NCBI GenBank assembly: GCA_964417785.1
Contig: CAYQJO010000067.1
Coordinates: 1-18,725 of the forward strand
Direction: 5' to 3'
DNA from: an uncultured Anaerolineaceae bacterium
GTDB taxonomy: Bacteria > Chloroflexota > Anaerolineae > Aggregatilineales > Phototrophicaceae
DNA length: 18,725 nucleotides
Part shown: piece by piece, positions 1-18,725 of the stretch
Position numbering within the stretch: the stretch's first letter is position 1
Layout: each line of letters starts with the position of its first letter
Translations under genes and position numbers: made by a program
Notes under the pieces: model-generated
Told to the model about the DNA's origin: nothing
What the model saw: only the letters and a program-made list of their open reading frames with translations
Databases searched by the model: none

Positions 1-44
1 CTGTTTGTGGCATCCTGTAAACATCGATAACAGGAGAAACAAAC

Positions 45-914
45 ATGTCTGAACTTTTCGCAAATCTCTCAGATGCTCTGGCCGACACCGTTGAGCAGGT
101 GTCGGCGGGTGTGGTGCGTGTGGATGGCCGCCGCCGACTGAGTGCGACTGGAATCGTCTGGCGCGACGGTGTTATCGTCAGCGCCAACCACGTTGTCCGC
201 TTTGACGAGGGGCTGAAGGTTGGTCTGCCTGACGGTGAGACGGTCCCGGCATCACTGGTGGGCCGCGATCAAAACACCGACATCGCTGTTCTGAAGGTCG
301 AAGCCGGGATTGCGCCAGTGGCAGTCGCCGCTGATGCGCTGCGTGCCGGCCATCTGGTGCTGGCGTTGGGACGCCCGCGCAATAACATCCAGGCGACATT
401 GGGGGTGGTCAGCGCCACCGGTGAGGGGCGCATGGACGGTGCAATCCAGACCGATGTGGTCATGTATCCGGGCTTCTCAGGTGGGCCGCTGGTGGATGCA
501 TCAGGCAAGGTTCAGGGCATGAACACCTCCGGCTTTATGCGTGGAGCCAGCATCGCCCTGTCATCATCCCTGGTCAACCGGGTGATCGACATATTGCTGG
601 CGCACGGTCACATGCGTCAGGGATACCTGGGTATCGGCGTGCAGCCGGTGCGTCTGCCAGAGGAGGCCGCCGCTGAAACCAATCAGGAGACCGGCCTGAT
701 GGTGGCTTCGGTAGAGTCCGGCAGTCCTGCTGCCAGCGCCGGGGTACTGCTGGGCGATATTGTCACCGCGCTGGACGGCCAGCCGACACCCCATCTGGAC
801 TCACTGCTCGGTATGTTGGGCGGTGACCGTGTGGGTTCGACCGTGCCGATCAAGCTGATACGCGGTGGTGCATGGCAGGAACTCAGCGTGACGATTGGGG
901 AGAAGCAGTCGTGA
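45..914 (+). CDS. Trypsin-like S1C serine protease with a single C-terminal PDZ domain (HtrA/DegP-like). No N-terminal signal peptide is apparent.
   Basis: Catalytic triad motifs are present: SANHVV (His), NTDIAVLKV (Asp) and GFSGGPLVD (Ser). The C-terminal region GIGVQPV...GDIVTALDG is PDZ-like. An AGGAG ribosome-binding site sits 9 nt upstream of the ATG at 45. Confidence 0.8.
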   Translation: MSELFANLSDALADTVEQVSAGVVRVDGRRRLSATGIVWRDGVIVSANHVVRFDEGLKVGLPDGETVPASLVGRDQNTDIAVLKVEAGIAPVAVAADALRAGHLVLALGRPRNNIQATLGVVSATGEGRMDGAIQTDVVMYPGFSGGPLVDASGKVQGMNTSGFMRGASIALSSSLVNRVIDILLAHGHMRQGYLGIGVQPVRLPEEAAAETNQETGLMVASVESGSPAASAGVLLGDIVTALDGQPTPHLDSLLGMLGGDRVGSTVPIKLIRGGAWQELSVTIGEKQS

Positions 915-1170
915 GTCTGCTCTAGCAGTTCCTCAAAGCCAAAATCCACGCCACCATCGTGTAGAATCCGCAGGGCGCGTAATGGTGCCTATGGTCCTTG
1001 ACGCGCCCGCCAAATAGGGCAAAACCTCACAGGTTTGTTGTGCGAAGTGCATAATAATGGCTGAATATCACATGAGAGTCGCGTGTATAACGATAATTTT
1101 TACATATTTCTAATGTGGGTGCTTTGCGACCCTTGTGCAGATATGCTATTCTCTCGCCACTATTCCAATA

Positions 1171-1217
1171 CATAGAATAGAGTTGCGAATGTGGGTAAGC
1201 TCTATGTCATTCGCAAC
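1171..1217. promoter_or_regulatory. Two overlapping inverted repeats in the leader of the ABC operon: CATAGA (1171-1176) pairing with TCTATG (1201-1206), and GTTGCGAATG (1183-1192) pairing with CATTCGCAAC (1208-1217). Candidate operator or alternative RNA hairpins.
   Basis: The second is a perfect 10-bp inverted repeat with a 15-nt spacer, about 35 nt upstream of the SBP start codon. The first is a 6-bp inverted repeat. Their overlap means only one RNA fold can form at a time. The half-site TTGCGA recurs at 1127-1132. Confidence 0.3.
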
Positions 1218-1252
1218 GCCAGATTGTATTTGTTTCAGGAGGAGCAGTTTAC

Positions 1253-2956
1253 ATGAAACGATTGACCCGTTTTGTCGGTTTGAGCCTTGCGCTCATTATG
1301 GTCATGGGACTCGGCTTCGGTGCCGTCAGCGCTCAGGACGAGACCACCATTGTGATCGGGTGGGAGCAGGAACCCAACCAGCTTTCCCCGATTGTGGCGA
1401 TGACCTTTGCCTCGGTGATGCAGCAGTTCTACCAGCGCGACGTCTGGGACTGGGACACCAACAACCAGATTTACCCTGTGATGGTGGAAGAAATCCCTTC
1501 ATTTGATAACGGTATGGTCGAGACCTTGGAAAGCGGTAACACCCAGGTGACCTACAATCTGCGTGAAGGCATGATGTGGTCCGATGGTGAAGCAATCACC
1601 AGCGCCGACTGCGAATTCTGGCATTCAGAAATCATGATGAAGCCGGAGTCGGGTACCATTCAGCGTGGTACATACCCCGAGGTCGTTGAGAGCTTCGAGG
1701 TCGTGGATGACTACACCTTCGTCATGACCTACAGCGTTCCCTTCCCGGACTTCCTGTCGCAGAACACCGCCACCTGTGGCTATCCGGAGCATATTCTGCG
1801 CCCGCAGCTTGAAGAGTTCGGCACGCTGGACGATGCCCCGTTCTTCACCGTGAACGCGGTTTCGGATATGGTTGGTTATGGTCCCTACGTTTTCGGAAAC
1901 TGGACCATCGGCAGCGAAGCGACCTGGGTGAAAAACGACATGTGGGACGGTCAGGAACCGGCCATCGACCGCATTATCGCCCGCTTCATCCCCGAAGCTG
2001 CCCAGATGCGTAACGCGCTGGAAGCCGGTGAAATCGACATGGCCTTCAACTTCGCCGACGATCAGGTGGATGCTTACCTGGAAATCCCCGGTGTTGAAGT
2101 CTGGAGTACTCCCGGTGTCTATGGTGATGCCATCTGGATCAACTACGGCAACAACGTAGAAGGTTCACCGCTGGAAGACGTCAATGTGCGTAAGGCCATC
2201 ATCCACGCGATTGATCGTGTCTCCCTGGCGGAAGAACTGGTCGGCCCCGGTACAGACGTGCCGCGTAGCTGGTACGCGCAGCAGTTCTGGCCTTCGGAAG
2301 AAGACCTGCCGCTGATCGAGTATGATCCCGAAATGGCCGCTCAACTTCTGGATGAAGCCGGCTGGACCCTGGATGAAAATGCTACGATCCGCACCAACGC
2401 CGATGGCGATCAGTTGATCCTCCGCTTCTTCACCACCAGTGGCCGCCAGATCCGTGAAAACTACCAGGTTTTCATCGCAGACTACCTGGGCGAGGTCGGC
2501 ATCAGCGTTCAGCTTCTGCCCATCCCCTCCGGTATCCTGTTCGACACATTCGTCAATCGCGGTGTTCTCTCCACTGGCGACTTCGACCTGGCTCTGTTCG
2601 CACTGAGTACCGATCCGCTTTCGCCCTTCGCGGATGCGCCCACCTGGCTGGGTTGCTCGGGTCTGCCTACAGCCGAGAACCCCAGTGGCCGTAACGGTTG
2701 GGGGGCCTGCTCGCCAGAATTTGACGAACTTGACCTCCAGGTCGGCACAACCGTCGATCCGGAAGAGCGTATGCAACTGGCGCACCAGGCTCAGGTTGAG
2801 TTGTTCGGTGATGAGCAGTTCTGGCACGGCCTGTACCTGCGTCCCACCTGGTACGCGGTCCAGAGCGAAGTTTTCGATCCCAACACGATGCAGGACCTGG
2901 GTACACTGAGCAGCAACTGGTTCAACAAGGTGGAATTCTGGCAGCCGGCCAGCTAA
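1253..2956 (+). CDS. ABC transporter substrate-binding protein, family 5 (peptide/nickel/opine type, DppA/OppA-like), secreted.
   Basis: It has an N-terminal signal peptide MKRLTRFVGLSLALIMVMGLGFGAVSAQ and the length (567 aa) and composition typical of SBP_bac_5. The site GGAGGAG lies 8 nt upstream of the start codon. Two DppB/DppC-type permease genes follow. Confidence 0.85.
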   Translation: MKRLTRFVGLSLALIMVMGLGFGAVSAQDETTIVIGWEQEPNQLSPIVAMTFASVMQQFYQRDVWDWDTNNQIYPVMVEEIPSFDNGMVETLESGNTQVTYNLREGMMWSDGEAITSADCEFWHSEIMMKPESGTIQRGTYPEVVESFEVVDDYTFVMTYSVPFPDFLSQNTATCGYPEHILRPQLEEFGTLDDAPFFTVNAVSDMVGYGPYVFGNWTIGSEATWVKNDMWDGQEPAIDRIIARFIPEAAQMRNALEAGEIDMAFNFADDQVDAYLEIPGVEVWSTPGVYGDAIWINYGNNVEGSPLEDVNVRKAIIHAIDRVSLAEELVGPGTDVPRSWYAQQFWPSEEDLPLIEYDPEMAAQLLDEAGWTLDENATIRTNADGDQLILRFFTTSGRQIRENYQVFIADYLGEVGISVQLLPIPSGILFDTFVNRGVLSTGDFDLALFALSTDPLSPFADAPTWLGCSGLPTAENPSGRNGWGACSPEFDELDLQVGTTVDPEERMQLAHQAQVELFGDEQFWHGLYLRPTWYAVQSEVFDPNTMQDLGTLSSNWFNKVEFWQPAS

Positions 2957-2979
2957 TTCCTGATACGTAAGTCTGAATG

Positions 2980-3010
2980 GGGGAGCGTGTTGCTACGCTC
3001 CCCTTGTTGA
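2980..3010 (+). terminator. Intra-operon hairpin between the substrate-binding protein gene and the first permease gene (GGGGAGCGT-gttgct-ACGCTCCCC, then TTGTTG). Likely a partial terminator or mRNA-stabilising stem-loop.
   Basis: A perfect 9-bp GC-rich stem (2980-2988 pairing with 2995-3003) with a 6-nt loop is followed by a T-containing tract. Placement immediately after the SBP stop codon is the classic arrangement that gives excess SBP transcript. Confidence 0.45.
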
Positions 3011-3031
3011 GTCCCCAGGAAGGACCGCACC

Positions 3032-4063
3032 ATGACGAAATATGTACTGCGCCGGCTGTTTCAGGCTGTGCCACTGATTATTCTTATCACGGTTTTCGTG
3101 TTTCTTCTGCTGAAGACTGCCGGTGATCCGCTGGCGGAGATGTCGTTGGACCCCAACTTTACCGAAGCCGACCGGTTGTTGTTCCGTGCGCGTTTTGGTC
3201 TGGACGATCCACTGCCGCTGCAATTCGTCCACTGGTTGATCGGGGATGACTGGTACAAACGTGACATCAACGGTGATGGCGAACCCGATGAATATGGGAC
3301 ACGTCTGGGCATCCTGCGCGGCGACCTGGGAGACTCGATCTCGTTCCGAAAACCGGTTTCCGAAGTGATCGGTGACTTCCTGCCCAATACGCTGCTGCTC
3401 GGTGTAACCGCTTATGTCTTCACGCTGGTGGTTTCGCTGGTCCTGGGGGTTTTGGCGGCCCTACGCCAGTATACATTGTTTGATAATGTCGTCACAGCAG
3501 GGGCTTTCATAACCTACTCCATACCCGTGTTCCTGCTCGCATTGATCCTGGTGCAGGTATTTGCGATTCAATTTGGCCGATGGGGATTGCCCAGTTTACC
3601 GGTATCGGGTATGTACGATCCACGCGGTGACGAAAGTCTTGACGAACTGCTGCGGCATATGGTCCTGCCGGTATTGAGCCTGTCGCTCATCAGCATTGCC
3701 GGCTACAGTCGCTACATCCGTTCATCCATGCTGGAAGTGATTAACACCGATTATGTGCGTACAGCCCGTGCGAAAGGTCTGGGCGAACGCCGGATTGTTT
3801 TTCTCCATGCCTTGAAAAACGCGGCTCTGCCGTTGATTACGCTGGTGGGACTGGACCTGCCCTTCATCCTGGGCGGGGCCATCATCACGGAGACGATTTT
3901 CTCCTGGCCGGGAATGGGGCGTATGTATATTCAGGCGCTCAACGGTCTGGATTCGGCGTTGCTGATCGCCTTTGTGTTGATGACGGCGGTGGCGGTGGTG
4001 CTGTTCCAGTTGTTTACAGACATCACCTATGCGTGGCTCGATCCGCGTATCCGGTTTGATTAG
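3032..4063 (+). CDS. ABC transporter permease, DppB/OppB-like.
   Basis: The N-terminus MTKYVLRRLFQAVPLIILITVFVFLLL is typical of OppB/DppB. It has multiple transmembrane segments and the conserved permease loop. The site AGGAAGGA lies upstream of the ATG. Confidence 0.85.
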   Translation: MTKYVLRRLFQAVPLIILITVFVFLLLKTAGDPLAEMSLDPNFTEADRLLFRARFGLDDPLPLQFVHWLIGDDWYKRDINGDGEPDEYGTRLGILRGDLGDSISFRKPVSEVIGDFLPNTLLLGVTAYVFTLVVSLVLGVLAALRQYTLFDNVVTAGAFITYSIPVFLLALILVQVFAIQFGRWGLPSLPVSGMYDPRGDESLDELLRHMVLPVLSLSLISIAGYSRYIRSSMLEVINTDYVRTARAKGLGERRIVFLHALKNAALPLITLVGLDLPFILGGAIITETIFSWPGMGRMYIQALNGLDSALLIAFVLMTAVAVVLFQLFTDITYAWLDPRIRFD

Positions 4064-4081
4064 TCAGGGAGATCATCTGAT

Positions 4082-5032
4082 ATGGCTACCGTTTCCCAGA
4101 GTGCGGACAATGTTGTGGCGCTGGAAGCAGAGAAGCGGCAGGCGGACAGCCTGTGGAAAATTATGCGCCGCCGCTTTTTCGGCCACCGGATGGCCGTGTT
4201 CGGCGTTTTCCTGTTAACTGTGATCGCTGCGTATGTTGTCGGCGGGTCGTTCTTCTTATCCGAAGCCGACGCCAACAAAACCAACCTCCGCGCTCGGTTG
4301 GAAGCGCCCAGCGCTGAATACCCCTTTGGTACCGATGAGGCCGGGCGCAATGTGCTGGCACGGACGATCTACGGTGGGCAGATTTCCCTGGCAATCGGTG
4401 TGGTATCCGTTGTAATTTCGATCAGTATGGGGACGGTTGTCGGACTGGTCGCCGGGTACTTTGGTGGTCTGGTCGATGCCCTCCTCATGCGCATTGTCGA
4501 AGCCCTGCTGGCGATCCCGGTGCTGGTGCTGCTGTTGATGCTCAACCGGATTTTCATCGAGTACAACACCTCGAACGTGGTCATTTTAGGGCGTGAGCTA
4601 AGCCTGACGGTGGTGGCGATTATTATCATCATCGGTTTCACTGGCTGGATGGGGCTTTCGCGGATTGTTCGGTCGATGGTGCTTTCGCTCAAAGAGCAGG
4701 AATTTGTTCTGGCGGCCCGCACGATGGGTGCGGGCAGTGCGCGTATTATCTTCCTCCATATTCTGCCCAACTGCATCGCGCCGATTGTGGTAGCGGCGAC
4801 CCTGGGCATCGGACAGGCCATTATCATTGAGACGGCGCTGAGCTTCCTCGGATTTGGCGTCATGCCGCCGACGGCAACCTGGGGCAACATCATCGAAAAC
4901 GCACGCGGCAACATTGATGACTGGTGGTGGTTGTGGGTGTTCCCCGGCATCTTCATCACGGTCACGGTGCTGTCAATTAACTTTATTGGCGATGGTTTGC
5001 GCGACGCCCTTGACCCACGCAGCTTGAAGTGA
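4082..5032 (+). CDS. ABC transporter permease, DppC/OppC-like.
   Basis: It has multiple transmembrane helices and the permease loop IETALSFLGFG. A GGGAG ribosome-binding site sits 8 nt upstream. The gap to the preceding permease gene is 18 nt. Confidence 0.85.
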   Translation: MATVSQSADNVVALEAEKRQADSLWKIMRRRFFGHRMAVFGVFLLTVIAAYVVGGSFFLSEADANKTNLRARLEAPSAEYPFGTDEAGRNVLARTIYGGQISLAIGVVSVVISISMGTVVGLVAGYFGGLVDALLMRIVEALLAIPVLVLLLMLNRIFIEYNTSNVVILGRELSLTVVAIIIIIGFTGWMGLSRIVRSMVLSLKEQEFVLAARTMGAGSARIIFLHILPNCIAPIVVAATLGIGQAIIIETALSFLGFGVMPPTATWGNIIENARGNIDDWWWLWVFPGIFITVTVLSINFIGDGLRDALDPRSLK

Positions 5033-5055
5033 TGTAGGCTATAATCCACACCGGG

Positions 5056-6069
5056 ATGTACCCGGTTTGGAGCCTGTTTTTGCCGACGATCCGTATACCA
5101 CAGCCTGGTGAACTGCCAACCGCGACTGATATGAGTCGGGTGGCTGTAGACGGTGACCGTATCACCGGACACATGACGGTTGCTCGCCATACCCTGCGTT
5201 ATGGCCGGGCCATGCTGCGGATTGCCGCTGTCAGCTATGATGGCGTTCATACCGGGGAGTTGATGCGTGATCTGCTCCCTACGATGATCGAACAGGGCGC
5301 ACATCTGGCGCTGGTCTATGATCGCCATGATGTGTTTGGTGATTTCGGCTTCAGTGCCGTCTGGCCGGAATATCGTTTTGAATTTGACGCCGCTGCCGCA
5401 GCGGCGCTTTCCCCATCACGCCTGCTCCGTCCCCCCCTCATGCAAGAGATTCCCTTACTGGCTGACCTGTACGACCGTCACTGGTCGGCGCGGATTTCGC
5501 TGCTGCGCACTGCCGAGACCTGGATGCAGCGTGCCGGTGATCCGGTCCGTGTGCTACCCGGTTCGGATTCGACGCTGGACGGTTACATTGTGGACCGGGG
5601 AGACGGCTGCGTTGAGGCCGTTGTGGATACAGCACCGGCGGCGCTGGCGGTGCTGGCTGAGGCGGGACACCATTACCAGAATGGGACGATACGCTGGTTG
5701 GTGCCGCCCGATGATGCCCTGGTGTTTTTCGCCCGGCGCTGGCTCGATGTGACCGTCAGCGCCCACTATCCGCTGCATGGCGGTTGGCTGGGACGTCTCG
5801 TCGACGCTGCCGCGTTGATAACGGAACTGATGCCGGAGATCAGCGCCCAGGCTGGTATCGACCCGGCACTGCTGACCATTCACTGCCGGCCTAACACGGT
5901 CTCTATCGGCTTCGGCGGTCACGACATCCGGCTGGATTACCGCGATTTTATGCAGGTGATGTTCGGGGCAGTCAATCCGGCGATGGTAGCGGACAGCGCC
6001 GGAGCCAGCCTGTTGCAGGCATTGTTCCCGCCGCGTGTTGCCGCCCTCGGCTGTTGGGATTGGTTTTAG
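5056..6069 (+). CDS. Hypothetical protein of 337 aa. A possible Eis-like acetyltransferase/SCP2-type fold is very tentative. The start codon is uncertain: ATG 5056 or ATG 5131.
   Basis: A long ORF with protein-like composition lies 23 nt after the permease gene. A TATAAT hexamer at 5040-5045 sits immediately upstream. There are no recognisable catalytic motifs. Confidence 0.55.
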   Translation: MYPVWSLFLPTIRIPQPGELPTATDMSRVAVDGDRITGHMTVARHTLRYGRAMLRIAAVSYDGVHTGELMRDLLPTMIEQGAHLALVYDRHDVFGDFGFSAVWPEYRFEFDAAAAAALSPSRLLRPPLMQEIPLLADLYDRHWSARISLLRTAETWMQRAGDPVRVLPGSDSTLDGYIVDRGDGCVEAVVDTAPAALAVLAEAGHHYQNGTIRWLVPPDDALVFFARRWLDVTVSAHYPLHGGWLGRLVDAAALITELMPEISAQAGIDPALLTIHCRPNTVSIGFGGHDIRLDYRDFMQVMFGAVNPAMVADSAGASLLQALFPPRVAALGCWDWF

Positions 6070-6081
6070 AAAGGCCATTGA

Positions 6082-7041
6082 TTGATCTATTTGATACGAA
6101 CATTGATCGGTGCATACGGTCTGGGTGTTCTGGGTGTTCTGGGTGGCCGGATTGTCATCGGGGAAACCTGGACCGTTATCGCGTTCTTCAATGCCATCCT
6201 CGATCTGGTGTTGTTTCCGTCACTGGTACTGCTGCCGCTGGCATTGCTGCTGCGCCAGCGCTTCGTCGCGACGTTGATGCTGCCACCGATTCTGGCCCTG
6301 GTTGGCTGGTATGCGCCGCTGCTGGTCGTCAGTGGGTCAGTACAATCAGCGGAAGATGCCGCCAGTCGTCTGTCGCTGGTGAGCTATAACGTCAACGGTC
6401 ATAACGACGACTTTGAAGCGATTGCCACCGTCCTGCGAGAGATGAACGCCGATGTGGTGGTGTTGCAGGAGTTGGGGCCGGCGCTGGCGGATTATCTGCT
6501 GGCCGCTATCGGCGATGACTATCCCTTCAACACGTTACAGGTCAATGTGCGCCATGCCATATACGGTGAAGGGGTTCTCAGCCGCCACGAGATTGTTGAA
6601 TCCAGCACATGGATGGGCGAACTGGGCGGCAACCAGCGGGTGTTGATCCAGGTAGGCGATGGACAGGTGGCGGTCTACAACATCCATGCAGCCTACCCGT
6701 TTGTGGTCGGTGGTTTCGACAGCCGCCGCCGTGATGTCTCCACAATCCTCGAACTGGCTGCTGCTGAAACGGTGCCGGTCATACTGGCTGGTGACTTCAA
6801 CCTGACGCCGCGCTCCGAGGACTATGATCGGCTGGTCAGCACGTATGTCGATGTCCACGCAGCGGTCGGCAGTGGTTTGGGTTATACCTTTACCCCGCGC
6901 TTCAGCCCGATCCCGCTGGCCCGCATTGATTATATCTTTGTCGATGAACGGCTGACACCGCTGCGAATTCGCGTCGGTTCTGATACTGGCGGGTCCGATC
7001 ATTCTCCGGTATGGGTGACTATAACCGGCGAATCTGAATAA
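6082..7041 (+). CDS. Endonuclease/exonuclease/phosphatase (EEP) family protein with an N-terminal polytopic membrane anchor.
   Basis: The EEP motifs are LVSYNVNGHND, VVVLQELGP, ILAGDFNLTPRSEDYDRL and GGSDHSPVWVTI. About 90 N-terminal residues form 2-3 hydrophobic helices. The start is an alternative codon (TTG at 6082, with AAAGG upstream). A tandem GTGTTCTGG repeat lies at 6122-6143. Confidence 0.75.
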   Translation: MIYLIRTLIGAYGLGVLGVLGGRIVIGETWTVIAFFNAILDLVLFPSLVLLPLALLLRQRFVATLMLPPILALVGWYAPLLVVSGSVQSAEDAASRLSLVSYNVNGHNDDFEAIATVLREMNADVVVLQELGPALADYLLAAIGDDYPFNTLQVNVRHAIYGEGVLSRHEIVESSTWMGELGGNQRVLIQVGDGQVAVYNIHAAYPFVVGGFDSRRRDVSTILELAAAETVPVILAGDFNLTPRSEDYDRLVSTYVDVHAAVGSGLGYTFTPRFSPIPLARIDYIFVDERLTPLRIRVGSDTGGSDHSPVWVTITGESE

Positions 7042-7885
7042 AGTCGACTTTTGCCACGTTTTCGGCGCAGGTGTTGCGGGTGAAGATCATGATCTCCTCC
7101 GATAGTGGCACACCGGCAGGGCTGTACAACTGGACGTTATACTGCCCTTCGGTTGGAGTCCCACCCAGATTAAACTCGTAGCCGCCCGGACCCATCGCCA
7201 GCGCCGCCCCACTAAAAACCCGCACGGTAAGCCTGTCGGGGTCCTGCACATCGATGATCCGTATCGAGTAGTTGTCCAGTGCTTCCCCGTCCAACCCGCG
7301 CACGGTCCCGGCGATGCTGCTCCAGTTGCAGCCGCGCTCGTTGGTGTTGGTCGTATAAGTTACACCCGCTTCACTGACGGCGAACGGGTACAGCGTTTCG
7401 GGATCAACCGGCGTAGGCATGACGCTGGCCGTCGGTGTTTCAGTAGGAATGGGTGTGATATCACCCGCTGCTTCGGCGGTCAGGGTGACGAAATAGGTGG
7501 CGACGGCAGCAGCATCGGACGTCATGGATACCTCGATAAAGGGTGTGGGGGGCGCGAACGGATTCAGCGGCGTATAGTGGTCTTCGTAGATCAGCAGGTA
7601 ATAACGCGCCAGCGCTACCGTCGCAAGCAAGAAAAATACGGCCACCACATCATGTCGCCAGTTGCCCTGCCGCCGTTTGCGTTTTGGCGGGCGCTGGCGC
7701 GGACGCTTTTCCGGTTCCAGCGCGGGCAGGGGCGGGAAGCGCTCCTCCGGCGGGGTGTACTTCACCGGTACGACCGCGTCCTCTACCACCTCCACATCGT
7801 CAGGCCGGGTCAGACTCTCCTGGATTTCGTCCCAGTTCGGCTCGTCCTGCTCCGGCGGATTATTGCCACGACCGAACAATCTCAT
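7019..7885 (-). CDS. Membrane protein, paralog B. It has a Pro/Arg/Lys-rich cytoplasmic N-terminal region of about 75 aa, one transmembrane helix, a PT-rich linker and a roughly 115-aa two-cysteine C-terminal domain.
   Basis: The basic stretch RPRQRPPKRKRRQGNWRHD is followed by the transmembrane helix VVAVFFLLATVALARYYLLIY. The linker is PIPTETPTASVMPTPVDPET. The C-terminal domain (GCNWSSIAGTVRGLDGE ... NTCAENVAKVDFIQIRRL) aligns with the C-terminus of the upstream gene at 7882..8649. There is a 4-bp start/stop overlap with that gene. Confidence 0.7.
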   Translation of the reverse strand: MRLFGRGNNPPEQDEPNWDEIQESLTRPDDVEVVEDAVVPVKYTPPEERFPPLPALEPEKRPRQRPPKRKRRQGNWRHDVVAVFFLLATVALARYYLLIYEDHYTPLNPFAPPTPFIEVSMTSDAAAVATYFVTLTAEAAGDITPIPTETPTASVMPTPVDPETLYPFAVSEAGVTYTTNTNERGCNWSSIAGTVRGLDGEALDNYSIRIIDVQDPDRLTVRVFSGAALAMGPGGYEFNLGGTPTEGQYNVQLYSPAGVPLSEEIMIFTRNTCAENVAKVDFIQIRRL

Positions 7886-8649
7886 GGGCGATCACGGGTC
7901 TGGATGAAGCGTAAGATGGCGACATTACCGTTGCAATCTCCGGGGAAGGCCACCTGGATTTCCGGTGACAGCGCTGTTCCCAGAGACGTTTCCAGACGGA
8001 CGAAATAGACCTGCTGGTTGATGGTATCCGCCACTTTGACCTCAAAGCCAGAGCGTGCGCCATACAACGAGTTTGATCCGGTTGGTTGTTTGGTGTCAAT
8101 GAAATCGTTGTAGACATGAATCTGGTACACCTGTTCCGTCTCCTGTCCGTCCACGCCCAGCACATTGCCCCCGATCCCCTGCCACGCGCAGCCAGCCGCG
8201 TTGGCGGTGTTGGGATTGAAGAGAATGTCATCACGCAGGGTGAACAGGAAGGGGTTGTCCGTCGGTGTAAATGTCAATGTCGGGCCAACGGGTGTGGCCG
8301 TGTCAGTGGCGGTCGGGCTGGCCGACGGGGTGAAGGTCGCTGAAGGTGTGGGCGTCGGTCCCGGTGTTTCGGTAATGGTCGGTGAGGGTGTGACCGACTG
8401 GGTTTCGGTGGGTACTTCGGTGAAGGTCGGTGTATTGGACGGCGTGAGAGTGGCTGTGGGGGTTTCGCTTGGTGTGACGGTGAAGGTCGGTGTCGCTGAT
8501 GGCAACACGATTCCCGTTGGCAGCGGCAGCGCCGCCACCTCATCTTGCTGCTCAGGGCCGAGCAGACGGACGACCACAAACACCAGCATCAAAGCTGACA
8601 GGGTGACAAAGACCAGACTGATGATGTCGTAAACGCGGGCAGTGTTCAT
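7882..8649 (-). CDS. Membrane protein, paralog A. It has a short N-terminus, one transmembrane helix, a long PT-rich linker and a two-cysteine C-terminal domain.
   Basis: The transmembrane helix is IISLVFVTLSALMLVFVVVRLL. The linker (TPTFTVTPSETPTATLTPSNTPTFTEVPTET...) is about 100 aa. The C-terminal domain (GCAWQGIGGNVLGVDGQE ... CNGNVAILRFIQTRDRP) is homologous to that of 7019..7885. Confidence 0.7.
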   Translation of the reverse strand: MNTARVYDIISLVFVTLSALMLVFVVVRLLGPEQQDEVAALPLPTGIVLPSATPTFTVTPSETPTATLTPSNTPTFTEVPTETQSVTPSPTITETPGPTPTPSATFTPSASPTATDTATPVGPTLTFTPTDNPFLFTLRDDILFNPNTANAAGCAWQGIGGNVLGVDGQETEQVYQIHVYNDFIDTKQPTGSNSLYGARSGFEVKVADTINQQVYFVRLETSLGTALSPEIQVAFPGDCNGNVAILRFIQTRDRP

Positions 8650-8654
8650 CAGGG

Positions 8655-8756
8655 CTAGACCAGTTGAAAAACGACAAATAGAACCCAGAAAAAGGACAGC
8701 ACCAGAAACGTGATTGAAATCATGTTGTAGATGCGGGCGTTGCCTGTTCCAAGCAT
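8655..8756 (-). CDS. Micro-ORF of 33 aa (MLGTGNARIYNMISITFLVLSFFWVLFVVFQLV). A single transmembrane helix, homologous to the N-terminal anchor of the downstream paralog A.
   Basis: A strong AGGAG ribosome-binding site lies 7 nt upstream of the ATG. It begins 9 nt after the PPIase stop codon and ends 5 nt before the ATG of 7882..8649. The sequence NARIYNMISITFLVLSFFWVLFVVFQL is similar to TARVYDIISLVFVTLSALMLVFVVVRL of the next gene. Confidence 0.4.
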   Translation of the reverse strand: MLGTGNARIYNMISITFLVLSFFWVLFVVFQLV

Positions 8757-8765
8757 GGCGAGCTC

Positions 8766-9665
8766 CTAATTGATATAGCGCTCGATAGTGGCAGTTTCCC
8801 GGCGTGAATCCAGCCAGGTGATGAATTGATCGATGTTTTGCTGCACGCGCTCCTGGTCGGAGACTTCGCGCTGGCCGGCTTCGAGCGTTTCGACAATATG
8901 ATAACCGAGCATAGTTTGTACTGGCCCGGTCCGTTCGCCCGGATTGAGCGAAAACGCGACTTGCGTCAGTTCCGGTGTCAGCAGGTCATCGCGGTCGAAC
9001 CAGCCCAGATCACCGCCCTGGTCGCGGGTGGTCACATCCAGTGAATACTCCGCCGCCAGCACCGCGAAATCCTCGCCAGCAGCCAGACGGGCAAAGACCT
9101 CGCGGGCTTCGTCCTCAGTCTCCACCAGGATATGGCGGGCACGGACCTGCTCAACCGGGCCACTGGTTGGTTGAATGATCTCCATTTGAAGGCGTTGGGT
9201 AATCAGGGTATCGGGCAGCGTGTCCAGATATTCCTGCTCATTTGCGAACTGGTTGGCAGATAGCCAATTCTGCCATGCGCTGTCGTCCGGCAGTGCCGCC
9301 CGTGCCTGCTCGTATTCAGACTGAATATCGGCGTCGCTGATGGTGATTCCCATCTCGGCAGCGGCCTGATTGATGATGGCCTGCTCAATCAGTGTGTTCA
9401 GCACCAGACTCGCAACAGCGTCATAACTGGCCCCATTCTGTTGGCGGCGATCAAATGCCCGCTGGAATTCGTTCAATGTGATGGCTTCGCCGTTGACCCG
9501 GGCGACCAGTTGCTCGCCGTCGTTGTTCAACGGTAGGGCCGGTTCGGCGGTGGTTTGAATGGTAGCAGTGGGTTGTGGTGCAGTGGTCGCCGGTGCATCA
9601 TCACCATCAGATGAACAGGCAGCAGCCAACAATAACACCAGAATCCCAATGAATACGCGATACAT
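8766..9665 (-). CDS. Parvulin-type (PpiC) peptidyl-prolyl cis-trans isomerase with a SurA/PrsA-like N-terminal chaperone region. A probable lipoprotein or secreted foldase.
   Basis: The rotamase motifs are ARHILV, GGDLGWF and GYHIVE. The ATG at 9665 is preceded by AAGGA and followed by the signal peptide MYRVFIGILVLLLAAAC. The longer ORF to 9842 has no ribosome-binding site. Confidence 0.8.
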   Translation of the reverse strand: MYRVFIGILVLLLAAACSSDGDDAPATTAPQPTATIQTTAEPALPLNNDGEQLVARVNGEAITLNEFQRAFDRRQQNGASYDAVASLVLNTLIEQAIINQAAAEMGITISDADIQSEYEQARAALPDDSAWQNWLSANQFANEQEYLDTLPDTLITQRLQMEIIQPTSGPVEQVRARHILVETEDEAREVFARLAAGEDFAVLAAEYSLDVTTRDQGGDLGWFDRDDLLTPELTQVAFSLNPGERTGPVQTMLGYHIVETLEAGQREVSDQERVQQNIDQFITWLDSRRETATIERYIN

Positions 9666-9970
9666 ACCTATCCTTAAACGTCGATCTCTGGCGCATATTA
9701 TGCGACCAGCATCAGATAATCGCAAGTGGCACACCTGACAGAGATTGAACCACGCCATTTCAATGGCAGTGGTTTCTCGTTTTGTATCGGGTATAGACGG
9801 GCAAAACACGCCATCATCAGGCGTTTTTGTGCTATACTTCACTGTGGCGGTCGCTCAGACAAATCTCTCTGAAGTGTTGGCCGTGATGGAAGTTAATGGC
9901 GTCAACCGAGGCTCAGGCCCAGATCGACGCCTGAAACGCGGACGAATAACCTTATTAAGGAGAAGTATTA

Positions 9971-10831
9971 GTGGCAATCCCGAAACTGACTTTTGGACGT
10001 ACCGGACATGAGAGTACCCGTACATTGTTCGGCGCGGCGTCGTTGGGCAAGGTGACACAGGCCGAGGCCGATAAGACGCTGGACCTGCTGCTGGAATATG
10101 GTGTTAACCACATCGACACCGCCGCCAGCTACGGCGAATCCGAACTGCGCATCGGTCCCTGGATGGAAAAATATCGTGACCAGTTCTTCCTGGCGACCAA
10201 GACCGGCAAACGTACTTATGCCGAAGCCAAAGAGGAGTTCGAGCGCTCACTGGAACGGCTGCGTGTAGATTCAGTTGATCTGATCCAGCTTCACTATCTG
10301 GTGGGCGAGGAAGAATGGGAAGTGGCGATGGGTTCCGGCGGCGTGCTGGAATACCTGATCGAGGCCAAAGACCAGGGTCTGGTGAAGTATATCGGTGTGA
10401 CCGGCCACGACGTCGCCATTGTCCACATGCACCGTAAGAGCCTGGAACGCTACGACTTCGATTCGGTGCTGCTGCCCTACAATTACTTGATGATGCAAAA
10501 TCCGGAATACGCCGCTGGTTTCAACGAGATTCTGCGGATGGCGAAAGAGCGTAACGTCGCCGTTCAGACCATTAAGTCGATCAGCCGCCGTCGCTACACC
10601 GGCGACCGCACGCATTCGACCTGGTATGAGCCGTTGACCGACCAGGACGCTATTGACAATCTGGTCCACTGGGTGCTGGGTCAGGAAGGCATCTTCCTCA
10701 ACACCGTCGGTGACATCACCGTGCTGCCGAAGGTACTGGATGCGGCCAGCCGCTTCGAGGGCCAACGTCCGTCGGATGCGGAAATGGACGCGCTGGTGGC
10801 TCAGAACGCGATGGAGCCGCTGTTTACGTAA
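9971..10831 (+). CDS. Aldo/keto reductase family oxidoreductase.
   Basis: The N-terminus reads [21 protein letters not shown], and the sequence [12 protein letters not shown] contains the catalytic Tyr typical of the AKR fold. The start is a GTG with AAGGAG 9 nt upstream. Confidence 0.8.
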
Positions 10832-10849
10832 AAGTAGTCCAAACAAAGC

Positions 10850-10877
10850 GAGAAGGCGACCGTCTGGTCGCCTTCTC
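10850..10877. terminator. Bidirectional intrinsic terminator between the convergent aldo/keto reductase and rhodopsin genes.
   Basis: A perfect 12-bp stem GAGAAGGCGACC-gtct-GGTCGCCTTCTC is flanked by TGGGTTCT on the plus-strand side. On the minus-strand side the flank is GCTTTGTTTGG. Confidence 0.6.
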
Positions 10878-10905
10878 TGGGTTCTGAGATGCCTGATGCG
10901 CTCTA

Positions 10906-11712
10906 TTAATTGCTGCTGACCGAAGCCGGCTGTGGATCACGGAAGCGGCGAGCATCATCGAGTTCTACCTCTGTCTCCGCCTCTGACTTGGCCCGCGCAA
11001 TGCTGTAGATCAATACGCCATAGCCACACTTGGCCGCCACATCAGCGATGCAGTAACCAACCTGGATGGCGATCAACGCGGTTGCACCTTCAACGCCGAG
11101 GATCGGCAGGAGATAGACCATCGGGTAAAAGCCCCAGGTGGCGAAGAGGAGCAGCCGAGCGTTGCGTACCAGCACTTTAGCCTCACCGGGCTGGCGATCA
11201 ATCGCTTCGCCAAGCTGGGAAAACAGCGCATACAGGATGTAAAGGAAGGGCAGGGTGCTGATGAAGCCCCACAGGGCGCGGGTACCGTTATCCGGTGCGA
11301 TCTCGCCCGGATAGCCCAGGATGACCATCGCAGCAGCAGCCAGACCCAGACGGAAAGTCATCTTGGCGGCCTGCGCACGCGGCAGCGTCAGCACGGCCAC
11401 CAGTTCAGCCACCAGCAGCGGCACGGTCAGCAGCCAATCGACGTAGCGATAGGCGTCGTTAAATGGTTCTCCGCTGGCAACGTAGGTGCCGTCCTGCAAG
11501 ACATAAGCACCAGCCCAACTCTCAAAAATGCGAAAATAGTGGTAACCGGCTACGGCCACAACCAGCGCCGACATCACCAGCGCCCCGCGATACTTCGGGG
11601 CAACATCCTGGCGCTTCAGCACGAAGAAGATGAATGACGCGAACATGGCCGCAAAGGTGAAAGAGAAAGCGTTGTAGACCAGACTGTACTGATCGGGGGT
11701 AAGTTCTACCAT
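10906..11712 (-). CDS. Microbial (type I) rhodopsin, a proteorhodopsin/xanthorhodopsin-family light-driven proton pump with a DTE motif.
   Basis: Helix C reads RYVDWLLTVPLLVAEL (Asp, Thr, Glu at the BR85/89/96 positions). Helix G reads IADVAAKCGYG, carrying the Schiff-base lysine. Helix F reads WGFYP. Helix E reads LWGFIST, with Gly at the bacteriorhodopsin Trp138 position, as in xanthorhodopsin/Gloeobacter rhodopsin. Helix B carries His in GYHYF. Seven hydrophobic helices are present. The start is ATG 11712 or GTG 11715. Confidence 0.9.
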   Translation of the reverse strand: MVELTPDQYSLVYNAFSFTFAAMFASFIFFVLKRQDVAPKYRGALVMSALVVAVAGYHYFRIFESWAGAYVLQDGTYVASGEPFNDAYRYVDWLLTVPLLVAELVAVLTLPRAQAAKMTFRLGLAAAAMVILGYPGEIAPDNGTRALWGFISTLPFLYILYALFSQLGEAIDRQPGEAKVLVRNARLLLFATWGFYPMVYLLPILGVEGATALIAIQVGYCIADVAAKCGYGVLIYSIARAKSEAETEVELDDARRFRDPQPASVSSN

Positions 11713-11715
11713 CAC

Positions 11716-11850
11716 TCCAATACCTTTAAACTAACACTTCGTTCGGAACGTTCAACTTGTGATGAACGTCACTATGTACAAAGTACAAATATTAGTTAAG
11801 TATTGCGTGTATACGGGCTAAATGTTTACGTAGCGCATAATACGCCATAG
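11716..11850 (-). promoter_or_regulatory. AT-rich island of about 135 bp (roughly 35% GC against about 61% GC background) immediately upstream of the rhodopsin gene. Putative promoter with a TTTGTAC direct repeat and a TGTACA palindrome.
   Basis: The base composition drops sharply here. Read on the minus strand, the sequence is TTAACTAATATTTGTACTTTGTACATAGTGACG. AAAGG and GGAG ribosome-binding elements sit next to the start codon. Confidence 0.35.
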
Positions 11851-11861
11851 CAAGGTTCACC

Positions 11862-11889
11862 CGCCGCCGTGAGCGAACTCACGGCGGCG
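11862..11889 (-). terminator. Stable hairpin about 100 nt downstream of the flotillin stop codon (CGCCGCCGTGAG-cgaa-CTCACGGCGGCG). Candidate terminator or 3' stabiliser without a clear U-tract.
   Basis: A perfect 12-bp GC-rich stem with a 4-nt loop. No T-run follows on either strand, so a terminator role is uncertain. Confidence 0.35.
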
Positions 11890-11990
11890 TAAATGGGGAT
11901 GCTTCATGCGACTGCCCCCAGTTGCTCGGATTTATGGTGCCATCGGCGTCTGGGGGTAACTCGTTGCGGTTTTGCGGTTCAGGAAAAAAA

Positions 11991-13460
11991 TTATGCCGGA
12001 GTCTCGTCGTCCTCTTCCGGCAGGATGGGCGGTCGTTCAACTGGCGCTGTACCGTTTTCCATCTTGATCGCGTTGAACATCTCCGATATTTTCACCAGCG
12101 TCTCCTGGAAGTCGTCACCAGTCAGTGCCTCAACTTTGGTGGTGAACATATCCGCCACCTGCGGGATGTTCAGCAGCATATCCAGGAAGGTATTGCCGGT
12201 AACGCCGTGACCGTTGCCCCCGCCAAAATCGACGATGCGAACGTTGCCACCAAGACCGGCCAGGGCCTGGGCGATGGCTTCCGCCTTGGCGATGTCGGCT
12301 CTGGTGAGCTGCTCGACCACGTACTGGCGCAGGTTGATCTCACCCTCGGCAGCACTGGCGGCGGCGATTTCGCGCCGGCCTTCGGCTTCCGCCAGGAGTT
12401 TGGCGCGTTCACCTTCGGCTTCCGCCAGGAATTGTGCTCGCATACCCTCAGCCTCGGCTTTGTTGCCTTCGGCTTCTGCCTGCTTCATGGCTTTCAGCGC
12501 GTCTGCGTCGGCTTGCGCTTTCTCGCGGATGGCGCGGGCCTGAGCTTCAGCTTCGATCTCAATACGGCGGCGTTCGGCTTCGGCGCGGATTTCAGTCGCC
12601 TGGCGCGACGCCCGGGCCGGGACCAGCACCTCGGCTTCCTGCTGCTGCTCGACGGCCAGTGCCTTGCGCTTCTGCACTTCCTGACCGCTGTCGGCTTCGG
12701 CCAATCCCACCTGGCGGTTGACCTCGACCTCACGCAGCTTCAGCGCTTCGCGTTGCGCCAGAATCTCACGCTGCGCGTCCAGTTCGGCCTGTTCCGCTGC
12801 TTGCAGCGCTTCGGCGGCCTTGACTCGCGCCTGACGGTCGGCTTCCGCTTCGGCGATGGCGGCGTCACGCTTAACGGCAGCGATTTGTGGGGCGGCCATC
12901 GCTTGTAGATAGCCTTGCTCGTCGGTGATCTCCTCGATACCCATCGAGATGACCTTGACACCCATCGCGGCCACATCGTCCGACGCCAGTTCCTGCACTT
13001 TCTGGACGAAGCTGTCGCGGTCGCGGTGGATGGCTTCAACCGACATCTGCCCGACGATGGCGCGGAAGTTGGCGCTCAGGGTTTCCTCAATAACCCGGCG
13101 GACTTCATCTGAGGACTTGTCGAGAAAAGCACGGGTAGCGGTGCGCAGCGCCGATTCTTCGCTGTCGATCTGGACCTGGGCCACCCAGTCTAACTGGATC
13201 GGTACGCCGCTCTCAGTATAGACCTCATCCTTCTCGGTCTTGATCGTCATGATGGTGATGTCGAGCAGCTTGTAGCTCTCAATCACCGGCCATACAAAGA
13301 CACCACCGTTCGTCACCAGCCGCGATTGTCCGCGACCGAAAACAACCATGACCTTGCTCGGCGGAACTTTATGATAATAGCGTGTAATAAAAGCGATGAG
13401 TGCCGTGAGCAGCACCACCGCCCCGACAACAACGATGATCCATTCAAAACCACCTTCCAT
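11991..13460 (-). CDS. floT: Flotillin (SPFH/band-7 domain, FloT/YuaG-like) with a long Ala/Glu-rich coiled-coil region.
   Basis: It has an N-terminal transmembrane helix and the SPFH domain (VFVWPVIESYKLLDITIMTI...). The EA-rich repeats (AEAEADRQARVKAAEALQAAEQAELDAQ...) are characteristic of flotillins. An AGGAG ribosome-binding site is present. It starts 10 nt after the stop codon of the nfeD-like gene. Confidence 0.88.
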   Translation of the reverse strand: MEGGFEWIIVVVGAVVLLTALIAFITRYYHKVPPSKVMVVFGRGQSRLVTNGGVFVWPVIESYKLLDITIMTIKTEKDEVYTESGVPIQLDWVAQVQIDSEESALRTATRAFLDKSSDEVRRVIEETLSANFRAIVGQMSVEAIHRDRDSFVQKVQELASDDVAAMGVKVISMGIEEITDEQGYLQAMAAPQIAAVKRDAAIAEAEADRQARVKAAEALQAAEQAELDAQREILAQREALKLREVEVNRQVGLAEADSGQEVQKRKALAVEQQQEAEVLVPARASRQATEIRAEAERRRIEIEAEAQARAIREKAQADADALKAMKQAEAEGNKAEAEGMRAQFLAEAEGERAKLLAEAEGRREIAAASAAEGEINLRQYVVEQLTRADIAKAEAIAQALAGLGGNVRIVDFGGGNGHGVTGNTFLDMLLNIPQVADMFTTKVEALTGDDFQETLVKISEMFNAIKMENGTAPVERPPILPEEDDETPA

Positions 13461-13470
13461 GTCTTGCTCC

Positions 13471-14004
13471 TTAATTGTTTCGTTTCTTCTTCACAATGAG
13501 CCGGCCTTCACGCACATCAACAACCTCTACGATGTCGCCCTTTTCCAGCAAGACTTCATCGCTGCTGGCTTTGACCGGATACTTCATCACCGACCCGGCC
13601 TCCACCATTGCTTCGCCGGTTTTGCCTGGTGGGATGTTGACTGTGATGCGAGCGAAAGCCCCGATCAAGGATTCGCTGGTTACAACATCGGTGGATTGCT
13701 GCCGGATAACAAAGTTCAACACCGCAGCCGTCGAGCGTCCGAAAATGAGGCCGAAAACGGCTCCAGCGGCCAGGCTGAAGGCCAGGTTCCAGCCGGAGAG
13801 TTCCCCAACCAGACCCATCGAGCCAAAACCAGTCATAAACGCCGCGATGACCATGCAGCCCAGGTTACGAGCTTCCGATGTATCCGCGCCGACATCGACG
13901 TCTACATCCACATCGGTGTCAATGTCGGCAAAATCTCCCAGGAAAATGGAGATCAGCAGAAATGCCACACCACCCGCCATGATTGCCGCGAATATCCACG
14001 TCAT
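13471..14004 (-). CDS. NfeD-family membrane protein (YuaF-like), partner of flotillin.
   Basis: It has N-terminal transmembrane helices plus a C-terminal OB-fold-like tail (GDIVEVVDVREGRLIVKKK). An AGGAG ribosome-binding site is present. The nfeD-floT gene order is conserved in many bacteria. Confidence 0.78.
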   Translation of the reverse strand: MTWIFAAIMAGGVAFLLISIFLGDFADIDTDVDVDVDVGADTSEARNLGCMVIAAFMTGFGSMGLVGELSGWNLAFSLAAGAVFGLIFGRSTAAVLNFVIRQQSTDVVTSESLIGAFARITVNIPPGKTGEAMVEAGSVMKYPVKASSDEVLLEKGDIVEVVDVREGRLIVKKKRNN

Positions 14005-14136
14005 ACTTTTGCCGCTCCTAAGAATTTGATCTCAGTATAGGCCATCCCGGACCAGGTGGGTCCCCCAGAGTTTGGGGCATAGCACACACACTTATGTTAC
14101 AATGGATACGTTCTGTTATGTGTATAGATACCGCCC

Positions 14137-14853
14137 GTGAGCGATTTCAAGCCCGACATCTGGCGTCTTCAGGCGCAGTTCAACACGCAGGGTCTCGTAG
14201 AGGCGTTGGCGAACGATGACGCCGGTATTCGTCGGCGTGCCGCTGCCGCATTACGTGCGCTGGGGGCCTATCATGCCATCCCTGAGCTTGAGGCCGCCCT
14301 GGAAAGCGAATCCGACCCGGAGACCCGTGCGAATATGTTGGCGGCGCTGGCGACGCTGCACCAGGAGCGGGAACGCAAAGAGCAGGATGAAGCGACGCTC
14401 GAAGTACCCGGTGCGCGGTTGACCGAGGTGGACCGCTTGCTTCAGGCCCTTCAGGTGACGACCGATCCCGATACCATCATCCAACTGGCACGCAAATTAG
14501 GTGATCTGGGAGCCAAGCAGGCCGTCGATACCCTGGTGGTGCTGTTCAACAATGCCCAGTTGCCCATCCGTGTGCGATTGGCGGTGGCGGAAGTTCTGCT
14601 TAAACTGGAAAGTGCGCCGATTGAGGTGGCGCTGCTGGGGGCGCTTTCCAGCCCACAGTGGCGGGTGCGCCGCAACAGTGCGGCTATTCTGGGCCAACTT
14701 CGGGCGGTCTGGGCGGTTGAACCGCTGGCGGTGGCGCTGCGCGATGAGCATGAAATGGTGCGCCGGACTGCCTATGCGGCGTTGAGGAATATCGGTACGC
14801 CGGAAGCACTGCGTGCGATACGCCGGAAGGAAGAGGACCAGGAGGGGTTATGA
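14137..14853 (+). CDS. HEAT-repeat (PBS-lyase-like) protein, cytoplasmic.
   Basis: There are repeated helical units of about 30 aa with the pattern xxVRxxAAxALGxIG (IRRRAAAALRALG, VRRNSAAILGQL, VRRTAYAALRNIG). The start is GTG. The stop codon overlaps the downstream ATG (ATGA). Confidence 0.72.
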   Translation: MSDFKPDIWRLQAQFNTQGLVEALANDDAGIRRRAAAALRALGAYHAIPELEAALESESDPETRANMLAALATLHQERERKEQDEATLEVPGARLTEVDRLLQALQVTTDPDTIIQLARKLGDLGAKQAVDTLVVLFNNAQLPIRVRLAVAEVLLKLESAPIEVALLGALSSPQWRVRRNSAAILGQLRAVWAVEPLAVALRDEHEMVRRTAYAALRNIGTPEALRAIRRKEEDQEGL

Positions 14854-16520
14854 AGAAGGCGCTGGCGCTGGGCGTTGTCGTCTGGCTGATGATTGGCGGT
14901 CTTGTGGCGCAGACCGGTGTGACCGCCGTTGTGGTGAACGAATACGCCAACATTCGTATCGTCCCGGCCATTGGAGCCGAGGTGATCGCGACCGTTCCTG
15001 CCGGGTATCTTTTTGACGTGATTACCGCACGAACCGGCGACAATATCTGGCTGCGCATCGACTTCAACGGTGAGGAGGGTTGGGTACACACCTCCACGCT
15101 GAGTGTGTTGACCGGCGATGCTGCCGTGCTGCCGGTGGCTGACCCACGCTCGATACCTTTTGGCGGTGTCGAAGTGCCGCGCTCCGGCCTGACCGAGGCT
15201 ACAAGCGACATCCTGGCGCGAGCAACCGACTGGCTGCGTGTGCGAGCCGGTCCCAGTACGGGCTATCCGGTCCTGGCGAATGCCCCCATAGACACCTTAA
15301 TGCCCCTGCTTGGTCGGACGGAGAGCAGCAGTTGGATTCAGGTCAATTATGAGGGTACACTCGGTTGGGTATCCAGCCGCTATTTGCAACTGCCGCTTGG
15401 TTTTGGCTTCGCTGCGCTGCCAGTCGGCGGAATTATCGCGTCCGCGCCCATTGAGAGCGCCGCTTCCGGTGAGAATTATCTGGAGGTGCTGAAGTTGATG
15501 CAATCGCGCATTGATCTGGCACAACCATCGCTGGATCAGATTCGTGCATCCTGGACCGATGCCGCGCTGACCGGGCGAGCGGCCTGTAATCAGGCCTATC
15601 CCGTGCGTCCGAGTGATTACAACATCCCCAATCCGATTCTGGCGGCGTTCTACGACCAACTGAACCCGCTGGTTGGCCTGTTCAACGATGCCATGTTCAA
15701 CGTGCGCTACGCCATTGACCTGTTTATCGACGCCTGTGAGCAGCCGGGACCGGTCAACACGGTCGGGCAGGCGCTGGTCGTCGGTGCGCTGGATACGGTG
15801 GCGCTGGCGGATGCGCAGTTTGCGGAACTGCGGCGCAAACTCAATGAGTTGATCCCGCCGCCGGTGGAGCCAGGTCTGGATCAATGTATCTTCACCTTCG
15901 CCAATCAGGTCGATATTCTGCCAGTTATCCCACTCGGCCAGATCATCACGGATGGCTTTACACCGCGCAATGTCGCCTCCGGCTATTGTGTCGATCTGGT
16001 TGAGGGGCAGTCGGTCGTGGTCGAGATTTTGCAGTTTCCTGGCAGCAACCTCGAAATGCTGTTTTCGATCAGTCCGATAGACAATCCGACCGGCTTCCTG
16101 GCGACCAACCGCAGCGATGCCACTGTGCCGCGCCAGATTGCGGGACCGGTCCCGATTCCGGCCACCGGGCGCTACATCATCATTCTGAGCCATACCGCAC
16201 TGGAACCGCCGCAGGGTGAGTTTGGTCTGCTGGTTTCAGATGCGCTGACGGCGGTACCGGGTGGCACGCTCCAGGTAGATGCGGTGACTGGCGACCTGAT
16301 CCAGGTCATGCCGACTGCCAATCCGCTGCTGCCGACGGCCATTCCCGCTGGCGGCGGTGTGTGTCCCAGCCCCAATTTGAACTGTTTCCAGCTACAATCG
16401 ATTGTGGGTGCGAATTGCGCTCTGGCACAGGCCTGCCTGACACCGGCGAATGCAGCGATTCTGGACCCGGACGGAGATGGCGTACCCTGCGAACAAATCC
16501 TCTGCCCGGAGACGTCATAG
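14850..16520 (+). CDS. Secreted multidomain protein: signal peptide, two bacterial SH3-like domains, a central Cys-containing region, a PPC-like beta-sandwich (tentative) and a C-terminal Excalibur calcium-binding motif.
   Basis: The signal peptide is MKKALALGVVVWLMIGGLVAQT. The SH3b-like segments are NIRIVPAIGAEVIATVPAGYLFDV...WLRI and WLRVRAGPSTGYPVLANAPIDTLMPLLG...WIQV. The sequence DPDGDGVPCE at the C-terminus matches the Excalibur DxDxDGxxCE signature. A GGAGGGG ribosome-binding site is present. Confidence 0.78.
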   Translation: MKKALALGVVVWLMIGGLVAQTGVTAVVVNEYANIRIVPAIGAEVIATVPAGYLFDVITARTGDNIWLRIDFNGEEGWVHTSTLSVLTGDAAVLPVADPRSIPFGGVEVPRSGLTEATSDILARATDWLRVRAGPSTGYPVLANAPIDTLMPLLGRTESSSWIQVNYEGTLGWVSSRYLQLPLGFGFAALPVGGIIASAPIESAASGENYLEVLKLMQSRIDLAQPSLDQIRASWTDAALTGRAACNQAYPVRPSDYNIPNPILAAFYDQLNPLVGLFNDAMFNVRYAIDLFIDACEQPGPVNTVGQALVVGALDTVALADAQFAELRRKLNELIPPPVEPGLDQCIFTFANQVDILPVIPLGQIITDGFTPRNVASGYCVDLVEGQSVVVEILQFPGSNLEMLFSISPIDNPTGFLATNRSDATVPRQIAGPVPIPATGRYIIILSHTALEPPQGEFGLLVSDALTAVPGGTLQVDAVTGDLIQVMPTANPLLPTAIPAGGGVCPSPNLNCFQLQSIVGANCALAQACLTPANAAILDPDGDGVPCEQILCPETS

Positions 16521-16544
16521 ATAGCATAGAAGACAGGCGCAGCA

Positions 16545-16579
16545 TACACCCCTCGCGCCACACGCACGAAGGGTGTATA
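16545..16579. terminator. Weak inverted repeat (ATACACCC ... GGGTGTAT, 19-nt loop) in the 61-bp convergent gap between the SH3b gene and the adhesin gene.
   Basis: An 8-bp inverted repeat at 16545-16552 pairs with 16572-16579. It is the only structure in the convergent intergenic region and has no clear U-tract. Confidence 0.25.
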
Positions 16580-16581
16580 GA

Positions 16582-18531
16582 TCAACCGTTGGGATTGGTT
16601 TCCGTATACAGGGTGCCGACCTCATCTGCTGTGAGGGCCTGCGTAAAAATCTGCAGGTCATAGTAGGTACCCATGAAGTGGCGGTTACTGTTGTTGCCGC
16701 GTTCGTGTCCAATGCCGAACCAGTAGGATGAATCCCAGTGATCGAAGTTGATGTTGCCGTAATCGGACCTGGACTGCGCCGCTGCACCGTTAATGTAAAG
16801 TGTGCCGGTGCCGTAGGCATAGGTGAAGACGACGTGTGTCGCCTGAGTGGAGACCCCACTCTGTTCGACCATACGCTCCATACCGTTGTCGTCGTTGGCA
16901 TCGCGACGGAACCGGACCTGCCATTTGCCGCCGTTCTGCCCCAGGGTGAAATTGCGTTTGTTGCCGTCCCAGGACAGGGTGACGATGCGGCCCGGCCCGC
17001 TCTGCGAGGTATTAGCCGGTTTGATCCAGGCCGAGATGGTGATGGCCTCGCTGGATTGGATGGCCCCGGTCAGTGTCGCGCCACTGGTACCGAAGCTGAC
17101 ATTCTGGCTGGTGATCACCAGGGCGTTGCCGGTCCAGGAGTAGCCGCTGTTGTCAGAACCGGAGGTCAGCGATAAGTTCATGCCACTCATGCGATCTGTC
17201 ACGGTGGAGCCGCTGTCCTCGAAGGCGTAGGCAACATAGGGTGCGACCGTGAAGCTATCGCAGCCATCAGGTGTGCCATCTTTGTCCACATCAATGTTGT
17301 CGTCATGGCCGGGACACTGATCGCTGGCGTCAAGTACGCCGTCGTTGTCACTATCCTGGGGTTCTGCGCCACCACCGCTGTCGTCGCTGCCGGTAGCTTC
17401 TATGATCTCGATACCGGCGATGGCCGCTTTGCGACTGTTTGGATGGCCGTCAAGCACCAGGTTCAGGTGGCCGTCGCTGACGCTCACCTCACGTTCCAGG
17501 ATCACGCTTTCCCAGGTTTGACCGGTCGTGTTAAGAGCAGAGAAACCCGTTTTCCAGGTAGTGCCTTCGACTGCCACATCCATAATCCGCTCGTAACTGC
17601 CAGTGCTGGAGTCAACGAAGTGTAACCGCACCAGATAGGTGCCGCTGGGCAGAGTAGGTGACTGCCAGGTCACCTTGCTGGGTGAATCGTTGCCCAGCAG
17701 GAAGCCGCTGCAAACCGGGTACGTCCCGCCATCCTCCCAGGAGCTTTGCCAGTCGCTGCCGTTCCAGATCAGAATGTTACGTTTGCTACAGGTGCCGTCG
17801 GATTTATTCTGGATTTCACTGGCGTCGGTTGTCAGGTCCTTGCCCACGATCCAAGTGTGGCCGTCCATTGAAACCGGCTGATACTTGCTGTAATCGGCGG
17901 TTTCATTGTTGTAGCCGGGTTCGGGCGAGCCGAAGTTGATATGGTACTCAGTGTCACAGGCATCGCCGCGATTGTCTCCATCGTAATCCGACTGACCCGC
18001 ATTTATATCGTCAGGGCAGTTGTCACTATCGTTAGGCACGCTGTCTCCGTCGGTGTCGTTGGGGTCAGTGACACTGCCCGTGCCGCCGCCACCGCCAGTG
18101 ATGGTGCCACCGTCACCGGTGCTACCGCCACCATCGCCCGTACTGCCGCCGTCATCGCCTGTGCTACCGCCGTCATCACCCGTACTGCCGCCGTCATCAC
18201 CCGTACTGCCGCCGTCATCACCCGTGCTGCCGCCGTCATCACCCGTGCTGCCACCGCCATCGCCTGTGCTGCCACCACCATCGCCTGTGCTGCCGCCACC
18301 GCTACCATACTGTTCGGGGGAATATCCACCAGCACCACCGGCATCAACCACATAGGTGGACCCATTAGGGTTGGGGTCGCCCATCTGATAAAGGATATTG
18401 CTGAAGACGTTGCCGATGGTTGGGCCTACGATCATCAGTATCACGATGACGACCAATGCCACCAGCGAGAGGATCAGCGCATACTCTGTGGTTCCTTGTC
18501 CTTTCGTAGGATTGGGGTTGCTTTTTGGCAT
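16582..18531 (-). CDS. Large surface protein with an Flp/Fap-pilin-like N-terminus (class III signal, G/XXXXEY). It is fused to GGSTGD(G/D) heptad repeats, two thrombospondin type-3 calcium-binding repeats, a malectin-like carbohydrate-binding domain and a C-terminal LamG/ConA-like jelly-roll domain.
   Basis: The N-terminus reads MPKSNPNPTKG/QGTTEYALILSLVALVVIVILMIVG. The TSP3 repeats are DPNDTDGDSVPNDSDNCPDDINAGQSDYDGDNRGDACD and DSDNDGVLDASDQCPGHDDNIDVDKDGTPDGCD. The malectin-like region runs from HINFGSPEPGY to KAAIAGIEIIE. The LamG-like region runs ITISAWIKP...FTLGQ...THVVFTY...LYINGAAA...YYDLQIF. The probable start is ATG 18531 (GAGG 8 nt upstream). The ORF track extends to a TTG at 18549. 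Confidence 0.8.
   Translation of the reverse strand: MPKSNPNPTKGQGTTEYALILSLVALVVIVILMIVGPTIGNVFSNILYQMGDPNPNGSTYVVDAGGAGGYSPEQYGSGGGSTGDGGGSTGDGGGSTGDDGGSTGDDGGSTGDDGGSTGDDGGSTGDDGGSTGDGGGSTGDGGTITGGGGGTGSVTDPNDTDGDSVPNDSDNCPDDINAGQSDYDGDNRGDACDTEYHINFGSPEPGYNNETADYSKYQPVSMDGHTWIVGKDLTTDASEIQNKSDGTCSKRNILIWNGSDWQSSWEDGGTYPVCSGFLLGNDSPSKVTWQSPTLPSGTYLVRLHFVDSSTGSYERIMDVAVEGTTWKTGFSALNTTGQTWESVILEREVSVSDGHLNLVLDGHPNSRKAAIAGIEIIEATGSDDSGGGAEPQDSDNDGVLDASDQCPGHDDNIDVDKDGTPDGCDSFTVAPYVAYAFEDSGSTVTDRMSGMNLSLTSGSDNSGYSWTGNALVITSQNVSFGTSGATLTGAIQSSEAITISAWIKPANTSQSGPGRIVTLSWDGNKRNFTLGQNGGKWQVRFRRDANDDNGMERMVEQSGVSTQATHVVFTYAYGTGTLYINGAAAQSRSDYGNINFDHWDSSYWFGIGHERGNNSNRHFMGTYYDLQIFTQALTADEVGTLYTETNPNG
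18097..18303 (-). repeat. About ten tandem copies of a 21-bp unit (consensus CGTRCTGCCGCCGTCATCRCC on the plus strand) encoding the GGSTGD(G/D) heptads of the adhesin.
   Basis: Units can be read directly at 18118, 18139, 18160, 18181, 18202, 18223, 18244 and 18265. Several are identical. Confidence 0.85.
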
Positions 18532-18653
18532 AAATAACCTCTGCTGCAATAATGACTGATAAAGTTAAAATGAAAACTTGTTGCCATTAGTGTAACAGCT
18601 TTATGCATTGAGGCTGCTGGAATTTACGGAAATTTGGTATTTTTTCAGATTTT

Positions 18654-18674
18654 CCAGGGGGACCTGCCCCCTGG
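18654..18674. promoter_or_regulatory. GC-rich palindrome CCAGGGGG-acctg-CCCCCTGG inside the AT-rich region upstream of the adhesin gene. Candidate operator.
   Basis: A perfect 8-bp inverted repeat with a 5-nt spacer lies about 125 bp upstream of the start codon. On the plus strand T-runs precede it. On the minus strand A-runs follow it. Neither orientation fits a canonical terminator. Confidence 0.3.
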
Positions 18675-18725
18675 ATGGGGTATAGGGCGCTAGACATTAT
18701 GGTGATGAGGTCTGGCTGTTGCGCA

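Follow-up and report, generated by a model that had tools for sequence, protein, structure and literature searches.

Does a parvulin-type foldase gene that shares a compact array with a micro-ORF and two paralogous membrane protein genes form a functional unit with them, or does it stand beside them by descent? The question is raised by positions 7019 to 9665 on the minus strand of the window, the whole stretch of 18,725 nucleotides of Anaerolineaceae DNA analysed here. The ORF listing of the window places four ORFs there, with gaps of 9 nt between the PPIase gene and the micro-ORF and 5 nt between the micro-ORF and gene A, and a 4-nt overlap of genes A and B; these coordinates agree with the four-gene array described in an earlier note on this DNA (Table 1). 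The tight, co-oriented spacing recurs in relatives, where 27 of 34 loci have 20 nt or less between A and B. A sigma-70-like promoter match precedes the PPIase start codon by about 32 nt, and four such matches were counted in this region against 1.5 expected from shuffled sequence. The operon of foldase, micro-protein, A and B is probably an undescribed cell-envelope module.

Table 1. Features of the four-gene array and of the region upstream, in positions of the window.
Feature	Residues	Positions	Strand	Details
Sigma-70-like promoter match		9697..9725	-	TTGCGA-17-CATAAT; consensus match only, 9/12 positions
PrsA-like lipoprotein parvulin PPIase	299 aa	8766..9665	-	Pfam, NCBIfam, motifs, PrsA 4WO7 match
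PPIase domains				lipoprotein signal, SurA_N-like chaperone domain, parvulin domain
Micro-ORF, single transmembrane helix	33 aa	8655..8756	-	AGGAG upstream; anchor-only paralogue of the A N-terminus
Protein A	255 aa	7882..8649	-	anchor helix, PT-rich stalk, beta-sandwich head with C154, C239
A anchor helix	~6-29	8563-8634	-	N-terminal
A PT-rich stalk	31-130	8260-8559	-	P+T 51% over 100 aa
A beta-sandwich head	131-255	7885-8259	-	cysteines C154, C239
Protein B	288 aa	7019..7885	-	cytoplasmic tail, anchor, Pro-rich stalk, beta-sandwich head with C186, C273
B cytoplasmic tail	1-78	7652-7885	-	predicted inside
ERFPPL motif, cytoplasmic tail of B		7727..7744	-	in most loci listed
B anchor helix	~79-100	7586-7651	-	single-pass
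Pro-rich motif of B, just outside membrane		7538..7576	-	YTPLNPFAPPTPF; consensus NPYsxLNPfPPfTP
B Pro-rich stalk	101-165	7391-7585	-	P+T 35% over 65 aa
B beta-sandwich head	166-288	7022-7390	-	cysteines C186, C273

The product of the first gene had been taken for a PrsA/SurA-like parvulin, either secreted or a lipoprotein, and the analysis supports a lipoprotein of this kind. In Pfam, the protein exceeded the cut-offs of Rotamase_3 (67.7 bits, cut-off 22.5), Rotamase (65.9, cut-off 21.7), SurA_N_2 (51.4, cut-off 28.5) and SurA_N_3 (45.9, cut-off 27.2), so that the parvulin domain is flanked by a chaperone domain of the SurA_N/PrsA type. The H...D...H motifs of parvulins are present as ARHIL, GGDLGW and GYHIV; of the 36 PPIase ORF segments that the loci yielded, 31-33 retain them. 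The N-terminus (MYRVFIGILVLLLAAAC) is a lipoprotein-type signal; its lipobox, read from the sequence as ...LLLAAAC-SS, is weak because of the alanine at -3, and no fewer than 30 of these 36 segments show a lipobox pattern. A longer ORF, opened by a GTG at 9842, has the ATG at 9665 as its residue 60, and the public gene call gives the same 299-aa start. The closest solved structure was that of B. subtilis PrsA (4WO7, E = 7.7e-19, residues 99-273), and one public source labels the protein 'foldase protein PrsA'. In NCBIfam it remained below the cut-offs of the PrsA equivalogs NF002827 (72 vs 343 bits) and NF002846 (57.5 vs 361), and its top score overall was 97 bits, to NF000809 (cut-off 303). 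The families of PpiC-related peptide maturation (TIGR04500, 30.5 bits, cut-off 180) and of EpsD PPIases (TIGR02925, 22.7 bits, cut-off 108.9) were rejected.

The paralogy of A and B was confirmed, as was their N-in, single-pass topology with a PT stalk: their C-terminal domains are 31% identical (E = 4e-14), and the net charge of +8 on the N-side flank of the B helix indicates that the N-terminus is inside. The AlphaFold model of B has a pLDDT of 92.5. The micro-protein, A and B have alignable anchor helices, with Y-N/D-x-I/V-S/T in common and a conserved polar face (Y-N-x-I-S...L-S/T). The Pro-rich consensus of B recurs in the majority of the B proteins from the loci and in all 12 representatives inspected. 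In the tail, 61 of the 73 full-length B-type representatives carry a match to [DE]R[FY]P, and the basic N-terminal motif RRxGRKDRK, present in relatives, is degenerate in the B protein of the window.

The head shared by A and B comprises about 125 aa, and the two cysteines described as conserved proved invariant in 166/166 family domains. The family contains 1,515 clusters at 50% identity, and the source names found for its members were 'hypothetical protein' throughout. The domain had not been recognised as a named family, and profile searches with the window proteins and their relatives likewise gave no Pfam or NCBIfam entry. The MG2 domain (PF01835) reached 15.9 bits with B alone (cut-off 32.8, E = 0.017), and CarboxypepD_reg (PF13620) reached 17-18 bits with relatives (cut-off 32.3) and did not match the window proteins. 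The novelty holds for the family but not for the fold, which is a CnaB/transthyretin-like beta-sandwich with the seven strands of the prealbumin-like type. The isopeptide triad of CnaB domains (Lys, Asn/Asp, Glu) was not found in the 166 aligned domains, in which conserved columns of Glu (99%) and Asn (96%) lack a partner Lys (at most 6% Lys per column). Two relatives carry the head in other contexts, P0013 as three tandem copies and P0127 fused to a cytoplasmic TIR_2 domain. Neither has a PPIase encoded alongside, which indicates that the head domain can fold without a dedicated neighbour.

The conserved short motifs in the B tail raise the possibility of a transmembrane sensor, in which B, with A as co-receptor, would sense an external or envelope ligand through its head and signal through its tail to a cytoplasmic partner as RsgI does, the PPIase being a maturation helper. 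RsgI-like sensors have the same N-in topology, with one helix, a PT linker and a C-terminal beta-sandwich, the TIR_2 fusion of P0127 couples the same head to a cytoplasmic domain, and a large histidine kinase gene lies directly downstream in 11 loci. However, this kinase gene is convergent and confined to one subclade, and neither Pfam nor NCBIfam revealed a recognisable anti-sigma or other signalling domain in the tail. Moreover, a search with the tail motifs retrieved no other protein families, A and the micro-protein are essentially devoid of a cytoplasmic part, and among the 42 clustered loci there was no sigma factor in the widespread neighbour families and no conserved regulator gene adjoining the cassette. 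We regard a sensor as unlikely.

The micro-protein had been proposed to mimic the anchor of A and B, and it is indeed 44% identical to the N-terminal helix of A over 27 aa (E = 3e-7). The public annotation includes a gene call for the micro-ORF. Its membership of the cassette was upheld only in part: orthologues were found in 20 of 32 cassettes, and additionally in locus L004, but the micro-ORF is accessory and missing in the other 12. This absence, together with a stop codon just a few nt ahead of the A start, as in a coupling uORF (the gap to A is mostly at most 17 nt across loci), could mean that the micro-ORF yields no functional protein and is either the decayed remnant of a third paralogue or a uORF merely tuning the expression of A. 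Several observations make this highly improbable. The length of the orthologues (33-37 aa from the aligned ATG, up to 45 aa from upstream starts) and a sequence motif are conserved, and an SD-like sequence lies upstream. Synonymous sites are close to saturation; the pN/pS ratio is 0.47 and the median dN/dS 0.31. Thus, the micro-ORF is a real gene under purifying selection. Among the 21 micro-proteins that could be compared with an A of their own, the nearest sequence was another micro-protein in 14, some A anchor in five, and a tie in two; none of the 21 resembled its own A more than it did another micro-protein, with one tie. By these comparisons the micro-ORF is an old, maintained, anchor-only duplicate of the membrane helix of A.

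Conservation of the neighbourhood in relatives had been set beforehand as a test. The order PPIase-A-B was kept in 32 of 35 assessable genome-contig loci, each from a different species, although the loci were sampled with one B-type peptide pattern and the conservation figures are biased to that subfamily. The order is present in L003 and L004 too, and almost all cassette loci come from Anaerolineae or Aggregatilineales MAGs. The genes flanking the three vary between loci and have been turned over repeatedly on both sides; with antisense shadow ORFs set aside, non-cassette gene families reached at most 12 of the 42 clustered loci. The recurrence of the cassette is more than chance, and the persistence of PPIase, A and B amid changing flanks indicates selection for co-expression. 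A housekeeping neighbourhood, in which the PPIase is a general secretion foldase and A and B are adjacent by descent rather than as preferred clients, would agree with the resemblance to the general foldase PrsA and with the head-domain relatives that occur apart from a PPIase gene. In addition, the loci come from one class, and shared ancestry explains part of the synteny. Yet the three genes keep their order with 2-4 nt spacing or overlaps while the flanks turn over, and we consider this explanation rather unlikely, though it deserves slightly more weight than the sensor.

The reading that we favour, tentatively and at somewhat less than even confidence, is a self-contained operon of Anaerolineae/Aggregatilineales in which a PrsA-like foldase serves a hetero-oligomeric stalk complex spanning wall layers. 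We infer that A and B, joined by the micro-protein in about two-thirds of lineages, would assemble through their homologous helices into a hetero-oligomer, with Pro/Thr-rich stalks of about 65-100 residues holding the heads off the membrane, across or into wall layers. The small CnaB/transthyretin-like heads would probably be stapled by a disulfide, and B would contribute a cytoplasmic tail with conserved short motifs (basic RRxGRKDRK-type and ERFPPL). A filamentous member of the Chloroflexota has a multilayered envelope, and the stalks could span such layers (PMC13319060). The lipid-anchored parvulin would lie on the outside of the membrane that also holds A and B and would most likely act as a foldase or holdase for the emerging proline-rich ectodomains, as PrtM does for PrtP. 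Several points count against such a foldase-client relation. Linkers rich in Pro and Thr are as a rule disordered and do not require a foldase, and the PPIase could be the general PrsA of the cell simply kept beside A and B. B occurs without PPIase and A in three loci (L011, L012 and L037), and P0013 and P0127 likewise lack the PPIase.

A bolder version, which we hold to be improbable, is a lineage-defining envelope connector in filamentous Anaerolineae: a heteromeric three-helix complex of micro-protein, A and B that would require its own foldase, its stalks linking the cytoplasmic membrane to outer wall, sheath or S-layer-like layers. The conserved tail of B would also tie the complex to a cytoplasmic partner, and the micro-protein, as a competitor for the helix interface, might set assembly or stoichiometry, much as plant 'microProteins' act on their partners, and would then be their bacterial equivalent.

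In sludge, sediments and microbial mats, few bacteria are as abundant and at the same time as poorly understood as the Anaerolineae. The proteins of their atypical envelope are for the most part unidentified, and the cassette offers conserved candidate envelope components. The head-domain family, with more than 1,500 clusters and absent from Pfam and NCBIfam, could readily be defined as a new family. Should the foldase-client link prove true, this would be a rare natural case of PrsA with defined clients, and if the micro-protein acts on the anchors of its paralogues, it would be a clear instance of a small protein that arose by a truncating duplication of its target.

Among known systems, the heads resemble the CnaB/CarboxypepD_reg stalk domains of Gram-positive pilins and adhesins at 12-22% identity, sub-threshold in Pfam; they differ in having an invariant cysteine pair instead of the isopeptide triad, and A and B are anchored by an N-terminal helix, not by LPXTG/sortase. 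The RsgI-type anti-sigma factors of clostridia are N-in single-pass proteins with a PT-rich linker and an outside C-terminal beta-sandwich, whereas B has no RsgI_N domain and no sigma factor gene adjacent. MgrB-PhoQ and AcrZ-AcrB are pairs in which a small membrane protein modulates a larger one, and the micro-protein is similar in its size of about 35 aa, its one helix and its location beside genes for larger membrane proteins. Plant 'microProteins' derive from their targets as truncated paralogues of the interaction module of the partner, and the micro-protein likewise is a truncated paralogue of the anchor of its presumed partner; we know of no described bacterial micro-protein that is a duplicate of the anchor helix of its neighbour. 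With B. subtilis PrsA (4WO7) the window PPIase shares the lipoprotein signal, the SurA_N-like domain around the parvulin domain and the H/D/H motifs. It differs in its NCBIfam equivalog score (72 bits, cut-off 343) and in that its gene leads an operon of constant makeup with two specific membrane proteins, an arrangement that B. subtilis prsA is not known to have. A dedicated foldase encoded with its probable clients and a micro-protein had not been recognised as a described system, but for the pairing of foldase and client this needs amending: in Lactococcus lactis the dedicated PrsA-like lipoprotein PrtM is encoded with PrtP, the proteinase it matures (PMC3307742). The likeness would lie in the linkage of a PrsA-like lipoprotein gene to putative client genes, seen here in 32 of 35 loci. 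The PrtM-PrtP genes reside on a plasmid, and PrtM has a large subtilisin-like proteinase as its client, whereas in the cassette the putative clients are two small paralogous stalk proteins with a micro-protein, and the genes are chromosomal and conserved across a class.

The gene neighbourhood, the conservation of which the earlier note had left to be checked in related genomes, was kept, apart from the micro-ORF, in nearly all loci that could be assessed. With the B-type peptide GCNW[SA]SIAG as the query, a scan in which every species was represented by one genome gave 37 loci, and we scored their gene order by six-frame searches. In 32 of the 35 loci with sufficient upstream DNA, a proportion biased by the single B-type pattern used for sampling, the gene for the parvulin (PPIase) was followed in the same orientation by those for the paralogous membrane proteins A and B, the exceptions being three solitary B genes (L011, L012 and L037). 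The same order was observed in two more metagenomic loci (L003 and L004). Moreover, the spacing between A and B was at most 20 nt in 27/34 loci, most commonly 2-4 nt or a 4-nt overlap. Nearly all 37 loci carry the labels Anaerolineae, Aggregatilineales, Anaerolineaceae or uncultured Chloroflexi; L011, L030 and L035, which bear B or the full Anaerolineae-type cassette, belong to MAGs assigned to Leptolyngbyaceae cyanobacterium, Bacteroidetes and Oceanobacillus, and contamination during binning is a more probable cause of this than horizontal transfer. When all long ORFs from the loci were clustered, no other real gene family exceeded 12 loci. An esterase, an M28 peptidase and a histidine kinase were rejected as conserved flanking genes, each occurring in only 10-12 loci of one subclade and none being co-oriented with the cassette: the peptidase and the esterase are divergent, and the large histidine-kinase ORF is convergent and terminates directly downstream of B. 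Since the gene order is kept while the flanks vary, the cassette is the conserved unit.

Coordinates of the cassette genes and of other features in the window and in related loci
Feature	Sequence	Positions	Strand	Length
PPIase	window	8766-9665	-	299 aa
micro-ORF	window	8655-8756	-	33 aa
A	window	7882-8649	-	255 aa
B	window	7019-7885	-	288 aa
Endonuclease/exonuclease/phosphatase (EEP)-family gene	window	6082-7041	+	
Overlap of B and EEP-family 3' ends	window	7019-7041		23 nt
ORF without Pfam match	window	5056-6069	+	337 aa
Microbial rhodopsin gene	window	10906-11715	-	
SPFH/Band_7 gene and preceding gene	window	11991-14004	-	489 aa and 177 aa
HATPase_c histidine-kinase ORF	L014, L018-L020, L022, L025, L028-L031, L042	about 6350-9750	-	~1,100 aa
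PPIase-A spacer without micro-ORF	L039	3695-4005		310 nt
A with SH3_3 domain in stalk	L004	2556-3555		331 aa
Tandem-head protein P0013	L043	8001-9617		
TIR_2-head protein P0127	L044	3674-5179		501 aa

In the window itself, the coordinates read from the sequence were borne out, with gaps of 9 nt and 5 nt and a 4-nt overlap between the four genes. The 52,961-bp contig DAOTUL010000263.1 (GCA_034437435.1) includes the whole window with identical sequence, and its public gene calls comprise all four cassette genes, the 33-aa one too. A microbial-mat metagenome also has a short contig that encodes the same B protein. About 32 nt separate the PPIase start codon from a sigma-70-like match upstream. 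No Rfam families or tRNAs were detected in the window, and thus the 305-nt leader is without a recognised regulatory RNA. Terminator-like matches inside the operon were at chance level and were dismissed as intrinsic terminators; a terminator has no room between B and the convergent EEP-family gene because their 3' ends overlap. Among the other genes in the window, one located 1.2 kb upstream of the cassette encodes a microbial rhodopsin (Bac_rhodopsin, 132.7 bits), in what is likely to be an Anaerolineae MAG; its product carries a Lys in ...DVAAKCGYG and, in helix C (D-W-L-L-T-V-P-L-L-V-A-E), a DTE motif like that of proteorhodopsin/xanthorhodopsin-type proton pumps. Further along, the gene for an SPFH/Band_7 protein is preceded by that for a protein with a sub-threshold NfeD C-terminal match, the usual NfeD-stomatin membrane pair. 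The ORF without a Pfam match has an Opp-type ABC transporter operon on one side and the EEP-family gene on the other.

The first cassette protein had been described as a secreted or lipoprotein PpiC-type PPIase, and this description stood: the parvulin domain and SurA_N-type chaperone domains scored above the Pfam thresholds, and the N-terminus, MYRVFIGILVLLLAAAC, is a lipoprotein-type signal. Its best solved relative was Bacillus subtilis PrsA (4WO7, E = 7.7e-19), with both the chaperone and parvulin parts aligned, and in a single public source it bears the name 'foldase protein PrsA'. Of the 36 PPIase ORF segments obtained from the loci, 31-33 retained the His/Asp/His parvulin motifs that the window PPIase has, and at least 30 had a lipobox. 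Because the protein missed every NCBIfam equivalog cut-off, we term it PrsA-like by architecture, which falls short of a proven PrsA orthologue.

A and B had been read as paralogous N-in single-helix proteins with PT stalks and a shared two-cysteine domain, and the alignment, charge and linker content agree with this. Their C-terminal ~125 residues, comprising the head domain, are 31% identical (E = 4e-14). In A the helix is at the extreme N-terminus and is followed by a 100-aa linker with 51% Pro and Thr; B consists of a 78-aa cytoplasmic tail, the helix, a 65-aa Pro-rich linker and the head, and its N-terminus is placed inside because the flank preceding the helix has a net charge of +8. As also suspected, the head belongs to no recognised named family: A and B matched no Pfam or NCBIfam family above cut-off, the only trace being MG2 (15.9 bits versus a cut-off of 32.8), and in their relatives CarboxypepD_reg reached 17-18 bits versus a cut-off of 32.3. 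Sequence searches of solved structures with the head domains returned nothing meaningful. The head is an ordinary fold, a CnaB/transthyretin-like sandwich, in an uncatalogued sequence family. Its two cysteines, invariant in 166/166 family domains, likely form a disulfide. A CnaB isopeptide bond was ruled out, the triad being missing because Lys is nowhere above 6% of an alignment column.

A word-indexed homologue search returned only 4 relatives for the head of A and 4 for that of B, and the family appeared rare. However, this impression was corrected by an exhaustive HMM search of 1.84 billion cluster representatives, which gave 1,515 at E <= 1e-3 and 1,156 at E <= 1e-10. Among the best 150 members two architectures dominate, matching A (helix at the N-terminus) and B (helix following an 80-200-aa tail); wherever a source name was found for A, B, the micro-protein or any of ten relatives, it was 'hypothetical protein'. 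More rarely, two or three tandem heads stand behind a single N-terminal helix or signal sequence (P0009-P0014 and P0064), and the sole one examined, P0013, stands alone beside hisG without a PPIase. In one subclade A is 331 aa long; a bacterial SH3_3 domain was seen within its PT stalk in L004 and P0015, and the A proteins of L007 and L027 match L004 in length. SH3_3 is often a cell-wall-binding module, and its insertion therefore fits a wall-spanning stalk. Another rare member, P0127, combines an N-terminal TIR_2 domain, a helix and the same extracellular head and has no PPIase neighbour, a hint that the head can, in certain settings, provide the input to a sensor.

This TIR fusion, together with the tail motifs of B, favours reading the system as a transmembrane sensor of RsgI-like architecture. 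In most relatives the N-terminus of B carries the basic motif V-R-R-x-G-R-K-D-R-K-R-x-L-D-x-R-G-P-L-F-P-P-E, which is degenerate in the window B (MRLFGRG...), and a profile of 15 aligned tail sequences had no match at E <= 0.01. The ERFPPL motif of B is matched as [DE]R[FY]P in 61/73 B-type representatives, and the segment N-P-Y-x-x-L-N-P-F-P-P-F-T-P, immediately outside the membrane, is strongly conserved among the B sequences inspected. Against a sensor speaks the finding of neither a signalling domain nor a conserved regulator gene, and we consider it rather improbable. The anti-sigma reading was weakened, as B has no such domain and a sigma factor gene is missing.

Besides the window and L004, 20/32 cassettes have the micro-ORF between PPIase and A; it encodes 33-37 aa from the aligned ATG (up to 45 aa from upstream start codons) with the motif R-[IV]-Y-N-x-I-S-x-x-F-x-x-L-S...R-L-L-G-P-A. 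In the other 12/32 the gap between PPIase and A is 15-52 nt, or longer yet without such an ORF; the L039 spacer contains a C13 run and a GC-rich inverted-repeat-like sequence and could represent a small repeat element that has inserted there. Most copies are preceded at 5-10 nt by an AGGAG-like sequence. The mean pN was 0.32 versus a pS of 0.69, with synonymous sites near saturation, and the 114 pairs for which dS was finite had a median dN/dS of 0.31. This selection analysis speaks against the very improbable alternative that the micro-ORF is non-functional or purely a uORF, and the gene is a real, old, accessory one. The proposed resemblance of its product to the A/B anchor was confirmed, the helices of the micro-protein (ARIYNMISITFLVLS), A (ARVYDIISLVFVTLS) and B (WRHDVVAVFFLLAT) being alignable in the window and matching more closely at other loci. 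Of 21 micro-proteins with their own A, 14 were closest to another micro-protein and 5 to some A anchor, with 2 ties; the micro-protein/anchor tree, built on 27 residues, is not robust. Since none of the 21 was nearer to its own A than to another micro-protein (one tie), the sequences indicate one old anchor duplication, later maintained or lost, and disfavour repeated recent decay. The recurring Tyr-Asn/Asp...Ser/Thr...Ser/Thr residues of the anchors lie on one helix face. As polar residues such as Asn drive the association of membrane helices, we infer that the micro-protein, A and B may hetero-oligomerise via their anchors.

We tentatively regard the cassette as an envelope module of putative function, because the operon is fixed and tightly spaced, the topologies match, the structural neighbours are of stalk type and PrtM-PrtP provides a precedent. 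A and B, with the micro-protein as an optional partner, would form a membrane-anchored hetero-oligomer, whose PT-rich stalks would hold disulfide-stapled beta-sandwich heads away from the membrane, and the lipid-anchored PrsA-like parvulin would handle the proline-rich ectodomains at the membrane surface. In a filamentous member of the Chloroflexota, cryo-tomography revealed a cytoplasmic membrane, peptidoglycan, inner and outer layers and an S-layer-like lattice (PMC13319060). Stalks as long as those of A and B could span such layers, which we offer as context and not as evidence. Against this model count the three B genes that stand alone, and also the relatives with tandem domains or a TIR fusion, which have no PPIase. 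It is also conceivable, albeit unlikely, that the PPIase is a general PrsA and its adjacency to A and B merely housekeeping.

Taken singly, the components are all of known kinds, namely a PrsA-like foldase, a CnaB/transthyretin-like sandwich, PT linkers and a small membrane protein. Novelty lies in the head-domain family, which is uncatalogued; in the fixed placement of two paralogues of this family behind a foldase throughout a bacterial class; and in the conserved micro-protein, an anchor-only duplicate of its neighbour. The earlier note did not know the arrangement as a described system; this stands for the cassette itself, of which we found no description in the searchable literature, but a dedicated PrsA-like lipoprotein has a precedent in PrtM-PrtP (PMC3307742).

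Follow-up and report, generated by a model that had tools for sequence, protein, structure and literature searches.

Bacterial small membrane proteins are often encoded in the operon of their partner and act through contacts within the membrane (PMC12648545). In the pairs UgtS-UgtL, MgtR-MgtC, KdpF-KdpABC, CydX-CydAB, AcrZ-AcrB and MgrB-PhoQ, the small protein has about 30-40 aa and a single transmembrane helix (PMC12648545). Another class of small regulator is found in eukaryotes, where microProteins such as LITTLE ZIPPER and Id are soluble regulators of transcription-factor dimers, with titration having been demonstrated (PMC9638782, PMC7584889).

Annotation routinely overlooks small membrane proteins or labels them 'hypothetical', and for most of them the origin has yet to be traced. 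We analyzed a stretch of 18,725 nucleotides (the window), which contains an operon on the minus strand with a very short ORF, hereafter the micro-ORF, located between a gene for a prolyl isomerase and a gene for a membrane protein of 255 aa (P255). The features of this region are as follows:

9665..8766, minus strand: gene for a PrsA/SurA-like parvulin prolyl isomerase, the first of the operon; 299 aa, lipoprotein-type signal (..LLAAAC), Pfam Rotamase and SurA_N_2/3
8767..8763, minus strand: Shine-Dalgarno-like AGGAG, 6 nt (CTCGCC) before the micro-ORF ATG, overlapping the isomerase TAG stop (8768..8766)
8756..8655, minus strand: micro-ORF, 33 codons, ATG at 8756, TAG stop at 8657..8655
8654..8650, minus strand: spacer of 5 nt between the micro-ORF stop and the P255 ATG
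8649..7882, minus strand: P255, 255 aa, type II membrane protein; an N-terminal anchor and a Pro/Thr-rich linker precede a beta-sandwich at the C-terminus, in which two Cys are invariant
7885..7019, minus strand: P288, 288 aa; a cytoplasmic extension at the N-terminus precedes an anchor related to that of P255, and the C-terminal domain is of the P255 type; the start codon and the stop of P255 overlap (ATGA)
6082..7041, plus strand: gene of the endonuclease/exonuclease/phosphatase family (Pfam Exo_endo_phos on an identical contig)

The micro-ORF product is MLGTGNARIYNMISITFLVLSFFWVLFVVFQLV (33 aa, translated from the minus strand). It has a short basic N-terminus (MLGTGNAR), followed by the motif IYN-xIS-xxF and a transmembrane helix of about 20 residues, after which the stop codon is reached. 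We predict a single-pass small membrane protein that would insert with its N-terminus in the cytoplasm and with almost no residues outside the membrane.

A first-pass annotation of this DNA had described an ORF of 33 codons, preceded by AGGAG and ending 5 nt before the next ATG, whose product parallels the N-terminus of the next gene. All of these elements are present on the minus strand, and the spacing of the ribosome-binding site, given there as 7 nt, is the same feature counted in another way. The parallel is also borne out: an ungapped alignment of the micro-peptide with P255 residues 4-30 has 12/27 residues identical and 21/27 positive (BLASTP E 3e-7, single comparison). Moreover, an N-terminal profile of 26 P255 orthologs matches the micro-ORF with an E value of 2.6e-11 among the six-frame fragments of all loci. 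Since the micro-ORF and the P255 anchor are only about 55% identical in DNA within the window, the resemblance has been kept at the protein level. None of the parent's other domains is retained: there is neither linker nor beta-sandwich, and across 32 loci the micro-peptide ends 0-8 residues past the helix.

This arrangement shares features with both of the described classes. As with the plant and animal microProteins, the micro-peptide is a small, single-module relative of a larger multi-domain protein whose functional domain is gone (PMC9638782, PMC7584889). It likewise keeps the module that probably mediates association, and would have originated by partial duplication or truncation of the parent. 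In contrast to the eukaryotic cases, this is a bacterial gene that shares an operon with its parent, and the module it keeps is a transmembrane helix. In size and in its single helix the micro-peptide is like UgtS, MgtR, KdpF and the others, but none of the cases looked for in the review is described there as a paralog of its partner's membrane segment (PMC12648545). There is also no sequence relation to UgtS, MgtR, KdpF, CydX, AcrZ or MgrB: the micro-ORF family has no match in Pfam or NCBIfam and carries no database name. The micro-ORF appears to resemble UgtS, MgtR and KdpF in function and the eukaryotic microProteins in origin, and by sequence it is a member of neither. A limited literature search found no described case of an anchor-only paralog in bacteria, and the micro-ORF may represent a rare bacterial mini-protein derived from a larger neighbour.

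The two proteins encoded downstream are themselves poorly described. P255 has 305 homologs, in Anaerolineae, and corresponds to no family in Pfam or NCBIfam. In its AF2 model, residues 3-30 form a helix, the Pro/Thr-rich linker of about 100 residues is disordered, and a beta-sandwich is modelled with confidence at residues 131-255. A Foldseek comparison with the PDB gave only weak matches for the sandwich, all to folds of a generic kind (transthyretin-like, CBM41 and carboxypeptidase-regulatory; best E 3e-3). P288 is a paralog of P255 in the C-terminal domain (31% identity, E 4e-14). Three P255 homologs (P0099, P0110 and P0111) are longer, with 322-332 aa, and carry bacterial SH3 domains (PF08239), accompanied in P0099 and P0110 by PF06347. 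Bacterial SH3 domains are often cell-wall binding, and these homologs may hint at an envelope role for the P255 family. The isomerase also matches the PrsA-type models of NCBIfam, below their cut-offs. Its longest ORF (8766..9842, minus strand) would start with GTG at 9842 and encode 358 aa, whereas gene callers take the ATG at 9665; the product from that ATG has the lipoprotein-type signal (MYRVFIGILVLLLAAAC), and a promoter-like site at 9725..9697 fits the shorter form. At the other end of the operon, the 3' end of P288 overlaps by 23 nt (7019..7041) with the 3' end of the convergent endonuclease/exonuclease/phosphatase-family gene.

We then analyzed how widely the micro-ORF occurs, using 80 species-level orthologous loci obtained by a genome scan of Anaerolineae MAGs. 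The order isomerase, P255, P288 is preserved in almost all 80 loci, with the isomerase upstream of P255 in 74/80 and P288 present in nearly all. Detection relied on a profile of the first 36 alignment columns of the 26 P255 orthologs, run against six-frame fragments. An intact anchor-only ORF was located directly upstream of P255 in 31/80 loci; together with two metagenomic relatives and the window, this gives 34 loci with an intact micro-ORF. In all 32 loci of the first group (the 31 plus the window) the length is 32-37 codons. The start codon is ATG in 28/32 and GTG in 4/32, and a purine-rich, Shine-Dalgarno-like motif (at least 4 nt, at most 20 nt upstream of the start) precedes it in 28/32. 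The consensus of the peptides reads ..G..R-I-Y-N-x-I-S-x-x-F-L-x-L-S......V-I-x-R-L-L-G-P-A, in which Asn, Ser, Phe and one Val are invariant. All carriers are uncultured MAGs. DNA matching the window is present in a Phototrophicaceae-type MAG (GCA_034437435.1) and in near-identical microbial-mat contigs, where the 33-aa ORF is called; overall, the micro-ORF is already called as a gene in six assemblies, annotated only as 'hypothetical protein'. The microbial-mat samples in which this genome occurs include ERR2407577/8 and JGI 3300012009. In two related loci (L060 4700..4804 and L076 4012..4122), the usual compact arrangement is disrupted: 154-202 nt separate the micro-ORF from P255, and no isomerase was found further upstream within the locus, but the micro-ORF is intact in both.

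The micro-peptides form a family of their own. The closest relative of most of them is another micro-peptide and not the adjoining long anchor. An exhaustive phmmer search with the micro-peptide against 1.84 billion representatives gave three significant matches, all of 33-35 aa, and no N-termini of long proteins; two of the three are new, closer metagenomic relatives (62-66% identical) in the same operon position.

About 60% of the orthologous loci are without the micro-ORF. In these, the junction between the isomerase and P255 is either tight (6-35 nt in most) or formed by a spacer free of remnants: no degraded copy was detected in loci without the ORF, and the 110-190-nt spacers of L009, L026, L036, L055, L059 and L084 hold no anchor-like frame. 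The operon of the cultured Phototrophicus methaneseepsis is among the loci without a micro-ORF, and the operon can therefore work without it. On a neighbour-joining tree of the isomerase and the P255 C-terminal domain, the carriers cluster by clade, with one large clade that includes two small loss groups and with several deeper carrier lineages, one of them represented by the window; two large clades lack the micro-ORF entirely. The first-pass annotation had held that absence of the ORF from orthologous loci would speak against it. Absence is indeed common, but because it follows clades, it indicates that some lineages can do without the micro-ORF and does not mark the ORF as spurious.

Does selection act on the peptide itself? 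Pooled over 11 phylogenetically independent sister pairs, the micro-ORF has a pN of 0.125 against a pS of 0.403, which corresponds to a dN/dS of 0.24 (Fisher p 3e-22). For comparison, dN/dS is 0.26 in the first 34 codons of P255, which encode the anchor, and 0.105 in the remainder of P255. Synonymous divergence in the micro-ORF (0.40) is below that of the rest of P255 (0.61), so that some constraint at the nucleotide level may add to the apparent conservation. The entropy at the three codon positions is 38.2/17.6/52.9, and synonymous divergence is saturated across loci (mean pairwise pS 0.67). When the window is compared with its nearest relatives, synonymous sites are close to saturation, and identity is 59-62% for the micro-peptide, 41-44% for the P255 anchor and 43-55% for the other proteins of the operon. 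The micro-ORF is thus a coding, conserved sequence under purifying selection, homologous to the P255 anchor and constant in its position in the operon. We consider it very probable that the micro-ORF is a genuine, selected gene for a small membrane protein derived from its neighbour's anchor.

One TAG and three codons separate the micro-ORF from the isomerase gene in the window, and the two share a reading frame. An extension of either neighbour by read-through or frameshift was nevertheless rejected: the frame offsets across loci are random, with counts of 10/7/12 relative to the isomerase and 9/13/10 relative to P255, and the micro-ORF is therefore an independent cistron.

The conserved residues of the helix lie on one side. 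The periodicity of conservation along the helix is strongest at 100-102 degrees per residue, the angle expected if a single face of an alpha-helix is conserved, and this holds for the micro-peptides (permutation p 0.003), for the long anchors beside a micro-ORF (0.005) and for the long anchors without one (0.024). The positions conserved in both micro-peptides and long anchors are Y3, N4, S7, F10, L11, L13, S/T14 and V21, which give the helix-face motif Y-N..S..F...S/T......V, with Tyr-Asn at the cytoplasmic edge. The anchors of P288, the older paralog, share N-xx-[TAS]-xx-F-xxx-T, with Asn in 62/69, Phe in 62/69 and Thr in 56/69. A polar stripe of Asn, Ser and Thr on a transmembrane helix is an established driver of helix association. 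Thus, the anchors in P255 and P288 resemble modules for specific interaction, and what the micro-protein appears to retain is exactly that module, by itself. The shared face is compatible with a packing interface, and would be equally expected if each anchor bound another component of the membrane.

Tryptophan has a complementary distribution among these helices. Of the micro-peptides, 16/32 have a Trp in the helix; of the long anchors, 21/46 have one where the micro-ORF is missing and 0/32 where it is present next door (Fisher p about 1e-6, a figure uncorrected for shared ancestry). At the near-invariant Asn, the long anchors of the window carry Asp (P255 RVYD, 8620..8640; P288 RHD, about 7610..7640; both on the minus strand), and the micro-peptide keeps Asn. 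Covariation of this change from Asn to Asp was considered and rejected as evidence, as L030, L046, L070 and L079 have Asp in P288 yet Asn in P255.

Since the conserved helix face of the P255 and P288 anchors is also kept by the micro-peptide, it would most likely act by packing against other helices in the membrane. We hypothesize that the micro-protein either becomes an ectodomain-free member of the anchor bundle of P255 and P288, or fills the site of these anchors on a common partner; in both cases it would set the stoichiometry or the assembly of an envelope complex. Among the three readings put forward in the first-pass annotation (a small membrane protein pairing with the anchors of its paralogs, an upstream ORF that couples translation, or the remnant of a duplication), the first fits best. 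That the micro-protein packs against the P255 and P288 anchors themselves is the best-fitting interpretation, to which we give close to even odds, and both the binding partner and a regulatory effect are proposed on this basis. Taken as a whole, with the mechanism included, the statement that this is a genuine gene for a membrane protein of 32-37 aa, born from an old duplication of the anchor and acting by helix packing, has in our estimate a probability of roughly 0.5. A more elaborate version is doubtful: the anchor-only paralog would insert into, or cap, the helix bundle of the two parent-type envelope proteins and set the number of ectodomains per complex, as a membrane microProtein to which the Trp-bearing anchor was handed after the duplication.

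The main rival to helix packing with P255 and P288 is competition for a shared third partner. Here the micro-protein would bind a membrane factor that recognizes the anchors, such as an insertase, a protease that sheds ectodomains or the lipoprotein isomerase of the operon. A helix face common to all three anchors fits a shared external partner equally well, and the isomerase is strictly syntenic; however, it is predicted to be lipid-anchored rather than helix-anchored, and no candidate partner with a conserved membrane segment was found in the operon. We regard this competition as unlikely, though more probable than any alternative that follows. An upstream ORF for which only translation matters, delivering ribosomes to the P255 start while the peptide has no function, is considerably harder to reconcile with the data and seems improbable. 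The arrangement in the window would suit such an ORF, as would the short gaps in most loci (median about 14 nt, range -1 to 202 across the 32 loci). Against it, the gap reaches 81-202 nt in four loci, and where the micro-ORF is missing P255 follows the isomerase just as closely, so that coupling needs no extra ORF. The tight length range, the four invariant residues and the purifying selection also argue that the amino-acid sequence matters: it is conserved at least as well as the P255 anchor. Hence translational coupling, the second of the earlier readings, does not stand as the sole role and survives as a likely added property: since only 5 nt separate the two genes and no Shine-Dalgarno-like motif occurs in the 20 nt preceding the P255 start in the window, translation of P255 is likely coupled to the micro-ORF by termination and reinitiation.

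Control of downstream translation could also depend on membrane targeting, as in the leader peptides MifM, SecM and VemP, which monitor insertion. The micro-ORF resembles them in being an upstream ORF with a targeting segment, similar to that of the downstream protein, placed directly before a gene it could influence. In contrast to them, it has no arrest segment, is too short for sensing during translation and has no structure that sequesters a Shine-Dalgarno sequence. The peptide ends so soon after its helix in all 32 loci (0-8 residues) that there is no room for an arrest motif and the helix would still be in the ribosome tunnel at termination. Nor did folding of 8600..8790 (minus strand) reveal RNA structure beyond chance: the MFE is -41.7 kcal/mol, and shuffled sequences average -42.7 (z 0.23). 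An RNA element was rejected on this value, and no terminator-like site occurs between the genes. A monitoring leader is thus very improbable. Most improbable of all are two further explanations. One is that the ORF is the decaying remnant of a recent tandem duplication, the third of the earlier readings, or a chance ORF. It is very short and homologous to the adjacent 5' end, as a remnant would be, but 34 loci have it intact although their synonymous sites are saturated, its codon positions show a coding pattern, and the two copies in the window have diverged widely in DNA; we reject this reading. Purifying selection on the peptide is consistent neither with a decaying scar nor with an upstream ORF of irrelevant sequence. 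The other is a hydrophobic peptide akin to type I toxins, a class that the micro-peptide resembles in size and hydrophobicity. It is instead encoded inside a conserved operon and shares its ancestry with a structural anchor, and a consensus scan found no promoter-like site near the micro-ORF on either strand that would point to an antisense RNA.

Returning to the gene derived from the P255 anchor, our model proposes that an anchor-only paralog arose long ago, when the 5' end of the adjacent P255-type gene was copied in tandem; this partial copy would then have been inherited vertically, with some losses, as a separate cistron between the isomerase and P255. One old duplication followed by vertical descent with losses would be the simplest history; the micro-ORF may also have had several origins, as the marker of 26 residues is too short to discriminate. 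Some loci without a micro-ORF have a P255 N-terminus that is micro-like: L009 (1640..1730) begins with MLGEG, and L026, L036 and L042 have Ser for Thr at core position 14. Such anchors may hint that the micro-ORF can be lost when the two anchor copies recombine into a single hybrid.

For this small membrane protein, the probable origin can be read from the sequence, as a partial duplication of the neighbour's anchor that selection has preserved in a broad range of Anaerolineae. If the protein pairs with its parent anchors, regulation by truncated paralogs, as in eukaryotic transcription factors, would also operate between bacterial transmembrane helices, and a rule for finding more such genes would follow: search for a short ORF homologous to the adjoining anchor. 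The pattern would also mark the anchors of an uncharacterized operon, encoding a PrsA-like isomerase and two envelope proteins, as specific interaction modules and not as passive tethers.

Beyond the operon, the window contains a Band_7/flotillin-like gene (489 aa; 11991..13460, minus strand), which follows a gene of 177 aa with a faint NfeD_TM match on an identical contig. NfeD and flotillin are a common gene pair, with no relation to the micro-ORF finding. A microbial rhodopsin gene (10906..11715, minus strand; Pfam Bac_rhodopsin on an identical contig) lies about 2 kb from the operon. By eye, its helix-C region reads D-xxx-T-xxxxxx-E, as in proton pumps of the proteorhodopsin/xanthorhodopsin type.

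What the first reader, a model, noticed from the sequence alone, without database searches (positions are those of the whole stretch)
10906..11712. Xanthorhodopsin-type proton-pumping rhodopsin with an antenna-permissive Gly, and no retinal-synthesis gene nearby
The DTE motif (RYVDWLLTVPLLVAE), the Schiff-base Lys (DVAAK) and the helix-B His place it in the PR/XR outward H+ pump clade. The LWGF sequence in helix E puts Gly where bacteriorhodopsin has Trp138, the substitution that opens the keto-carotenoid antenna site in xanthorhodopsin and Gloeobacter rhodopsin. No blh or crt gene lies within the window, so retinal supply must be encoded elsewhere. The immediate neighbours are unrelated: an aldo/keto reductase and nfeD-floT. 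A rhodopsin in this lineage implies photoheterotrophic energy supplementation.
Basis: partly seen in the sequence, partly recalled or inferred. Interest (0 to 1): 0.65.

Follow-up and report, generated by a model that had tools for sequence, protein, structure and literature searches.

The report
Xanthorhodopsin-type proton pump in Chloroflexota
This gene encodes an ordinary, already-deposited member of the xanthorhodopsin family of light-driven proton pumps, from an Anaerolineae-type bacterium of a high-altitude salt-flat microbial mat. Both the open carotenoid-antenna site and the missing nearby retinal-synthesis gene are typical of its clade.

Summary
Window 10906-11712 (minus strand) encodes a 268-aa microbial rhodopsin (Pfam E 1.7e-38). 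Its best solved relative is Salinibacter xanthorhodopsin (E 8e-94, 61.5% identity; model-to-3DDL TM 0.94).

Alignment places H58, D92/T96/E103 (the DTE motif), D224 and K228 at the expected sites. G149 sits exactly at BR Trp138, XR Gly156, GR Gly178 and Kin4B8 Gly153. No blh or crt gene lies in the window, nor in a further 10 kb of a near-identical 53-kb contig.

None of this is unusual. The exact protein is already in NCBI, JGI and ENA, where JGI names it "bacteriorhodopsin". The Gly is invariant in the 120 closest homologues. Only 2 of 42 Chloroflexota loci have blh within 10 kb, against 32 of 38 loci from other phyla. Xanthorhodopsins in Chloroflexi, their antenna residues and their missing retinal genes are all described in the literature.

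The most likely function is a green-absorbing outward H+ pump that supplements energy. Antenna use is plausible but unproven, because the Gly is necessary but not sufficient. The source of retinal remains undetermined.

Verdict: new member of a known kind, low interest.

The parts
10906..11712 (-). Coding sequence (268 aa plus stop) of a xanthorhodopsin-family microbial rhodopsin. Key codons: H58 11539-11541, D92 11437-11439, T96 11425-11427, E103 11404-11406, G149 11266-11268, D224 11041-11043, K228 11029-11031.
   Evidence: The codons for K228 (ctt on the + strand), G149 (gcc) and D92 (atc) were read directly.
10850..10877 (-). Intrinsic-terminator-like hairpin: 12-bp perfect stem, 4-nt loop, followed by GCTTTGTTTG. 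It lies 29 nt after the rhodopsin stop codon, in the gap shared with the convergent aldo/keto reductase gene.
   Evidence: I1. Function as a terminator is inferred.
11713..11861 (-). Upstream untranslated and promoter region, relatively A+T-rich. It contains the palindrome TGTACAAAGTACA at 11775-11787. No sigma-70 consensus match was found.
   Evidence: The palindrome is absent upstream of homologues, so no regulatory role is claimed.
11862..11889 (.). Perfect 12-bp G+C-rich hairpin (CGCCGCCGTGAG/CTCACGGCGGCG, 4-nt loop) between the end of floT and the rhodopsin upstream region. It has no T-run. It probably ends or insulates the nfeD-floT transcript, which would make the rhodopsin a separate transcription unit.
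   Evidence: I2. The role is inferred.

Best explanation
The gene encodes a type-1 (microbial) rhodopsin of the xanthorhodopsin family (subgroup I in the sense of Vollmers et al. 2013). The host is a Chloroflexota bacterium (class Anaerolineae; nearest named relatives are Aggregatilineales and Phototrophicaceae) from Salar de Atacama microbial mats.

Proposed mechanism, by homology to Salinibacter XR and Gloeobacter GR:
- All-trans retinal binds K228 as a protonated Schiff base.
- After photoisomerisation the proton passes to the D92 counter-ion, which is paired with H58.
- The Schiff base is reprotonated from E103, giving net outward H+ transport.
- The resulting proton-motive force supplements a heterotrophic metabolism.
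- Leu100 at the tuning position predicts green absorption.
- G149 leaves the fenestration beside the retinal ring open, so a carotenoid ring could dock along helix F and pass on blue light energy.

The gene stands alone between a hairpin upstream and a terminator downstream, and it is not linked to chromophore-synthesis genes.

Shown here: family, fold, residue identities, gene context and lineage. Inferred: retinal binding, pumping direction, colour, antenna use and physiological role.
For: Family and fold:
- Pfam Bac_rhodopsin E 1.7e-38.
- PDB ranking is XR 3DDL 8e-94, GR 1e-85, psXR 6e-85, Kin4B8 9e-84, TR 2e-73, actinorhodopsin 9HFK 4e-63. Na+/Cl- pumps score about 1e-29, PR about 1e-21 and BR about 1e-12.
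- The AlphaFold2 model has pLDDT 93.4 with seven helices plus the N-terminal/B-C-loop strands. Its best structural match is 3DDL (TM 0.94, rmsd 1.4 A), followed by psXR, GR, Kin4B8 and TR.

Functional residues:
- All proton-pump and retinal-pocket residues are present and invariant in 120 homologues: R89, D92, W93, T96, L100, E103, W193, Y196, P197, D224, K228 and H58.
- Antenna-site residues G149, F150, T153, N184, L187, A191, G194 and Y200 are identical to XR G156, F157, T160, N191, L194, A198, G201 and Y207. I204/L205 at the floor of the site are hydrophobic, as in the keto-carotenoid binders XR and GR (PMC12308411).

Lineage:
- Named relatives of the rhodopsin and of an unrelated ABC permease on the same contig are all Chloroflexota.
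- The NJ tree puts the query inside an Anaerolineae-dominated clade (bootstrap 65).
- G+C content around the gene matches the rest of the contig.

Source: Tebenquiche/La Brava mats.
Against: - No experiment supports any step; retinal binding and transport are inferred by homology only.
- Four carotenoid-contact positions differ from XR: F190 for L197, M198 for I205 (unique among 120 homologues), L201 for M208, and I204 for M211. The three-residue XR segment A147-L148-F149 is absent, as it is in GR, Kin4B8 and TR.
- Gly at this position did not suffice for salinixanthin binding in Octadecabacter XR (PMC3646047), and psXR did not bind canthaxanthin (PMC12779958).
- No retinal or carotenoid biosynthesis gene was found in about 29 kb of linked sequence, so chromophore supply is unproven.
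- No promoter consensus was found.
Confidence: 0.85

Rival explanations
1. It is a working outward proton pump that uses retinal only. The open Gly site is an inherited family trait, and no carotenoid is bound in vivo.
For: The Gly is invariant across the whole clade (120 of 120) and therefore says nothing specific about this protein. Published cases show Gly is not sufficient: Octadecabacter XR (PMC3646047) and psXR with canthaxanthin (PMC12779958). Four contact residues differ from XR, including the unique M198. No carotenoid gene was seen in about 29 kb.
Against: Eight of the listed XR carotenoid-contact residues are identical, including the helix-F slot residues (T160, L194, A198, G201) whose loss was blamed for non-binding in subgroup II (PMC3646047). 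All solved close relatives with the Gly (XR, GR, Kin4B8, psXR) bind some carotenoid. Microbial mats are rich in carotenoids.
Confidence: 0.4
2. The host cannot make retinal by the known Blh/Brp or carotenoid-cleavage-dioxygenase routes. The opsin then depends on retinal (and perhaps carotenoid) scavenged from mat neighbours, or on an unknown pathway.
For: No blh or crt gene was found in the window or in 10 kb beyond it. Only 2 of 42 Chloroflexota loci carry blh near the gene, against 32 of 38 in other phyla. Thiel et al. found no carotenoid oxygenase in XR-bearing Chloroflexi genomes of hot-spring mats and proposed exactly these alternatives (PMC5459899). Aurantimicrobium makes retinal without any known gene (PMC7734400).
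Against: Only about 29 kb of a multi-megabase genome was inspected. Unlinked retinal genes are normal for subgroup-I XRs, including Salinibacter (PMC3646047). At least one Anaerolineales genome (L032) has blh directly downstream of its XR, so the lineage can carry it.
Confidence: 0.2
3. It is not a proton pump but a sensory rhodopsin or a pump for another ion.
For: None is specific. Function has not been measured for this clade of Chloroflexota proteins.
Against: The protein has the full DTE motif with a carboxylate donor and the His-Asp pair. It lacks the NDQ and NTQ motifs of Na+ and Cl- pumps, and those pumps are far more distant in sequence. There is no transducer or signalling gene beside it and no fused output domain.
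Confidence: 0.03
4. The contig is mis-assigned or the gene was recently transferred, so the rhodopsin says nothing about Chloroflexota physiology.
For: Rhodopsins are often transferred between lineages. Some bins in the comparison set are clearly in conflict: L053/L054 are near-identical under two phylum labels, and L020 is a 'Pleurocapsa' MAG carrying an Anaerolineae-type gene.
Against: An unrelated permease on the same contig has only Chloroflexota-named relatives, at identity levels (61-76%) similar to those of the rhodopsin. G+C is uniform across the gene. The same gene order was assembled independently in JGI, ENA and NCBI data.
Confidence: 0.05

Closest known systems
Salinibacter ruber xanthorhodopsin (SrXR, PDB 3DDL)
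   Same: 61.5% identity over 244 aligned residues and the best hit by both sequence and fold. Identical features are the DTE motif, the His62-Asp96 pair, Gly156, Phe157, Thr160, Asn191, Leu194, Ala198, Gly201 and Tyr207. The gene is also not clustered with retinal-synthesis genes (PMC3646047).
   Different: The query lacks XR residues 147-149. It has F190/M198/L201/I204 where XR has L197/I205/M208/M211, and it lacks the longer F-G loop of XR (alignment). The host is a Chloroflexota mat bacterium, not a halophilic Bacteroidota relative. No crtO ketolase lies beside the gene.
Gloeobacter rhodopsin (GR, 6NWD) and Antarctic Pseudanabaena psXR (9WFA)
   Same: About 55% identity. The loop lengths match, since both also lack XR residues 147-149. 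Both have Gly at the fenestration and Leu at XR position 208, and in both the gene stands alone without blh (PMC12779958).
   Different: These are cyanobacterial hosts with chlorophyll photosynthesis. GR binds keto-carotenoids, whereas psXR binds hydroxylated ones and not canthaxanthin, so specificity cannot be read across to this protein.
Kin4B8 xanthorhodopsin (7YTB/8I2Z) and related freshwater XRs
   Same: 57% identity, the same fold and the same Gly (Kin4B8 G153).
   Different: Kin4B8 has polar Ser208/Tyr209 at the floor of the site, which bind 3-hydroxy carotenoids. The query has Ile204/Leu205, hydrophobic as in XR and GR (PMC12308411). Most non-Chloroflexota relatives in my locus set (Sphingomonadales, Bdellovibrionota, Myxococcota) have blh directly downstream.
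Xanthorhodopsin-like genes already reported in Chloroflexi
   Same: Same family and phylum. Reported cases include Roseiflexus, Ca. Roseilinea, Ca. Thermofonsia CP2_42A and freshwater CL500-11/SL56/TK10. The same observations have been published: green tuning, conserved carotenoid-binding residues, and missing carotenoid oxygenase (PMC5459899, PMC5826079, bioRxiv 10.1101/366732).
   Different: This sequence is from a hypersaline high-altitude mat population. Its nearest database relatives are 76-82% identical. I found no paper characterising a protein of this Anaerolineae clade biochemically, but my search was limited.
Actinorhodopsin (RlActR, 9HFK) and proteorhodopsin
   Same: DTE-type outward proton pumps of the same superclade.
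   Different: Clearly more distant: 46% identity and E 4e-63 for actinorhodopsin, and E about 1e-21 for proteorhodopsin.

Membership tests
Microbial (type-1) rhodopsin | Seven-transmembrane bacteriorhodopsin fold | tested here: met
   Pfam PF01036 E 1.7e-38 covering profile positions 8-221 of 224. AF2 model has pLDDT 93.4 and seven long helices. TM 0.94 to 3DDL.
Microbial (type-1) rhodopsin | Schiff-base lysine in helix G, with the counter-ion Asp four residues before it | tested here: met
   K228 aligns with BR K216 and D224 with BR D212. Both are invariant in 120 homologues.
Microbial (type-1) rhodopsin | Covalent binding of retinal and a visible absorption band | not testable with these tools
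   Requires expression and spectroscopy. The pocket residues W93, W193, Y196 and P197 are conserved.
PR/XR-type outward proton pumps (DTE motif) | Asp acceptor, Thr, and Glu donor at BR positions 85/89/96 | tested here: met
   D92, T96 and E103.
PR/XR-type outward proton pumps (DTE motif) | Helix-B histidine paired with the acceptor Asp (XR H62, PR H75) | tested here: met
   H58 aligns with XR H62 within the identical GYHYFRI motif.
PR/XR-type outward proton pumps (DTE motif) | Light-driven outward H+ transport | not testable with these tools
   Requires a pH-electrode assay on expressing cells.
Xanthorhodopsin family, subgroup I (antenna-capable XRs) | Closer to SrXR/GR than to actinorhodopsin, PR or NQ pumps | tested here: met
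   phmmer bit scores are 317 (XR), 290 (GR), 217 (ActR), about 105 (Na+/Cl- pumps) and about 78 (PR). The Foldseek order is the same. In the NJ tree the query lies within the ingroup that contains XR, GR, psXR, Kin4B8 and TR. That tree used BR as the only outgroup and held no ActR, PR or NQ sequences, so it does not test this placement, and its deep nodes are weakly supported.
Xanthorhodopsin family, subgroup I (antenna-capable XRs) | Glycine at SrXR position 156 (BR Trp138), opening the fenestration | tested here: met
   G149 is in register with XR G156, GR G178 and Kin4B8 G153 in both the HMMER and MAFFT alignments.
Xanthorhodopsin family, subgroup I (antenna-capable XRs) | Conserved carotenoid slot on helices E/F (XR F157, T160, N191, L194, L197, A198, G201, I205, Y207, M208, M211) | tested here: inconclusive
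   Seven of these eleven positions are identical. Four are conservatively changed: F190, M198, L201 and I204. GR also differs at several of these positions and still binds. I could not inspect the side-chain geometry of the model.
Xanthorhodopsin family, subgroup I (antenna-capable XRs) | Actual carotenoid binding and energy transfer to retinal | not testable with these tools
   Requires reconstitution with carotenoids, followed by CD and excitation spectra.
Rhodopsin-blh (retinal operon) gene cluster | blh/brp, with or without crtEIBY, adjacent to the opsin gene | tested here: not met
   No PF15461, PF05834, PF00494 or CrtI-like hit in the window or in 10 kb beyond its right end.

The most novel reading that the evidence does not exclude
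This Anaerolineae lineage, like most of its XR-bearing Chloroflexota relatives, may carry no known retinal-forming enzyme anywhere in its genome. It would then load its opsin, and possibly the antenna site, with chromophores released by cyanobacterial or other mat neighbours, or make retinal by an undescribed route. The near-absence of blh next to Chloroflexota XR genes (2 of 42 loci against 32 of 38 elsewhere) would then reflect a real physiological dependence rather than mere gene scattering.
Probability: 0.15. Interest if true: 0.55.

Novelty: new member of a known kind. Interest (0 to 1): 0.2.

Why it matters
The finding adds one more uncharacterised xanthorhodopsin to a large, well-described family. 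It indicates that a heterotrophic Anaerolineae population in strongly irradiated Andean salt-flat mats can probably harvest light.

The one point of wider interest is not specific to this gene. Chloroflexota XR genes are almost never linked to blh, whereas those of other phyla usually are. That bears on the open question of where such organisms get their retinal, but the question has already been raised in the literature and cannot be settled from this contig.

Tried and rejected
1. Conserved operator upstream. The palindrome TGTACAAAGTACA (11775-11787) looked like a possible light-regulator site, but it is absent upstream of all 78 homologous genes examined. No claim is made.
2. Riboswitch or other known RNA in the window. 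Rfam gave no match at gathering thresholds.
3. Conserved gene neighbourhood. All-against-all clustering of ORFs from 80 loci found no neighbour shared between the window and other Chloroflexota loci. The aldo/keto reductases near some homologues are only about 29% identical and not in the same position, and nfeD-floT adjacency is confined to this population.
4. Looking for blh from the same metagenome. A single-protein scan of JGI metagenomes with the Anaerolineales Blh found nothing. This is uninformative, because that mode only finds close relatives.
5. Unusual residues. Only V2, D36, A128 and M198 are rare relative to the homologues, and none lies at a known catalytic or tuning site.
6. Horizontal-transfer signature. 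G+C is uniform across the gene.
7. The sigma-70 promoter scan found nothing. That consensus may not apply to this phylum.

Full report
**What is in the sequence.** The minus strand of window 10906-11715 holds an open reading frame. From the ATG at 11712 it encodes 268 residues, the same gene call as in public records. It matches Pfam Bac_rhodopsin over almost the whole profile (E 1.7e-38). The flanking genes are an aldo/keto reductase (9971-10831, +, convergent), flotillin/Band_7 (11991-13460, -) and NfeD (13471-14004, -). A perfect 12-bp hairpin followed by a T-rich tail lies 29 nt after the stop codon (10850-10877). A second perfect 12-bp G+C hairpin (11862-11889) separates the end of floT from the A+T-richer upstream region. 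The rhodopsin therefore looks like a transcription unit of its own; this is an inference.

**Residue assignments.** Against all PDB sequences, the best match is Salinibacter ruber xanthorhodopsin 3DDL (E 8.4e-94). It is followed by Gloeobacter rhodopsin 6NWD, psXR 9WFA, Kin4B8 7YTB, Thermus rhodopsin 5AZD and actinorhodopsin 9HFK. Na+ and Cl- pumps score about 1e-29, proteorhodopsins about 1e-21 and bacteriorhodopsin about 1e-12. A MAFFT alignment of the query with BR, XR, GR, Kin4B8, TR, psXR and the 120 best database homologues gives these correspondences:
- R89 = BR R82
- D92 = D85
- W93 = W86
- T96 = T89
- L100 = L93 (the green/blue tuning site)
- E103 = D96 / XR E107
- W193 = W182
- Y196 = Y185
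- P197 = P186
- D224 = D212
- K228 = K216
- H58 = XR H62
- G149 = BR W138 = XR G156 = GR G178 = Kin4B8 G153

The HMMER pairwise alignments show the same register around RALWGF/RGLWGF. Identity to XR is 61.5%.

**Fold.** An AlphaFold2 model built on 57 homologues has mean pLDDT 93.4. It shows seven long helices plus short strands at the N-terminus and in the B-C loop. Foldseek against the PDB ranks 3DDL first (TM 0.94 normalised to target, rmsd 1.4 A, 59% identity), then psXR, GR, Kin4B8 and TR. Actinorhodopsin and the Na+/Cl- pumps rank lower.

**Antenna site.** The literature agrees that Gly at XR position 156 opens a fenestration beside the retinal ring and that replacing it with a bulky residue abolishes carotenoid binding (PMC3646047; bioRxiv 10.1101/2022.08.24.505090; PMC12308411; PMC12779958). 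The same papers stress that the Gly is not sufficient. Octadecabacter XRs have it but do not bind salinixanthin, because the helix-F slot (T160, L194, L197, A198, G201, I205) is not conserved (PMC3646047). psXR has it but does not bind canthaxanthin (PMC12779958). In the query, F150, T153, N184, L187, A191, G194 and Y200 equal XR F157, T160, N191, L194, A198, G201 and Y207. F190, M198, L201 and I204 replace L197, I205, M208 and M211. M198 is unique among the 120 homologues. The two residues at the floor of the site (I204, L205) are hydrophobic, as in the keto-carotenoid binders XR and GR. They are not polar as in Kin4B8, where Ser208 and Tyr209 bind the 3-hydroxyl group (PMC12308411). The site is thus better conserved than in non-binding subgroup-II proteins, and a keto-carotenoid is the more likely ligand, but this remains inference. 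The Gly is invariant in all 120 homologues and present in about 55% of environmental XRs (bioRxiv 10.1101/2022.08.24.505090). It is a clade trait, not a peculiarity of this gene.

**Origin.** The identical protein is already in NCBI, JGI and ENA, where JGI labels it 'bacteriorhodopsin'. The window is a complete 18,725-bp contig. The same gene order was assembled in JGI metagenome 3300012009, in ENA assemblies of PRJEB25599, and on a 52,961-bp contig of MAG GCA_034437435.1. PRJEB25599 holds the Tebenquiche and La Brava mats of the Salar de Atacama (bioRxiv 10.1101/870428). The rhodopsin's closest relatives are 76-82% identical, and those that carry a name are Chloroflexota: Anaerolineae, Aggregatilineales or Phototrophicaceae. 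The named relatives of an unrelated ABC permease on the contig are also all Chloroflexota, at similar identities. G+C is even across the gene. In an NJ tree the query falls in an Anaerolineae-dominated clade (bootstrap 65) inside the radiation that contains XR, GR, psXR, Kin4B8 and TR; deeper nodes are weak. The gene is therefore resident in this lineage rather than a recent arrival.

**Retinal supply.** A Pfam scan of all sizeable ORFs in the window found the following, and no Blh/BCD, lycopene cyclase, phytoene synthase or CrtI-type protein:
- an HtrA-like protease
- a peptide ABC transporter
- an EEP-family (endonuclease/exonuclease/phosphatase) protein
- two Pro/Thr-rich proteins of unknown function
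- a SurA/PpiC protein
- the aldo/keto reductase
- flotillin and NfeD
- a HEAT-repeat protein
- an SH3 protein
- a LamG protein

A tblastn with Blh, CrtI-like and CrtY proteins taken from related loci gave only noise. The longer contig adds 10 kb to the right of the window, carrying an epimerase, a glycosyltransferase, proline dehydrogenase, a metallo-beta-lactamase-fold protein, a MacB-type transporter and two unknowns. Again nothing is relevant.

To judge what this absence means, I fetched 80 loci from species-representative genomes, clustered their ORFs, identified the recurrent neighbours by Pfam and re-searched all loci with tblastn. Blh lies beside the rhodopsin, usually directly downstream, in 32 of 38 loci labelled Sphingomonadales, Caulobacteraceae, Bdellovibrionota, Myxococcota and similar. 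It does so in only 2 of 42 Chloroflexota-labelled loci. One of those two (L053) is near-identical to a contig binned as Polyangiaceae (L054). L032 (Anaerolineales UBA6055) is the only clear case. Restricting the count to loci with at least 5 kb on both sides gives 16 of 19 against 1 of 23.

So the missing blh is the norm for this clade. It agrees with published statements that subgroup-I XR genes are not clustered with retinal genes (PMC3646047) and that XR-bearing mat Chloroflexi lack a recognisable carotenoid oxygenase (PMC5459899). Whether this genome encodes the pathway elsewhere could not be tested. The MAG is not in the searchable genome collection, and a scan of JGI metagenomes for close relatives of the Anaerolineales Blh found nothing. 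Uptake from neighbours and an unknown pathway are published alternatives (PMC5459899, PMC7734400).

**Mechanism and rivals.** The best-supported reading is a green-absorbing, outward proton-pumping xanthorhodopsin that supplements the energy budget of a heterotrophic mat bacterium (confidence about 0.85 for the pump). Carotenoid antenna use is about an even bet. A sensory or other-ion function is very unlikely, given the complete DTE/His set, the large distance to NDQ/NTQ pumps and the absence of signalling partners. Mis-binning or recent transfer is unlikely, given the permease result and the independent assemblies.

**Novelty.** XR-type rhodopsins in Chloroflexi have been described several times, together with their green tuning, conserved antenna residues and missing retinal genes (PMC5459899, PMC5826079, bioRxiv 10.1101/366732). 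The exact sequence is public. It is a new, uncharacterised member of a known kind, and a specialist would not be surprised by it. The only element with wider reach is the lineage-wide lack of blh linkage, which is not specific to this finding. Interest: 0.2.

Noticed in passing
Loci L003-L082 (rhodopsin at about 10001-10800 in most): There is a sharp lineage split in gene linkage. A Blh/BCD gene sits next to the XR-type rhodopsin in 32 of 38 non-Chloroflexota loci but in only 2 of 42 Chloroflexota-labelled loci.
   Followed up: partly
L076:9195-9860 and 16 other proteobacterial loci: A PAS(LOV-like)-LuxR/GerE regulator lies just upstream of the rhodopsin in 17 Sphingomonadales, Caulobacteraceae and other Pseudomonadota loci. 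This suggests light-regulated expression there. Nothing comparable lies near the window gene.
   Followed up: partly
L064:10855-12867 and L067:10855-12861: In two Bdellovibrionota loci a single ORF of about 670 aa combines a lycopene cyclase domain (PF05834) with a Blh/BCD domain (PF15461). It lies directly beside the rhodopsin. It is either a fused cyclase-cleavage enzyme or two genes merged by my crude ORF calling.
   Followed up: no
L053 and L054: Near-identical rhodopsin-crtY-blh contigs are binned as Chloroflexota in one MAG and Polyangiaceae in another, so at least one bin is contaminated.
   Followed up: no
L020:10001-10738: A MAG titled Pleurocapsa minor (cyanobacterium) carries an Anaerolineae-type XR gene, 73% identical to the query, that clusters inside the Anaerolineae clade. 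This is either bin contamination or a transfer.
   Followed up: no
window 16582-18549 (-), repeats at 18081-18300: A 649-655-aa protein has an N-terminus that looks like a Flp-type pilin leader (GQGTTEYALILSLVAL, by eye; no Pfam hit). This is followed by about ten 21-bp tandem repeats encoding GDGGGST, then TSP3, malectin-like and LamG domains. It is an unusual pilin-leader/adhesin combination.
   Followed up: partly
window 7019-7885 (-) and 7882-8649 (-): Two adjacent, overlapping genes encode paralogous proteins (31% identity over the C-terminal 150 residues, E 3e-14). Each has a membrane anchor, a Pro/Thr-rich linker and a C-terminal domain bracketed by two Cys. Neither has a Pfam family.
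   Followed up: partly
window 11775-11787: The perfect palindrome TGTAC-AAA-GTACA lies about 60 nt upstream of the rhodopsin start. It is absent upstream of all homologues checked, so its significance is unknown.
   Followed up: yes
window 5056-6069 (+): A 329-337-aa ORF between the peptide ABC permease and the EEP-family gene has no Pfam match. It is called as a gene in all public assemblies of this region.
   Followed up: no
window 14137-14853 and 14850-16520 (+): A HEAT-repeat (PBS-lyase-like) protein gene overlaps by 4 nt the start of a gene for a secreted protein with two SH3 domains. This suggests translational coupling, and the pair is conserved in all assemblies of this population.
   Followed up: no

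Follow-up and report, generated by a model that had tools for sequence, protein, structure and literature searches.

Modular pilins of the T4a class are widespread, and lectin modules of family PF13385 are among the commonest grafts found on them (PMC8179133). In Streptococcus sanguinis, PilC carries a concanavalin A (ConA)-like lectin module and PilB a vWA module, and modular T4a pilins have been proposed to be located at the pilus tip or, given a flexible linker, in the shaft (PMC8179133). More than 1,200 IPR012902 modular pilins were collected in the survey of Raynaud et al. (2021), for which the T4a-type IPR012902 motif was the only criterion; the term 'Flp' is absent from its text (PMC8179133). 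The Flp pilins themselves are single helices of 45–80 aa without any extra domain (PMC10710030). A literature search found no report on Flp pilins in Chloroflexi or on modular Flp pilins, and none of a Flp pilin with a large C-terminal module that polymerises. Among type IV filaments, the Tad pilus is the only one that is built without globular domains.

The stretch of DNA analyzed here (the window) comprises 18,725 nucleotides of contig CAYQJO010000067.1 from an uncultured Anaerolineaceae bacterium. It contains an intact open reading frame (ORF) of 649 aa, counted from an ATG at 18531, and the features of this target gene are as follows.

18538..18542, minus strand: Shine-Dalgarno-like AGAGG, read from the sequence, 6 nt upstream of the ATG
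16582..18531, minus strand: CDS of the candidate modular Flp pilin, from the ORF list (649 aa plus stop codon)
18499..18531, minus strand: predicted leader peptide MPKSNPNPTKG (residues 1–11), ending in Gly before the Flp-type cleavage site
18382..18498, minus strand: predicted mature Flp pilin module (residues 12–50: QGTTEYALILSLVALVVIVILMIVGPTIGNVFSNILYQM), with E at +5 and Y at +6
18061..18381, minus strand: flexible acidic Gly-rich linker (residues 51–157), about 10 GGSTGD[GD] heptads
17950..18060, minus strand: thrombospondin (TSP) type-3-like Ca-binding Asp-rich cluster A (residues 158–194: DTDGDSVPNDSDNCP...DYDGDNRGDACD), from Pfam TSP_3 and NCBIfam stretches
17377..17949, minus strand: putative malectin-like beta-sandwich domain (residues 195–385), from a sub-threshold Pfam match, BLASTP and a joint profile
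17263..17358, minus strand: TSP type-3-like Ca-binding cluster B (residues 392–423: DSDNDGVLDASDQCPGHDDNIDVDKDGTPDGCD), from an NCBIfam stretch
16597..17238, minus strand: LamG/ConA-like lectin jelly roll (residues ~432–645), from Pfam, AF2 and Foldseek

The gene and its N-terminal Flp module

An in-frame TTG at 18549 would give an alternative product of 655 aa; the ATG at 18531 is favored because of the AGAGG at the distance given above. The scan for promoters and terminators gave nothing above shuffled expectation. The target gene is also present in a second independent assembly (NCBI contig DAOTUL010000263.1, 52,961 bp), where the ORF length and repeat number are unchanged and the copy shows 3 nt differences and a single aa exchange (A191V). 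In a scan of genome-collection contigs the best match had 64% identity, and no identical copy was seen. A fusion of this kind might be an artefact, created either by misassembly or by a frameshift that links a small flp gene with the lectin gene downstream of it, and a tandem 21-nt repeat beside the pilin module is the type of sequence that assemblers mishandle. However, the 1950-nt ORF is identical in repeat number across two separate assemblies that show three substitutions only, the pilin module continues in frame into the linker without an intervening stop codon, and many independent contigs carry other Flp fusions. Because the second assembly carries a near-identical gene of equal repeat number, we consider the chance of a misassembly or frameshift to be close to negligible.

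The N-terminus MPKSNPNPTKG/QGTTEYALILSLVALVVIVIL fits the pattern G/XXXXEY followed by a hydrophobic stretch. It can be seen that TKG/QGTTEYALILSLVALVVIVILMIV has, first, a leader ending in Gly, secondly, the XXXXEY sequence with Glu at +5 and Tyr at +6, and thirdly, about 20 hydrophobic residues, as expected of a Flp pilin. When residues 1–65 alone were used as query against a database of 5.8 billion proteins, 229 proteins were matched at E ~1e-9; the 120 matches listed include 99 proteins of 48 aa, and PF04964 is assigned to nearly all of the 120. The identity to Anaerolineales 48-aa pilins is 75–82% and extends over the whole pilin, including the GPTIGNVFSNI tail. One of these small-pilin relatives, P0046, sits in a tad locus that encodes a CpaF-type ATPase, two T2SSF TadB/C proteins and a TadZ-like protein beside a tandem array of three flp genes. 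When the target is aligned with 31 Flp relatives, G11, E16 and Y17 are invariant, and the residues invariant among small Flp pilins and other Flp fusions are G11 Q12 E16 Y17 A18 L19 I20 ... G36 P37 G40 N41 F43 S44. In the AF2 model, residues 13–51 form a single helix (pLDDT up to 97), after which the chain continues as a disordered tether. The preliminary description had proposed a fusion in which a Flp-type signal and pilin helix are followed by a lectin-type ectodomain that binds Ca, and the proposal holds: by sequence comparison, residues 1–50 are a complete Flp pilin, a full-length homologue and not the motif alone. At 649 aa and with four additional domain regions, the protein departs from the single-helix Flp pilins of about 45–80 aa.

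The profile models gave a different result. Pfam Flp_Fap scored 13.5 bits against a cutoff of 32.2, far below threshold, and Class_IIIsignal 12.2 against 23.7 bits; thus the earlier assignment of the N-terminus to the Flp/class III type is sub-threshold by these models, and it is the 229 homologues that uphold it. N_methyl (IPR012902/PF07963) and TadE-like (PF07811) did not match the target at E <= 1. The pattern G[FMLIVYA][TS][LIVM][LIVMPT]E is absent from all frames of the window, and no other ORF with a Flp or N-methyl motif was found in the window or in L001.

Since the two Pfam scores are individually not significant, they would be compatible with an ordinary Sec-secreted lectin whose signal peptide resembles the Flp motif by chance. 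This possibility is effectively refuted by the matching of about 40 residues at 75–82% identity with the E value obtained in so large a database. In addition, the hydrophobic stretch of the target has about 21 residues, and a typical Sec h-region is shorter; no AxA-type site was seen after this stretch on reading the sequence. It therefore seems highly improbable that the target is a Sec-secreted lectin.

The linker and the lectin-type ectodomain

The Gly-rich heptad array noted in the preliminary description is confirmed at the DNA level by a 21-nt tandem repeat at 18081–18297 (TRF; 10.3 copies, 83% matches). Of the 107 linker residues, 46 are Gly, 17 Asp, 14 Thr and 13 Ser, and in AF2 the linker has pLDDT below 50 and no secondary structure. 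Of the two TSP type-3 repeats that had been claimed, two clusters are indeed present: NCBIfam stretches cover residues 158–194 and 392–423, and the segments are 58–74% identical to PF02412-annotated proteins. In the exhaustive search, TSP3-rich proteins align to residues 392–428 (query positions 198–234). The Pfam TSP_3 total of 23.2 bits, with its best stretch at 158–180, nevertheless stays just below the cutoff of 25.

A similar situation was found for the malectin-like domain. The Pfam Malectin score on residues 284–383 is 21.5 bits against a cutoff of 23, again just below threshold; however, BLASTP of this domain against the Pfam-verified malectin regions of P0288, a large Flp-headed protein described below, gave E values of 3e-12 and 2e-8, and a joint profile, which is dominated by P0288, matches PDB malectin and FERONIA/ANXUR at 1e-8 to 1e-6. 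In the AF2 model of residues 195–649 the malectin-like half has pLDDT below 50, because its alignment contained no homologues, and the LamG half alone is usable. For the C-terminal domain the identification as a LamG/ConA-like jelly roll, already suggested earlier, is solid: Pfam Laminin_G_3 matches at E 6e-20 (72.4 bits against a cutoff of 27.6), the AF2 model of the domain has pLDDT 70–90, and Foldseek gave probability 1.00 to trans-sialidase lectin domains and to the clostridial neurotoxin BoNT Hc-N, which are ConA-like. We infer, from fold family only, that the ectodomain may bind glycans.

The HMM searches that the preliminary description had proposed therefore gave a mixed outcome, with Laminin_G_3 above its threshold and Flp_Fap, TSP_3 and Malectin below theirs. 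Taken together with the other comparisons, the architectural reading is strongly supported, beyond what that Pfam test would show.

In the full-length homology search the target itself was the sole full-length relative, and TSP3 and low-complexity matches dominated. An exhaustive HMMER search with residues 195–649 returned 4339 relatives, nearly every one of which matched via LamG or TSP3 and most via LamG; among the best 150 of these, none aligns best in the malectin-like part, and P0288 is the only one with a Flp N-terminus. The C-terminal part gave one weak phmmer match to PDB sequences, an S-layer-domain protein. An NCBIfam lead to 'TafC fimbrial protein', a component of haloarchaeal Tat-dependent fimbriae, was dropped (24 bits against a cutoff of 410, in the LamG region only). 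No LPXTG-type or PEP-CTERM-type motif was seen at the C-terminus on reading the sequence, and a solute-binding-protein domain is absent from the protein.

Other Flp-headed proteins and the genomic surroundings

The target is not an isolated case. Other giants also start with a Flp module, namely P0012 (1114 aa), P0288 (2459 aa, with Malectin, PKD and LamG domains) and a conserved family of 1150–1990-aa PA14/MAM proteins in Anaerolineae genomes and metagenomes (loci L075, L080, L084 and L085–L114); a simple N-terminal search recovered dozens of such giants. Like the target, they have an N-terminal Flp module, a low-complexity linker and cargo of carbohydrate-binding-type beta-sandwiches; P0288 also shares the malectin-like and LamG domains with the order kept. 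P0012 has no PF04964 match at E <= 0.1, and 0 of the 17 PA14/MAM family members tested reach E 0.001 with this model. Because the Pfam Flp model is sub-threshold on the target and on P0012 and does not pick up the 17 giants at that E value, surveys based on domain databases may overlook Flp-module giants.

No other stretch of the 17-member family is as well conserved as its pilin module (pairwise identity 64%, versus 33% for the rest), an argument that is biased because the loci were retrieved via their N-termini. Unlike the target module, the pilin modules of the giants form a distinct subgroup with GQALVEY...ATGPAIGNVFSNTVYNLL and an 'FWxTVT' motif. They are only 41–47% identical to the target module, which is nearer to the canonical small Flp pilins. 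This divergence between the modules suggests that the target may be a fusion independent of the other Flp giants. The giants give no functional information since they are uncharacterised. The Flp-plus-cargo design is recurrent in other Chloroflexota, and the target protein itself is an orphan.

As had been stated, no tad or cpa assembly genes are present in the window; neither they nor prepilin-peptidase genes were found there or in a further 10 kb upstream, and none of the giant Flp-fusion loci examined is near tad genes. In related genomes, however, CpaF was found within 10 kb in only about 10 of 80 small flp loci, and since most ordinary small flp genes are likewise unlinked to tad genes, the missing linkage says little.

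Some other genes in the region were also considered. A possible link through a flp-adjacent NAD-epimerase, which lies upstream of the target and beside flp genes in L002, was rejected, the epimerases being 29% identical. An Opp-type ABC transporter is encoded at 1253–5032 on the other strand, 11 kb from the target and with no functional link to it; the sole solute-binding protein (SBP) of the window (1253–2956) is a separate gene.

The unlinked position of the target gene, shared by all the other giant Flp-fusion genes, could also be read as a sign of a surface lectin anchored in the membrane. In that case the helix derived from Flp, whether or not it is cleaved, would only be an N-in/C-out anchor in the cytoplasmic membrane, the protein would never polymerise, and the long Gly-rich tether would span the cell wall and expose the lectin domains. 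Before assembly every pilin is a membrane protein of N-in/C-out topology (PMC10710030), the 107-aa disordered tether looks like a wall-spanning stalk, and a filament subunit would have to accommodate very bulky modules of 600 to 2400 aa. The linkage argument is nonetheless uninformative, as most small flp genes in these genomes are in the same position. Furthermore, hydrophobicity would suffice for an anchor, yet small pilins and independently diverged fusions are without variation at G-1, E5, Y6 and in the polar GNVFSN tail, and the whole 48-aa pilin is kept in the target at the high identity reported above. A membrane anchor is a possible explanation, although we consider it less likely than not.

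Candidate functions and comparison with known systems

We favor the explanation, to which we give about an even chance, that the target is a type IVc (Flp/Tad) pilin of modular build, whose C-terminus bears a grafted ectodomain that binds glycans. A TadV-type peptidase would cleave it, and the Tad system would display it as an adhesin. This explanation draws support from the residues that count in a pilin more than in a plain anchor (G-1, Q1, E5, Y6, the G-P in the centre and the tail G-N-x-F-S), because these are invariant across small pilins and independent giants, and from the precedent set by the T4a modular pilins (PMC8179133). Against it stand the lack of tad genes near the target or the giants and the Pfam Flp_Fap score far below threshold.

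For cleavage, pilus incorporation, filament position and glycan binding, we infer the following sequence of steps. The hydrophobic helix would insert the target in the cytoplasmic membrane with the N-terminus inside and the C-terminus outside. A TadV/CpaA-type prepilin peptidase would remove MPKSNPNPTKG after Gly11, leaving a mature N-terminus QGTTEY with Glu at +5 and Tyr at +6. The conserved pilin helix might then allow the Tad machinery to place the target in a Flp filament as a low-abundance subunit, either at the tip or sparsely along the shaft. A C-terminal graft on a Flp subunit would point outward (PMC10710030). The acidic Gly-rich tether of about 107 residues and the Ca-binding TSP3 clusters may hold the malectin-like and LamG domains off the filament, where these could bind carbohydrate on surfaces, polymers or other cells.

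A related but different possibility is a bacterial counterpart of the archaeal bindosome. Here a Tad core would build Flp-module cargo into a short envelope-embedded pseudopilus or platform, a structure for nutritional glycan capture instead of a long adhesive pilus. According to evidence cited in PMC10710030, Tad pili are closer to archaeal type IV pili than to bacterial T4b pili, and an archaeal origin by horizontal transfer has been proposed; a preprint traces bacterial Tad back to the Epd pilus of archaea. The cargo of the target and of the giants is all of carbohydrate-binding type (malectin, LamG, PA14, MAM-like and F5/8C). Analogy is nevertheless the sole footing of this possibility: the target has no solute-binding domain and no functional link to the Opp-type transporter, and no Bas-like accessory genes were seen. 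It seems rather improbable that the target belongs to such a structure.

The modular-pilin explanation of the target can be set in a wider frame, which we put forward tentatively and with more doubt than confidence. Beyond making thin adhesive fibres, the Tad/Flp system of Anaerolineae may serve for display in general, as a bacterial counterpart of the bindosome, and yield 'functionalised' glycan-binding pili. Prepilin peptidase would process Flp-module proteins ranging from about 100 to about 2,460 aa, which would be incorporated in Flp filaments or mounted on them and bring the same range of carbohydrate-binding-type cargo, and the target would be an independently evolved member. Flp pilins are defined as tiny headless helices, and the target would extend the modular-pilin idea to this smallest pilin class. 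Should Flp modules indeed bring cargo of 600 to 2,400 residues to Tad filaments, either within them or on their surface, the domain-grafting strategy would apply to all major pilin classes. It would, if true, offer a molecular explanation of two properties that have been proposed for Anaerolineae, adhesiveness and an association with polysaccharides (PMC4877987), as well as a bacterial parallel to the archaeal class III signal cargo proteins.

Compared with known systems, the N-terminus of the target is that of a Flp pilin: like Aggregatibacter Flp1, Caulobacter PilA and the Anaerolineales Flp pilins, it has a Gly-ended leader, G/XXXXEY, a hydrophobic helix and a polar tail, and it differs from the Flp/Fap major pilins by about 600 additional residues. 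The minor pilins TadE, TadF and TadG (KilL/M/N), of which the tip complexes of Tad pili are made, are also large pilin-like Tad proteins processed by TadV, with modular C-terminal domains that customise the tip (PMC12075869). As members of the TadE-like family they possess a beta-sheet head of pilin type, and they are encoded in or near tad/kil loci, whereas the target has a Flp-type module, no TadE match and no linkage to tad genes. In the Sulfolobus bindosome (GlcS, AraS, TreS), large sugar-binding proteins with a pilin-type N-terminus are encoded away from the assembly machinery; that system is archaeal, BasEF-dependent and carries ABC-transporter solute-binding cargo, whereas the target carries lectin/CBM-like beta-sandwiches and would use a bacterial Tad system. 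With the modular type IV pilins the target shares an N-terminal pilin module and a grafted adhesive domain that is not specific to pili, and a T4a-type N_methyl pilin, P0144, has a LamG domain 39% identical to that of the target. In contrast to the T4a modular pilins, which have the N-methylation motif (G/FTLIE), a globular pilin head and a short linker, the target lacks these features and joins a headless 39-residue type IVc Flp helix through a disordered tether of about 107 aa to several cargo domains.

The Flp module and the integrity of the fusion

The Flp-headed protein is organised as follows:

16582..18531, minus strand: coding sequence, an intact ORF of 649 aa counted from the ATG
Residues 51-157: linker, 43% Gly, with abundant Asp, Thr and Ser
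18081-18297: ten GGSTGD[GD] heptads of the linker, encoded by a 21-nt tandem repeat
Residues 158-194 and 392-423: two Asp-rich, thrombospondin-type-3-like (TSP3-like) clusters, marginally under the Pfam threshold (23.2 against 25)
Residues 195-385: malectin-like domain, Pfam marginal (21.5 against 23)
Residues ~432-645: LamG domain, a firm Laminin_G_3 match (6e-20)

If an in-frame TTG located 18 nt upstream of the ATG were used, the protein would gain six residues. An AGAGG sits 6 nt before the ATG, where it overlaps the alternative TTG reading; the ATG is therefore taken as the probable start. The gene was also found on NCBI contig DAOTUL010000263.1 (52,961 bp, GCA_034437435.1), and a JGI metagenome holds a C-terminal fragment of it. 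The two contigs overlap over 12,144 nt with 11 differing positions, while the two full copies of the gene differ at 3 nt (a single amino acid change, A191V) and agree in their tandem-repeat number. A fusion arising from misassembly or frameshift is therefore very unlikely, and an artefact is effectively excluded by the second assembly. The 21-nt repeat (10.3 copies) could vary in copy number and so alter tether length.

The preliminary description had proposed an Flp-type N-terminus with a class III signal, to be checked with Pfam HMMs. Both models scored below threshold (Flp_Fap, 13.5 bits against a cutoff of 32.2; Class_IIIsignal, 12.2 bits), and by that test alone the claim would have failed. 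It was borne out, however, by a separate search in which residues 1-65 alone were queried against 5.8 billion sequences. This gave 229 matches at 75-82% identity and E about 1e-9, values which effectively exclude a chance resemblance. Among the 120 matches listed, a length of exactly 48 aa is shared by 99, and PF04964 is present in nearly all; source names, where given, are mostly Flp/PilA or Flp family type IVb pilin. Most of the organisms named are Anaerolineales/Chloroflexi MAGs. One relative, P0046, lies in a locus of typical tad type, with three tandem flp genes, a TadZ-like ParA/receiver protein, a CpaF-type T2SSE ATPase and two T2SSF genes (TadB/C). Since the alignment spans the leader, G/QGxxEYALIL, the hydrophobic helix and the GPTIGNVFSNI tail, residues 1-50 correspond, as judged from sequence, to a whole Flp pilin.

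Cleavage is predicted after G11, giving a mature N-terminus QGTTEY in which Glu occupies +5 and Tyr +6. In the AF2 model, built with an Flp alignment, residues 13-51 form one helix (pLDDT up to 97) and the next ~100 residues are unstructured. According to the main alternative, this helix is only a membrane anchor and the tether spans the wall. Small pilins and fusions of either kind show no variation at G-1, Q1, E5, Y6, the central Gly-Pro or the GNxFS tail. The features kept are those of an assembling pilin, beyond a mere hydrophobic anchor. We regard the anchor-only reading as rather unlikely.

Cargo domains and genomic neighbourhood

The Gly-rich heptads, the two TSP3-like clusters and the LamG domain of the preliminary description were all located. 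The TSP3 segments share 58-74% identity with PF02412 proteins. The malectin-like assignment falls short of the Pfam cutoff, but the domain aligns with two malectin regions of P0288, another Flp-headed protein (E 3e-12 and 2e-8), one of which falls inside a Pfam Malectin match (E 8e-27, whole protein). A joint profile matches PDB malectin and the malectin-like ectodomains of FERONIA/ANXUR. The LamG model (pLDDT 70-90) resembles the trans-sialidase lectin domain and the clostridial neurotoxin Hc-N jelly roll. No C-terminal sorting motif was seen on reading the sequence.

The other genes of the window encode HtrA, an Opp-type ABC transporter, a phosphatase-family protein, a SurA-like PPIase, an aldo-keto reductase, a rhodopsin, SPFH/NfeD, a HEAT protein and an SH3 protein; the 10 kb beyond it encode a MacB-type transporter, proline dehydrogenase, a WecA-like GT4, an epimerase and a 353-aa membrane protein. 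As stated earlier for the window, there are no tad/cpa genes in it, and neither these nor a second Flp-like ORF occur in the window or the 10 kb beyond. Taken alone this is uninformative, because a CpaF homologue lies within 10 kb at only ~10 of 80 flp loci from GTDB species representatives. The CpaF/TadB/TadC set is likewise within 10 kb of only ~10 of these 80 small flp genes, and in Anaerolineae flp genes often lie apart from the tad machinery.

The microbial rhodopsin gene (10906-11715, minus strand; Bac_rhodopsin E 1.7e-38) adjoins the SPFH/NfeD pair (11991-13460 and 13471-14004, both minus); the genome that carries it is probably of Chloroflexota. The flanking genes of the Flp-headed protein encode the SH3-domain protein (14850-16520, plus) and the 353-aa membrane protein (L001:8774-9835, plus), which has a Thr/Pro-rich linker. 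These two have in common a ~100-aa Cys-containing segment (BLASTP 28% identity, E 2e-6), for which no Pfam match was obtained.

Flp-headed giants in other Anaerolineae

Homology searches found no full-length homologue. By sequence the protein is an orphan, yet its design recurs in others. P0012 (1114 aa, Flp-headed) carries four TSP3 repeats, MAM-like, Reelin-B and BNR domains. P0288 (2459 aa, Flp-headed) carries PPC, Malectin, PKD, a malectin-like domain and LamG; its malectin-like domain and LamG follow each other in the order seen here. Among the 80 genome loci, which were retrieved with an N-terminal alignment, three have giant ORFs (L084 and L075, ~1450 aa each, and L080, split solely by a masked run of N), ten have ORFs of 98-138 aa and the remainder are of ordinary size. 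When metagenomes were scanned with the giant-type N-terminus as seed, 28 of 80 loci had long ORFs.

Seventeen of these long ORFs are complete (1153-1987 aa) and mutually alignable end to end, with InhA-like MAM in 12, PA14 in 11 and Reelin-B in five; a conserved 'FWxTVT' motif and a Pro/Thr-rich linker follow the pilin module. PF04964 recognised none of the 17 at E <= 0.001. Conservation is highest in the pilin module (64% pairwise identity against 33% elsewhere), a figure biased by the picking of giant loci through that module. The module is a distinct subtype, GQALVEY...ATGPAIGNVFSNTVYNLL, only 41-47% identical to that of the Flp-headed protein, which is far nearer the canonical small Flp. 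The Flp-headed protein therefore looks, from these identities, like a separate fusion event, independent of the giant family. No tad genes were found near Flp-module giants at the loci examined.

These giants (1150-1990 aa, from Anaerolineae MAGs and metagenomes) include L085:922-5301, L089:1334-7294, L092:10001-15397, L084:9872-14353, L075:9908-14350 and 12 others; each has several MAM-like/Reelin-B-like domains plus PA14, and the 'FW', ~20 residues past the Flp module, is invariant. In two species (L084:4103-9710 and L080:3622-9640) the upstream neighbours FolD, amidohydrolase and ornithine/aspartate carbamoyltransferase are common to both, so the giants there are positional orthologues in a housekeeping context.

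The mid-sized pilins of 98-138 aa (L018:10001-, L058:10001-, L064:918-, L071:10001-, L073:10001-, and also L006, L008, L032, L066 and L083) have a canonical Anaerolineales Flp module, after which come ~70-90 additional residues. In several, these include a similar segment rich in Thr/Val and with two Cys ('TVTVTVS...C...C'), which may form a small beta domain. These forms suggest a continuum from 48-aa pilins up to the giants.

Possible display and comparison with known pilins

In the Caulobacter Tad pilus structure the filament surface is formed by the C-terminal end of Flp (PMC10710030), so a graft placed at the C-terminus, on a tether that is long and flexible, could be tolerated. For T4a modular pilins, a graft at the tip or sparse in the shaft has likewise been argued (PMC8179133). 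TadV would process the protein after G11, and the Tad machinery would display it at the filament tip or at sparse positions in the shaft, where the tethered graft would act as a Ca-stabilised lectin adhesin. The observation of the preliminary description holds, and its interpretation is upheld in part: the architecture is established; for the functional part we infer cleavage, polymerisation, location and ligand, and give this whole reading, which we favour, an even chance. A bindosome-like, nutrition-oriented assembly seems improbable.

The open-access texts searched contained no account of an Flp pilin carrying grafted domains and, for Flp in Chloroflexi, nothing beyond Tad loci proposed to make Anaerolineae adhesive; the protein is one of a recurrent and apparently undescribed Anaerolineae class. 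It is homologous to Flp pilins but breaks their defining small size, and it is not of the TadE/F/G minor pilin type. Closest in function are S. sanguinis PilC (a ConA-like lectin), PilB and the many modular pilins of IPR012902 that carry PF13385 modules. Lack of the N-methylation motif places the protein outside the IPR012902 set. The T4a pilin P0144 (457 aa, PF07963) has a Laminin_G_3/LamG domain 39% identical to that described here, so one lectin subfamily occurs on two different pilin classes. Taken together, the protein is best classed as a modular pilin on a type IVc/Flp carrier.
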